From: Bacteroides sp.
Lineage (GTDB): Bacteria > Bacteroidota > Bacteroidia > Bacteroidales > Bacteroidaceae
DNA length: 64,000 nucleotides
Strand: one strand, 5' to 3'
NCBI RefSeq assembly: GCF_017992695.1
Contig: NZ_JAGOOC010000001.1
Position 1 is the first letter of the stretch. Each line of letters starts with the position of its first letter. The notes under the pieces were generated by a model. It was not told the DNA's origin. It saw only the letters and a program-made list of their open reading frames with translations, and did no database searches. Positions 1-64,000 of the stretch are shown here, one piece after another. The translations under genes and the position numbers were made by a program.

Positions 1-653
1 ACCTCCTGCATGGGGATATCCGCCATCAGCTTCTCTAACAGACGAATAAGCTTCTTGAAATCGATTTTTCCTTGTGCAAAAAACACCATATTGGAGGGTT
101 GATAGAAACGGTTGGTGAAGGAGCAAAGATCGGCGGTTTTAAACAGCTTCAGCAACTCGGGCCGACCAAGGATGTTGTGCCCCAGCGCATGTCCTTTGAA
201 AATCATATCTTCAAAATCATCAAAAATCAGCTCGCTCGGGTTGTCTTCATACGATTGTATCTCGTCAAGAATCACCTCTGCTTCGCGTTCAATCTCGCGC
301 TGCGGAAAAGTAGAGTGAAAGGCAATATCGACCAAAAGCTCGACAGCACGCGACAGGTCCTTGGTTAGAAAAGTGGAATAGATAACTGTCTCTTCTTTAT
401 TGGTATAAGCATTCAAATCACCACCGACGGCCTCCATTCGGTTGAGGATATGCCATGCTTTTCGTTTTTGTGTTCCTTTAAAAACCAAGTGCTCTACAAA
501 ATGAGCCATACCGTGTTCGTGATCGGCCTCATCACGCGTGCCGACATCAATGGCAAAGCCACAGTAAGTCACATCGGAGGCTACCGGGTTGTAAATAACA
601 CGAAGACCGTTGGATAGTGTTTGTTCGACTTGACTCGTATTTAAATTATTCAT
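1..653 (-). CDS. M16 family (insulinase/pitrilysin-like) zinc peptidase, runs off the left edge
   Basis: Manual translation from ATG at 653 (not in ORF track): MNNLNTSQVEQTLSNGLRVIY...GTRDEADHEHGMAHFVEHLVFKGTQKR...GGDLNAYTNKEET, with the inverted zinc motif HxxEH. Confidence 0.92.
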   Translation of the reverse strand, partial: MNNLNTSQVEQTLSNGLRVIYNPVASDVTYCGFAIDVGTRDEADHEHGMAHFVEHLVFKGTQKRKAWHILNRMEAVGGDLNAYTNKEETVIYSTFLTKDLSRAVELLVDIAFHSTFPQREIEREAEVILDEIQSYEDNPSELIFDDFEDMIFKGHALGHNILGRPELLKLFKTADLCSFTNRFYQPSNMVFFAQGKIDFKKLIRLLEKLMADIPMQE

Positions 654-680
654 TTTCAGCTCAAAGTATTGTTGAAGTTG

Positions 681-688
681 CAAAAATA
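681..688 (-). promoter_or_regulatory. Bacteroidetes sigma-A -7 element (TATTTTTG) for the M16 peptidase
   Basis: Matches TAnnTTTG about 28 nt upstream of the ATG. Confidence 0.55.
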
Positions 689-775
689 CAATAAAACTTA
701 TTGCTGTTTATAGAAAATTGCAGATATTTGTAGGCTGCAAAAGCAATATTGCCACAATAGCACCATTATTAAATT

Positions 776-1381
776 ATGACTGAATCGATTAAAGAGCTTC
801 TGCAAAAAGAGGCGCAAGCGGTATTAAATATCCCTGTGACGGATGCGTATGAAAAAGCGGTAGCCCTCATTGTGGAACAGATACACCGGAAACGAGGTAA
901 ACTGGTTACTTCGGGAATGGGCAAAGCCGGACAAATAGCGATGAATATAGCCACTACGTTTTGCTCGACAGGTGTTCCTTCTGTCTTTCTGCATCCTAGC
1001 GAAGCTCAGCATGGCGATTTGGGCATCTTGCAAGAGAACGATTTGCTGCTGCTGATCTCTAACTCGGGAAAGACACGCGAGATTGTGGAGCTGACCCGAC
1101 TGGCGCATATCCTGAACCCTACCCTGAAGTTTATCGTGATTACCGGCAACCCCAACAGCCCCTTGGCCAATCAATCGGATGTTTGTCTGAGTACAGGCAA
1201 GCCCGACGAGGTGTGCACGCTGGGCATGACTCCTACTACATCGACCACAGCCATGACCGTGATTGGAGATATCTTAGTGGTGCAAACCATGAAAGAGACC
1301 CATTTTAGTATGGAAGAATACTCCAAACGCCACCACGGTGGTTACTTGGGCGAAAAATCGAGAGAGCTATGCGAAAAGTAA
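776..1381 (+). CDS. SIS-domain sugar-phosphate isomerase (KpsF/GutQ-like arabinose-5-phosphate isomerase without CBS domains)
   Basis: SGMGKAGQIA, FLHPSEAQHGDLG, ISNSGKT and PTTSTT motifs; 201 aa. Confidence 0.9.
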   Translation: MTESIKELLQKEAQAVLNIPVTDAYEKAVALIVEQIHRKRGKLVTSGMGKAGQIAMNIATTFCSTGVPSVFLHPSEAQHGDLGILQENDLLLLISNSGKTREIVELTRLAHILNPTLKFIVITGNPNSPLANQSDVCLSTGKPDEVCTLGMTPTTSTTAMTVIGDILVVQTMKETHFSMEEYSKRHHGGYLGEKSRELCEK

Positions 1382-2292
1382 TTGGCATAGGCGAAACCAT
1401 TCTTGATGTCATTTTTCAAAACGATCAACCTTCGGCAGCTGTGCCGGGGGGATCGGTATTCAATGGTATCGTGTCATTGGCACGGGCAGGTGTCAACGTG
1501 TGCTTTATCAGCGAAACAGGCAACGACCGGGTGGGTAGCACTATTCTTAAGTTTATGCGAGAAAACGGGATACCGACAGATCACGTCAATGTATTTCCCG
1601 ACGGGAAATCTCCGGTATCACTAGCCTTCTTGAATGAAAAACACGACGCGGAGTATATTTTCTATAAAGACTATCCGAAGCAACGACTCGACGTTGTGTT
1701 TCCAACAATCAATGAGGACGATATCGTTATCATCGGTTCTTACTATGCAGTAACACCGGTGTTGCGAGACAAGATAGTGGAGCTACTTGAGCAGGCGCGC
1801 CAAAAAAGAGCAATCGTCTATTACGACCCCAACTTCCGTTCTTCGCACAAGGAGGAGGCCATGAAGCTTGCACCCACCATTATTGAGAATCTGGAGTATG
1901 CGGACATTGTCCGAGGATCGCTCGACGATTTTTTCTATATGTATGGCATGAACGATGTAGAAAAGATCTATAAGGACAAGATTAAGTTTTACTGCCCCAA
2001 CTTTCTCTGTACAGCCGGAGCCGAAAAAGTATCCCTGCGAACCAAGACCATCAGCAAAGAGTATCTGGTAGAACCGGTAGAGACTGTAAGCACCATCGGA
2101 GCAGGAGACAACTTTAATGCAGGGCTCATCTTCGGTTTGCTGAAACATGACGTGCGATATCGAGATTTAAACAATCTTGACGAACCAACCTGGAACCGGA
2201 TAGTGGCGTATGGGAACGCTTTTGCTGCCGAAACTTGCCGAAGCTATAACAACTCTATTTCGAAGGAATTTGCCGACAGTTGCGTTCCTTAA
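1369..2292 (+). CDS. PfkB-family carbohydrate kinase
   Basis: N-terminal IGIGETILD, PGGSVFN, DPNFR and C-terminal TIGAGDNFNAG signature; overlaps the upstream stop. Confidence 0.92.
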   Translation: MRKVIGIGETILDVIFQNDQPSAAVPGGSVFNGIVSLARAGVNVCFISETGNDRVGSTILKFMRENGIPTDHVNVFPDGKSPVSLAFLNEKHDAEYIFYKDYPKQRLDVVFPTINEDDIVIIGSYYAVTPVLRDKIVELLEQARQKRAIVYYDPNFRSSHKEEAMKLAPTIIENLEYADIVRGSLDDFFYMYGMNDVEKIYKDKIKFYCPNFLCTAGAEKVSLRTKTISKEYLVEPVETVSTIGAGDNFNAGLIFGLLKHDVRYRDLNNLDEPTWNRIVAYGNAFAAETCRSYNNSISKEFADSCVP

Positions 2293-2386
2293 AGAATATA
2301 TACTTTGGCTAATTATCGCAAAGGTTCTGTCATATCTGCCAAGAATTCCTATCTTTGCATGTAGTGTTTCAAGACAAAATGGTACT

Positions 2387-3445
2387 ATGTATAAGAATTT
2401 ACTCCATTGGCTCACCCTTATTTTCATCTTGCCTTCTTGCAGCGAGACTGGTCCGACCATCTCTGTAGCCTGTGAGGAAAACAATGTAGGGAATTGTATT
2501 ATTAAATGGGAAACCGCTCCGGTTATCCCTGGACACGTAAAGGTATATGCCTCTACTAACCCCGATTTAATTTTGGAAGATACCCCTGTGGCTATAGCCA
2601 ACATCAAGGACGAACGAATGACGATTGTTACCGACAACCCCTCGCAGCGCTATTATTACTTAATGGTATTCAATGACAAGTATCGTGTGCGTGTAGCCAC
2701 GCGAAACGTTAACATACCGGGCATACAGAACTTTCGCGACCTGGGTGGATATAAATCATCAACTACAGGGTTGAATACTCGCTTTGGAATGCTTTACCGT
2801 TCAGCACAAATTGATAGCATCGGCTGCATTGCTCAACGAGAACTTCGCAACTTAAACATCCGAACTTTTATTGACCTACGCACCAAAGAGGAGCAAAGCA
2901 ACTATCCGCAACTTCAAAGGGGATTCAATGTGGTTCATATTCCTATTGCGACAGGCAGCATGGATCCATTACTGCAAAAGATACAAGAGAGAGGGATTAA
3001 AGGAGACACCATTTACCAGCTAATCGAGCAGATGAATCGGGATCTCATTCTCAATTATCAAAAAGAGTATCGACAAATATTCGATATCCTACTCGATCGC
3101 AGTAGCTATCCGGTGGTTATCCATTGCTCATCAGGGAAAGAACGCACGGGAGTTGTTAGCGCTTTGATTCTGGCCAGTTTAGGTGTCAACGAAGAGATCA
3201 TCATGAGCGATTACCGTTTGAGTAACGAATACTTCAATATACCCAAGGTGTCAAAATACGCTTATAAACTACCGCCTAACTCTCAGGAGGCCATCACAAC
3301 CATATTCTCGGCAAGAGAGGATTTTTTAAATGCTGCAAAGAGCGAGGCCGAGCGAATTTATGGTGACATTCCCACCTATTTAAAAAAGGGCGCAGGGCTC
3401 ACCCATGCAGACCTAGAAAGATTACAAAGCATACTGCTCAACTAG
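2387..3445 (+). CDS. Lipoprotein tyrosine/dual-specificity phosphatase (Y_phosphatase3-like)
   Basis: Probable start MYKNLLHW at 2387, after a TATCTTTG box at 2350-2357; lipobox LPSC; NFRDLGG, DLR and P-loop HCSSGKERTG. Confidence 0.88.
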   Translation: MYKNLLHWLTLIFILPSCSETGPTISVACEENNVGNCIIKWETAPVIPGHVKVYASTNPDLILEDTPVAIANIKDERMTIVTDNPSQRYYYLMVFNDKYRVRVATRNVNIPGIQNFRDLGGYKSSTTGLNTRFGMLYRSAQIDSIGCIAQRELRNLNIRTFIDLRTKEEQSNYPQLQRGFNVVHIPIATGSMDPLLQKIQERGIKGDTIYQLIEQMNRDLILNYQKEYRQIFDILLDRSSYPVVIHCSSGKERTGVVSALILASLGVNEEIIMSDYRLSNEYFNIPKVSKYAYKLPPNSQEAITTIFSAREDFLNAAKSEAERIYGDIPTYLKKGAGLTHADLERLQSILLN

Positions 3446-3498
3446 TCAAGCGACGGAGACAAATACCCTATAGATCATATAGTTCCGAGAAATTTTCT

Positions 3499-3543
3499 AT
3501 TTATAATTGATTATTTATAATTCATAATCCATTTATAATTCAT
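3499..3543 (+). repeat. Three copies of ATTTATAATT(C/G)AT directly upstream of the deaD -7 box
   Basis: Copies at 3499-3511, 3513-3525 and 3531-3543; TATCTTTG at 3543-3550. Confidence 0.7.
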
Positions 3544-3581
3544 ATCTTTGCAGCCGAAAATATAAGATATACAGAGATTTA

Positions 3582-5573
3582 ATGAAGACATTTGAAGAGC
3601 TTGGCGTTTCTCCGGAGATACGTAGGGCAATCGAGGAGATGGGATACGAGAATCCCATGCCGGTACAAGAGGAAGTGATTCCGTACCTTTTAGGAGAAAA
3701 TAATGATATAGTAGCTCTTGCCCAGACTGGAACAGGAAAGACAGCCGCATTCGGTTTGCCTCTTATTCAGCAAGTTGACGTAAAGAACCGAGTTCCCCAA
3801 TCCCTTATCCTTTGCCCTACCCGTGAACTGTGTTTACAGATAGCAGGCGATTTAAACGATTATTCTAAATACATTGATGGTCTTAAAGTACTACCCGTAT
3901 ATGGAGGATCATCTATCGATAGCCAAATCCGCAGCCTAAAGCGCGGCGTACATGTTATTGTAGCCACACCGGGTCGTTTGATCGACTTGATGCAACGACG
4001 CACCGTATCGCTTTCGACTATCCACAACGTGGTGATGGACGAAGCAGACGAAATGCTTAACATGGGATTTACCGATAGCATTAACGCTATTCTGGCTGAT
4101 GTACCCGAGAAGCGCAACACACTGCTCTTCTCTGCCACCATGAGTCCTGAGATTAGCCGCATTTCGAAAAACTACCTGCGTAATGCCAAGGAGATCACCA
4201 TCGGTCGCAAGAACGAAAGCACGAACAGTGTAAAGCACATCGCTTACATGATACAGGCTAGAGACAAATTTGCTGTACTGAAACGTATAGCCGACTACTA
4301 TCCGCAAATTTATGGAATCATATTCTGTCGCACTCGTAAAGAGACGCAGGAGATTGCCGACAAACTGATGCAGGAGGGCTATAGTGCCGATTCGCTGCAC
4401 GGAGAGCTGTCGCAGGCACAACGTGATGCAGTGATGCAAAAGTTCCGCACACGCAACATACAGCTTTTAGTAGCTACCGATGTGGCTGCACGCGGACTTG
4501 ACGTAAACGACCTGACACACGTAATCAATTACGGACTGCCAGACGAAACTGAGAGCTACACCCACCGAAGCGGACGTACCGGACGTGCCGGAAAGACAGG
4601 TCTCTCTATCGCTATCGTCAACATGCGCGAAAAAGGTAAGATGCGCGAGATAGAGCGTATTATCGGAAAGAAGTTTATCGTAGGCGAAGTGCCCACCGGT
4701 AAAGAGATTTGCGAGAAACAGCTCATCAAAGTAATCGACCAAATAGAGAAAGTAAAGGTAAACGAAGAGGATATTGCCGACTTCATGCCCGAAATCTATC
4801 GCAAGCTTGAGTGGCTGAGCAAAGAAGATGTAATTAAGCGCATGGTATCCATGGAGTTTAACCGATTCCTGGAGTATTACCGTGGTCGCAATGAAATAGA
4901 GACTGCCAGCTTTGATAGCCGCAGTGACCGTGGAGGAGAACGCAGCGAACGTGGAGGAGAACGTGGAGAACGTCGTGGACGTGACGCAGGTGAAGGTCCT
5001 CGCCAAACCACTCCGGGATTCAAGCGCCTGTTCATCAACCTGGGAAAGATGGATAGCTTCTTCCCTAGCGAACTAATCAGCTTACTCAACAGCAACACAC
5101 GCGGACGCATTGAATTGGGTCGTATCGACCTAATGAAGAGCTTTTCGTTCTTTGAAGTAGACGAAAAAGAGGCACAGATGGTTGTTCAATCCTTAAACCG
5201 TGCCAACTGGAACGGCCGCAAGGTTTCGGTAGAAATTGCCGGAGAAGAGAATGCAGAAGGACGCAGAGGTGGCTCCGGAGAGAAACGAAGCAACGACCGT
5301 AAGTCTTGGGCTTCTTCAGACAAGCGCAGTGATCGTGCTCCTCATGCCTCACGCGATGAGAGACCCTCACGTGCTCCCAAAGCCGAAAGAGCTCCGAAAG
5401 CAAATGCCATCAAAAGCGACAAGCCCAGCCGCGAAGAGCGTGGATATGTGGGTGAACGTGGCAAAAAGGACGATTGGCAGCAATTCTTTTCTGACGAAGG
5501 CGGCAGCAAAGGATTCAAAGGCGAAGAGCCCGACTTCAGCGAAGAGGGATGGGCACGCAGAAAGAAAAAATAA
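3582..5573 (+). CDS. deaD: DEAD-box RNA helicase (DeaD/CsdA-like) with DbpA-type RNA-binding domain and charged tail
   Basis: Q motif, AQTGTGKT, PTREL, DEAD, SAT and HRSGRTGRAG. Confidence 0.95.
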   Translation: MKTFEELGVSPEIRRAIEEMGYENPMPVQEEVIPYLLGENNDIVALAQTGTGKTAAFGLPLIQQVDVKNRVPQSLILCPTRELCLQIAGDLNDYSKYIDGLKVLPVYGGSSIDSQIRSLKRGVHVIVATPGRLIDLMQRRTVSLSTIHNVVMDEADEMLNMGFTDSINAILADVPEKRNTLLFSATMSPEISRISKNYLRNAKEITIGRKNESTNSVKHIAYMIQARDKFAVLKRIADYYPQIYGIIFCRTRKETQEIADKLMQEGYSADSLHGELSQAQRDAVMQKFRTRNIQLLVATDVAARGLDVNDLTHVINYGLPDETESYTHRSGRTGRAGKTGLSIAIVNMREKGKMREIERIIGKKFIVGEVPTGKEICEKQLIKVIDQIEKVKVNEEDIADFMPEIYRKLEWLSKEDVIKRMVSMEFNRFLEYYRGRNEIETASFDSRSDRGGERSERGGERGERRGRDAGEGPRQTTPGFKRLFINLGKMDSFFPSELISLLNSNTRGRIELGRIDLMKSFSFFEVDEKEAQMVVQSLNRANWNGRKVSVEIAGEENAEGRRGGSGEKRSNDRKSWASSDKRSDRAPHASRDERPSRAPKAERAPKANAIKSDKPSREERGYVGERGKKDDWQQFFSDEGGSKGFKGEEPDFSEEGWARRKKK

Positions 5574-5608
5574 ATTGATTCATCTGAACAAATAATGATG
5601 GATGACCG

Positions 5609-5661
5609 AATTTAAGAAAGCCTCATTTACTTGAAAAAAGTAGATGAGGCTTTCTTAAATT
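5609..5661 (+). terminator. Intrinsic terminator-like hairpin after deaD
   Basis: AATTTAAGAAAGCCTCAT...ATGAGGCTTTCTTAAATT inverted repeat. Confidence 0.8.
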
Positions 5662-5697
5662 CAGTATCTTTGTGTTCGCAAAAACTGATTAAAAAGT

Positions 5698-6561
5698 ATG
5701 AATAAGATAAATGGATTCCTATACGGACTCCTCTCTTCGGCCTCATTTGGCCTCATTCCGTTATTTACCCTACCTGCTATGCATCAAGGAATGAACTTTG
5801 AGTCCATTCTGCTCTATCGGTTCCTTTTCGCAGCATTAGCTTTAGCTGCCATTTTGCTACTTAATGGACAGTCGTTTCGCATCCGCTTACAAGAGATTCC
5901 TTCGTTATTGCTTCTGGCAGTACTCTACCTCATGTCAGCTGTTTTCCTGTTTTGGGGGTATAAATTGATGCCAAGTGGAGTAGCTACAACGCTGCACTTC
6001 ATGTATCCCGTATTTACAACACTAATCATGATGATTATTTTTCATGAAAAGAGATCCATTTGGCGTTTTGCAGCCATTGCACTGGCAGTAACCGGCGTCT
6101 ACTTTCTATCGAGCGGCGACGGCTCGGGAGCAGTTACGCTGATCGGAATCTTCATTGTACTCATCTCGGCTTTGGGTTACGCACTTTACCTAGTCACTGT
6201 AAGTCAGCTAAAGGTATTGCAAATGAAAGGATTAAAGCTCACCTTTTACGTGTTCATCTTCGGCAGCTTCATGCTATTTATGGGCATCGCTCCCACTTCA
6301 GGCGTTCAAGCGATCCCTAACTGGGATGTTGCCGGCCATTTATTGATGCTGGCACTTATCCCCACTGTTGTTTCTAATTTGGCATTGGTGCGAGCGGTCA
6401 AAAGCATCGGCTCCACTCTCACCTCTGTATTGGGAGCCATGGAGCCGGTAACCGCTGTTTGCGTAGGCATATTCATCTTTGGCGAAGCCGTTACAACAGG
6501 CATCGGATTGGGTATCGGATTGATTATTGCGGCAGTAACAGTGATTATTTTGAAGCGTTAA
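5698..6561 (+). CDS. EamA/DMT family transporter
   Basis: About 10 hydrophobic helices in two repeats; YLYPV-like HFMYPV and EPVTA motifs. Confidence 0.9.
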   Translation: MNKINGFLYGLLSSASFGLIPLFTLPAMHQGMNFESILLYRFLFAALALAAILLLNGQSFRIRLQEIPSLLLLAVLYLMSAVFLFWGYKLMPSGVATTLHFMYPVFTTLIMMIIFHEKRSIWRFAAIALAVTGVYFLSSGDGSGAVTLIGIFIVLISALGYALYLVTVSQLKVLQMKGLKLTFYVFIFGSFMLFMGIAPTSGVQAIPNWDVAGHLLMLALIPTVVSNLALVRAVKSIGSTLTSVLGAMEPVTAVCVGIFIFGEAVTTGIGLGIGLIIAAVTVIILKR

Positions 6562-8686
6562 GTTTCAACTCTTTTATCAACTCTCCTGCCTTCCCATACT
6601 TTTCGATGATAAAAAGCATGTAGCGTACATCCACTCCGATGCAGCGTTGCAGATCCGGTTCAAAAACAATATCACCACTCATCGCTTCCCAGTTGCCATC
6701 AAAAGCCAGACCGAGCAGTTCGCCCCGAGCATTGAACATGGCACTTCCGGAGTTTCCACCCGTAATGTCGTTGTTAGAGATGAAACAAACGTTCATTTCA
6801 CCCTTTTCATCGGCATAACGTCCAAAATTTCCCGATGCAAATAAAGAGAGCAACTCGGGCTGAATAGCAAAGTCGGGATCGCCTTGATGCTCCTGGACCT
6901 TTTCAAAAATGCCTTTAACAGTCGTGTAGTAATCATAAGCAGCACCGTCGAATGGCGAATAGCCGCCTACAGTACCAAAACTAAGACGCAGCGTTGAGTT
7001 GGCGTCGGGGTAGAAATTATAATCAACCTTCATGCGACGCAGCGCATCACTCATCAAACGTTCGCCACGCTCTATCTCTTCAGAAGCGGTAGAGGTGGCG
7101 TGATTCATATCGTAGTATTTAACGATCAAATCAATGCCGAGCGCAATGGCCGGATCTTCCAACAAGTGATAAGTCGTATCACGCTCTAAGAAGCGTTGTA
7201 AACCGCGTGGAGTGGCTATTTGCGTCTGGGCATAGAGCGAATCAACATAGGCATGCTCATTGCCCCCGTAAGCACTATCTATAGCTTGATAAAGAGGTGG
7301 AAGATAACGAGTATCGACTTTAGAGCGATACTCCTTTAAAAGGGCAACAAACACCTCTTTATCGATGGAAAGGTCGAAATTGGCGTATTTATCCAACAGC
7401 TTTTCCAAGCGCAGAGTAACCTGTTGCGATTCGGCTTCAAAATCAAAATTCAATATTTCGAGTGCAAGTTGTATCAGTTCGGGGCCGTTGATAAATGATT
7501 CGCCAAAATAAGCCATGGCTCGATTCACTTCACGACGATCTTTGTAATTAAGCTCGAGCGATGAGAAGAGATGCAGCAACTTCTCACGCTCGGAAGGTGT
7601 TCGCTGAATCCATTGTCGAAGCGTTGCTTCGGCCGTGCGCTTCTTTTCGAGTACACTCAGTTCGCGAATGGCTTTGTTCATACCGATGCTGTTCTTCCAA
7701 TAATTAGAGCTTTCATCGTATTTGGATGCGTATTTGATACGAATATCGGGGCGACGATCCATTTCACGCTTCCAGATGGCCTGCTTCACGCCACGCACGT
7801 CGATCATCGCTTGATTCATGCCACCCATACGCTCCTCTACACCAAACGAAGAGAGGAAACGTTCGGTCTGCCCGGGATAACCAAGCGTCATGCAAAAAGA
7901 ACCCTCTTTATACCCATCAAGCGAGATGGGAGCTACATAGGAAGCTTTATAGGGGATGTTATCGGGAGAGTAATTGGCTGGCTGGTTGTTCTTGTCGGCA
8001 TAGATGCGAAAGACGCAGAAATCGCCCGTGTGCCGTGGCCAAACCCAGTTATCGGTATCCCAACCAAACTTACCAATGGATGAAGGCGGAGCAAATACAA
8101 GACGAACATCATTGAAGTCGCGATACACAGAAAGCCAAAATTCATTGCCTGCATAATATGTATCAACCACCCCCACAAGTGTAGAGTCTCTATCGCCAAC
8201 CTCGTTACCGATAAGCAGCATCAGCGAATCAACTGCTACCCTTCGTTCCGATTCCGTCATCGAGGGCTTGGTTGCTTTAAGTACGCGCTTCGTTACATTT
8301 TCGGTACGAAGCAGAAAGCGTACATAGAGTTCCGGATTGGGAAGTTCCTCGTTCCGATTACGTGCTACAAAACCATCCTTCAGGTAGTCATGCTCTACCG
8401 AAGAGTGTTGTTGCACGCTACTAAAACCGCAGTGGTGGTTTGTAAATACCAACCCATCGTCAGAGACTACCACTCCTGAACAAAATCCACCAAAGCTAAC
8501 TACTGCATCGGCCAAACAAGGCTTCTTCGGGTTGTAGAGTTTTTCAACCGGGAGTTGAAGTCCCAACTCTTTCATAGCCTGTCGGGTCTGCTTGTTTAGG
8601 TTACCAAGCAACCACATACCTTCATCGGCCCTAAGTAGAGACGAGGAGAAGAGAAGTGCAATAATTGCAATGATTCGAATGTTCAT
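6545..8686 (-). CDS. S46 family dipeptidyl-peptidase (DPP7-like)
   Basis: Signal peptide then ADEGMW, TNHHC, DTDNWVWPRHTGDF, DITGGNSGS; FDGNWE (Gly rather than the Arg of DPP11). Confidence 0.93.
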   Translation of the reverse strand: MNIRIIAIIALLFSSSLLRADEGMWLLGNLNKQTRQAMKELGLQLPVEKLYNPKKPCLADAVVSFGGFCSGVVVSDDGLVFTNHHCGFSSVQQHSSVEHDYLKDGFVARNRNEELPNPELYVRFLLRTENVTKRVLKATKPSMTESERRVAVDSLMLLIGNEVGDRDSTLVGVVDTYYAGNEFWLSVYRDFNDVRLVFAPPSSIGKFGWDTDNWVWPRHTGDFCVFRIYADKNNQPANYSPDNIPYKASYVAPISLDGYKEGSFCMTLGYPGQTERFLSSFGVEERMGGMNQAMIDVRGVKQAIWKREMDRRPDIRIKYASKYDESSNYWKNSIGMNKAIRELSVLEKKRTAEATLRQWIQRTPSEREKLLHLFSSLELNYKDRREVNRAMAYFGESFINGPELIQLALEILNFDFEAESQQVTLRLEKLLDKYANFDLSIDKEVFVALLKEYRSKVDTRYLPPLYQAIDSAYGGNEHAYVDSLYAQTQIATPRGLQRFLERDTTYHLLEDPAIALGIDLIVKYYDMNHATSTASEEIERGERLMSDALRRMKVDYNFYPDANSTLRLSFGTVGGYSPFDGAAYDYYTTVKGIFEKVQEHQGDPDFAIQPELLSLFASGNFGRYADEKGEMNVCFISNNDITGGNSGSAMFNARGELLGLAFDGNWEAMSGDIVFEPDLQRCIGVDVRYMLFIIEKYGKAGELIKELKLNASK

Positions 8687-8705
8687 GAGTATCTTTTTAA
8701 GTTAA

Positions 8706-10061
8706 CTATTGGGTTATTAAACGGACTTGTTCTGCCCCCACTCTGGCTTTAAGCCAATTGTTGATTTTCGTCTTTTCATCGTTGGTGGGTTGCTTCGCGA
8801 ACTTTAATAGGGCTATCGTCACCGTATCTTCTTTGAGAGAATCGACCGTGAGCTCTATCGAACGGGCCAGCGAGAGCGACTTAACCGATGGATACAGCAC
8901 CTTCAACTCGGGAATGATAATGCGGCTCAATTCATCGTATGCCTTATAGCGCTCGATATCTTTTTGAAGCAACTGTATTTTGATTTGCTGTTTCAAGATA
9001 CGATCTTCGCTGTTTTTATAAAAATCCTCAATCACCAACGAGCGTATGGATGAGATGTCTACTGCTTCATTATTCATGCCTTGCAGTACGATCAGCTGGG
9101 TATCAAACAGTTTATAGTTCTTTAGATTTTCGCGAGCAATGGCAATGGATGCCTCCGGAACCTGAGGTCCAATCAGCACAACACGTATCTCGCGTTTTTC
9201 GTAATCGATCTTTTTATCAAGTACTTGCGTATCGGGAAAGCTTAACTGTTCGGCAACATAATGGTTGGCGGCCGCTTGGTAAAAGGTACTTCGAATAATG
9301 TTAAACGTTAAGTAAATAGCCGGACACATGGTCAGTATCACAATCAGCACAAGGTACCTGCGAACTTTTTTTTCGCGCTTTGTATCGGCAAATTCCTTAC
9401 GTTTAAACTTCATCACCCGCACACCGATAAAGGTAGCCAGACTAATGAAAACAGAATTAATGAAATAGAGATAGAATGCCCCGAGAAAATAAATCAGGTT
9501 GCCTGTTGCCAATCCGTAACCGGCCGTACAGAGAGGGGGCATCAATGCTGTGGCAATGGCTACACCGGGAATCACGTTTCCTTTCTCTTTCGTAGAGAGT
9601 GCCACTACGCCGGCCAATCCACCAAACAGTGCGATGAAAACGTCGTAAATGGTTGGCGACGTGCGTGCAAGCAGTTCTGACTGTGCTTCGGCTATAGGAG
9701 TGAACAGAAAGAACAGTGTGGCTGTGGTTATACTAAACGTCGTCGCAATGAGAAAACTCTTCAGAGAGCGCTTCATCAATTCAAAGTCATTCAGCCCCAC
9801 AGAGAGCCCCACCCCCATAATCGGCCCCATTAAAGGCGAAATCAACATCGCACCAATGATAACGGCAGTGGAGTTAACATTCAACCCAAAGGATGCCATA
9901 AAAATAGCAAAAATAAGAATCCACAGGTTAGCCCCTTTAAATTCTACTCCTTTACGGATGGTGTCTATCGTAGCCAGTTCATTATCTTTGTCTTTGTGCA
10001 AGTCTAGGTATTCGCGCAAAAAGCCTTTAATAGCAAAAAAGTTTCGATTCTCGGGTTCCAT
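8706..10061 (-). CDS. DUF389 / TIGR00341 family membrane protein
   Basis: GLNVNSTAVIIGAMLISPLMGP, ELLART and GVAIATALMPPL motifs. Confidence 0.88.
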   Translation of the reverse strand: MEPENRNFFAIKGFLREYLDLHKDKDNELATIDTIRKGVEFKGANLWILIFAIFMASFGLNVNSTAVIIGAMLISPLMGPIMGVGLSVGLNDFELMKRSLKSFLIATTFSITTATLFFLFTPIAEAQSELLARTSPTIYDVFIALFGGLAGVVALSTKEKGNVIPGVAIATALMPPLCTAGYGLATGNLIYFLGAFYLYFINSVFISLATFIGVRVMKFKRKEFADTKREKKVRRYLVLIVILTMCPAIYLTFNIIRSTFYQAAANHYVAEQLSFPDTQVLDKKIDYEKREIRVVLIGPQVPEASIAIARENLKNYKLFDTQLIVLQGMNNEAVDISSIRSLVIEDFYKNSEDRILKQQIKIQLLQKDIERYKAYDELSRIIIPELKVLYPSVKSLSLARSIELTVDSLKEDTVTIALLKFAKQPTNDEKTKINNWLKARVGAEQVRLITQ

Positions 10062-10067
10062 AAGTCT

Positions 10068-11513
10068 TTATTTCTTTATAAAACGATTAATAATAGGGAT
10101 TTGACTGAGCGGCAAGTCTTTTTTTACTACATAAGTGATAAAAACAAAGAGTAAAACGGTGCGCAACGATAAGCGGAGAAATAGATTCTCCACCGGTAAC
10201 CACTCGCCGATAACATAGAGTACAGCAGCCAGCAATACGTAGGTACCAATCGATTTGAGATCATACGCAATGGGGTATTTCTTTTGTCCCACAAAGTACG
10301 ATAAAAGCATCGCTACCGCATAACCCGTAAGTCCGGCCCATGCGCAAGCCACGTACCCATAAATCGGAATGAGGAGCATGTTCATCACGATAACAATGGT
10401 GCACGCTATCAGCGAGAAGTAAGCCCCCCAACGTGTTTCATCAGTCAGCTTGTACCAGAAAGAGAGATTAAAATAGATTCCCATACAGATTTCGGCAGCC
10501 ATCACAATGGGTACTACCTTGAGCCCTTCCCAATAGTCGCTCCCGATAACGTACCGCAATATTTCGAGGTAAAACATCACGGCTAAAAAAGCCAATAACG
10601 TGAAGATGATGAAATACTTCATGGCTTGAGCGTACATGGCCCTATTGTCTTTCTCCTTGCTTTTTCCAAACACAAAAGGCTCATAGGCAAAGCGGAAAGC
10701 CTGGGTTAACATGGCCATAATCATAGCAATCTTACTGGTTGCACCATAAATGCCCAATTCAACGGAAGCTTCTACCGGATCGGGGTATACAAACGGGAAG
10801 ATAATTTTATCGGCCACTTGATTCAAAATGCCGGCAAGCCCCAATATAAGTATCGGGAAAGAGTATCGAAACATCCGCTTCAGTAGTGCACGATCAAGGC
10901 AGTACCGAAAGCCACACAGCTCGGGTATCATGCAAACCATCACGATGGAGGTACAGATGAGGTTGATCAGGAAGGCTGCGCCTACGTCCCGACCGCTGAG
11001 CACAACGAAGTAAACGATGTTCAGTGCAATACTTAGAAAGATGAATAGAAGCTTGAGCGATGCAAACTTAATGGGTCGTTTCTTGTAACGCAGATAAGCA
11101 AAGGGGATGCTTTGAAACGCATCCATGGCCACTACAATAAGCATCATGCCAATGTACCAAGGGTGCTCTTCATACCCCAACAGGCCGGCTATCGGTTCCA
11201 GCAACAACAGGCAGAGCACTAAAAAGAGTAGCGAGGTAGCTCCCACCGAAAGCAGTGTGGTCGAATAAACCCGTATCGGGTCTTCGTCACTTTTATTGGC
11301 AAACCGAAAAAATCCGGTCTCCATGCCATAAGTCAGCAACACCAACAGCAATGCCGTAATGGCGTACATGTTGGTAATAATGCCGTATCCACCGGTCGAT
11401 GAAGGGATCAAAATGGTGTAAATAGGCACCAGTAAATAGTTCAGAAACCGCCCAACGATGCTGCTTACTCCATAAATGGCAGTTTCTTTGGCTAATGTTT
11501 TTAATTCGGCCAT
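10068..11513 (-). CDS. Polysaccharide biosynthesis flippase-like (MOP/Wzx) membrane protein
   Basis: LAKETAIYG start; about 12-14 TM segments. Confidence 0.85.
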   Translation of the reverse strand: MAELKTLAKETAIYGVSSIVGRFLNYLLVPIYTILIPSSTGGYGIITNMYAITALLLVLLTYGMETGFFRFANKSDEDPIRVYSTTLLSVGATSLLFLVLCLLLLEPIAGLLGYEEHPWYIGMMLIVVAMDAFQSIPFAYLRYKKRPIKFASLKLLFIFLSIALNIVYFVVLSGRDVGAAFLINLICTSIVMVCMIPELCGFRYCLDRALLKRMFRYSFPILILGLAGILNQVADKIIFPFVYPDPVEASVELGIYGATSKIAMIMAMLTQAFRFAYEPFVFGKSKEKDNRAMYAQAMKYFIIFTLLAFLAVMFYLEILRYVIGSDYWEGLKVVPIVMAAEICMGIYFNLSFWYKLTDETRWGAYFSLIACTIVIVMNMLLIPIYGYVACAWAGLTGYAVAMLLSYFVGQKKYPIAYDLKSIGTYVLLAAVLYVIGEWLPVENLFLRLSLRTVLLFVFITYVVKKDLPLSQIPIINRFIKK

Positions 11514-11529
11514 GTTTTATTTTTATTTC

Positions 11530-12573
11530 TTACAACCCATACTGGTCACTAAACAACTGTTGTTGACTACTATACGGTATTCTCCCCAAGTGTTTATAAG
11601 CCAACTCCGTAACCTCGCGTCCACGGGGGGTACGCTTCATAAATCCCTCTTTGATCAAGAACGGTTCGTACACCTCCTCAATGGTTCCCGGGTCCTCGCC
11701 CAATGCCGTAGCAATGGTAGTGATGCCTACCGGCCCTCCTTTAAACTTATCGATGATGGTGCAGAGTATTTTATTATCGACCTCATCCAGTCCGTAGCGA
11801 TCAATGTTGAGCGCTTCGAGTGAAAACTTGGCCATTTCAGTATCAATAGAGCCCGACCCTTTGACTTGCGCAAAGTCGCGCACCCGGCGGAGCAATGCAT
11901 TACAAATACGAGGGGTGCCACGGCTACGCGAAGCAATCTCACCGGCAGCAGGAATAGAGCAAGGCACATTGAGAATATTGGCCGATCGGCGAATGATGCC
12001 TGCCAATACCTCATCATCGTAATATTCAAGGTGCAGGTTGATGCCAAAACGGGCACGTAGCGGAGCCGTCAGCAATCCGCTACGGGTGGTTGCTCCTACC
12101 AGCGTAAAGGGGCTCAGGTCTATCTGGATACTGCGAGCCGACGGGCCTTTATCGATCATGATATCAATGCGATAATCCTCCATAGCCGAATACAGGTACT
12201 CTTCGACTACGGGTGATAGCCGATGAATCTCATCAATAAACAAAACATCATTCGGTTCGAGGCTGGTCAGCACGCCGGCCAGATCGCCGGGCTTATCGAG
12301 TACAGGTCCCGATGTCACTTTGAAGCCTACCCCCAACTCATTGGCAATGATGTTGGAGAGTGTTGTTTTTCCCAATCCGGGAGGGCCGTGCAGCAACACA
12401 TGATCGAGCGCTTCGCCACGCAAGCGAGCCGCCTTCACAAAGATGCGTAGGTTATCGACCGCCTTGTCCTGCCCGCTAAAGTCGTCGAAGCTGAGCGGAC
12501 GTAAGGCGTTCTCAAACTCTCGTTCCTTGCCGGTTAGTTGCTGGTCGCGTATATCAAAATCTTCTTGTTCCAT
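11530..12573 (-). CDS. ruvB: Holliday junction branch migration helicase RuvB
   Basis: [23 protein letters not shown] and SRGTPR motifs. Confidence 0.98.
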
Positions 12574-12598
12574 AGGGGTGTCTCTACTAATTGAATGA

Positions 12599-12606
12599 CA
12601 AAGATA
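12599..12606 (-). promoter_or_regulatory. -7 element (TATCTTTG) for ruvB
   Basis: TAnnTTTG 26 nt upstream of the ATG. Confidence 0.65.
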
Positions 12607-12615
12607 AAGATTTCA

Positions 12616-12642
12616 ACACAGAGCGCACAGCCTTTCACTGAG
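12616..12642. repeat. Degenerate half-copy of the CACAGAGTAACACAGCGTTTCACGGAG-type intergenic repeat
   Basis: ACACAGAGCGCACAGCCTTTCACTGAG resembles the left arm at 46535-46564. Confidence 0.5.
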
Positions 12643-12729
12643 TTTTCTTGATACAGCAAAAGAAAAGCCGCTGAAGGGATGAATGAAGGTGGGTTATTCA
12701 CCCCTAAGCAGACTCCCTTTAGTGCTTCT

Positions 12730-13455
12730 TTAGCGTTTCATATAATACGCTCGTTCAGCATCCGTCAGCTTCTCGATTGAATAGCGAAGCATGGTACGTG
12801 GCATCTCTTTACTGAACTTTTCGAGAAACTGCTTCAGCAGCTCTTCGTCGCGCTTGCCCATCTCTCGCAGCATCCAACCGATGGCTTTGTGCATCAAATC
12901 GTGCGGGTGGTTCAATAACAGCTCTGCCAGCTGGAGGATGTCGATAAAATCGCCGTTTCTGATCAAGGTATAGGTAGATACCACGGCAATACGCTGATCC
13001 CAAAGTAGCGAACCGGCAGCCAATCGGTAAAGCTCTTCGCGGGGTTTATCCAACAAGTGTTGCCCTACAATGGTGGGTGCCGAGAGGTCTACCAGGTCCC
13101 AATTATTGACTCTTTGGGTTTGCGACAGGTAGTAATCATAAATCTCTTTTCTCCCCTTTTCATCGCACTTTTTAAATCGCTCAACAAGCATCAGCAAAGC
13201 ACATAAACGGCATTCGTGCCATTCGCTTTGCAAGAGTTCGCTCATCACCTCGAACGACTCTTGCTGATGCCGTTTGGTCACCAATCGAGTATGGGGCACT
13301 ATCACGCCCAGAAACTTGTCTCCTTCGCCATACTGCCCTTTGCCTGTTTTAAAGAATCGGGGCAGATACTCGCGCTTCACGGGGTCAATATATGCCTCCA
13401 ACTCCCTTTGGATTACTGTTGCCTTTGTTTCCATTTGCTGTTTTTTAGAATACAT
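12730..13455 (-). CDS. DNA alkylation repair protein (AlkD-like HEAT-repeat glycosylase family)
   Basis: FFKTGKGQYGEGDKFLGV, NNWDLVD, KAIGWMLREMGK and PRTMLRYSIE; alternative start at 13434. Confidence 0.9.
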   Translation of the reverse strand: MYSKKQQMETKATVIQRELEAYIDPVKREYLPRFFKTGKGQYGEGDKFLGVIVPHTRLVTKRHQQESFEVMSELLQSEWHECRLCALLMLVERFKKCDEKGRKEIYDYYLSQTQRVNNWDLVDLSAPTIVGQHLLDKPREELYRLAAGSLLWDQRIAVVSTYTLIRNGDFIDILQLAELLLNHPHDLMHKAIGWMLREMGKRDEELLKQFLEKFSKEMPRTMLRYSIEKLTDAERAYYMKR

Positions 13456-13470
13456 ACGTCATATCACGCC

Positions 13471-13521
13471 CAAAATTAAGGAAAAAAGGAATGCTAATCT
13501 GAAAAGTTATACCTAATTTTG
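13471..13521. promoter_or_regulatory. Divergent pair of -7 elements (minus strand 13471-13478, plus strand 13514-13521)
   Basis: Both read TAATTTTG and face the divergent genes. Confidence 0.6.
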
Positions 13522-13543
13522 CAACTAATATAGCAGGTAACCT

Positions 13544-14776
13544 ATGGTTTTAAATTACATTTGGATAGCATTCTTCGTTATAGCCTTCCTTGTGGCACTC
13601 GGTAAACTCCTGTTCACCGGAGACACGCAGATCTTTACAGCGATCATGAATTCCACCTTCGACTCTTCCAGAACCGCTTTCGAAATATCATTAGGGCTCA
13701 CCGGGGTGCTTTCGTTGTGGTTGGGCATCATGAAGATAGGCGAAAACAGTGGACTAATCAACGCATTATCGCGCTTCCTCAGTCCGGTGTTTTGCAGGCT
13801 CTTCCCCGATATACCCAAAGGGCATCCGGTGATGGGATCGATCTTTATGAACATGGCTGCCAATATGCTGGGACTCGACAATGCGGCTACCCCAATGGGG
13901 CTCAAGGCCATGAAAGAGCTGCAAGAACTCAACCCAAAGAAAGATACCGCCAGCAACCCGATGATTATGTTTTTGGTCATCAACACCTCGGGGCTGATTT
14001 TGATTCCAATCTCCATCATGGTTTACCGGGCACAGATGGGTGCTGCCCAGCCTACCGATGTATTTATCCCCATCCTGATGAGTACGTTTATCTCTACACT
14101 CGTGGGTGTCATCACGGTGAGTATCTCACAACGCATCAACCTCATGAACAAAGCGATACTAACTTTGATGGGATTTCTCACCCTCTTTTTCGGTGGCTTA
14201 ACCTACTTGTTTACCGTGCTTTCGCGCGATGAGATGGGAACCTACTCTACCCTTATTGCCAACATGATTTTGTTTGGCGTCATTCTCCTTTTTATACTCA
14301 CGGGGGTGCGCAAAAAGATCAATGTGTACGACTCCTTTGTAGAGGGAGCCAAAGAGGGATTCACCACAGCCGTACGCATCATCCCCTACTTGGTTGCCTT
14401 CTTGGTAGGCATCGCTGTGTTCCGCACCTCGGGCGCTATGGATATTCTGGTGGGTGGCATTGGCTCTCTGGTAGCGCTTTGCGGCATCGACACCAGCTTT
14501 GTGGGTGCACTGCCCACTGCCCTGATGAAGTCGCTGAGTGGCAGCGGAGCCAACGGACTGATGATTGACACCATGAAAGAGGCGGGTCCCGATTCGTTCG
14601 TGGGGCGTGTGAGCTGCGTGGTGCGTGGCGCGTCCGATACCACCTTCTACATTCTGGCCGTTTACTTCGGCAGTGTAGGCATTACCAAAACACGTAATGC
14701 CGTTACCTGCGGATTGATAGCCGACTTTGCCGGGATCATTGCCGCTATCTGTATCAGTTACCTATTTTTCTTTTAA
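13544..14776 (+). CDS. SpmA/SpmB-like nucleoside-recognition (Gate) domain membrane protein
   Basis: NMLGLDNAATPMGLKAM, FVEGAKEG and SDTTFYILAVYFGSV. Confidence 0.9.
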   Translation: MVLNYIWIAFFVIAFLVALGKLLFTGDTQIFTAIMNSTFDSSRTAFEISLGLTGVLSLWLGIMKIGENSGLINALSRFLSPVFCRLFPDIPKGHPVMGSIFMNMAANMLGLDNAATPMGLKAMKELQELNPKKDTASNPMIMFLVINTSGLILIPISIMVYRAQMGAAQPTDVFIPILMSTFISTLVGVITVSISQRINLMNKAILTLMGFLTLFFGGLTYLFTVLSRDEMGTYSTLIANMILFGVILLFILTGVRKKINVYDSFVEGAKEGFTTAVRIIPYLVAFLVGIAVFRTSGAMDILVGGIGSLVALCGIDTSFVGALPTALMKSLSGSGANGLMIDTMKEAGPDSFVGRVSCVVRGASDTTFYILAVYFGSVGITKTRNAVTCGLIADFAGIIAAICISYLFFF

Positions 14777-14791
14777 TATAAATTACGAACC

Positions 14792-15205
14792 ATGGCTATT
14801 ACTTATCAAATCGATGGCATTAAAATGCCTGCAATCAAGAAGCACGAAACCACCGAATGGATCAAAGCCGTAGCTGCCACTTATGGAAAGCGAATCGGTG
14901 ATGTGGCCTACATCTTCTGCTCGGACGAGAAAATACTCGAAGTAAACCGTCAGTACCTGCAACACGATTACTATACAGACATCATCACCTTCGACTATTG
15001 CGTAGGCGATCGCCTATCGGGCGATCTCTTCATCAGTCTCGATACTGTGGCCACCAACGCCGAACAGTTTAAGGCTTCGTACGAAGAGGAGCTCAACCGC
15101 ACCATCATTCACGGCATTCTTCACCTCTGTGGCATCGACGACAAAGCCCCGGGCGAACGAGAAGTAATGGAAGCAGCCGAAAACAAGGCGTTGGCTATGC
15201 GATAG
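14792..15205 (+). CDS. ybeY: rRNA maturation RNase YbeY
   Basis: TDIITF, GDLFIS and HGILHLCGIDD metal-binding motif. Confidence 0.96.
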   Translation: MAITYQIDGIKMPAIKKHETTEWIKAVAATYGKRIGDVAYIFCSDEKILEVNRQYLQHDYYTDIITFDYCVGDRLSGDLFISLDTVATNAEQFKASYEEELNRTIIHGILHLCGIDDKAPGEREVMEAAENKALAMR

Positions 15206-15331
15206 ATACATTACTGAGGAAGTTCACTTTGATTTCCAAGGTGCAATGGTTGTTTTTATATACACGAGATAGTGAACAACAAAAGAAACAGACCTAAAAC
15301 AGCACTGTATATTACTAAAACACAACGCATT

Positions 15332-15446
15332 ACAAAGCACCTACTTTTGATGCACAAGAGTGCGCATTTAACACTACATAAAGTACGTACTTTTATACAT
15401 TAAAAGTACGTACTCTTGCATCTACAAAGTGTACACTTTGGAATAG
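15332..15446. repeat. Tandem array of five 23-bp units, each with a palindromic AAAGTACGTACTTT-like core
   Basis: Core G at 15337, 15360, 15383, 15406 and 15429 (exact 23-bp period). Confidence 0.85.
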
Positions 15447-15592
15447 GGCATAAAATAATTCAACATTATCACAAAGACGATTTGGCGAAAAACAACATTG
15501 CACTCCACCCGGGTGACGAGCCCTCACGCTGTTATCTGATGGCCAGGCTCTCTCTTTTCTGCGCCACCTGATGCTAAGTCTCAACTTTTTCG

Positions 15593-15600
15593 TAACTTTG
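15593..15600 (+). promoter_or_regulatory. -7 element (TAACTTTG) for mnmG
   Basis: TAnnTTTG 28 nt upstream of the ATG. Confidence 0.65.
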
Positions 15601-15628
15601 CACGGTTTGAAACGTAAACGTTGAACAA

Positions 15629-17503
15629 ATGGATTTTAAATACGATGTCATTGTAATAGGGGCCGGACATGCCGGCTGCGAGGCTGCCACTGCGGCGGCC
15701 AACTTGGGTTCAAAAACTTGCCTCATCACCATGGATATGGACAAGGTGGGACAAATGAGCTGCAACCCCGCTGTCGGAGGAATTGCCAAAGGGCAGATTG
15801 TGCGCGAGATCGATGCACTGGGCGGACAAATGGGGCTCATTACAGACCAAACGGCCATCCAGTTCAGAATATTGAATCGTTCGAAAGGGCCTGCCATGTG
15901 GAGTCCGCGGGCGCAATGCGACCGCAACAAGTTCAGTTTGGCTTGGCGCGAGACGCTCGAAAACACCCCTAACCTACACATCTGGCAGGATACAGTGAAA
16001 GAGATTATGGTTGAAAACGGTGAAATCGTAGGGTTGAAAACCTGTTGGGGGGTTACCTTCCACGCCAAATGCGTGATTCTGACTGTCGGCACCTTCCTCA
16101 ACGGACTGATGCACGTAGGCAAAACGATGCTTCCGGGCGGACGAATGCCCGAACCGGCATCGTATCACCTCACCGAATCGATTGCTCAACATGGCATCAG
16201 ATACGATCGAATGAAAACGGGAACACCCCTGCGCATCGATGGTCGAAGCGTGCATTACGACTTGATGGATACGCAGGATGGCGAGGCAGACTTCCATAAG
16301 TTCTCATTCATGGATACCCCGGTGCGCCGTTTGAAACAGCTACAGTGCTGGACTTGCTACACCACCGAGGAGTCGCACGCTATTTTGCGCGAAGGACTGC
16401 CCTTCTCTCCCCTATACAACGGACAGATCAAAAGTCTCGGGCCTCGTTACTGTCCGAGCGTCGAGACCAAAATCGCAACCTTCCCCGATAAAAATCAGCA
16501 CCAACTGTTCTTAGAGCCCGAAGGAGAGACCACTCAAGAGTTGTACTTGAACGGATTCTCCTCTTCGCTACCGATGGACATCCAATTAGCCGCACTTCAA
16601 AAAGTACCGGCATTTAAAGACGTGGTGATCTATCGCCCGGGATATGCTATTGAGTACGACTTCTTCGACCCTACACAGCTCACACATACGTTGGAATCGA
16701 AGGTTATTAAAAATATGTTCTTCGCCGGACAGGTAAACGGAACCACCGGATATGAAGAAGCAGGAGGGCAAGGACTGGTTGCAGGAATCAATGCACACAT
16801 CAACTGCCATGGAGGCACCCCCTTTACACTGGCTCGCGATGAAGCCTATATTGGCGTATTGATCGATGACTTAGTTACCAAAGGAGTAGATGAACCTTAT
16901 CGTATGTTTACCTCGCGTGCCGAATATCGCATTCTATTGCGCATGGACGATGCAGACGTTCGCCTGACCGAAAAAGGGTATCAGGTAGGTTTGGTAACCA
17001 AAGAGCGAAACGAACTCTTAACCCGCAAGCGCGAAGAGGTAGATCGAATCATCAACTTCACACGAAACTACTCGATCAAAGCGGCATTAATTAACGATGC
17101 ACTCGAAACACTTGGCACTGCCCCACTGCGACAAGGATGCAAATTGATTGACTTAATTAATCGTCCGCAAATAACAATTGAAGGAATAGCCGAACACATT
17201 CCGGCCCTGAAACGAGAACTGGATCAGATAACCGATCGCAAAGAAGAGATTATCGAAGCAGCCGAAATCCTTGTCAAGTATGAGGGATATATCCAGCGCG
17301 AACGAGTGATTGCCGATAAGCTGGCCAGGTTGGAGAACATCAAGATCAAAGGACGGTTCGACTACGCCTCACTCCAATCGCTATCGACCGAGGCACGCCA
17401 GAAGCTAATCAGCATTGACCCCGAAACCATTGCACAGGCAAGCCGAATTCCGGGTGTATCGCCAAGCGACATCAACGTGCTACTGGTGCTTGCAGGAAGA
17501 TAG
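15629..17503 (+). CDS. mnmG: tRNA uridine-5-carboxymethylaminomethyl modification enzyme MnmG (GidA)
   Basis: VIGAGHAGCEAA, MSCNPAVGG, GPRYCPS, GQVNGTTGYEEA and FTSRAEYR. Confidence 0.98.
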   Translation: MDFKYDVIVIGAGHAGCEAATAAANLGSKTCLITMDMDKVGQMSCNPAVGGIAKGQIVREIDALGGQMGLITDQTAIQFRILNRSKGPAMWSPRAQCDRNKFSLAWRETLENTPNLHIWQDTVKEIMVENGEIVGLKTCWGVTFHAKCVILTVGTFLNGLMHVGKTMLPGGRMPEPASYHLTESIAQHGIRYDRMKTGTPLRIDGRSVHYDLMDTQDGEADFHKFSFMDTPVRRLKQLQCWTCYTTEESHAILREGLPFSPLYNGQIKSLGPRYCPSVETKIATFPDKNQHQLFLEPEGETTQELYLNGFSSSLPMDIQLAALQKVPAFKDVVIYRPGYAIEYDFFDPTQLTHTLESKVIKNMFFAGQVNGTTGYEEAGGQGLVAGINAHINCHGGTPFTLARDEAYIGVLIDDLVTKGVDEPYRMFTSRAEYRILLRMDDADVRLTEKGYQVGLVTKERNELLTRKREEVDRIINFTRNYSIKAALINDALETLGTAPLRQGCKLIDLINRPQITIEGIAEHIPALKRELDQITDRKEEIIEAAEILVKYEGYIQRERVIADKLARLENIKIKGRFDYASLQSLSTEARQKLISIDPETIAQASRIPGVSPSDINVLLVLAGR

Positions 17504-17510
17504 AGGCCTA

Positions 17511-17526
17511 CGTTTCACGTGAAACA
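17511..17526. promoter_or_regulatory. parS centromere-like site (ParB/Spo0J binding)
   Basis: CGTTTCACGTGAAACA, 15/16 match to TGTTTCACGTGAAACA with a perfect 14-bp palindrome; intergenic, 7 nt after the mnmG stop. Confidence 0.85.
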
Positions 17527-17553
17527 AAACATTTAAGAAAACAAAATAAACAA

Positions 17554-18084
17554 TTGACTATGAGCAAAGAAACGCTTATCAAAAGCATTCGAGAGATACC
17601 TGACTTCCCTATTCCCGGAATCCAGTTTTACGACGTTACCACCCTATTTAAAGACGCAGCCTGCTTGCGGGAACTTTCGGACGTAATGTATGACATGTAC
17701 AAGGACAAAGGCATAACCAAGGTAGTGGGCATCGAATCGCGCGGCTTCATCATGGGCCCCATTTTAGCTACCCGATTGAATGCCGGATTTGTTACAGTGC
17801 GCAAACCGGGTAAACTTCCGTCAGAGACCATTCAGCAAAGCTACGATAAGGAATATGGAACCGATGCCGTAGAGATTCACAAGGACGCAATCGATGGGCA
17901 TGATGTAGTATTACTGCACGACGACTTACTCGCGACAGGGGGTACCATGAAAGCCACCTGCGAACTGGTAAAGAAGCTAAAACCCAAAAAGATTTATATA
18001 AACTTCATCGTCGAATTAAAAAGACTCAAAGGTAGCGCTGTGTTTGGCGAAGACGTAGAGGTGGAATCTGTATTGAGTTTATAA
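17554..18084 (+). CDS. apt: Adenine phosphoribosyltransferase
   Basis: PDFPIPGI, GIESRGF, RKPGKLP and DDLLATGGT PRPP motif. Confidence 0.97.
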   Translation: MTMSKETLIKSIREIPDFPIPGIQFYDVTTLFKDAACLRELSDVMYDMYKDKGITKVVGIESRGFIMGPILATRLNAGFVTVRKPGKLPSETIQQSYDKEYGTDAVEIHKDAIDGHDVVLLHDDLLATGGTMKATCELVKKLKPKKIYINFIVELKRLKGSAVFGEDVEVESVLSL

Positions 18085-18129
18085 ATAAATTCCTATATTT
18101 GCAGGGCGTAGTATTTACGCCCTTTTTTT

Positions 18130-19956
18130 ATGGATACAACTCAGGAACTCAAAACCAGCGAATATCTCAAGGGGATCGTCATGAACCTTCCCGAAACACC
18201 GGGCATTTATCAATATTTAAATGCCGAGGGGGTGATTATATACGTAGGCAAAGCCAAGAATTTAAAACGTAGAGTATACTCGTACTTCAGCAAAGAGCAC
18301 GAACCAGGAAAAACACGGGTGCTCGTAAGTAAGATAGCCGACATACGTTATATCGTGGTCAATTCGGAAGAAGATGCTCTATTGCTCGAAAACAACCTGA
18401 TCAAGACACACAAACCACGATACAACGTGCTGCTCAAAGACGATAAGACATACCCGTCTATTTGTGTTCAAAACGAGTATTTTCCTCGAATATTCAAAAC
18501 GCGGCGTATCATTCGCAACGGCTCCTCGTACTACGGCCCTTATAGCCATGCACCTTCAATGAATGCCGTACTCGACCTCATCAAGCATTTATATCAGCTT
18601 CGCACGTGCAACCTCAACCTTTCGCCCGAAAACATCCGTGCAGGCAAATTTAATGTATGCCTCGAATACCACATCAAGAACTGTGCAGGACCTTGTATAG
18701 GAGAGCAGTCGCTCGCGGATTATCTGAAGAACATCGATGAAATCAAGGAGATTCTCAAAGGGAATACTCAAGAAATAAGTCGCCAACTGCTGCAACAAAT
18801 GCAGGCATTAGCGGCCGATCTGAAATTTGAAGAGGCACAGAGGATCAAAGATAAGTATGCACTGATTGAATCATACCGCTCCAAGTCGGAAGTCGTAAGC
18901 TCGGTATTGCACAACATTGACGTGTTCTCGATAGAAGAAGACGATAACCACTCTGCCTTTATCAATTACCTACACATAACGAACGGTGCCATTAATCAAG
19001 CGTACACATTCGAGTACAAGAAACGACTGAATGAGAGCAAAGAGGAGCTACTCATACTGGGCATTGTTGAGATGCGCGAGCGCTACAAAAGCCTGTCACG
19101 CGAGATTATCGTGCCATTTGAGTTAGAAATAGAGCTAAACAATGTGACTTTTACGGTACCACAGCGAGGTGATAAGAAAAAACTGCTAGAGCTGTCGCAG
19201 TTAAACGTAAAGCAATACAAGGCAGACCGAATGAAGCAAGCAGAGAAACTCAATCCCGAACAGCGCAGCATTCGCCTGATGAAAGAGATTCAAAACGAGT
19301 TACACCTAAGCAAAATGCCCATGCAAATAGAGTGTTTCGACAACTCTAACATACAAGGAACAGATGCCGTAGCCGCTTGCGTAGTATTCAAAAAGGCCAA
19401 ACCATCGAAACAGGACTATCGGAAATATATAATAAAGACCGTTGCAGGGCCCGATGATTACGCCTCGATGAAAGAGGTCGTCAAAAGGCGCTATCAGCGC
19501 GCTATAGAAGAGCAAACCACCCTACCCGACCTCATTATCACTGATGGTGGAAAAGGGCAAATGGAGGCCGTGAGACAGGTTTTAGAGGAGCTGCACTTAG
19601 ACATCCCCATAGCAGGGCTTGCCAAAGACAAAAAACACCGTACCTCAGAGCTTCTATTTGGATTTCCTCCCCAAATCATCGGGCTGAAGCTGCACAGCCC
19701 ACTATTCAAGCTACTAGAGCAAATACAGAATGAAGTGCACCGCTTTGCTATCACCTTTCATCGCGATAAGCGCAGCAAACGTCAGGTAGCATCGGTACTC
19801 GACGAGATCAAAGGCATTGGCGAGAAGACGAAAACGGCGCTATTGAAAGAGTTTAAGAGCGTAAAACGAATCAAAGAGGCATCACTGGAAGAGTTAGCAG
19901 CTGTGATTGGCGAAGCCAAAGCAAAAGCAGTAAAGGAAGGACTTGCTACAGGATAA
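18130..19956 (+). CDS. uvrC: Excinuclease ABC subunit C
   Basis: GIY-YIG N-terminus (PGIYQY...YVGKAKNLKRRV), ECFDNS, DGGKGQ and HhH C-terminus; -7 box at 18094-18101. Confidence 0.98.
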   Translation: MDTTQELKTSEYLKGIVMNLPETPGIYQYLNAEGVIIYVGKAKNLKRRVYSYFSKEHEPGKTRVLVSKIADIRYIVVNSEEDALLLENNLIKTHKPRYNVLLKDDKTYPSICVQNEYFPRIFKTRRIIRNGSSYYGPYSHAPSMNAVLDLIKHLYQLRTCNLNLSPENIRAGKFNVCLEYHIKNCAGPCIGEQSLADYLKNIDEIKEILKGNTQEISRQLLQQMQALAADLKFEEAQRIKDKYALIESYRSKSEVVSSVLHNIDVFSIEEDDNHSAFINYLHITNGAINQAYTFEYKKRLNESKEELLILGIVEMRERYKSLSREIIVPFELEIELNNVTFTVPQRGDKKKLLELSQLNVKQYKADRMKQAEKLNPEQRSIRLMKEIQNELHLSKMPMQIECFDNSNIQGTDAVAACVVFKKAKPSKQDYRKYIIKTVAGPDDYASMKEVVKRRYQRAIEEQTTLPDLIITDGGKGQMEAVRQVLEELHLDIPIAGLAKDKKHRTSELLFGFPPQIIGLKLHSPLFKLLEQIQNEVHRFAITFHRDKRSKRQVASVLDEIKGIGEKTKTALLKEFKSVKRIKEASLEELAAVIGEAKAKAVKEGLATG

Positions 19957-19989
19957 CACAACACGCCACATTGAGAGCGTACGCTTGCT

Positions 19990-20036
19990 TTTACGGAGAA
20001 AAGAAAAAAACTCGGTGATACGCTGTGTTACTCTGT
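19990..20036. repeat. Degenerate copy of the palindromic intergenic repeat (right arm CTCGGTGATACGCTGTGTTACTCTGT)
   Basis: The right arm at 20011-20037 matches the reverse complement of the 46538-46564 arm at 22/27 positions. Confidence 0.65.
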
Positions 20037-20076
20037 ATTGTATTTCGTAAATTTGTAACTCCTAACCCCAAGAGAA

Positions 20077-29680: not shown

Positions 29681-30028
29681 ATGAGACTTTACGAAGAAAT
29701 AAAAAATGTAGCCAACGTTATTCAACAAACGAATAATGCCGAATTATATCAACAACTGATGGAGTTAAGCACACAAGCGCTAAAGATGCAAAACGAAATA
29801 ATGCGTCTGACCATAGAAAGCAGAACGCAAGAAAAAGAACAACGAATTGAAAGACACCCCGAACTCTACATCACTTTAAAGGACGATACGGATAAAATCT
29901 TATATTGTTCACATTGTTGGGACCGAGAACATCGCCTTATCCAGCTCAAATGTTACAGCAGCGGCTCCTTTAAATGTGTTCACTGTTCTAATAACGGAAT
30001 TTACGACAAAATCAAATGGAATAGTTAA
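29681..30028 (+). CDS. Hypothetical protein: N-terminal coiled coil plus CxxC...CxxC zinc ribbon
   Basis: YCSHCWD and FKCVHCSN; helical Q/E/K-rich N-terminus. Confidence 0.7.
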   Translation: MRLYEEIKNVANVIQQTNNAELYQQLMELSTQALKMQNEIMRLTIESRTQEKEQRIERHPELYITLKDDTDKILYCSHCWDREHRLIQLKCYSSGSFKCVHCSNNGIYDKIKWNS

Positions 30029-30081
30029 CACAACGTTTCATCACATCTAGACAACCGTGCAACATTGCAATCGAAACGAAC

Positions 30082-30465
30082 TATGACATTAAAGTAAAAA
30101 GATTAGTGTGGCCAACCTAGTCATTTCAGTCAATCGATCACGCCAACTGGAAGGAGTATCCTTATAAGCCCAAAGTCTCGTTTCGTATAGCATACATTGA
30201 AAAGAGATTCTAGTGGGGTACAACGCTGCTCTAGCCTGGGGAGTAAGCCATTTGCCGAACGGAGGGGAAAACCTCTTGGGACGTGCCACTTATCATTCCT
30301 TATACCGTTTTCTTCTAACACAAGATTACCTCACTTGACGGCAAAAGGCTGAAAGCCAACTTCTACAAATGTGGCAATGAATGGCAAACGCCTCACTTTC
30401 TCTCCTGGAGCCCCATTGAGATAGAAAAGCCCGATTTTCACTCTCTCTACTTTTTTGTACATTAG
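30082..30465 (+). pseudogene. Decayed carbohydrate-binding family 9-like (CBM9/DOMON-like) gene
   Basis: Manual translation: IKVKRL..*SFQSIDHANWKEYPYKPKVSFRIAY..*, shifted-frame VQRCSSLGSKPFAERRG, then SWDVPLIIPYTVFF*HKITSLDGKRLKANFYKCGNEWQTPHFLSWSPIEIEKPDFH; several stops, frameshifts and internal deletions. Confidence 0.8.
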
Positions 30466-30604
30466 CATTTGAATAGGCAGCGTTTTTCATCAATCGTTTT
30501 TTTATCGTTATTTTGATGCGTTTCCCTTGAAAAAGAGTGCCAAGATAGAATATGTGCTTGATTTTTCTTACCTTTGTGGCCAACAATTTAGAAAGTAATT
30601 CTGA

Positions 30605-31504
30605 ATGAGCCCATTAAACTTCACTCACATATTGACACAGGCAGTCGACGAGCTATCGGAAAGCGAGTCTTACAAAGGACTGTTTCATCAACATAAAGAT
30701 GGCGAGCCACTGCCTTCTGCAAGGGCGTTGTGCGAAGTCATTGAGCTGGCACGTTCCATCCTCTTTCCCGGTTACTACGGTAATTCGACAGTGAACAGCC
30801 GAACCATAAAATACCACATCGGAGTTAATATAGAAAAAATATTCGACCTGCTCTGCGAGCAAATATTAGCAGGACTCTGCTTTAGAAACGACGAAGAGCA
30901 TAGCACGCATATGGAAGTATGCCGCGAAGAAGCAGCCAATCTGGCAGCCCAATTCATCAGCCGATTGCCAGGCTTACGTCAGGTGCTGGCTACCGACGTG
31001 GAAGCAGCTTACAACGGCGACCCGGCAGCCGAAAGCTTCGGTGAGGTGATCTTCTGCTATCCGGCCATTAAAGCCATCAGCAACTACCGCATCGCTCACG
31101 AGCTATTGACTCTGGGTGTTCCGCTCATCCCTCGCATCATTACAGAAATGGCCCATAGCGAAACAGGAATCGATATACATCCGGCAGCTAAAATAGGAAG
31201 CCACTTCACCATCGACCACGGTACCGGTGTTGTTATTGGCGCCACAAGCATCATTGGCAACAACGTTAAACTTTACCAAGGCGTAACGCTGGGAGCCAAG
31301 AGCTTTCCGCTCGAGAGTGACGGAAAACCAATCAAAGGCATACCTCGTCATCCTATTTTGGAAGATGATGTGATCGTTTATTCGAATGCCACGATCTTGG
31401 GACGCATTACTATAGGTAGTGGTGCCACCGTAGGCGGTAATATTTGGGTCACCGAAGATGTTCCTAAAGGAGCAAGAATAGTACAAACAAAAGCTAAAAA
31501 ATAA
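30605..31504 (+). CDS. cysE: Serine O-acetyltransferase
   Basis: AAYNGDPAA, TGIDIHPAA, IDHGTGVVIG, RHPILED and hexapeptide repeats; -7 box at 30569-30576. Confidence 0.95.
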   Translation: MSPLNFTHILTQAVDELSESESYKGLFHQHKDGEPLPSARALCEVIELARSILFPGYYGNSTVNSRTIKYHIGVNIEKIFDLLCEQILAGLCFRNDEEHSTHMEVCREEAANLAAQFISRLPGLRQVLATDVEAAYNGDPAAESFGEVIFCYPAIKAISNYRIAHELLTLGVPLIPRIITEMAHSETGIDIHPAAKIGSHFTIDHGTGVVIGATSIIGNNVKLYQGVTLGAKSFPLESDGKPIKGIPRHPILEDDVIVYSNATILGRITIGSGATVGGNIWVTEDVPKGARIVQTKAKK

Positions 31505-31522
31505 AATAGTAAACATCCACGT

Positions 31523-32824
31523 ATGAGTGAACAATTTGAAATGATTGCTAAAACGTTCCAGGGTTTGGAAGAGGTATTGGCAGAGGAACTAACAGCACTG
31601 GGGGCCAACGACGTACAGATAGGCCGACGGATGGTCGCCTTCAGCGGAGACAAAGAACTAATGTACAAAGCCAACTTCTGCCTGCGCACTGCTATTCGCA
31701 TTCTGAAGCCTATCAAGCAGTTTAAGGCAAAGAACGCTGATGAGGTATACGAGCAAATCAAAGCGATTGCTTGGGAAAACATCTTAGACGTCAACAAGAC
31801 GTTTGCTGTTGACGCCGTTGTGTTCAGCGATGAGTTTCGCCACTCTAAGTTTGTTTCGTACAAGGTAAAGGATGCCATCGTAGACTACTTCCGCGAGTTG
31901 AATGGCAAACGGCCATCAGTACGCATCAATCGTCCGGATGTATTACTGAACATTCATATTGCTCAAACTACTTGTACGCTGTCGCTCGATTCATCGGGTG
32001 AGTCGCTCCATCGTCGTGGATACCGTCAAGAGGCTGTAGAGGCTCCACTAAACGAGGTTTTAGCTGCCGGCATGATTCTTATGACGGGCTGGAAAGGCGA
32101 GTGTGACCTGATAGATCCCATGTGTGGTTCGGGAACCATCCCTATCGAAGCAGCCCTCATTGCGCGCAACATTGCACCGGGGGTATTCCGCAAAGAGTTT
32201 GCTTTCGAGAAATGGGTTGATTTTGATCAAGAAATATTCGATTCAATCTATAACGACGACACGCAAGAGCGCGAGTTTACGCATAAGATATACGGATACG
32301 ACAACAACCCGAAGGCTAACGAAATTGCGATGTTCAACATCAAAGCAGCAGGCGTATCAAAAGATATCCGATTGAAACTGCAGCCTTTTCAGCAGTTCGA
32401 ACAGCCGGCCGAGAAGGCGATTATGATCACTAACCCGCCTTATGGCGAACGTATATCGACCAATGATTTGCTGGGCTTGTATCAGATGATTGGCGAACGC
32501 CTCAAACACGCATTCATCGGCAACGATGCTTGGATTCTATCCTACCGCGAAGAGTGCTTTGACCAAATCGGCTTGAAACCAAGCAGAAAAGCTACGCTAT
32601 TCAATGGTCCACTGGAGTGTGAATTTCGCAAGTACCAAATATTTGACGGAAAATACAAAGAGTACAAAAGTCAAGAAGAGGGAGAAGGCGGATCGCACGA
32701 AAAAGGCCCACGTGAAAGAGGTGATTTTAAACCTCGACGTGACGAAGGCGGACGTGGTTTCGGAGGTGGAGACCGCAAACCAAAAGAATTTAAGAAGAAC
32801 TGGGAACCGAGAGGAGAGAAGTAA
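31523..32824 (+). CDS. THUMP-domain RNA methyltransferase (RlmL/YpsC-like)
   Basis: SLHRRGYR, APLNEVLAAG, DPMCGSGT and ITNPPYGER. Confidence 0.92.
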   Translation: MSEQFEMIAKTFQGLEEVLAEELTALGANDVQIGRRMVAFSGDKELMYKANFCLRTAIRILKPIKQFKAKNADEVYEQIKAIAWENILDVNKTFAVDAVVFSDEFRHSKFVSYKVKDAIVDYFRELNGKRPSVRINRPDVLLNIHIAQTTCTLSLDSSGESLHRRGYRQEAVEAPLNEVLAAGMILMTGWKGECDLIDPMCGSGTIPIEAALIARNIAPGVFRKEFAFEKWVDFDQEIFDSIYNDDTQEREFTHKIYGYDNNPKANEIAMFNIKAAGVSKDIRLKLQPFQQFEQPAEKAIMITNPPYGERISTNDLLGLYQMIGERLKHAFIGNDAWILSYREECFDQIGLKPSRKATLFNGPLECEFRKYQIFDGKYKEYKSQEEGEGGSHEKGPRERGDFKPRRDEGGRGFGGGDRKPKEFKKNWEPRGEK

Positions 32825-32833
32825 ACTTATCAC

Positions 32834-32866
32834 GTATTTGAGGTCGCTATGGGCGACCTCAAATAC
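32834..32866. repeat. Perfect 14-bp hairpin without a U-tract
   Basis: GTATTTGAGGTCGC-TATGG-GCGACCTCAAATAC. Confidence 0.75.
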
Positions 32867-32900
32867 AATGTACAAAATGGAGAAAACAAACAAGAGAGCC

Positions 32901-35048
32901 ATGAAAGTAAGAAGTAAAACAAGCGCTTTGCTATTGCTAATAGCGCTCCAAACCCTATTCTCAATCCATGCTATGGGGCAAGAACTTAAGAAACCGACCC
33001 TCGAAGACCTCACTCCGGGAGGCGAAACCTATCGGTATGCCGAAAACCTATACGGGATACAGTGGTGGGGAGATCATTGCGTGAAACCAACCATCGACAC
33101 CCTGTACCTCATTGACCCTAAAACGGGTAAAGAGAATGTTGTCACGACACGCAAAGCGGTTAACGAAGTATTCGAAAAAAATCAAGTGGGCAAGCTGCAA
33201 CACTTTCAAAACGCCACTTTCCCTTGGAAAGATAAACCACTTATGCTCCTCTACATATCGGGGAAATACATCACTTACAACTTCCGTGAGAATCAAATCA
33301 CAAACGTCGTCGACCTTGAAAAGGGAGCCACTAATAGCGACTTTTGTGCCAGTACCGGAAAGGTAGCTTACACCGTAGGTAACAACCTCTTCGTCAACGA
33401 CCGGCAAATAACCAGTGAGCCCGAAGGGATTGTTTGCGGACAGTCTGTTCACCGCAACGAGTTCGGCATTCGCAAAGGCACGTTTTGGAGCCCCAAAGGG
33501 GAGCGCCTTGCTTTCTATCGCATGGACGAGTCCATGGTTACCCAATACCCACTTGTGGACATTACCGCTCGCATCGGAGAGGTAAACAACATTCGCTATC
33601 CAATGGCCGGAATGACAAGTCATCAGGTTAGCGTAGGCATCTATACGCCTGCCAGTGGGCAAACGGTATATCTGCAAACTGGCGATCCTACCGATCGTTA
33701 CTTTACCAACATCAGCTGGTCGCCCGATGCAAAAAGTCTCTACCTCATCGAACTTAATCGTGACCAAAATCATGCGCGTTTGTGTCAATATGATGCAGCT
33801 ACAGGGCAATTGACAGCTGTTCTCTTCGAAGAGAAGCATGCCAAATACGTAGAGCCCTCCCACCCGATTGTTTTCTTACCGTGGGACGCTACCCAATTCA
33901 TTTATCAAAGTCAGCGCGACGGGTTCAATCACTTGTATCTTTATAACACCCAAGGAGATTTACTGAAACAGCTTACATCCGGATCTTGGCTGGTGCAAGA
34001 GGTGTTGGGTTTCGATCCGTTGAAGAAAGAGGTGATTATTGCGAGCACAGAGCGCTCTCCGCTGCAATCAAACCTCTATCGGATCAATTTGAAAAACAGC
34101 AAGCGTACACCCATTGGGAACAGCGAGGGAGTGCACCGTGCACAACTGAGCTCATCGGGACGATACGTTATCGATAACTACTCTACGCCCACTACGCCTC
34201 GCAACATCGAGCTTATCGATACCGAAAAAGGCAGAAGTCAACGCTTGCTTACGGCCAAAGATCCTTTTGCAGGATTCCAAATGCCTACCATAGAAACAGG
34301 TACCATCAAGGCCGACGATGGGGTAACTGATCTCTATTATCGACTTATCAAACCTGCCGATTTTGATCCGACGAAAAAGTATCCTGCCATCGTTTATGTT
34401 TACGGTGGCCCTCACGCACAAATGATAACCGAAGGATGGATGAATGGCGCCAGAGGATGGGATATCTACATGGCTAACAAAGGCTACATCATGTTTACAG
34501 TAGACAACCGTGGTAGCGAGAACCGAGGATTAGCGTTTGAAAACTCCACTTTCCGTCGCTTGGGTGTTGAAGAGGGAAAAGATCAGCTGAAGGGTGCCGA
34601 GTACCTGAGAAGTTTGTCTTATGTAGATGGCAATCGCATCGGGGTGCACGGATGGAGTTTTGGCGGATACATGACTACAGCGCTGTTACTCAGATACCCC
34701 GAAGTCTTTAAAGTAGGCGTATCTGGCGGACCGGTCATTGATTGGGCCTATTATGAAGTTATGTATGGCGAACGCTACATGGACACTCCCCAGACAAACC
34801 CCGAAGGTTATAAAGAGACTAACCTCAAGAACTTGGCAGGTAACCTCAAAGGACGGCTGCTCTTGATACACGATGACCACGACGATACCTGTGTGTCACA
34901 GCATACCCTATCATTCATCAAGGCTTGCGTAGATGCTCGCACGTATCCGGATTTGTTTATCTATCCGGGACATAAGCACAATGTGATGGGACGTGACCGG
35001 GTACACCTTCACGAGAAAATAACACATTATTTCGAAGATCATTTATAA
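32901..35048 (+). CDS. S9B dipeptidyl-peptidase IV
   Basis: Probable start MKVRSK at 32901 with signal peptide; HRNEFG, VYGGP, GWSFGG nucleophile elbow, HDDHDD and YPGHKH. Confidence 0.93.
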   Translation: MKVRSKTSALLLLIALQTLFSIHAMGQELKKPTLEDLTPGGETYRYAENLYGIQWWGDHCVKPTIDTLYLIDPKTGKENVVTTRKAVNEVFEKNQVGKLQHFQNATFPWKDKPLMLLYISGKYITYNFRENQITNVVDLEKGATNSDFCASTGKVAYTVGNNLFVNDRQITSEPEGIVCGQSVHRNEFGIRKGTFWSPKGERLAFYRMDESMVTQYPLVDITARIGEVNNIRYPMAGMTSHQVSVGIYTPASGQTVYLQTGDPTDRYFTNISWSPDAKSLYLIELNRDQNHARLCQYDAATGQLTAVLFEEKHAKYVEPSHPIVFLPWDATQFIYQSQRDGFNHLYLYNTQGDLLKQLTSGSWLVQEVLGFDPLKKEVIIASTERSPLQSNLYRINLKNSKRTPIGNSEGVHRAQLSSSGRYVIDNYSTPTTPRNIELIDTEKGRSQRLLTAKDPFAGFQMPTIETGTIKADDGVTDLYYRLIKPADFDPTKKYPAIVYVYGGPHAQMITEGWMNGARGWDIYMANKGYIMFTVDNRGSENRGLAFENSTFRRLGVEEGKDQLKGAEYLRSLSYVDGNRIGVHGWSFGGYMTTALLLRYPEVFKVGVSGGPVIDWAYYEVMYGERYMDTPQTNPEGYKETNLKNLAGNLKGRLLLIHDDHDDTCVSQHTLSFIKACVDARTYPDLFIYPGHKHNVMGRDRVHLHEKITHYFEDHL

Positions 35049-35060
35049 AAAGACATCCAT

Positions 35061-36335
35061 ATGAAACTATTACTATTAGGTTCGGGCGGCCGTGAACACG
35101 CCCTGGCATGGAAGATAGCTCAAAGTCCGAAAGTATCAAAGCTATATATTGCTCCCGGTAACGCCGGAACTGCCTCGGTTGGTGAAAATGTAAACATTCA
35201 AGCGACCGACTTTGAAGCATTGAAGATTTTTGCCCTTGAAAGAGAGATTGATATGATCGTTGTAGGCCCCGAAGACCCTTTGGTAGAAGGCATTTTTGAT
35301 TTCTTCAAAGGTGATATCACCACCAATAAGATTGCCATTATCGGCCCATCAAAAAAGGGTGCACAACTCGAAGGAAGTAAAGAGTTTGCCAAGGGATTCA
35401 TGGAGCGCCACGGCATACCTACAGCTCGCTACAAAAGCGTTACCATCGAAACATTGGACGAAGGCATCGCTTTCCTTGAAACACTCGAAGCTCCCTACGT
35501 ACTCAAAGCCGATGGTCTTTGTGCAGGCAAAGGTGTACTGATTTTACCCACACTCGAAGAGGCACAAAAAGAGCTCAAAGAGATGCTTTCGGGTATGTTT
35601 GGCAACGCCTCTACCACAGTAGTTATCGAAGAGTTCCTCAGCGGAATTGAGTGTTCGATATTCGTCTTATCCGATAGCGAACACTACAAAGTACTACCTG
35701 TAGCGAAAGACTACAAACGCATTGGCGAAGGCGATAAAGGACTCAACACAGGCGGTATGGGAAGCATCAGCCCGGTTCCATTTGCTAACGACGAGTTCAT
35801 GGACAAGGTGCGCGAGCGCATTATCGACCCTACTATTAAGGGACTACAAGAGGAGGGTATTCTTTACAAAGGCTTCATCTTCTTAGGCATTATCAGTGTC
35901 AAAGGCGAACCGATGGTTATTGAATACAATGTTCGCATGGGCGATCCCGAGACCGAAAGCGTTATGCTTCGCATCCAAAGTGATATTGTCGAGTTGTTCG
36001 AAGGTGTATATGAAGTAAACCTTAACACGAAATCGTTGATTATCGATCCGCGTACAGCTGCTTGTGTTATGATGGTAAGCGGTGGTTACCCCGAAACCTA
36101 TAAAAAAGGGTATCCCATTACCGGGTTTAACTTGGCAGAGACTACAGACAGTCTTCTCTTCCATGCAGGAACTACCGTAAAAGACGGACGCATTGTAACC
36201 GATGGCGGACGTGTGATTGCCGTTTGTTCATACGGAGAAAACAAGAACGAAGCGCTGGAAAAAAGCTACAAGGTAGCCGATATGATTAGTTATAAAGATA
36301 AAAATTATCGCCGAGATATCGGATTTGATCTTTAA
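35061..36335 (+). CDS. purD: Phosphoribosylamine-glycine ligase
   Basis: [39 protein letters not shown] and [10 protein letters not shown]. Confidence 0.98.
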
Positions 36336-37337
36336 ATGAGAAATAGAAACCTACAAAACCGCGTGACGACAGGTCGCTTTACCCTACCTGTCGTCACTCT
36401 TTTCTGCATTACTTGTTGGTTGCTGACTGGTTTCATATTGTCTCCTCTGCCCAAAGAGCCCAATACCTACCTCTTATGCCAATGGCTTAATGGAGCAGCA
36501 CTTTCACAATGGGCAACACTGTCCATCAGCTTTATGCTTTACGCCATTATCGGCTATTTTCTGATTGAGATCAACAATACGTTTGGCATCATTCGCATGC
36601 GAGCCTCAGTGCAAACATCACTATTCTTGCTGCTTATCGCAGCATGTCCTGCACTCCATCGTTTTTATGCGGGAAATATAGCTGCCTTGTCCCTGCTCAT
36701 CTCCCTCTACTTCCTTTTCAAAAGTTACCAAAGTTCAACATCAGCGAGTCGCCTCTTCCACTCATTTGTTTTCATGAGCATAGGGAGTATCGCCTTCCCA
36801 CAATTAACGCTGCTTGCACCTATTTGGCTAATTGGTGCTTACAGCTTTCAAGCCCTTACATTGCGCAGCATCTGCGCTGCACTACTGGGGTGGTCTTTAC
36901 CCTATTGGTTCCTGTTTGCTCACGCCTATTTTTACGGGCAGATGGAGCTTTTTTATGCTCCGTTTATCGAATTGGCTACGGTCGGCCCCATTCAGCTGTC
37001 AGAAAACCTCCAGCCTTGGGAGCTGGCTACTCTCATCTACCTCTTCATACAATTTGTAGTGAGTGCCGTGCATGCATTTGCATCGGGTTATCAAGATAAA
37101 ATTCGCACTAGGTCTTACCTGAACTTTTTGATCTTTGTCTGCTTTTCACTCTTTCTGTTTATTCTTTTACAACCCATCCATAGCCACAGTTTCCTTTCGC
37201 TATTATTACCCTTAGTTAGCGTGTTGATGGGGCATTTATACGTGTTAACGAACAATCGGTTGGCTAATGCATTCTTTATAAGTTCTACTGCAGGTCTTAT
37301 TCTCTTATTTATCTTCAATATATGGATGCTTTTATAG
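36336..37337 (+). CDS. Conserved Bacteroidales multi-pass membrane protein (DUF6427-like)
   Basis: About 9-10 hydrophobic segments; coupled to purD and the next gene. Confidence 0.75.
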   Translation: MRNRNLQNRVTTGRFTLPVVTLFCITCWLLTGFILSPLPKEPNTYLLCQWLNGAALSQWATLSISFMLYAIIGYFLIEINNTFGIIRMRASVQTSLFLLLIAACPALHRFYAGNIAALSLLISLYFLFKSYQSSTSASRLFHSFVFMSIGSIAFPQLTLLAPIWLIGAYSFQALTLRSICAALLGWSLPYWFLFAHAYFYGQMELFYAPFIELATVGPIQLSENLQPWELATLIYLFIQFVVSAVHAFASGYQDKIRTRSYLNFLIFVCFSLFLFILLQPIHSHSFLSLLLPLVSVLMGHLYVLTNNRLANAFFISSTAGLILLFIFNIWMLL

Positions 37338-37798
37338 ATACACTTATACAATTGCTTATCGACTGGGGATATCTTGGTCTCTTCTTGTCGGCCCTGTTGG
37401 CAGGCAGCATTGTACCCTTCAGTTCGGAGTTGGTGCTGGTTGGGCTGGTCGAAATGGGACTGGATCCTGTCTTCTGTGTATTATCAGCAGCATTGGGCAA
37501 CACTGCGGGTGGAATGACCTGCTATTATATGGGGCATTTCGCTAAAATAGAGTGGATTGAGCGTTACTTCAAGGGAAAGAAAGAGAGAATCGAACGCATA
37601 CGAAAATTTCTGCAAGGCAAGGGGGCATTAATGGCTTTTTTCTCCTTTCTACCCATCGTGGGCGAGCTAATCTCTATTGCATTGGGGCTCATGCGCAGCA
37701 ATGTATGGATAACCACTACAGCCATGTTTGTTGGTAAACTCGTGCGCTACATCGTTATACTGATGGCGCTACAAGGAGTTATCAGCTTAATCAAATAA
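37322..37798 (+). CDS. DedA/YqaA-family membrane protein
   Basis: LAGSIVPFSSE, LGNTAGG and FLPIVGELISIALG. Confidence 0.9.
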   Translation: MDAFIDTLIQLLIDWGYLGLFLSALLAGSIVPFSSELVLVGLVEMGLDPVFCVLSAALGNTAGGMTCYYMGHFAKIEWIERYFKGKKERIERIRKFLQGKGALMAFFSFLPIVGELISIALGLMRSNVWITTTAMFVGKLVRYIVILMALQGVISLIK

Positions 37799-37805
37799 CA
37801 ATGAA

Positions 37806-38468
37806 ATGGAACGGATTATAGAACAAACGGCAGACGGAAGTGCCACCCTTTTTGTTCCGACTTTGAATGAGCATTATCACTCAGTCAAAGGAGCAGAGAC
37901 CGAATCGCAACACATCTTTATCCATATGGGATTGAACGCTTCGGAGGCTATCCCTACGCGCATCCTTGAAATAGGGTTCGGAACGGGCCTGAATGCACTG
38001 CTGACACTCAGGGCTGCCAAATTCGACCAACGAACGGTATACTACACCGGGTTAGAGCTTTATCCGCTTGCTTGGGAAACGGTGAGCGAACTGGGTTATA
38101 CCTCGCCAGATACGTCCGAAACAGAGCTGTTTAAGGTCATTCATAACGTACCGTGGGGAGAAGAGGTTAACATCACTCCTCATTTTACATTAACTAAAGT
38201 ACAGATCGATGTGAACCAATGGTCATCATCAGAAGCAAGCGTTGACCTTATTTATTTTGATGCATTTGCCCCCGAGAAGCAATCGGAAATGTGGACACAG
38301 GAACTATTTAACCGCTTATATGTTATGTTAGATAAGGGAGGCATATTAACGACCTACTGCGCTAAAGGTATCGTCAGACGCATGCTCCAATCAGCCGGCT
38401 TTCAGATAGAGCGTTTACCGGGCCCCCCCGGTGGGAAAAGAGAAATTTTACGTGGAAGAAAACAATAA
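37806..38468 (+). CDS. mnmD: tRNA mnm5s2U34 methyltransferase (stand-alone MnmD/MnmC2 domain)
   Basis: EHYHS, ILEIGFGTGLN, YFDAFAP and TTYCAKG. Confidence 0.9.
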   Translation: MERIIEQTADGSATLFVPTLNEHYHSVKGAETESQHIFIHMGLNASEAIPTRILEIGFGTGLNALLTLRAAKFDQRTVYYTGLELYPLAWETVSELGYTSPDTSETELFKVIHNVPWGEEVNITPHFTLTKVQIDVNQWSSSEASVDLIYFDAFAPEKQSEMWTQELFNRLYVMLDKGGILTTYCAKGIVRRMLQSAGFQIERLPGPPGGKREILRGRKQ

Positions 38469-38482
38469 AACAACCAAAGAAA

Positions 38483-39349
38483 ATGATAAAATATACAACC
38501 CTATGCCTTTTGGCTATCTTGCTGAGCTCGTGTAACACACAGCGTGCAAAAAACGATGTACCCATGCTTACCGTAACCATGGAGCCACAGCGCTACTTTA
38601 CCGAAGCCATTGCAGGCGATAAGTTCAATGTAACCTCTATGGTTCCCAAAGGTTCAAACCCCGAGACCTATGACCCTACACCTTCTCAACTCGTAGCGTT
38701 GAGTGACAGCAAGGCCTATCTGCGCATTGGCTACATTGGCTTTGAGCAGAGCTGGATGGAAAGATTGCTCAATAACACGCCACACCTGCAAGTGTTCGAC
38801 ACCTCCAAGGGCATCGATTTGATTTTCGATGACAGCCACAACCATGGCGACTGCCAGCACGGAGAGTCGGGTGTAGAGCCTCACATATGGAGTTCGACCA
38901 ACAACGCGCTGATCATAGCTCGCAATACGTACAAAGCACTAAGTACGCTCGACAGTCAGAACGAGCCCTATTACCTGACCAGGTATGACAGTCTTTGCCA
39001 CCAGATACAACAAACCGATAGCGTGATACGACAGTTACTGTCAACACCGGGCACAGCGCGTGCTTTCATGATCTATCATCCGGCACTCTCCTACTTTGCA
39101 CGCGACTATGGTTTGCACCAAATCTCCATCGAAGAGGGGGGGAAAGAGCCTTCGCCCACACACCTTAAAGAGCTGATTGACCTTTGCAAAAACGAAGGTG
39201 TACGTGTCATTTTTGTGCAACCGGAGTTTGACCGCCGCAATGCAGAAATTATCGCCGAGCAAACAGGTACACGTGTAGTCCCTATCAATCCTTTGAGCTA
39301 CAACTGGTCAGAAGAGTTAATTAACGCAGCTAAAGCATTGATCCCATGA
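38483..39349 (+). CDS. Metal (Zn/Mn) ABC transporter substrate-binding lipoprotein
   Basis: Lipobox LSSC; NPETYDP, His-rich loop, EPHIW and HPALSYFARDYG. Confidence 0.92.
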   Translation: MIKYTTLCLLAILLSSCNTQRAKNDVPMLTVTMEPQRYFTEAIAGDKFNVTSMVPKGSNPETYDPTPSQLVALSDSKAYLRIGYIGFEQSWMERLLNNTPHLQVFDTSKGIDLIFDDSHNHGDCQHGESGVEPHIWSSTNNALIIARNTYKALSTLDSQNEPYYLTRYDSLCHQIQQTDSVIRQLLSTPGTARAFMIYHPALSYFARDYGLHQISIEEGGKEPSPTHLKELIDLCKNEGVRVIFVQPEFDRRNAEIIAEQTGTRVVPINPLSYNWSEELINAAKALIP

Positions 39350-40116
39350 CCTCTACCCCACTGCTCGTTCTCAACGGCATCACAGCCGGATATGATAATC
39401 AACCCGTGTTACGCAGCATAGACCTTACTGTCTATGAGCGCGATTTCCTGGGTATCATCGGTCCCAATGGTGGAGGAAAGACAACACTGATCAAATGCAT
39501 CCTCGGTTTGCTACCCTATACCGCCGGCAACATTCAGTTTTACCACAACAGCCAACCGGCAGAGAACCTCACGATGGGCTATCTGCCTCAATATAATTCC
39601 ATTGATCGCAAATTTCCCATTTCGGTCAAGGAGGTTATTCTTTCAGGGCTTAGCTCGAAGAAAGCACTAGCTACCCGTTTTACCGATGAACACTACCAGA
39701 AGGTACAGAACGTGATTATTCGCATGGGCCTTGAAGGGTTAGAACAGCGTTCTATTGGTGCCCTGAGTGGCGGACAGCTCCAGCGCGCTCTACTGGGACG
39801 AGCCATTGTTTCCGACCCAGATCTACTTATTCTCGATGAACCAAGCACCTACATTGACAAGCAGTTCGAAGCACGTCTTTACGAATTGCTTGCCGAAATC
39901 AACCAAGAGTGTGCCATTATATTGGTTAGTCATGACATCGGCACAGTGTTGCAACAAGTAAAATCAATTGCTTGCGTGAACGAAACACTCGATTATCATC
40001 CGGCAATCGATGTAACAGGCGAGTGGCTCGAGCGCAACTTTCACTGCCCCATTGAGTTATTGGGGCATGGTACACTCCCCCACCGCGTGCTAGCCGAGCA
40101 CCACTCTCATACCTAA
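39346..40116 (+). CDS. Metal ABC transporter ATP-binding protein
   Basis: GPNGGGKTT, LSGGQLQR, LDEP and VSHD. Confidence 0.93.
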   Translation: MTSTPLLVLNGITAGYDNQPVLRSIDLTVYERDFLGIIGPNGGGKTTLIKCILGLLPYTAGNIQFYHNSQPAENLTMGYLPQYNSIDRKFPISVKEVILSGLSSKKALATRFTDEHYQKVQNVIIRMGLEGLEQRSIGALSGGQLQRALLGRAIVSDPDLLILDEPSTYIDKQFEARLYELLAEINQECAIILVSHDIGTVLQQVKSIACVNETLDYHPAIDVTGEWLERNFHCPIELLGHGTLPHRVLAEHHSHT

Positions 40117-40299
40117 AAACAAAATACAAGACCGTAAATTGAGCTACATGACTATGGCGTGCAGCTTAGCATCCAAGCAGGGTGAAGTGTGCACTGCTGT
40201 TTAGTTCACTAATTTTATATACAGATAAGTGGCTATCTTCGTACAATTTATTACCTTTGCGCCCACGTAACGTGTTATTGATAAAAGAACTATAGTTTC

Positions 40300-43200
40300 A
40301 TGAAACAGTACAAAACGATAAACAACCTTGTCGGTTGGATTACTTTCTTCATTGCTGCCACTGTCTATTGCCTGACAATAGAACCTACGACTAGTTTTTG
40401 GGACTGTCCCGAGTTTATTACTACCGGCTATAAACTGGAAGTAGGACATCCACCCGGAGCACCCTTTTTCATGCTTATAGCCAACCTCTTCTCGCAATTT
40501 GCTTCAGATGCAACTACTGTAGCCAAGATGGTGAATTATATGAGCGCTCTGATGAGTGGAACGTGTATTCTGTTTCTCTTTTGGAGCATTACACACTTGG
40601 TACGCAAACTCGTAGTAACAGATGAGAACAAGATAACAACTGCACAGCTCATTACCATTATGGGCTCGGGAGCTGTTGGCGCATTGGTTTATACCTTTAG
40701 CGATACCTTTTGGTTCTCAGCCGTCGAAGCCGAGGTTTATGCCTTCTCTTCGCTCTTTACTGCCGTTGTTTTTTGGCTGATCTTGAAATGGGAAGATGTG
40801 GCCAACGAGCCCCACTCCGACCGTTGGCTGATCTTAATCGCCTACCTCACAGGACTTAGCATCGGTGTCCACCTCCTAAACTTGCTTTGTCTTCCCGCTA
40901 TTGTATTGGTTTATTATTACAAGAAGAATCCGAATGCAACAGCTAAGGGTTCGCTGCTTGCACTGCTCGGATCGGGCGTATTGGTTGCTGCTGTGTTATA
41001 TGGTATTGTGCCGGGTGTTGTCAAAGTAGGCGGTTGGTTCGAATTACTCTTTGTCAATGGCATAGGCATGGCCTTCAATACAGGCGTTATCGTTTACATC
41101 ATATTCCTTGCTGCAGCCATCATTTGGGGCGTATACGAAAGCTATCAGGAGAAAAGCCGCACACGAATGAATCTCTCCTTCCTCGTTACCATCGCCCTAC
41201 TGGGTATTCCTTTCTACGGGCACGGTGCTAGCAGCGTAATTATCGGCATCGTTGTATTGGGAGCTTTAGCACTCTATCTATTCGCAAAGAAGCTCGATAA
41301 GAAATATCAAATATCAGCCCGTACGATGAATACGGCGCTACTCTCTACCATGATGATCATGGTAGGTTACTCGTCATACGCACTCATAGTGATTCGTTCT
41401 ACGGCCAATACACCGATGGATCAAAACTCACCCGAAGACATTTTCACACTGGGCGAGTACTTGGGTCGCGAACAGTACGGCACCCGTCCGCTGTTTTATG
41501 GCCCTGCTTTCTCGTCGAAAGTAGCCCTCAATGTAGAGGGAAACGCCTGTGTACCTCGCGAAAAGAGTTCTACCACCAAGTATGTACGTAAAGAGAAAAG
41601 CTCACCCGATGAGAAGGATCTCTACATCGAACTCCCCGGACGAGTAGAGTACGAATATGCACAAAACATGCTTTTTCCACGCATGTACAGTGCGGCACAC
41701 GCCAATCAGTACAAAGGGTGGCAGACTATCAAGGGCAACGACGTAGCCTACGACCAGTGTGGTGAGATGGTTATGATTAACGTACCCACTCAATGGGAAA
41801 ACATCAAATTCTTCTTTTCTTACCAGCTTAATTTCATGTACTGGCGCTATTTCATGTGGAATTTTGCCGGACGCCAGAACGATATCCAAGGAAGCGGTGA
41901 AATAGAACACGGCAATTGGATAACTGGTATTCCGCTCATCGACAACCTGTTGGTGGGCAATCAAGAGTTGCTTCCACAAGAGCTTGCAGCCAATAAAGGC
42001 CATAACGTATACTATTGTTTGCCGTTACTGTTGGGTCTCATCGGACTCTTCTGGCAAGCCTACAAAGGTCAGAAAGGCATTCAGCAGTTCTGGGTAGTCT
42101 TCTTCCTCTTCTTCATGACGGGTATTGCTATTGTGCTTTACCTGAATCAAACACCTTCGCAACCCCGTGAGCGTGACTATGCATATGCCGGATCATTCTA
42201 TGCCTTCGCTATTTGGATAGGTATGGGCGTAGCCGGAATTATTCAGCTGCTCAAAGAGCGATTAAAGATGAAAGAAGCGGTGCTAGCAGGTATCGTATCA
42301 GTTGTTTGTTTGCTCGTGCCGGTACAGATGGCCAGTCAAAACTGGGACGACCATGACCGCTCGGGACGCTATATGGCGCGTGATTTCGGACAGAACTACC
42401 TCATGACCCTTCAAGAAGGCGGCCACCCTATTATCTACACGAACGGAGACAACGACACTTTCCCTTTGTGGTATAACCAGGAGACAGAGGGATTCCGTAC
42501 CGACGCTCGTACCTGTAACCTTAGCTACCTGCAAACCGATTGGTACATTGACCAAATGAAGCGCCCTGCTTACGACTCTCCTTCCCTACCCATCACTTGG
42601 AATCGATCCGAGTATAGGGAGGGACAAAACGAGTACATCCAAGTACGCCCCGAAATTAAACAACAGATTGACGCACTTTATGCGCAAGCCGCTAGCAACG
42701 GAAATCCGGAGGCACCGGCTACTAGCAGCGAAAACACTGAGGTACAAGCCGCTAGCAGCGGAAATCCGGAGGCACTGGCCAAGATCCACGCACAGTTTGG
42801 CGAAAACCCCTACGAGCTGAAGAATATCATTAAATACTGGATTCGCTCAGACAAAGAGGGTTTACGCGTGATTCCAACCGATAGCATCGTTATTAAAATA
42901 GACAAAGAGGCCGTGCGCCGCAGTGGCATGATGATTCCGAAAGCCTTGGGCGACTCTATCCCCGACTACATGCACATCTCACTCAAAGGCAAGCGTGCGC
43001 TTTATAAGAGCGAACTGATCATGCTCGAAACGCTTGCCCACGCAAACTGGGAACGCCCCATGTACATGGCCATCAGCGTAGGCACCGAGAATCACTTGGG
43101 CATGGGCAATCACTTCATCCAAGAGGGACTTGCCTACCGCTTCACACCGTTTGATACCGACAAGCTTGACAGCAAGATCGATTCGGAAAAGATGTACGAC

Positions 43201-43695
43201 AACTTGATGAATAAATTCAAGTATGGCGGCATGGAAACGAAAGGCATCTATCTTGATGAGAACACCCTGCGTATGTGCTACACGCACCGACGAATATTCT
43301 CGCAACTGGTTGCTCAACTGCTGAAGGAGGGAAAGAAAGAGAAAGCACTCCTAGCACTTAACTATGCCGAGAAGGTAATTCCGGCGTACAACGTGGCTTA
43401 CGATTGGCAAAATGGTGCATTCCAGATGGCAGAAGCGTACTATCAGTTAAAACAGAATGAGAAAGCAGACAAGATCATGGACGAGCTGGCCAATAAGTCG
43501 GTAGAGTATATGATATGGTACCTCAGCATGAGCGACCAACAATTGGCCATTTCGGGACAAGAGTTTATGTATCACCTCAGCCTGCTCGATGCCGAAATAC
43601 GTACCATGGAGAAATACAAATCGCCCCTTGCAAGTAACTACGCCAGCCGCTTGGAAGAGCTATATAACACCTATATGGGTCGAACAAAAAAATAA
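40300..43695 (+). CDS. DUF2723-domain large membrane protein (GT-C-like)
   Basis: FWDCPEF, HPPGAP, EAEVYA, RERDYAY and GDNDTFPLWY; -7 box at 40252-40259. Confidence 0.9.
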   Translation: MKQYKTINNLVGWITFFIAATVYCLTIEPTTSFWDCPEFITTGYKLEVGHPPGAPFFMLIANLFSQFASDATTVAKMVNYMSALMSGTCILFLFWSITHLVRKLVVTDENKITTAQLITIMGSGAVGALVYTFSDTFWFSAVEAEVYAFSSLFTAVVFWLILKWEDVANEPHSDRWLILIAYLTGLSIGVHLLNLLCLPAIVLVYYYKKNPNATAKGSLLALLGSGVLVAAVLYGIVPGVVKVGGWFELLFVNGIGMAFNTGVIVYIIFLAAAIIWGVYESYQEKSRTRMNLSFLVTIALLGIPFYGHGASSVIIGIVVLGALALYLFAKKLDKKYQISARTMNTALLSTMMIMVGYSSYALIVIRSTANTPMDQNSPEDIFTLGEYLGREQYGTRPLFYGPAFSSKVALNVEGNACVPREKSSTTKYVRKEKSSPDEKDLYIELPGRVEYEYAQNMLFPRMYSAAHANQYKGWQTIKGNDVAYDQCGEMVMINVPTQWENIKFFFSYQLNFMYWRYFMWNFAGRQNDIQGSGEIEHGNWITGIPLIDNLLVGNQELLPQELAANKGHNVYYCLPLLLGLIGLFWQAYKGQKGIQQFWVVFFLFFMTGIAIVLYLNQTPSQPRERDYAYAGSFYAFAIWIGMGVAGIIQLLKERLKMKEAVLAGIVSVVCLLVPVQMASQNWDDHDRSGRYMARDFGQNYLMTLQEGGHPIIYTNGDNDTFPLWYNQETEGFRTDARTCNLSYLQTDWYIDQMKRPAYDSPSLPITWNRSEYREGQNEYIQVRPEIKQQIDALYAQAASNGNPEAPATSSENTEVQAASSGNPEALAKIHAQFGENPYELKNIIKYWIRSDKEGLRVIPTDSIVIKIDKEAVRRSGMMIPKALGDSIPDYMHISLKGKRALYKSELIMLETLAHANWERPMYMAISVGTENHLGMGNHFIQEGLAYRFTPFDTDKLDSKIDSEKMYDNLMNKFKYGGMETKGIYLDENTLRMCYTHRRIFSQLVAQLLKEGKKEKALLALNYAEKVIPAYNVAYDWQNGAFQMAEAYYQLKQNEKADKIMDELANKSVEYMIWYLSMSDQQLAISGQEFMYHLSLLDAEIRTMEKYKSPLASNYASRLEELYNTYMGRTKK
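42685..42774 (+). repeat. In-frame 3 x 30-bp tandem repeat inside the DUF2723 gene
   Basis: QAASNGNPEA / PATSSENTEV / QAASSGNPEA; copies 1 and 3 differ at one base. Confidence 0.85.
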
Positions 43696-43705
43696 CAGTG
43701 AGCGA

Positions 43706-44359
43706 ATGATTATAGAACAACCACCCTGGTTCTTTCGTGCACTATACCCACAGGCTATTTTTCGGATGAACCCCAATGAAAAGGCAGTTTACCTGACTTT
43801 TGATGATGGCCCCATCCCCGAAGTTACCCCGTGGGTACTTCGGTTACTGGCAGAACATGACATCAAAGCAACCTTCTTCATGGTAGGCGATAATATTCGC
43901 AAACACCCGGAAGAGTTTAGGCAAGTGGTAGAAGCCGGTCACCGAATAGGGAACCATACGTTTAATCACATCCGTGGGTTCGAATATTCGACCAAGGAGT
44001 ATATGCACAATACCCAGCTGGCTAATCAGACAATGGAGACTGATCTTTTTCGCCCACCGCATGGACACATGGGCTTTAAACAGTACCATACACTGAGAAA
44101 GCATTATCGCATCATTATGTGGGACCTCGTAACACGAGATTATAGCAAGAAACTGCGCGGCCCACAAGTGCTAGCTAACGTAAAGCAATACGTCCGCAAC
44201 GGATCTATTATTACCTTTCACGACTCACTGAAATCGTGGAAAAACGGTAATTTGCAACATGCACTGCCACAATCCATTGAGTATCTTAAAGCAGAGGGTT
44301 ATGCCTTTAAATGCTTCCCTGCTCCGGGTGAAACATGGCCAAACGATAATAATAAATAA
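43706..44359 (+). CDS. Polysaccharide deacetylase (CE4/NodB)
   Basis: Probable start MIIEQPPW at 43706; LTFDDGP, ATFF, GNHTFNH, FRPPHG and IITFHD. Confidence 0.93.
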   Translation: MIIEQPPWFFRALYPQAIFRMNPNEKAVYLTFDDGPIPEVTPWVLRLLAEHDIKATFFMVGDNIRKHPEEFRQVVEAGHRIGNHTFNHIRGFEYSTKEYMHNTQLANQTMETDLFRPPHGHMGFKQYHTLRKHYRIIMWDLVTRDYSKKLRGPQVLANVKQYVRNGSIITFHDSLKSWKNGNLQHALPQSIEYLKAEGYAFKCFPAPGETWPNDNNK

Positions 44360-45315
44360 TGGAAACAGTAATACTTTCTGCCGCCCAAATGAAAGCCGAA
44401 GCCTTGCGCCTCGGCTTTTCGGCTTGTGGCATTGCGCCTGCCGACACTGTGGATGCCACCAACGAAAGCTCTTTGAGGCAGTGGTTGGCAACCGGTAAGC
44501 AGGCTGGCATGGGGTATATGCAGAACCATACAGAGAAACGACTTGATCCTCGCCTACTGATGGAGGGCACGCAAAGCATTATATCGGTAGCACTCAACTA
44601 CTACCCCGAACAGCTGTTGCCGAAAGAGAGCTACCAACTTGCTTGGTACGCCTACGGAAGCGACTATCACGATGTAATGAGAGCTAAACTCACCTCCTTG
44701 CAGGCATTTATTCTCGCCCAATTCCCTACTAGCGTAAGCCGCATCTTTTGCGACACGGCTCCCGTACTTGAGCGTTATTGGGCATGGCGTGCCGGACTGG
44801 GCTGGGTAGGCAAACACACACAGTTGATACTTCCCTCTGCAGGCTCCTGCTTCTTTTTGGGCGAAATTTTCATCGATCAGCCTACCGATACTTACGACAT
44901 TCCACTACCCGCTCGTTGTGGCAGCTGCACACAATGCGTGAACGCCTGTCCCACGGGCGCGATTGAGTCACCTTACGTGCTGAATGCGCAACGTTGCCTC
45001 TCTTACCTGACCATTGAGCACCGGGGCGATATTCCGCCCGCAGCGGGCAGTAAAATCGGCAATAAGATCTATGGATGTGACGAGTGTCAGCAGGCGTGTC
45101 CGTGGAATCGCTTTGCAACACCTTGCCAGACGCCCGAACTACACCCCTCGCCTACGCTACTTGCAATGCGAAAAAACGATTGGCACACCTTGACTGTAGC
45201 GCAATACAAAGCCCTCTTCAAGAACAGTGCTGTGAAGAGGGCTAAATACGAGGGACTCCTACGCAATATAACTACTGCATCGTCACATGCAGTGGCGAAC
45301 GAAGTTGCTGAGTAA
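44359..45315 (+). CDS. queG: Epoxyqueuosine reductase
   Basis: YAYGSDYH, DTAPVLER, CGSCTQCVNACPTGA and IYGCDECQQACPWN. Confidence 0.96.
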   Translation: METVILSAAQMKAEALRLGFSACGIAPADTVDATNESSLRQWLATGKQAGMGYMQNHTEKRLDPRLLMEGTQSIISVALNYYPEQLLPKESYQLAWYAYGSDYHDVMRAKLTSLQAFILAQFPTSVSRIFCDTAPVLERYWAWRAGLGWVGKHTQLILPSAGSCFFLGEIFIDQPTDTYDIPLPARCGSCTQCVNACPTGAIESPYVLNAQRCLSYLTIEHRGDIPPAAGSKIGNKIYGCDECQQACPWNRFATPCQTPELHPSPTLLAMRKNDWHTLTVAQYKALFKNSAVKRAKYEGLLRNITTASSHAVANEVAE

Positions 45316-46513
45316 ACTGAGCTACATACGCATTCCACGCTGCAGCATCTTTAATGGCGGCTTTACTCCAAGCCGAACCCCAATAATAGGTATAATCAGA
45401 TCCGGGAGTGTACTCACTAATAGCCAGCACATGTCCATCGGCACCACCTCGTTTCTCTTTCTTCTCTTTTTCAGAGAATAGAACCACTTTGGCCTCATTG
45501 ACCGAGGCCGGAAAAGCAGCCCCTACAAAGATTTTACCGTTGCCGTTAGCAGCATTGTCGGTGGGGTCTACATAGGTAATGTAGCCATTTGAGGCATCCG
45601 TTACTACGGCCCCATCGGGCTCGTGCAATACAATACCGGTTGCTACAGGCATTGTCTCTTTAAGGTTGCTGTAAGAAATAATGGTTTTGTTCATGTATTG
45701 TCCGGCATCGAGCGATATGAGACGGCTCTCAATTACGTTCGAATCGCCTTTTACAGTAAGCGGACTATACGTTAACTTCACCGTGAAGCGCAACGGGCCG
45801 TTATCCAGTATCTCTTGGGTTTCATAACAATACGGATAAATAAGGGTATCCCCTTGCATCAACGCAGCTGCGCCACCGCCTAAGGTAGGACCAACTTTGT
45901 AACAGTCGAGCCCATTGCCATGGTCAACGTGATATGAAACTGACTGATAAAGCTGCTTAGCTGCTTCCGGATCAGTCTTCCTCAGTTCGGCTATCTTAGC
46001 TTTTACTTCGGGATTCAATTCGCTTGCGTAACGAGCTTCTACTACAGGCTCTGTCGTGTTGTATTTGGTCCAAATATCATAACCATACGCATGTTCATTA
46101 TTAGCCTTTAAGCCAGGACCGTAGGTGCGGAAAGCAACCAGGTCGTTTTCCCAAGCTACATCGTCGGCACGCTCGGGGTAATATCTACCGCAAGTCTTCA
46201 CTTCGAAAGGTGCAGGCGTACCGGTTTTAATGGTGTATGAAGCCGTTCCGTTGGCTTTTACTGCCGTCGGAAAAATAATCTTCTCGTCATAGGTAATCTG
46301 GTAGGGAACTTGCATACCATCTTGATCAAGCACCACGACCTGTGCAGTATCAGCTAGCTTCAGCTTGGCAACCACCTCACTCATGGGTACTTCTACCATC
46401 TCGCTGCTACGCTCAAGCGAGGTAGGATTGGTTACCGTAACGGTCACCGTTTTGCTTCCGCCGCAAGCCAGCAGAGCGAAAGCAGTGAAAAGGAGTAAGA
46501 AAAACTTTTTCAT
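45272..46513 (-). CDS. DUF4861-family lipoprotein
   Basis: Probable start MKKFF at 46513, lipobox LLAC; PERADDVAWEND..AFRTYGP and GLDCYKVGPTLG. Confidence 0.85.
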   Translation of the reverse strand: MKKFFLLLFTAFALLACGGSKTVTVTVTNPTSLERSSEMVEVPMSEVVAKLKLADTAQVVVLDQDGMQVPYQITYDEKIIFPTAVKANGTASYTIKTGTPAPFEVKTCGRYYPERADDVAWENDLVAFRTYGPGLKANNEHAYGYDIWTKYNTTEPVVEARYASELNPEVKAKIAELRKTDPEAAKQLYQSVSYHVDHGNGLDCYKVGPTLGGGAAALMQGDTLIYPYCYETQEILDNGPLRFTVKLTYSPLTVKGDSNVIESRLISLDAGQYMNKTIISYSNLKETMPVATGIVLHEPDGAVVTDASNGYITYVDPTDNAANGNGKIFVGAAFPASVNEAKVVLFSEKEKKEKRGGADGHVLAISEYTPGSDYTYYWGSAWSKAAIKDAAAWNAYVAQFTQQLRSPLHVTMQ

Positions 46514-46534
46514 GTTAACTAATTCTGGGTAAAT

Positions 46535-46609
46535 CGCCACAACGTAACACAGCGTTTCACGGAGAGTTTCATAAAAACCTTAGTGAGACGCTGCGTTAGG
46601 CTGTAGCGA
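46535..46609. repeat. Imperfect palindromic intergenic repeat, best copy (30-bp arms)
   Basis: CGCCACAACGTAACACAGCGTTTCACGGAG ... CTTAGTGAGACGCTGCGTTAGGCTGTAGCG. Confidence 0.75.
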
Positions 46610-46616
46610 GTAGTTC

Positions 46617-47411
46617 TTATTTCGGTTGTTTTCCAATATAAGCCAAAATACCACCGTCAACGTACAGCACGTGTCCGTTTACGAAGTTCGAAGCTTCAGA
46701 GGCAAGGAACACAGCAGGTCCGGCCAAGTCTTCGGGGGTACCCCAGCGTGCAGCCGGTGTTTTAGCAATAATGAACGAGTCGAACGGATGACGTGAACCA
46801 TCTGCCTGCAACTCGCGTAAGGGAGCTGTTTGCGGAGTAGCGATGTAACCCGGGCCAAGGCCATTACATTGGATGTTGAATTCGCCATATTCTGAAGCGA
46901 TGTTACGCGTCAGCATCTTCAGACCACCCTTGGCAGCTGCATAAGCCGATACGGTTTCGCGACCCAATTCGCTCATCATCGAGCAGATATTAATGATTTT
47001 ACCGTGACCTTTTTTGATCATAGCCGGAATCACCGCTTTGGCAACGATAAACGGACCGGTTAAGTCAATGTCAATCACTTGACGGAACTCTGCAGCCGAC
47101 ATTTCGTGCATAGGAACGCGTTTTATGATACCGGCATTGTTAACCAAGATATCGATAACACCAACCTCTTTCTCGATCTGCGCTACCATTGCATTCACTT
47201 GATCTTCGTTGGTTACGTCGCATACATATCCGTGAGCTTCGATGCCCAACGCTTTGTAAGCAGCCAAACCTTTGTCAATCAGTTCTTGGTTGATGTCGTT
47301 GAATACCACCTTTGCTCCTGCTTGAGCATAAGCAGTAGCCATTGAGAAACCAATTCCGTAAGAGGCTCCTGTTACGAGAGCCACTTTGCCTTCTAATGAA
47401 AAATTTACCAT
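46617..47411 (-). CDS. kduD: Gluconate 5-dehydrogenase / 2-keto-3-deoxygluconate dehydrogenase (SDR, KduD-like)
   Basis: TGASYGIG, NNAG and YAAAKGG; adjacent to kduI. Confidence 0.88.
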   Translation of the reverse strand: MVNFSLEGKVALVTGASYGIGFSMATAYAQAGAKVVFNDINQELIDKGLAAYKALGIEAHGYVCDVTNEDQVNAMVAQIEKEVGVIDILVNNAGIIKRVPMHEMSAAEFRQVIDIDLTGPFIVAKAVIPAMIKKGHGKIINICSMMSELGRETVSAYAAAKGGLKMLTRNIASEYGEFNIQCNGLGPGYIATPQTAPLRELQADGSRHPFDSFIIAKTPAARWGTPEDLAGPAVFLASEASNFVNGHVLYVDGGILAYIGKQPK

Positions 47412-47446
47412 AGTCTATATTATATAAATTTGTTGATCCGAAACAC

Positions 47447-48289
47447 TTACTTCAAGTCTGTAATCAGTGAGAAGTCTTGATCGCCATAGTCAAGATTTTC
47501 ACCACCCATACCCCAAATGAACGTATAGTTATGGGTAGCTGCTGCCGAGTGGATAGACCATTCGGGTGAAAGCACAGCCTGATCGCCCTTCATCCATACG
47601 TGACGTGTTTCGTCTACTTCGCCCATGAAGTGACATACGGCATGCTCTTGTGGAACCTCAAAATAGAAATAAGCTTCCATACGACGGCTGTGCACGTGTG
47701 CAGGCATGGTATTCCATACGCTACCCGGAGCCAGTTCCGTCATTCCCATCTGCAATTGACAAGTAGGCAATACTTGGTTAACAAGCATTTTATTAATGTT
47801 GCGATGGTTAGAACCTTCGAGCGAACCCATTTCGGCTACAACAGCATCGTCTTTGGTTACTTTCTTATCAGGGTAATTGCGATGAGCGGTTACCGAGTTA
47901 AAGTAAAATTTAGCCGGATTCTTGGGGTCCTTGCTTTCGAAGGTTACCGTGCGATCGCCCGATCCCAAATAAAGAGCCTCTTTATAGTCAAGTTCAAAAA
48001 CGGCATCATCTACCTTCACTACACCGGGTCCACCCACATTGAACATACCCATCTCGCGACGTGTAAGGAAGAAAGGTGCTTTCAACGGATCGATAACTTC
48101 GAGCGTCAACACTTCTGCCACGGGCATAGCTCCACCAACAACCATACGGTCGTACATGGAATATACCATATTTACCTCATCGGCTGTGAACACAGTTTCG
48201 ATGAGAAAATCGCGACGGATTCTTGCAGTGTCATAACTTTTGGCATCTTCGGGATGCGCAGCATAGCGAATTTCATAATTCGTTTTCAT
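47447..48289 (-). CDS. kduI: 4-deoxy-L-threo-5-hexosulose-uronate ketol-isomerase
   Basis: YSMYDRMVVGG, WNTMPAHVHSRRMEAY and SPEWSIH; -7 box at 48355-48362. Confidence 0.97.
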   Translation of the reverse strand: MKTNYEIRYAAHPEDAKSYDTARIRRDFLIETVFTADEVNMVYSMYDRMVVGGAMPVAEVLTLEVIDPLKAPFFLTRREMGMFNVGGPGVVKVDDAVFELDYKEALYLGSGDRTVTFESKDPKNPAKFYFNSVTAHRNYPDKKVTKDDAVVAEMGSLEGSNHRNINKMLVNQVLPTCQLQMGMTELAPGSVWNTMPAHVHSRRMEAYFYFEVPQEHAVCHFMGEVDETRHVWMKGDQAVLSPEWSIHSAAATHNYTFIWGMGGENLDYGDQDFSLITDLK

Positions 48290-48542
48290 ACCTTATATGT
48301 TTTAATCGTTAATAATTTACCTTACTTTTTCGTACGTCGTTTACGTACACAATGCAAAAATAGCAAAATTAAATGGCATAACATTGCAATTTTGTGCTTA
48401 TTATATAGCAATATCGTTCACAACCGGTGGCAATAGCGTCTGTTTAACATTTTATAATACAAACGTAGACCTATTCTATATTTATTTCTATCTGTATTTT
48501 AACACTGTGGATCGTTTTTTCTCAATCGCAATTTCTACTATC

Positions 48543-48634
48543 AAAGAGTACGTACTTTTGGCATGAAAAAATGCACACTCTTTGATAGCAAAAGTGTGCA
48601 CTTAACACACTGTTAAAATAGCACTTTTACAAAG
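48543..48634. repeat. Second 23-bp-period array (four units) with palindromic cores
   Basis: Core starts at 48548, 48571, 48594 and 48617; unit 3 matches unit 2 of the 15.3-kb array at 17/23. Confidence 0.75.
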
Positions 48635-48918
48635 TAAGAAAAGCAACCGTTCGCATACGTTCATTACTGACTATATAGCAATATATATCAATGGATTATG
48701 AATTCAGCTTCTAAGTTCAAGAGAGAACTGTTTACCTGCTCCCTATCTACTATTGCGGGTATTAGCAACGATTACTTTTCAACGATAATTGTGTATTTAT
48801 CAACTTCAATCGGTAAGCACAGCTGCCACTGTTACAGAAAAAAAGAAAGTATTCGGTTGGATGACACCTTGCACTGCATGTACATTGCGCCTGCTAAAAC
48901 AGGTTCGCGGCAGGGCAT

Positions 48919-48951
48919 AAAAAAGCCCCAACTCATTATGAGATGGGGCTT
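48919..48951 (-). terminator. Intrinsic terminator downstream of tRNA-Gln
   Basis: AAGCCCCA...TGGGGCTT stem with an A-run (U-tract on the minus strand) at 48919-48924. Confidence 0.8.
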
Positions 48952-48959
48952 AAAAGAAG

Positions 48960-49030
48960 TTGTCCTACCAAGATTCGAACTTAGACAAACAGAACCAAAA
49001 ACTGTTGTGCTACCATTACACCATAGGACA
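48960..49030 (-). tRNA. tRNA-Gln (anticodon TTG), CCA not encoded
   Basis: TGTCCTA/TAGGACA acceptor stem, D-loop AATGGTA, anticodon loop TTTTGGT, T-loop TTCGAAT; -7 box at 49061-49068. Confidence 0.97.
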
Positions 49031-49192
49031 AACTAATGGGCTTTCTGTTAAAAAGCGGTGCAAAGATAAGGGAAAGCTATTTGGTTTCCAAATATTCTGA
49101 GACTTTTTTCTATAAAAATTGTTATCGACTGACTTAAATGCTTATCTTTGTGGGCATAAAACAGTCGTAAAACAACCCGTAAACATAAAAAA

Positions 49193-52100
49193 ATGAGAAA
49201 AACAATTGCCTGTATTGCACTACTAATCAATGTGCTAAACAGCTATGCAGAGACTCCGCTTTGGATGCGAGATGTACAAATTTCGCCCAACGGAAAACAA
49301 ATCGTCTTTTGTTATAAAGGAGACATTTATAGTGTACCCACAACCGGAGGACCGGCTATGCAGCTCACCACTCAGCCTTCTCAAGAGCGTGCACCGATCT
49401 GGTCGCCCGACGGAAAACAACTTGCTTTTGCCAGCGACAGAAACGGTAGCTTCGATATCTTCGTGATGCCTGCCACCGGAGGAATTGCCAAAAGGCTAAC
49501 GATGCATTCGGCTTCGGAAACACCTTACGCCTTCACACCCGATGGCACAGAAATACTCTTCTCGGCATCTATTCAAGACCCGGCATCGAGTGCCCTGTTT
49601 CCTACATCGGCAATGACCGAACTTTACAAGGTTAAGGTAGCCGACGGACAAACCCAACAAGTATTGGCAACACCTGCCGAAGCAATCGCTTACAGTTCGA
49701 CTGGCGATTTCTTCCTCTACCAAGATCGCAAAGGATTCGAGAATGAGTGGAGGAAGCACCACACCTCATCTATCACCCGCGACGTATGGATGTACAACAC
49801 CCAAACCGGCAAACACACCAATCTAACTAACCGTGCAGGAGAGGATCGCAATCCGGTACTCGCTCCCGACAACCAAACGGTATATTACTTGAGCGAACGA
49901 AACGGGTCATTTAACGTCTACTCCTTTCCGCTCAACAGCCCACAAACCGTTAAAGCCATAACCGCTTTCCAAACCCACCCCGTACGCTTTCTCTCTCTGA
50001 GCCATAATGGCACACTGTGCTACAGCTATGACGGAGAACTATACACGCAACAGCTCAACGGCACACCTCAGAAGGTAAACGTAGCGATCATTCGCGACGA
50101 TCAGGAGAAGATAGCCGACTTGAGCTTCACCAGCGACGCTACCTCGGCTACAGCATCGCCCGACGGCAAGCAGGTGGCCTTTATCGTTCGCGGTGAGGTG
50201 TTTGTAACCTCTGCAAACTACAGCACTACTAAGCAAATTACGCATACGCCCGAGCGGGAAGCCGGACTCTCGTTTGCACCAGATAACCGCACACTGGCCT
50301 ATGCCAGCGAACGCAACGGAAACTGGCAACTCTACCTAGCCAAGATAGCTCGTAAAGAGGAGTTGAATTTTCCAAATTCCACCCTGATCGAAGAAGAGGT
50401 TCTTTTGCCATCGACCACCATCGAGCGTGCCTACCCCCGATTTTCGCCCGATGGAAAAGAGTTGGCATTTATCGAAGACCGCAATCGATTGATGGTGCTC
50501 AATCTTGCCACACAGAAGGTGCGCCAAATTACAGATGGTTCGACGTGGTACAGCACCGGAGGAGGTTTCGACTATCAATGGTCGCCCGACGGAAAGTGGT
50601 TTACCCTCGAATTTATCGGCAACAAGCATGAACCCTATGCAGATATCGGTTTGGTAAGCGCACAAAACGGAGGAGATATCATCAACTTAACCAACAGCGG
50701 CTATACCAGCGGATCGCCACGCTGGGCAATGGATGGCAATGCCATTTTGTTCACAACCGAACGCTACGGTATGCGCGCTCACGCCTCTTGGGGTTCGCAA
50801 AAAGATGCAATGCTATTGTTTCTCAATCAAGATGCTTTCGACAAGTATCGCTTGAGCAAAGAGGATTACGAATTACAAAAGGAGCTGAAAGCCGAACAGG
50901 AAAAGGCTCGAAAAAAAGCAAGCATCAACAAGAAAGGTGATAAGAAAGGTAAGAGCGCAAAGAAAGAGGAGAAAGAGGAGGACAAAAAGGAGGAACAGCC
51001 CAAAGCGATCGTTGTGGAGCTCAAAAACATAGAAGACCGCATCGTGCGCCTCACGCCAAGCTCGTCTAACCTGGGCGATGTACTCATATCCAAAGATGGC
51101 GAAACACTCTATTACCTTCTCGGCTCTGAAGAGGGATATGAGATGTGGAAAATGGATATGCGCAAGAAAGAGACCAAGCTGCTGCACAAGCTAAATACCG
51201 GATGGGCGTCTATGGAATTAGACAAAGAGGGGAAGAACCTCTTCTTACTGGGCAGTAAAGCCATGCAAAAGATGGATGTAGCTGCAGAAAGCTTGAAACC
51301 GATCAGCTATAAAGCCGAAATGAAAATGGATTTGGCAGCCGAACGCGAATACATGTTCGACCACGTGTACAAACAGCAGCAGAAACGCTTCTATGACACC
51401 GGCATGCACGGAGTGAACTGGGATGTCCTGACGGCTGCTTACCGCAAGTTCCTGCCACACATCAACAACAACTACGACTTTGCCGAACTGCTGAGCGAAT
51501 GGTTGGGCGAGCTCAACGTGTCGCATACAGGAGGACGATTCTCTCCCAAAGCAACGGGTGAAGCCACAGCCAATCTGGGCATTCTCTTCGATTGGAATAA
51601 TCAAGGGAAGGGCGTGCTTATTGATGAGGTGATCGAAAAAGGACCTTTCGATCAAGCCAACTCCAAAGTGAAAGCCGGAGTGGTGATTGAAAAGATTAAC
51701 GGGCAGGAGGTTAGCCAAGTAGCAGATTACTTCGTGCTACTCAATGATCAAGCGAAGAAAAAGACCCTAGTGTCACTCTACAATCCGAAAAGCAGTGAAC
51801 GTTGGGAAGAGGTTGTACTCCCAATAACTGATGGCGCACTCAACGATTTGCTATACAGCCGCTGGGTGAAACAGCGTGCGGCAGACGTAGATAGATGGTC
51901 GAACGGACGTTTGGGCTATGTTCACATTCAGTCGATGGGCGATGACAGCTTCCGCTCCGTATACTCTGACATATTGGGAAAATACAACAAGCGCGAGGGC
52001 ATTGTTATCGACACCCGGTTCAACGGTGGTGGACGCTTGCACGAAGATATCGAAATACTGTTCAGCGGCAACAAGTATTTCACGCAGGTGGTGCGCGGAC

Positions 52101-52465
52101 GCGAAACCTGCGACATGCCCAGCCGTCGTTGGAACAAACCCTCTATCATGCTGATGTGTGAAGCCAATTACTCCAATGCACACGGCACACCGTGGGTGTA
52201 CAGCCATCAAAAACTGGGAAAACTGGTAGGCATGCCCGTACCCGGAACCATGACAAGCGTAAACTGGGAGCGCCTGCAAGACCCATCTCTGGTGTTTGGC
52301 ATCCCCGTAACCGGCTATCGCCTGCCCAACGGAAGCTACCTCGAAAACCAGGAACTTGAACCGAACGTTAAGGTGGCTAACTCACCCGAAACGATAGTGA
52401 AAGGTGAAGATACACAACTAAAAACAGCCGTAGAGGAGTTGTTAAAGGAGGTTACAGCCAAATAA
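49193..52465 (+). CDS. Tricorn-like S41 family peptidase with PD40/beta-propeller repeats and PDZ domain
   Basis: Signal peptide; repeated SPDGK motifs; NVSHTG, DTRFNGGG and YSNAHG; -7 box at 49143-49150. Confidence 0.93.
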   Translation: MRKTIACIALLINVLNSYAETPLWMRDVQISPNGKQIVFCYKGDIYSVPTTGGPAMQLTTQPSQERAPIWSPDGKQLAFASDRNGSFDIFVMPATGGIAKRLTMHSASETPYAFTPDGTEILFSASIQDPASSALFPTSAMTELYKVKVADGQTQQVLATPAEAIAYSSTGDFFLYQDRKGFENEWRKHHTSSITRDVWMYNTQTGKHTNLTNRAGEDRNPVLAPDNQTVYYLSERNGSFNVYSFPLNSPQTVKAITAFQTHPVRFLSLSHNGTLCYSYDGELYTQQLNGTPQKVNVAIIRDDQEKIADLSFTSDATSATASPDGKQVAFIVRGEVFVTSANYSTTKQITHTPEREAGLSFAPDNRTLAYASERNGNWQLYLAKIARKEELNFPNSTLIEEEVLLPSTTIERAYPRFSPDGKELAFIEDRNRLMVLNLATQKVRQITDGSTWYSTGGGFDYQWSPDGKWFTLEFIGNKHEPYADIGLVSAQNGGDIINLTNSGYTSGSPRWAMDGNAILFTTERYGMRAHASWGSQKDAMLLFLNQDAFDKYRLSKEDYELQKELKAEQEKARKKASINKKGDKKGKSAKKEEKEEDKKEEQPKAIVVELKNIEDRIVRLTPSSSNLGDVLISKDGETLYYLLGSEEGYEMWKMDMRKKETKLLHKLNTGWASMELDKEGKNLFLLGSKAMQKMDVAAESLKPISYKAEMKMDLAAEREYMFDHVYKQQQKRFYDTGMHGVNWDVLTAAYRKFLPHINNNYDFAELLSEWLGELNVSHTGGRFSPKATGEATANLGILFDWNNQGKGVLIDEVIEKGPFDQANSKVKAGVVIEKINGQEVSQVADYFVLLNDQAKKKTLVSLYNPKSSERWEEVVLPITDGALNDLLYSRWVKQRAADVDRWSNGRLGYVHIQSMGDDSFRSVYSDILGKYNKREGIVIDTRFNGGGRLHEDIEILFSGNKYFTQVVRGRETCDMPSRRWNKPSIMLMCEANYSNAHGTPWVYSHQKLGKLVGMPVPGTMTSVNWERLQDPSLVFGIPVTGYRLPNGSYLENQELEPNVKVANSPETIVKGEDTQLKTAVEELLKEVTAK

Positions 52466-52481
52466 CCTCTACCCAATACCC

Positions 52482-52534
52482 CCTAAAAAAGGCGAAGTCT
52501 ATCCACTGATATGGATAAACTTCGCCTTTTTAGG
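52482..52534. terminator. Bidirectional terminator between the S41 peptidase and tyrS
   Basis: CCTAAAAAAGGCGAAGTCTATCCA...TGGATAAACTTCGCCTTTTTAGG. Confidence 0.85.
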
Positions 52535-52551
52535 ATAACGAGTCAATCGAT

Positions 52552-53844
52552 TTACTTAGCCAGAATAAGGTAGTAGTTCTTCTTGCCTTTCTGAAGCAGT
52601 AAATATTTTCCGCCAAGCAGTTGTTCGACTGTGATAAGTTGATCAAAATCAGTCAGCTTCTCTTTATTCAATGACACACCACCGCTTTGAACCAACTTAC
52701 GCATTTCGCCTTTCGAAGCAAATGCCGGAGCATGGTCTACAAACAGGTCAACCGCCTTTACGCCTGCGAGCAAAGTATCACGCGACACGTCGAACTGCGG
52801 AACCCCTTCGAAAACGGCCAATAGCGTCTCTTCATCAAGCTTTCTAAGCGCGTCTGAGGTAGCATTGCCAAACAAGATGCCCGATGCCTCTACGGCCGCA
52901 TTATAGTCCTCTTCCGAGTGAACCATAATGGTGACCTCTTTAGCCAAACGTTTTTGCAGCACCCGCAAATGAGGAGCTTGCTGATGCTCGGCAACTAAAC
53001 CATCAATTACCTCTTTGGATAACGAGGTGAAAATCTTGATATAGCGTTCGGCATCTGCATCACTCACGTTAAGCCAGAACTGGTAGAATTTATAGGGAGA
53101 GGTATAGCGAGCATCGAGCCATATGTTGCCCGATTCCGTTTTACCAAACTTGCCTCCGTCTGCTTTGGTAATAAGTGGACAGGTAAGGGCATAGGCTTCG
53201 CCACCATTGGTGCGACGAATAAGCTCGGTACCGGTCGTGATATTACCCCATTGATCGGAGCCTCCCATTTGGAGCTTACAGCCTTTAACCTTGTTTAAAT
53301 GAAGAAAATCGTAGGCCTGCAACAGCTGATAGGTAAATTCAGTAAACGATAGTCCGTCGCGAGCTTCACCCGTGAGACGCTTCTTCACTGACTCCTTGGA
53401 CATCATGTAGTTCACCGTAATGTGCTTACCCACCTCACGAGCGAAGTCGAGGAAGGTGAAATCTTTCATCCAGTCGTAATTGTTAACCAATTCGGCCCGA
53501 TTGGGTGCATCCGACTCAAAGTCGAGAAATTTATTCAGTTGTTTTTTGATTGAATCTTGATTGTGACGCAGTGTCTTTTCGTCGAGCAGGTTACGCTCAG
53601 CCGATTTTCCTGAAGGATCACCAATCATACCGGTAGCACCACCGATGAGCGCCAACGGCTTGTGACCACAACGCTGAAGATGACGAAGCATCATCACGCC
53701 ACATAGATGTCCAATGTGTAGTGAATCGGCCGTGGGGTCGATACCTACATAAGCAGTCACTTGTTCTTTAGCTAATAATTCTTCCGTGCCGGGCATCATA
53801 TCGTGCACCATTCCACGCCATCTAAGTTCTTCTACAAAATTCAT
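52552..53844 (-). CDS. tyrS: Tyrosine-tRNA ligase
   Basis: [28 protein letters not shown] and C-terminal S4 domain; -7 box at 53877-53884. Confidence 0.98.
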
Positions 53845-53901
53845 CGAATGATCGTTTTAATTTTTGGTAATGGAAACAAAAGTACGACTCTTTATCGAAA
53901 G

Positions 53902-54561
53902 TCACAACTGTTGACGATTAAAAAACACCTCCCGAATGTTTTGTTGTACCTGTACAATGAGTTCATCAAGACTCATTTGCCGCACAGTGGCTATCCGTTT
54001 ATAGATCTCCTCGATAGTAAGTTGACCGTCATCGGTTTCAAGAAACAAACGGTTGAGCGGAGTCTGGCAAACCGCCTCTTCGTTGTAGCGTGCCCCAAAG
54101 GAGAGATAACCACCCAAAGCGATCCATTGGTTGGCCAACGAGGCATTGCCACGAAAGCCATGCAGAATCCACGGAAGAGTAGAGGTACCCGCACGAAGCA
54201 TGCGTTGTAGCACATCAGAAGAGCGGACGTTGTGAATCAGTAAAGGTTTGTGCAGGCTTTCGGCTATATGTACTTGTGTGGCAAAAAGCTCTTCTTGGCG
54301 TTGCAGCCACTCGGGGTGTACAAGCTTATCGAGCCCGCACTCGCCAATAGCCAGGACTTGCGGGTGGGCAGCGAGGTTCTTGAAAGAGTCCCAGTCGGGG
54401 GTTGCATCTTTGAATAAACAAACATCCCACGGATGAATACCGATGGAGTAATATCGCCCCTGCTCGAATGAAAAGGGTTCGGGAAAGCGGATGTTTACAA
54501 TCGCCCGTGAGGCTGGGGTAGACAAGTGGTGCGAGTGGATATCAAAGGGATACATCATCAC
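53902..54561 (-). CDS. TatD family hydrolase
   Basis: DIHSH, GIHPW, AIGECGLD, HGFRG and LETDD. Confidence 0.92.
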   Translation of the reverse strand: MMMYPFDIHSHHLSTPASRAIVNIRFPEPFSFEQGRYYSIGIHPWDVCLFKDATPDWDSFKNLAAHPQVLAIGECGLDKLVHPEWLQRQEELFATQVHIAESLHKPLLIHNVRSSDVLQRMLRAGTSTLPWILHGFRGNASLANQWIALGGYLSFGARYNEEAVCQTPLNRLFLETDDGQLTIEEIYKRIATVRQMSLDELIVQVQQNIREVFFNRQQL

Positions 54562-54570
54562 TACAAACAG

Positions 54571-54795
54571 TTAGGGAACCGGGTCATAACCGGAGCCTCC
54601 CCAAGGGTGGCAACGCAATATACGCCGAATAGTTAGGTAAATGCCCCGAAAAGGACCATGTTTTTTAATCGCTTCAATAGCATATTGCGAACAGGTGGGC
54701 GTAAAACGACAAGAAGGAGGTAGCATGGGCGAAATTGCTGCCCGATAAAAATAAATAGGTAGCAGCAGGAGATAGGAGAGGAGGCGCTTCATCAT
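54571..54795 (-). CDS. yidD: Membrane protein insertion efficiency factor YidD
   Basis: [10 protein letters not shown] and [17 protein letters not shown]. Confidence 0.96.
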
Positions 54796-55169
54796 GATTG
54801 CTCTACCATACGTGCCAGCAGCACTTTCATCTTCTCCTCGATGAGGGCAGACGACACCAGCTGATCTGATAAGTATATGAACGCAATAGCCAAAGGCTTA
54901 CCTTGCGTTTCGAGTGTTTCAAGCAGTCCGTGCTTGTTTTTGCGGTACGCCTCTCGAATCTGTCGTTTCACCCGATTGCGCTTGACCGCTCGTTTAAAGC
55001 GTTTTTTCGAAACACTCACCAATACAGAGGCGTATGCTTCTTGCTCATCCATAGGCATATAGACCACACGCAATGGATAGACCGAGAAAGATTTCGAGAC
55101 ACCGCCCGTGAACATCTGGTCGATAACCGTTTTACTATGAAGCCGCTCGGCTTTGCGCAGTGTGTTCAC
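54792..55169 (-). CDS. rnpA: Ribonuclease P protein component
   Basis: [27 protein letters not shown]; probable GTG start at 55169 (ORF-track TTG at 55196). Confidence 0.94.
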
Positions 55170-55197
55170 GTTTTGCAATGGTTTATAATTAAACAAA

Positions 55198-55267
55198 AAT
55201 GGTTATTGGTAAAGGGTTTACAGCTACGCAAAATGCGCATAACAGCAACCACTTACCAGTAACCATT
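55198..55267. repeat. Long hairpin filling the hemD-rnpA intergenic region
   Basis: AATGGTTATTGGTAA / TTACCAGTAACCATT arms (14/15) with nested GGTT/AACC and CGCA/TGCG stems. Confidence 0.75.
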
Positions 55268-55274
55268 CAACCTT

Positions 55275-56027
55275 TTATTTTCCTTTGTTCGTCTCTTTGA
55301 TAAATAGATCTAGCGCGGCTGTCATAGAGGGAGCCTGCACACTTGGTGCTTCAAGATCAAGACGAAGTCCGGCATCGCGTACTGCCTGAGCAGTGGTCGA
55401 GCCAAATGTACCAATTTTAATATTCTTTTGGTCAAAGTTGGGGAAGTTTTTTTGCAACGAGGTTACACCGGCTGGACTAAAGAAAACGAGCATGTCGTAA
55501 TCAAATGTCTCTTCGGCCGTAAAATCATTGCTCACCGTGCGATACATTACTGCCTCGGCATGCTGTATGTTGTTCTTATCCAGCAACTTTTGGAAGTCGT
55601 CGTTATGCACATCTGACATAGGTATCAGATACTTCTCAGTTTTATGTTTGATGATCGACGGAATCAAATCTTCTACTTTTCCGGTATTACCAAAAAAGAT
55701 TTTACGTTTACGGTACTGCACGTATTTCTGTATATAAAGTGCTACAGATTCAGTTACACAGAAATATTTCATGTTCTCTGAAATAGGCACACGCAGCTCT
55801 GTACAAAGTCCAAAGAAGTGATCAATCGCATGACGCGAGGTGAATATGACTGCAGTATGATCCAAAATCGAGATCTTCTGCTGCCTGAATTCCTTGGCAG
55901 AGAGGCTTTCTACCTTAATAAACGGGCGGAAATCAATCTTTACACCATACTTTTCAGCAATGTCATAGTAAGGAGATTTGTCTGAAGCAGGTTTGGGCTG
56001 CGACACAAGTACTTTCTTAATTTTCAA
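55275..56027 (-). CDS. hemD: Uroporphyrinogen-III synthase-like protein
   Basis: KKVLVSQPKP, IFTSRHAI, YRTV and FFSPAGV; TTG start. Confidence 0.85.
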   Translation of the reverse strand: MKIKKVLVSQPKPASDKSPYYDIAEKYGVKIDFRPFIKVESLSAKEFRQQKISILDHTAVIFTSRHAIDHFFGLCTELRVPISENMKYFCVTESVALYIQKYVQYRKRKIFFGNTGKVEDLIPSIIKHKTEKYLIPMSDVHNDDFQKLLDKNNIQHAEAVMYRTVSNDFTAEETFDYDMLVFFSPAGVTSLQKNFPNFDQKNIKIGTFGSTTAQAVRDAGLRLDLEAPSVQAPSMTAALDLFIKETNKGK

Positions 56028-56031
56028 CGTC

Positions 56032-56865
56032 CTAAAATTTTGTTACCAAATAATTGTTTAGCTCCATCACACCTCTATAAAGCAATAGGCAAGGTATGAT
56101 TTCAAGGGCACAAAAGTACAAAATTAAAAGCAGAAGCTCATTAAAATTAGCGGAAAAAAGCTTTATCCACTTATAAAACATCAATATTTTAGTAAAAATG
56201 AGTAAACAAGCTCCGCTAACAACCCATAAAGTTATATTTAGATTGAAATAAATTAGGAAAAGAACGAAAGGGAAAAGCGCAAAACCAACGTAATAAATAA
56301 GGGTAGAATAAGCTTCCAGCCACACCGAAGAGGTGTTTTTGTTGAAAAAAGTCCATCCTAAAAAAGTGTAGATGACCCATTTTAAAACAAAGTAAAGAAT
56401 GCAAACAGCTATATAACTTACAAGCAAGACGTGAGGCGAAACCTCTTTTATAAGTAGCGGGTGCAGATCATTGAAGTAATTAAAGATGCAGATACCTGAC
56501 AACACACACGTTTGTACACCCAAAAACAGCAAAGAACGAAGATCGCCTGCTGTGGAGGTACTAAAAATACTGGCACGATCGCGCTGAAGCAGAAAGCTCT
56601 TTCCGAGCTGCGAGAGAAAACGTTTATTGCGCGACAGAGCAAACGAAGTGAGTAGAAAGCAGCATAGTAAAATGAGCGCCAAACCATCGTCCGTGCGGGG
56701 AGAGTAGGGAAGGGGTTGACCCTCTTGTCCCGATGCAAATTCGCGTTGGGTGTAGTAACGAGTAAGGCGCAGGCTATCTTTAGAAACAAATTGATTCTCG
56801 TAAAATAGCGGCAGCTCTTGAATTAGCAACACATCAACACCTAATGAATCGGTCACCACATTCAT
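56032..56865 (-). CDS. DUF4271-family membrane protein
   Basis: Probable start MNVVTD at 56865 overlapping the upstream stop; GQPLPYSPR..D and YFCALEIIP. Confidence 0.8.
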   Translation of the reverse strand: MNVVTDSLGVDVLLIQELPLFYENQFVSKDSLRLTRYYTQREFASGQEGQPLPYSPRTDDGLALILLCCFLLTSFALSRNKRFLSQLGKSFLLQRDRASIFSTSTAGDLRSLLFLGVQTCVLSGICIFNYFNDLHPLLIKEVSPHVLLVSYIAVCILYFVLKWVIYTFLGWTFFNKNTSSVWLEAYSTLIYYVGFALFPFVLFLIYFNLNITLWVVSGACLLIFTKILMFYKWIKLFSANFNELLLLILYFCALEIIPCLLLYRGVMELNNYLVTKF

Positions 56866-57449
56866 ATCGCAGCAAGTTTGCGGATGGAAGCGTCCCACAC
56901 AGGGACGCTATAAACCAAATCAATAGCCTCTTCGGGCGTATGAGCCACATGCCAGATATCGCCATGTTGGCGTCGCATGAAGTTTTCGCCAATAGCACGT
57001 TCAAGCATCACCAACAAGGGATCAAAGAAGCCATTCGTATTCAGAATCACAATCGGGTTGAGGTACAATCCAAGCTGCTTCCAAGTGATGATTTCGAGCA
57101 GCTCTTCGAGTGTACCACAGCCTCCGGGCAGTGCAATTACAGCATCGCTGAGATCGGCCATGAGCTGTTTACGTTCGTGCATGCCCTCTACCTCCACCAA
57201 GCGGGTCAATCCGGTATGGTGCCATCCCTGTTCAATCATGAAACGAGGGATCACTCCGATGGCTTCTCCACCGGCCTCAAGGGTTGCATCAGCTACCGAT
57301 CGCATCAGACCGATGTTGCCTGCACCATTGATTAGACGAATCTGCTTCGAGGCCATCAGCTTTCCTAGCTGATGAGCAGCCTCGAAATAGCATGCATCAA
57401 TTTGGGTACTCGATGCGCTGTACACGCATACCGATTGTATTTGATTCAT
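56862..57449 (-). CDS. LOG family (TIGR00730) nucleotide phosphoribohydrolase
   Basis: GLMRSVAD, GVIP, MHERK and PGGCGTLEE. Confidence 0.93.
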   Translation of the reverse strand: MNQIQSVCVYSASSTQIDACYFEAAHQLGKLMASKQIRLINGAGNIGLMRSVADATLEAGGEAIGVIPRFMIEQGWHHTGLTRLVEVEGMHERKQLMADLSDAVIALPGGCGTLEELLEIITWKQLGLYLNPIVILNTNGFFDPLLVMLERAIGENFMRRQHGDIWHVAHTPEEAIDLVYSVPVWDASIRKLAAI

Positions 57450-57468
57450 TTTTCTTTGTAACTCGATT

Positions 57469-58761
57469 TTATAAACCGAAAGCAGCTTTTATACGGTCAA
57501 CGTAATCAAGCTTTTCCCAGGTAAACAGTTCCACTTCAATAACCTTAGTATTTTGGTAACGAGAAGTAAACGCCTTGGTTACGGTGCGAGGCTCGCGCCC
57601 CATGTGTCCGTAAGCAGCGGTTTCACTATAAATGGGGTTACGCAACTTTAAACGCTCTTCAATAGCCTTGGGGCGCATGTCGAACAGTTCATCGATCTTA
57701 CGTGCAATCTCTCCATCGCTCATCTTCACGTTGCTGCGTCCGTAAGTATCTACATAGATATTGATGGGGCGAGCTACACCAATGGCATAAGAAACCTGCA
57801 CCAACAATTCGTCGGCTACGCCTGCTGCAACCAGGTTCTTGGCAATGTGACGGGCCGCATAAGCAGCACTACGATCCACCTTGCTGGGGTCTTTTCCAGA
57901 GAAAGCACCTCCACCGTGAGCACCTTTACCACCGTAAGTATCCACAATAATCTTACGGCCAGTCAAACCGGTATCCCCGTGAGGACCACCAATCACAAAC
58001 TTGCCGGTAGGATTTACATGATAGGTAATGCGATCATTGAATAGTGCCAAGACAGCCTCATGCGTAATTTCAGCAATAACGCGTGGCATAAGCACCTCGA
58101 TTACATCGCGACGAATAATGGCCAGCATCTCTTCGTCTGCTTTGAGTTGTGCTTCGACCGAATCATCAACGGGTGCAATAAAATCATCATGCTGTGTTGA
58201 AACAACAATCGTATCAATGCGCACCGGATGTCCGTTATCATCATATTCAATGGTTACTTGGCTCTTTGCATCGGGGCGAAGGTAAGTCATCTGCACACCT
58301 TCACGACGAATTTCGGCTAGCACTTGCAAAATGCGGTGCGCCAAATCGAGTGAAAGAGGCATGTAGTTTTCAGTTTCATTCGTAGCATAGCCAAACATCA
58401 TGCCTTGGTCTCCTGCACCCTGCTCCATCGGATCTGCGCGCTCTACACCACGGTTAATGTCGGCACTCTGTTCGTGTATAGCAGAGAACACTCCACATGA
58501 GTTACTCTCAAACATATACTCACCTTTAGTATAGCCAATTTTTTTGATTACTTCGCGGGCAATAAGCTGAAGGTCAACGTATGCTTCGGTTTTCACTTCT
58601 CCAGCTAGCACTACCTGTCCGGTAGTTACTAAGGTTTCGCAAGCTACTTTCGAACTGGGGTCAAATGCCAACAGCTTGTCTAGTACAGCGTCCGATATTT
58701 GATCGGCCACTTTGTCGGGGTGTCCTTCAGACACCGACTCGGATGTGAATAAATATCCCAT
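57469..58761 (-). CDS. metK: S-adenosylmethionine synthetase
   Basis: [28 protein letters not shown] and YGHMGR. Confidence 0.98.
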
Positions 58762-58798
58762 TCTGTTTTAAGAATTAAGAATTAAAAATAGATGTTCG

Positions 58799-58879
58799 TT
58801 ACGAAACAGAGGTTGAGAACAGGGGGCAGAGTAGCATACCTATAACAGGTACGGAGAGAAAACGATATTGTTTTAGCAT
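58799..58879 (-). CDS. Putative 26-aa leader peptide (uORF) between the SAM-II aptamer and metK
   Basis: ATG 58879 to TAA 58799: MLKQYRFLSVPVIGMLLCPLFSTSVS; preceded by AAAAAA, a Bacteroidetes-type start context. Confidence 0.5.
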   Translation of the reverse strand: MLKQYRFLSVPVIGMLLCPLFSTSVS

Positions 58880-58920
58880 TTTTTTCCGTGGTTGCAAGCT
58901 ACTCAAATCTGTCCACCTTT
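58868..58920 (-). ncRNA. SAM-II class riboswitch upstream of metK
   Basis: GUGG-ACA-GAUUUG-AG-UAGC-UUGCAA-CCAC-GGAAAAAAAU-GCUAAAAC: P1 GUGG/CCAC, conserved GAUUU, UUGCAA and GCUAAA, pseudoknot UAGC/GCUA; -7 box at 58933-58940. Confidence 0.85.
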
Positions 58921-58995
58921 CATTTCAGGGGGCAAAGGTAGCGAATCCTTTTGATTTAGCTGCTACATGAAACACAGATTAACATCCGTTTATGC

Positions 58996-59466
58996 TCACT
59001 TATTTAGCTCTTCGAGCAGCTGTTTCATCGTTTGCTTTAACAAGGGATGTTCGAGGTCGGGAGCTATCTCGGCCAAAGGCTCCATAACAAAGCGACGATC
59101 GGTCATTAATGGATGAGGAATGGTAAGTTCCTCAGTGGCAAGAACAGTATCGCCATAAAGAAGCAGATCAATATCAATCACCCGGTCGACATAAGCTCCA
59201 TCGACCGATTTAGCAGTACGTCCCAACTCGCGTTCAATTTGCTGAGTGAGCGTTAGCACCTTCCGGGGTGAAAGGTTTGTCTCTACACCAATCACGGCAT
59301 TTAAGAAACTATGGTCTGATGCGAAGCCCCAAGGAGCAGTAGCATAAAGAGCGGATAGGGAAATCCGTTTCCCTATCCGCTCTTCTATTTTTTGAATCGC
59401 ACTGCGCAGATGCGCCTCTTTGTCGCCAAGGTTAGTACCTAAACTAAAATAAACGTTGAGCATCAA
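58996..59466 (-). CDS. folK: 2-amino-4-hydroxy-6-hydroxymethyldihydropteridine pyrophosphokinase
   Basis: SLGTNLGD, FLNAV, DRVIDIDLL, IPHP and RRFV. Confidence 0.96.
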   Translation of the reverse strand: MMLNVYFSLGTNLGDKEAHLRSAIQKIEERIGKRISLSALYATAPWGFASDHSFLNAVIGVETNLSPRKVLTLTQQIERELGRTAKSVDGAYVDRVIDIDLLLYGDTVLATEELTIPHPLMTDRRFVMEPLAEIAPDLEHPLLKQTMKQLLEELNK

Positions 59467-59478
59467 TGTGTATTGCGA

Positions 59479-60537
59479 TTATTTATCAAGAATCAACATG
59501 GCATCACCGTACGTACCAAAGCGGTATCCCTCTTTAATGGCTAATTGGTAAGCGTCCATCACTTGGTCATAACCGCCAAAAGCAGCTACAATCATCAGCA
59601 AGGTAGAAAGGGGCAGATGGAAGTTAGAGATCATCGAGTTGGCCACCGTAAACTCATAAGGAGGGAAGATAAACTTATTGGTCCATCCTTCAAATTCCTT
59701 CAGGCGCCCATCGGTGCTTACCGCACTTTCAATGGCTCGCATAACAGTAGTACCTACGGCACACACGTTACGCCCCGTCTCCTTTGCACTGTTAACCGTT
59801 TGTACAGCCAGTTTATCCACAAGCATTTGCTCTGAATCCGATTTATGCTTCGTAAGGTCTTCTACGTCGATATCGCGGAAGTTACCTAACCCGGCATGAA
59901 GCGTGATGTAGGCAAAGTCAATGCCTTTAATTTCTAACCGCTTTAACAACTCTCGGCTGAAGTGAAGGCTGGCAGTAGGAGCGGTTACCGCACCCTCTCT
60001 CTTGGCAAAAATGGATTGAAAACGCTCAGCGTCAGCGGGCTCAACGGGGCGGTTAATGATGGTATGTGGAAGCGGTGTCTCACCTAAAAGATAGAGTGCT
60101 TTTTTAAACTCATCGTGTGGCCCATCGTAGAGAAAACGCAGTGTGCGACCACGCGAAGTGGTATTATCAATGACTTCAGCCACCATCGACTCATCCTCTC
60201 CAAAATAGAGCTTATTACCGATACGAATTTTACGGGCAGGGTCTACCAGTACATCCCATAAACGAAGATCCTCGTTCAATTCGCGCAACAAGAACACCTC
60301 GATACGAGCACCTGTTTTCTCCTTATTTCCGTACAAACGGGCAGGAAACACTTTGGTGTCATTAAAAACAAACACATCTTTATCATCAAAATAGTCCAAA
60401 ACATCTTTGAACAGTTGATGTTCAATCTTACCCGTTCGGCGGTGAAGCACTAATAGGCGCGATTCATCACGATGCTTGGTAGGATGCAAGGCAATCTTGT
60501 CCTCAGGTAATTTAAATTTAAATTGTGACAGTTTCAT
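59479..60537 (-). CDS. queA: SAM:tRNA ribosyltransferase-isomerase
   Basis: [29 protein letters not shown] and NFHLP. Confidence 0.97.
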
Positions 60538-60561
60538 ATCTCTATACTTATTACGTTATTT

Positions 60562-61266
60562 TTATTCATTTGTTATCTCTACCGATTGAGTGTCAAGCCA
60601 TGCTGCAAACTCTTCGGGGTCAAGACAATCAGCCAATCGGATATCGCCTATGCGACTACGAATCAATCCGGTTAAATGAGCGCCACTTTCGAGCGCTACT
60701 CCAATATCGCGTGCCAAAGCGCGGATATAGGTTCCTTTGCTACACACTACCCGAATTTTAATCTCAGGCAAGTTGTATTCCAACAGTTCAATCTCGTCGA
60801 TAACGAGCAATTTGGGCTTTAACTCCACCTCCAGTCCCTTGCGAGCGAGGTCGTATGCACGCTCACCATCGACCTTACAAGCCGAGAAAGCGGGTGGCAC
60901 TTGTTGAATTTCACCAATAAAACGCTTCAACGTCTCCTCTACCAATTCGCGCGTAATGTGAGCCGTGGGGTAGGTGGCATCAATCTCTTTCTCCAAGTCA
61001 AATGATGGGGTTGTAGCGCCCAATCCGATGGTAGCAATGTACTCCTTCGTTTGGTACTGAAACTCCTCAATTCGCTTGGTAGCGCGTCCGGTACAAATAA
61101 TCATCACTCCGGTTGCCAACGGGTCGAGCGTACCGGCATGCCCCACCTTTAGCTTTTTCTCCTTAATTTTACGACCGACGATGTAGCGCACCTTGGCAAC
61201 CAGGTTGAACGATGTCCACGTCAGTGGTTTATTGAAATATAATACTTCTCCTTCTTTAAAATTCAT
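60562..61266 (-). CDS. truB: tRNA pseudouridine(55) synthase
   Basis: KVGHAGTLDPLATG, QVPPAFSA and CSKGTYIRALARD. Confidence 0.97.
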   Translation of the reverse strand: MNFKEGEVLYFNKPLTWTSFNLVAKVRYIVGRKIKEKKLKVGHAGTLDPLATGVMIICTGRATKRIEEFQYQTKEYIATIGLGATTPSFDLEKEIDATYPTAHITRELVEETLKRFIGEIQQVPPAFSACKVDGERAYDLARKGLEVELKPKLLVIDEIELLEYNLPEIKIRVVCSKGTYIRALARDIGVALESGAHLTGLIRSRIGDIRLADCLDPEEFAAWLDTQSVEITNE

Positions 61267-62120
61267 CAGGCAATTTCTAAATTATAACCCAGCATCAACA
61301 TCACTAAAATAGCTCCTCCCACAATAATTCGATACCAACCAAACGCCTTAAATCCATATTTCGTAATGAAATTGATAAAGAATTTGATGGCCAATAAAGC
61401 TACAACGAACGCCACTACATTACCAATAAGTAAAGCAGGCAAATTGTTCACCAAAATCGCTGTTCCACCATTTAAAAAAAGTTTCAACAGTTTGTATGCG
61501 GTGGCTGCAAACATGGTAGGCACAGCCAGAAAGAACGAAAACTCGGCTGCCGCCTTACGGGTTAACCGCTGCGACATACCTCCTACAATGGTAGCCATCG
61601 AACGCGAAACGCCTGGTATCATGGCAATGCATTGAAACAAGCCGATGCGAAATGCCCGTTTTTCAGTCATCTGCGTCTCTTCACTCCCTCTCGAGAATAT
61701 TTGGTCGCAAAACAGCATAAACACCCCACCAATAACCAGCATCACGGCCACTACGGCAACGCTCTCGAGCAGTTGGTCTATCGTGTCACTCAGCAAGAAG
61801 CCAAGCACAGCAGCGGGAATAAAGGCAACCAACAACTTCCAGTAAAAGTCGAACTTATGAAGCAAACGCTTCAAAGCCGATGCACCCACAGGGGCAGGAG
61901 TGTGGTTGAGTTTGAAAAAACGATTCCAGTAGAGGCACACTACTGACAAGATAGCTCCAAACTGAATAATAACCGTAAAGGCCTTCACAAACTCGGTGCT
62001 CTCTACGCCCAGCATGTTTTGGGCAATAATCATGTGTCCGGTAGAGGATACAGGCAAAAACTCCGTCAGCCCCTCTACGATAGCAATAATAATCGTTTGT
62101 AGTGTTGTTAAGTCTCCCAT
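61266..62120 (-). CDS. uppP: Undecaprenyl-diphosphatase (BacA)
   Basis: [14 protein letters not shown] and PGVSRS. Confidence 0.97.
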
Positions 62121-62123
62121 AGA

Positions 62124-62363
62124 TTACTCCTCGATTTTGTGTTTTGGTTTACGCAACACTGCATAAATCATAAAGATGAAACCCAAGAAACAGACCACAG
62201 GTGCTACCTTAATTCTGCGTGCGCTGAAAATATCGGGCTCAAAGGTCGTTTCAGTCGAAGAGGGTCCTGTCATGAGGATAAAGCCGATAATGACCACCAG
62301 CATACCCACGGCCAGCAGGATGAAGTTCATCTTATCGAAGGCAAATTTTTGTTTGTCAGCCAT
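62124..62363 (-). CDS. DUF3098-family small membrane protein
   Basis: Probable start MADKQK at 62363; FAFDKMNF..two TM helices..IFSARRIKVAP. Confidence 0.88.
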   Translation of the reverse strand: MADKQKFAFDKMNFILLAVGMLVVIIGFILMTGPSSTETTFEPDIFSARRIKVAPVVCFLGFIFMIYAVLRKPKHKIEE

Positions 62364-62380
62364 ATTGTTTAAATTATAAA

Positions 62381-63262
62381 TTATACGTAGTACAACGTGC
62401 TCGCTTTCATCCTCAAATACTTGTTGATAGACAAGTAAGCGCACAGAAAAGTAATCACGATTCCAAATACAAATACCGAGCCGGATACCAAGAACATAAC
62501 CATGGGCGTAATCACCCTAATTAACTCCGGTTCATAGGAGACCAGCCAATAGGCAGTACCCATTAGAATAGCATCGGCCATCGCTGCCGCCAGCACACCA
62601 CTCCAGATGTTTCGTTTTAGAAAAGGGGCACGAATAAATCCCCAACTTGCCCCGACCAGCTTCATCGTATGTATCAAGAATCGCTTGGAGTAGATGGCAA
62701 GTCGTATGGTATTGTTTATTAGCGCAAAAGAGATGAATGTAAGCACCAAAGCCAGCACCAGCAACACCAAACTAATCGTTCGAATGTTCTCATTCACTGC
62801 ATCAATCAAATCACGTTGATAGAGCACCTCGCGGATATTAGTGTTCTTCTTCATCAATTTCTCTATTTTGGCGATGCTATCTGAGTTGGCATAATCGGAG
62901 TTTAGCTTGATTTCGATGGAAGCGGTAAACGGATTGTATCCTAAGAACTCCTCCGGATCGGTTCCCATCGCTTCGGTTTGCTCTTGGAGCGCCTGCTTCT
63001 TCGAAATGTATTCCGACTGCTTGACAAAAGCCTCGTTATCCAACCTCTTCTGTAGACGAAGAATATCCGACTCTTTCATCTCATCACTAATGAGTACCGA
63101 GAAATTAATATTCTCACGCACATAAATCGAAAGATTATGTGCAGCCAGCACAAAGAACACCACCAATCCCAGCAACAGCAACACCAATGTGGTGCTAATG
63201 CTCGAGGTGATAAATTGCATATCGAAATAAGATACAGCGTTATTTTTGTTCTTCTTTTTCAT
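62381..63262 (-). CDS. ftsX: Cell division permease FtsX
   Basis: N-terminal TM helix, GYNP, NNTIRL and MKLVGA. Confidence 0.94.
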   Translation of the reverse strand: MKKKNKNNAVSYFDMQFITSSISTTLVLLLLGLVVFFVLAAHNLSIYVRENINFSVLISDEMKESDILRLQKRLDNEAFVKQSEYISKKQALQEQTEAMGTDPEEFLGYNPFTASIEIKLNSDYANSDSIAKIEKLMKKNTNIREVLYQRDLIDAVNENIRTISLVLLVLALVLTFISFALINNTIRLAIYSKRFLIHTMKLVGASWGFIRAPFLKRNIWSGVLAAAMADAILMGTAYWLVSYEPELIRVITPMVMFLVSGSVFVFGIVITFLCAYLSINKYLRMKASTLYYV

Positions 63263-63268
63263 CGTTAA

Positions 63269-64000
63269 TCAGCGTTTTTTCCGAAAGACATAGATCATTG
63301 AACTACTTCGCTCTTTCCTAGCCAAAGAACTAAGCCAAGCCATTGCACCAACGCGCAAACCTCTGAGAAACGAATGAGAGCGACCCAAATTCTTTTCGCT
63401 CAACATAGCTACATAAAAGGCATCAAAGGGCATAGGATGACGTGCAGCCATAATAAAACCGTGTTTCGAAGCCAGCTGTTGCATCGTAGCCGGAGTGAAG
63501 TGCCACAAATGTCGGGGCACATCATACGCCGCCCAATCGGCACCATAGTGCTCGGCATCATAAGAGGAGCAGTTGGGCACGGCTACAATGAGCGTTCCTG
63601 TTTCGTTAAGCAGCTGCTGCAAAAGCTCCCAGGTTTCGTTCAACGCCTCGAGGTGCTCCATCACGTGCCACAACGTAATAACATCAAATGTTTCGGGAGC
63701 AAACTCGCTCAAAGCCGCAGGGTCTTTCACTTCCATGACAAAATGTTCTTGCGCAAAGGCTCGGGCTTGCGGATTTTTCTCCACAGCCTCTACATCCCAG
63801 CCGCGTTGCTGCATCGTATGGGCAAAATATCCTGTTCCGGTACCGATATCAAGTAGTTTCCCCTCTTTACGGTGAGACTCTTTCATCACCAAATGCGCCT
63901 TACGCCTAAGCATGTAGCGACGTACCTGATGGTAAATGAAGTTCATTGCTCCTTTTTTGGTATCGGAGTGGGAGATATAATCGGGAGTTTCGTAATAACG
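63269..64000 (-). CDS. Class I SAM-dependent methyltransferase, 5' end beyond the window
   Basis: Frame open to the right edge (YYETPDYISHSDT); LLDIGTGTG, ITLWHVMEH and YDVPRHLWHF. Confidence 0.9.
   Translation of the reverse strand, partial: RYYETPDYISHSDTKKGAMNFIYHQVRRYMLRRKAHLVMKESHRKEGKLLDIGTGTGYFAHTMQQRGWDVEAVEKNPQARAFAQEHFVMEVKDPAALSEFAPETFDVITLWHVMEHLEALNETWELLQQLLNETGTLIVAVPNCSSYDAEHYGADWAAYDVPRHLWHFTPATMQQLASKHGFIMAARHPMPFDAFYVAMLSEKNLGRSHSFLRGLRVGAMAWLSSLARKERSSSMIYVFRKKR

Follow-up and report, generated by a model that had tools for sequence, protein, structure and literature searches.

The metK leader of a Bacteroides species carries a SAM-II riboswitch whose 3′ pseudoknot strand contains an AUG, and the locus raises the question of whether this AUG is the gated start codon of a leader peptide or a part of the aptamer itself. 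The first-pass annotation had favored a leader peptide, whose translation would keep Rho off the C-rich RNA upstream of metK. We examined the locus within a window, the whole analyzed stretch of 64,000 nucleotides, and compared it with 139 loci from the same order and 28 loci from the rest of the phylum. In our judgement, the locus is likely to combine a known riboswitch, a structural AUG, an incidental open frame and an anti-aptamer strand; this statement leaves aside how the switch acts on metK, which is discussed separately below. The coordinates of all features are given in Table 1.

Table 1. Features of the metK leader and their positions in the window.
Feature	Position	Strand	Basis and details
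Bacteroides-type -7 promoter box TACCTTTG (TAnnTTTG)	58933..58940	-	sequence read
SAM-II long-loop aptamer (RF01726)	58863..58922	-	cmscan
Aptamer P1	58917-58913 with 58891-58887	-	GGUGG with CCACG
Aptamer loop	58912-58892	-	holds insert GAGUAGC (58904-58898) and UGCA (58896-58893)
A-run	58885-58879	-	seven A residues
AUG	58877..58879	-	A is the last A-run residue; U and G pair with loop A58893 and C58894 (pseudoknot helix P2a)
Aptamer tail UGCUAAAAC	58878-58870	-	
Incidental 26-codon open frame (MLKQYRFLSVPVIGMLLCPLFSTSVS plus stop)	58799..58879	-	TAA stop at 58801-58799
3′ strand of predicted hairpin (CGUUUU...UCCGU)	58851..58864	-	pairs with ACGGA/AAAAUG (58889-58877) in the predicted SAM-free fold; MFE and centroid
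Small variable hairpin (UACCU GUU AGGUA)	58838..58850	-	folds; insert variable in own-genus alignment
Predicted anti-aptamer (switching) strand	58802..58835	-	fold, complementarity and covariation
Block GCUACUC	58835-58829	-	predicted to pair with loop insert GAGUAGC
Block CUGUUC	58822-58817	-	predicted to pair with GGACAG
Block ACCU	58813-58810	-	predicted to pair with AGGU
Block UGUUUCG	58808-58802	-	predicted to pair with 5′ flank UGAAAUG (58927-58921)
A/U-rich, G-poor spacer and metK translation initiation region	58762..58801	-	holds direct repeat AAUUCUUAAUUCUUAA, and AAACAGA just before the AUG
metK (S-adenosylmethionine synthetase), regulated gene, 430 aa	57469..58761	-	ORF with MetK N-terminus

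The identity of the aptamer is well supported. A cmscan search returned a single match to RF01726 (SAM-II long-loop) on the minus strand at 58922..58863, scoring 62.3 bits against a gathering score of 44; the match covers model positions 1-60 of 60 (E = 1e-11), and the genome contains one copy of the family. A permissive scan found no other Rfam family in the metK intergenic region, its sole extra match (E = 0.78) being noise. The pseudoknot is present, with the loop UGCA (58896-58893) and the tail UGCUA (58878-58874) matching the published UGCA / UG.C(U)A pairing (P2a), and so are the triple-helix strands, formed by the U-rich AUUU (58908-58905) and the seven A residues at 58885-58879; AUUU and A-run are invariant or nearly so in 72 aligned relatives. 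Judged by these sequence features, the element is an ordinary member of the SAM-II long-loop riboswitch family upstream of metK, with SAM binding predicted, which agrees with the first-pass assignment. That assignment had also paired the tail with UAGC: a pseudoknot pairing of the tail is confirmed, but UAGC is a genus-specific sequence, and the conserved, covarying partner is the loop UGCA at 58896-58893.

The AUG is found in the tail end of the aptamer, AAAAAAAUGCUAAAAC, at positions 58879-58877. It is part of the Rfam RF01726 consensus, and in the published pseudoknot line of the seed (SS_cons_1), loop UGCA and tail UG.C(U)A are partners. Where the loop of a seed row is GCG, the AUG is replaced by ACG or UCG, a compensatory GCG/CGC change that destroys the start codon. 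Among 137 relatives of the same order, the codon at this position is ATG in 129, TTG in three, CTG in three, GTG in one and AAG in one, and other orders of the class supply further cases of AAG, UUG and GUG. The aptamer structure thus accounts for the conserved AUG, through the P2a pairing and through the last A of the A-run, the A-rich strand lining P1. Furthermore, the AUG is predicted to be base-paired without SAM as well, in both the MFE and the centroid structure. As far as comparison of these sequences can tell, the AUG is a structural part of the aptamer, neither a product of chance nor a special feature. Some translation from it is plausible whenever the aptamer is unfolded, because its context is A-rich.

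The open frame behind the AUG behaves differently from the AUG itself. Its coordinates in the window are as first annotated, with 26 codons and a stop that lies 37 nt (58798-58762) before metK. Across 130 metK leaders, the frame that begins at the aptamer AUG is 3-81 codons long (median about 17.5, mean 20.5), compared with a median of 15.5 codons (range 12-20 over 300 rounds) and a mean of 24.5 +/- 1.9 in dinucleotide-shuffled leaders; the +2 control frame has a median of 20 codons. Frame length is indistinguishable from that in the shuffles, and 26 codons are what chance would give. Within the own genus, the frame reads MLKHILF-stop in many species and extends over 26-61 codons in others; many same-genus leaders have a frame of only 5-7 codons, and in one (L063) it is joined to metK. 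Even the closest subclade is not uniform: three species have the conserved RNA block GCAGCAC in frame 1 and four have it in frame 0, the ORF is cut off after 5 codons in two species, and in one it continues in frame as metK. Similarly, the conserved block CUACUC falls in frame 0 in 3 leaders, in frame 1 in 5 and in frame 2 in 8, and in 9 of 16 own-genus leaders the ORF stop precedes this block and hence the C-rich strand. Met, Cys or other sensing codons were not found to be enriched among 2270 ORF residues (Met 0.7%, Cys 2.9%), and the residue composition simply reflects pyrimidine-rich RNA.

A conserved-ORF test of the kind that identifies leader peptides of the mgtL or tnaC type consequently failed, since close relatives keep the start but not the frame; the comparison reveals no selection on the frame behind the aptamer AUG, on its length or on its peptide. 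The first-pass annotation had suggested aligning metK leaders across Bacteroidales for a conserved AUG and open frame, and had named loss of either as evidence against its proposal. The alignment bears out the AUG (129 of 137, explained by the aptamer structure) and not the frame, which is unconserved in the 130 metK leaders, where its length of 3-81 codons is as in shuffled sequence; the uORF is therefore not upheld as an element of a relay. From this comparison, we conclude that the open frame is an accident of sequence rather than a conserved gene or leader peptide.

The pyrimidine-rich tract downstream of the aptamer has an explanation of its own: by the criteria of folding, complementarity and covariation, it is an anti-aptamer strand that is complementary to, and covaries with, the 5′ half of the aptamer. 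In the window, the domain 58932-58797 folds as an anti-aptamer helix with an MFE of -31.5 kcal/mol (z = -3.04), and the same fold is obtained in the MFE and centroid structures of the whole leader, for which z is an unexceptional -1.64. Because this strand, which lies wholly inside the supposed uORF, is the complement of the purine-rich aptamer half, the "ORF" is itself pyrimidine- and C-rich.

Relatives with different loop inserts carry class-specific complements, which we searched for as 6-mers because exact 7-8-mers were too strict. CTACTC is present in 81% of the own-genus leaders, which have a GAGTAG loop, versus 0-8% of the others; CAATCA is present in 66% of the GATTGA class versus 0% of the GAGTAG and GGCTGC classes, and CAGTCA is enriched in the GACTGA class. 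Duplexes between the aptamer 5′ half and its own downstream segment have a median z of -1.35 relative to dinucleotide shuffles, with 31% of the values below -2 and 10% above 0. Covariation was counted on a MAFFT alignment of 72 compact leaders that was fitted to no structure. In this alignment, a helix of 10 pairs is paired in 75.9% of cells, compared with 23-48% when the partner is slid by 1-3 columns. Double-change cells number 20 versus 7.7 +/- 2.3 in shuffles, a value reached by 0 of 500 shuffles, with the proviso that kinship among sequences can inflate covariation. Compensatory types occur at four pairs (for example, UA 31, CG 9 and AU 2 at one pair). RNAalifold, applied to the own-genus MAFFT alignment, recovered P1 only, the leader being too indel-rich to align.

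Nested within the predicted anti-aptamer domain is a second hairpin, in which the strand at 58864-58851 would compete with the pseudoknot and pair with the AUG. Leaders of relatives contain UUUUCUG, which is complementary to CAGAAAA. In a comparison of own with swapped partners, this A-run hairpin scores a modest 0.68 versus 0.57 +/- 0.03, and its class table is unspecific owing to wobble pairs and to short words that match any pyrimidine tract. At the position equivalent to 58838..58850, relatives have unrelated GC-rich hairpins of differing length.

Further variation was seen elsewhere in the aptamer and its surroundings. In 72 compact leaders (A1 columns 56-64 versus 24-31), the bases after the tail track the loop insert: CAGU accompanies every GACUGA loop, and CAAU or CAGU accompanies GAUUGA loops. 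This pattern suggests an extra pairing between the long-loop insert and a 3′ extension of the tail that is absent from the Rfam structure line. In other orders of the class (L140-L167), the tail reads GCUAAAG and is followed 10-20 nt later by CUUUAGC, as in GCUAAAGCAGAAAACUCCUUUAGC; a hairpin of this design would capture the 3′ pseudoknot strand and not the 5′ half. In one genome with three RF01726 hits (G384), one copy (L033) precedes a methionine-synthase-like gene (MRDIKAELKKRILVLDGAMGTMIQ...) and not metK.

The genetic context is that of a metK leader. The metK ATG at 58761 lies 118 nt after the aptamer AUG on the same strand, and metK, recognized by its N-terminal motif, is found downstream of 134 of the 137 RF01726 hits in the order, with one hit preceding a metH-like gene. 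A TTTG box occurs upstream of P1 at the same distance in relatives, and a "UAnnUUUG promoter" was already remarked on by the authors of the published family in their alignment file (Weinberg et al, 2010; PMC2864571). Transcription is predicted to start a few nucleotides downstream of the -7 box, near 58926. Given the position of the box at 58940-58933, the aptamer would begin only a few nucleotides into the transcript.

Between promoter and P1, the window (58921-58927, minus strand) and the own-genus loci have a 5′ flank in common, GAAAUGAAAG, which is conserved and includes a second AUG very close to where the transcript is predicted to begin. From this AUG, a frame of 6 codons can be read in the window, and in L029 the reading continues in frame up to the aptamer AUG. 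The predicted fold has the flank base-paired to the anti-aptamer strand at the 3′ end of the latter. At the other end of the leader, A/U-rich direct repeats of the form UUAAUUCUUAAUUCUUAA (UUAAUU(A/C)UU units; 58770-58790 on the minus strand in the window) are located just upstream of metK in most congeners and may be a translation-enhancing or protein-binding element of start regions that lack a Shine-Dalgarno (SD) sequence. The gene upstream of the riboswitch promoter (58996-59466, minus strand) looks like folK, with a 156-aa HPPK-like ORF, and the stretch from this gene to the metK promoter showed no terminator-like site.

From these elements, a working mechanism can be proposed, whose polarity we infer: plentiful SAM would turn metK off. 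Without SAM, the strand 58835-58802 would be paired to the 5′ flank and the aptamer 5′ half, and the small hairpin would pair the A-run and the AUG with 58864-58851. With SAM bound, the pseudoknot would hold the aptamer together and release the 58835-58802 strand. The two predicted folds are mutually exclusive, and comparison of the leaders supports them. The released strand would form part of about 74 nt of G-poor, C-rich and weakly structured RNA that extends up to the metK start.

How release of the strand could lower metK expression depends on what the leader contains. No terminator-like site was found in the window leader, as the first reading had noted for terminators with a U-tract, and among 130 leaders just 3 have a hairpin plus U-run of this kind. 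We therefore discount intrinsic termination as the output. A candidate terminator at GUUUCGUAACGAAC followed by a U-run was rejected, its only local hairpin reaching -1.5 kcal/mol. The pyrimidine-rich, C-rich and G-poor character of the leader, likewise noted at first pass, was confirmed: the segment 58866..58762 contains 25.7% C, 11.4% G and 40% U, and its excess of C over G is in the top 2% of 57 upstream regions of the window. Of 130 leaders, 92% contain more C than G, and the median C/G ratio is 2.2. Counting 20 C, 7 G and 13 YC dinucleotides over its 74 nt, the tract 58835..58762 has the C-rich, G-poor composition and the length (roughly 70-80 nt) used as criteria for Rho loading; the SAM-free fold is predicted to mask it and the bound fold to expose it, and the leader without the aptamer folds weakly (z = -0.95). 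The distance from the end of the anti-aptamer strand to the metK AUG has a median of 34 nt (interquartile range 29-44). The genome encodes Rho, in a 772-aa open frame at G000:C13:139274-141478 (L168) that matches the 415-position Rho model with 633.6 bits. These lengths imply a long N-terminal insertion, as reported for the disordered region of B. thetaiotaomicron Rho. Since the leader is C-rich, G-poor and free of a terminator, Rho is a reasonable candidate for the output.

The metK start region offers a second route. With the aptamer removed, predicted helices UCUGUUU (58810-58804):AAACAGA and UCUCA:UGGGA cover positions -7 to +6 of metK in the window; this start-region helix was not found to be conserved in relatives. 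For the anti-aptamer strand, complementarity to the metK start region does not exceed that to random metK windows (median z +0.17), and duplexes between leader and start are weakly better than shuffles (median z -0.49). In a partition-function model of 125 leaders, locking the aptamer lowers the accessibility of the start region from 0.466 to 0.431, against a control change of -0.006, an effect that is significant and very small. In compact leaders such as L003, the start region is predicted to be fully open in both states. By eye, UCCCAUU opposite AAUGGGA suggested a conserved sequestor of the start codon, an idea that failed three tests; CCCAU is weakly linked to AUGGG starts (25% versus 10%, p = 0.065).

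The distance from aptamer to metK varies in Bacteroidales, at about 90 nt with a range of 13-311 nt. In the window, the aptamer and the metK start region are 118 nt apart and do not overlap. Three leaders of the same genus (L073, L075 and L076, from genomes G012, G019 and G010) lack the long leader altogether, and their metK AUG lies 13 nt after the aptamer AUG (...AAAAAAUGCUAAAAGAUUAUGGGA...). At this spacing, the pseudoknot would directly cover the metK start region, and the frame from the aptamer AUG overlaps the metK start out of frame. These short-spaced leaders thus point to two very different platform designs within one genus.

Our leading guess for the output, held tentatively and at somewhat less than even confidence, is that the released strand lets Rho load, so that transcription would end before or early in metK. 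The second guess, which we regard as doubtful, is that the strand folds onto the metK start region, a structure predicted in the window and not conserved. The two may also act together. Against these stands a purely translational reading, in which SAM frees the strand, the strand pairs with the metK start region and blocks 30S binding, and loss of mRNA is secondary. The predicted helix over the start, the slight accessibility drop across the 125 leaders and the constrained spacing between strand end and AUG are in its favor, as is the direct occlusion expected in the three leaders with a 13-nt spacing. However, the strand matches the start region no better than random metK windows, the leader-to-start duplexes and the CCCAU/AUGGG link are weak, and the start region of L003-type compact leaders is predicted to be open in both states; we consider this reading unlikely. 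An action at a distance has been described for a SAM-II riboswitch in which initiation at a site 74 nt downstream depends on an internal ribosome-binding element (PMC9373788). By analogy, the unfolded, A-rich 3′ part of the aptamer could act as a standby site, hidden by SAM, from which ribosomes reach the metK AUG some 118 nt further on, and the G-poor, weakly structured leader between aptamer and metK would suit such a path. Yet in the fold predicted without SAM, the A-run is base-paired, with the long anti-aptamer helix closing around it, and the distance to metK is far from constant; we regard this as the least probable of the readings considered here.

The remaining readings give the aptamer AUG itself a role. 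In the relay proposed at first pass, ribosomes start at this AUG when SAM is absent and, by translating the uORF, shield a rut-like tract; SAM hides the AUG, and Rho terminates transcription before metK. The AUG is indeed kept in most relatives, and seven of the eight exceptions have the near-cognate codons UUG, CUG or GUG. It also lies behind seven A residues, an A-rich context that is reportedly favorable for SD-less initiation in Bacteroidetes. The leader composition, the lack of a terminator and the presence of Rho are as the relay would have them, and both uORFs inside riboswitch aptamers and uORF-Rho relays are known elsewhere. But the AUG is fully explained by the aptamer structure and is paired in the SAM-free fold as well, and the ORF has a chance-like length, no conserved frame even among the closest relatives, an out-of-frame overlap with the metK start in three congeners and no enriched sensing codons. 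Moreover, where the ORF ends before the C-rich strand, as in 9 of the 16 own-genus leaders, a ribosome could not shield that strand. We therefore consider the relay very improbable. In a variant that dispenses with the frame, the invariant AUG behind seven A residues would offer SD-less Bacteroidetes ribosomes a landing site, or a minimal ORF, gated by SAM, and initiation alone would remodel the leader or exclude Rho, coupling SAM sensing to metK about 100 nt away; this variant we consider highly unlikely. The first-pass intuition about Rho and C-rich RNA may nevertheless be right, without the uORF.

The locus is not to be counted as a new regulatory class, because its riboswitch is already catalogued and the leader-peptide reading fails on comparison. 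What makes it of interest is that the Bacteroidales SAM-II aptamers have no SD sequence to hide and no conserved helix over the start codon, yet are accompanied by a conserved, covarying anti-aptamer strand that is C-rich and G-poor. The literature was searched for work on how SAM-II riboswitches of Bacteroidetes function or what their expression platform is, for Ribo-seq of the metK leader in Bacteroides, and for an account of how such riboswitches deliver their output at a distance in SD-less bacteria; nothing of the kind was found.

Compared with known systems, the aptamer corresponds in every respect to RF01726 (Weinberg et al, 2010; PMC2864571), whose seed already includes the metK leaders of Bacteroides thetaiotaomicron and B. 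fragilis. Shared features are the full-length model match, P1, the UGCA/UG.C.A pseudoknot, the A-run, the AAAAAAAUGCUAAA tail, the Bacteroides-type promoter directly upstream and metK downstream; at the aptamer level there is no difference, and the window holds another species' copy. The SAM-II "translation at a distance" system of Sinorhizobium meliloti metA (PMC9373788) likewise has an AUG at the 3′ edge of the aptamer that is not the functional start, with the real start tens of nucleotides downstream. Unlike the metK leader, it has an SD within the aptamer, and its two AUGs are separated by an intrinsic terminator.

The relay proposed at first pass would resemble the Salmonella mgtA leader, which combines a Mg2+ riboswitch, the mgtL uORF and Rho, and also the uORFs inside riboswitch aptamers of Mycobacterium tuberculosis (10.1101/2022.06.01.494293). 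Relays of uORF and Rho have been described for mgtA/mgtL and tnaC, and in view of these relay, coupling and aptamer-uORF precedents the relay would not constitute a new category. In contrast to mgtL, which is a conserved ORF with regulatory proline codons, the metK leader frame is unconserved in frame, length and peptide and has no enriched regulatory codons. The Rho-based output that we tentatively favor is closer to the E. coli ribB FMN riboswitch, for which ligand-induced refolding is proposed to unmask a Rho loading site (Hollands 2012; Bastet 2017; summarized in PMC12360218). In ribB, as predicted for metK, the Rho site is otherwise held in an alternative structure, and there is no intrinsic terminator. 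The two differ in aptamer and ligand, and Rho dependence is shown for ribB and inferred for the metK leader, whose organism lacks SD-led initiation and appears to have a Rho with a long N-terminal insertion.
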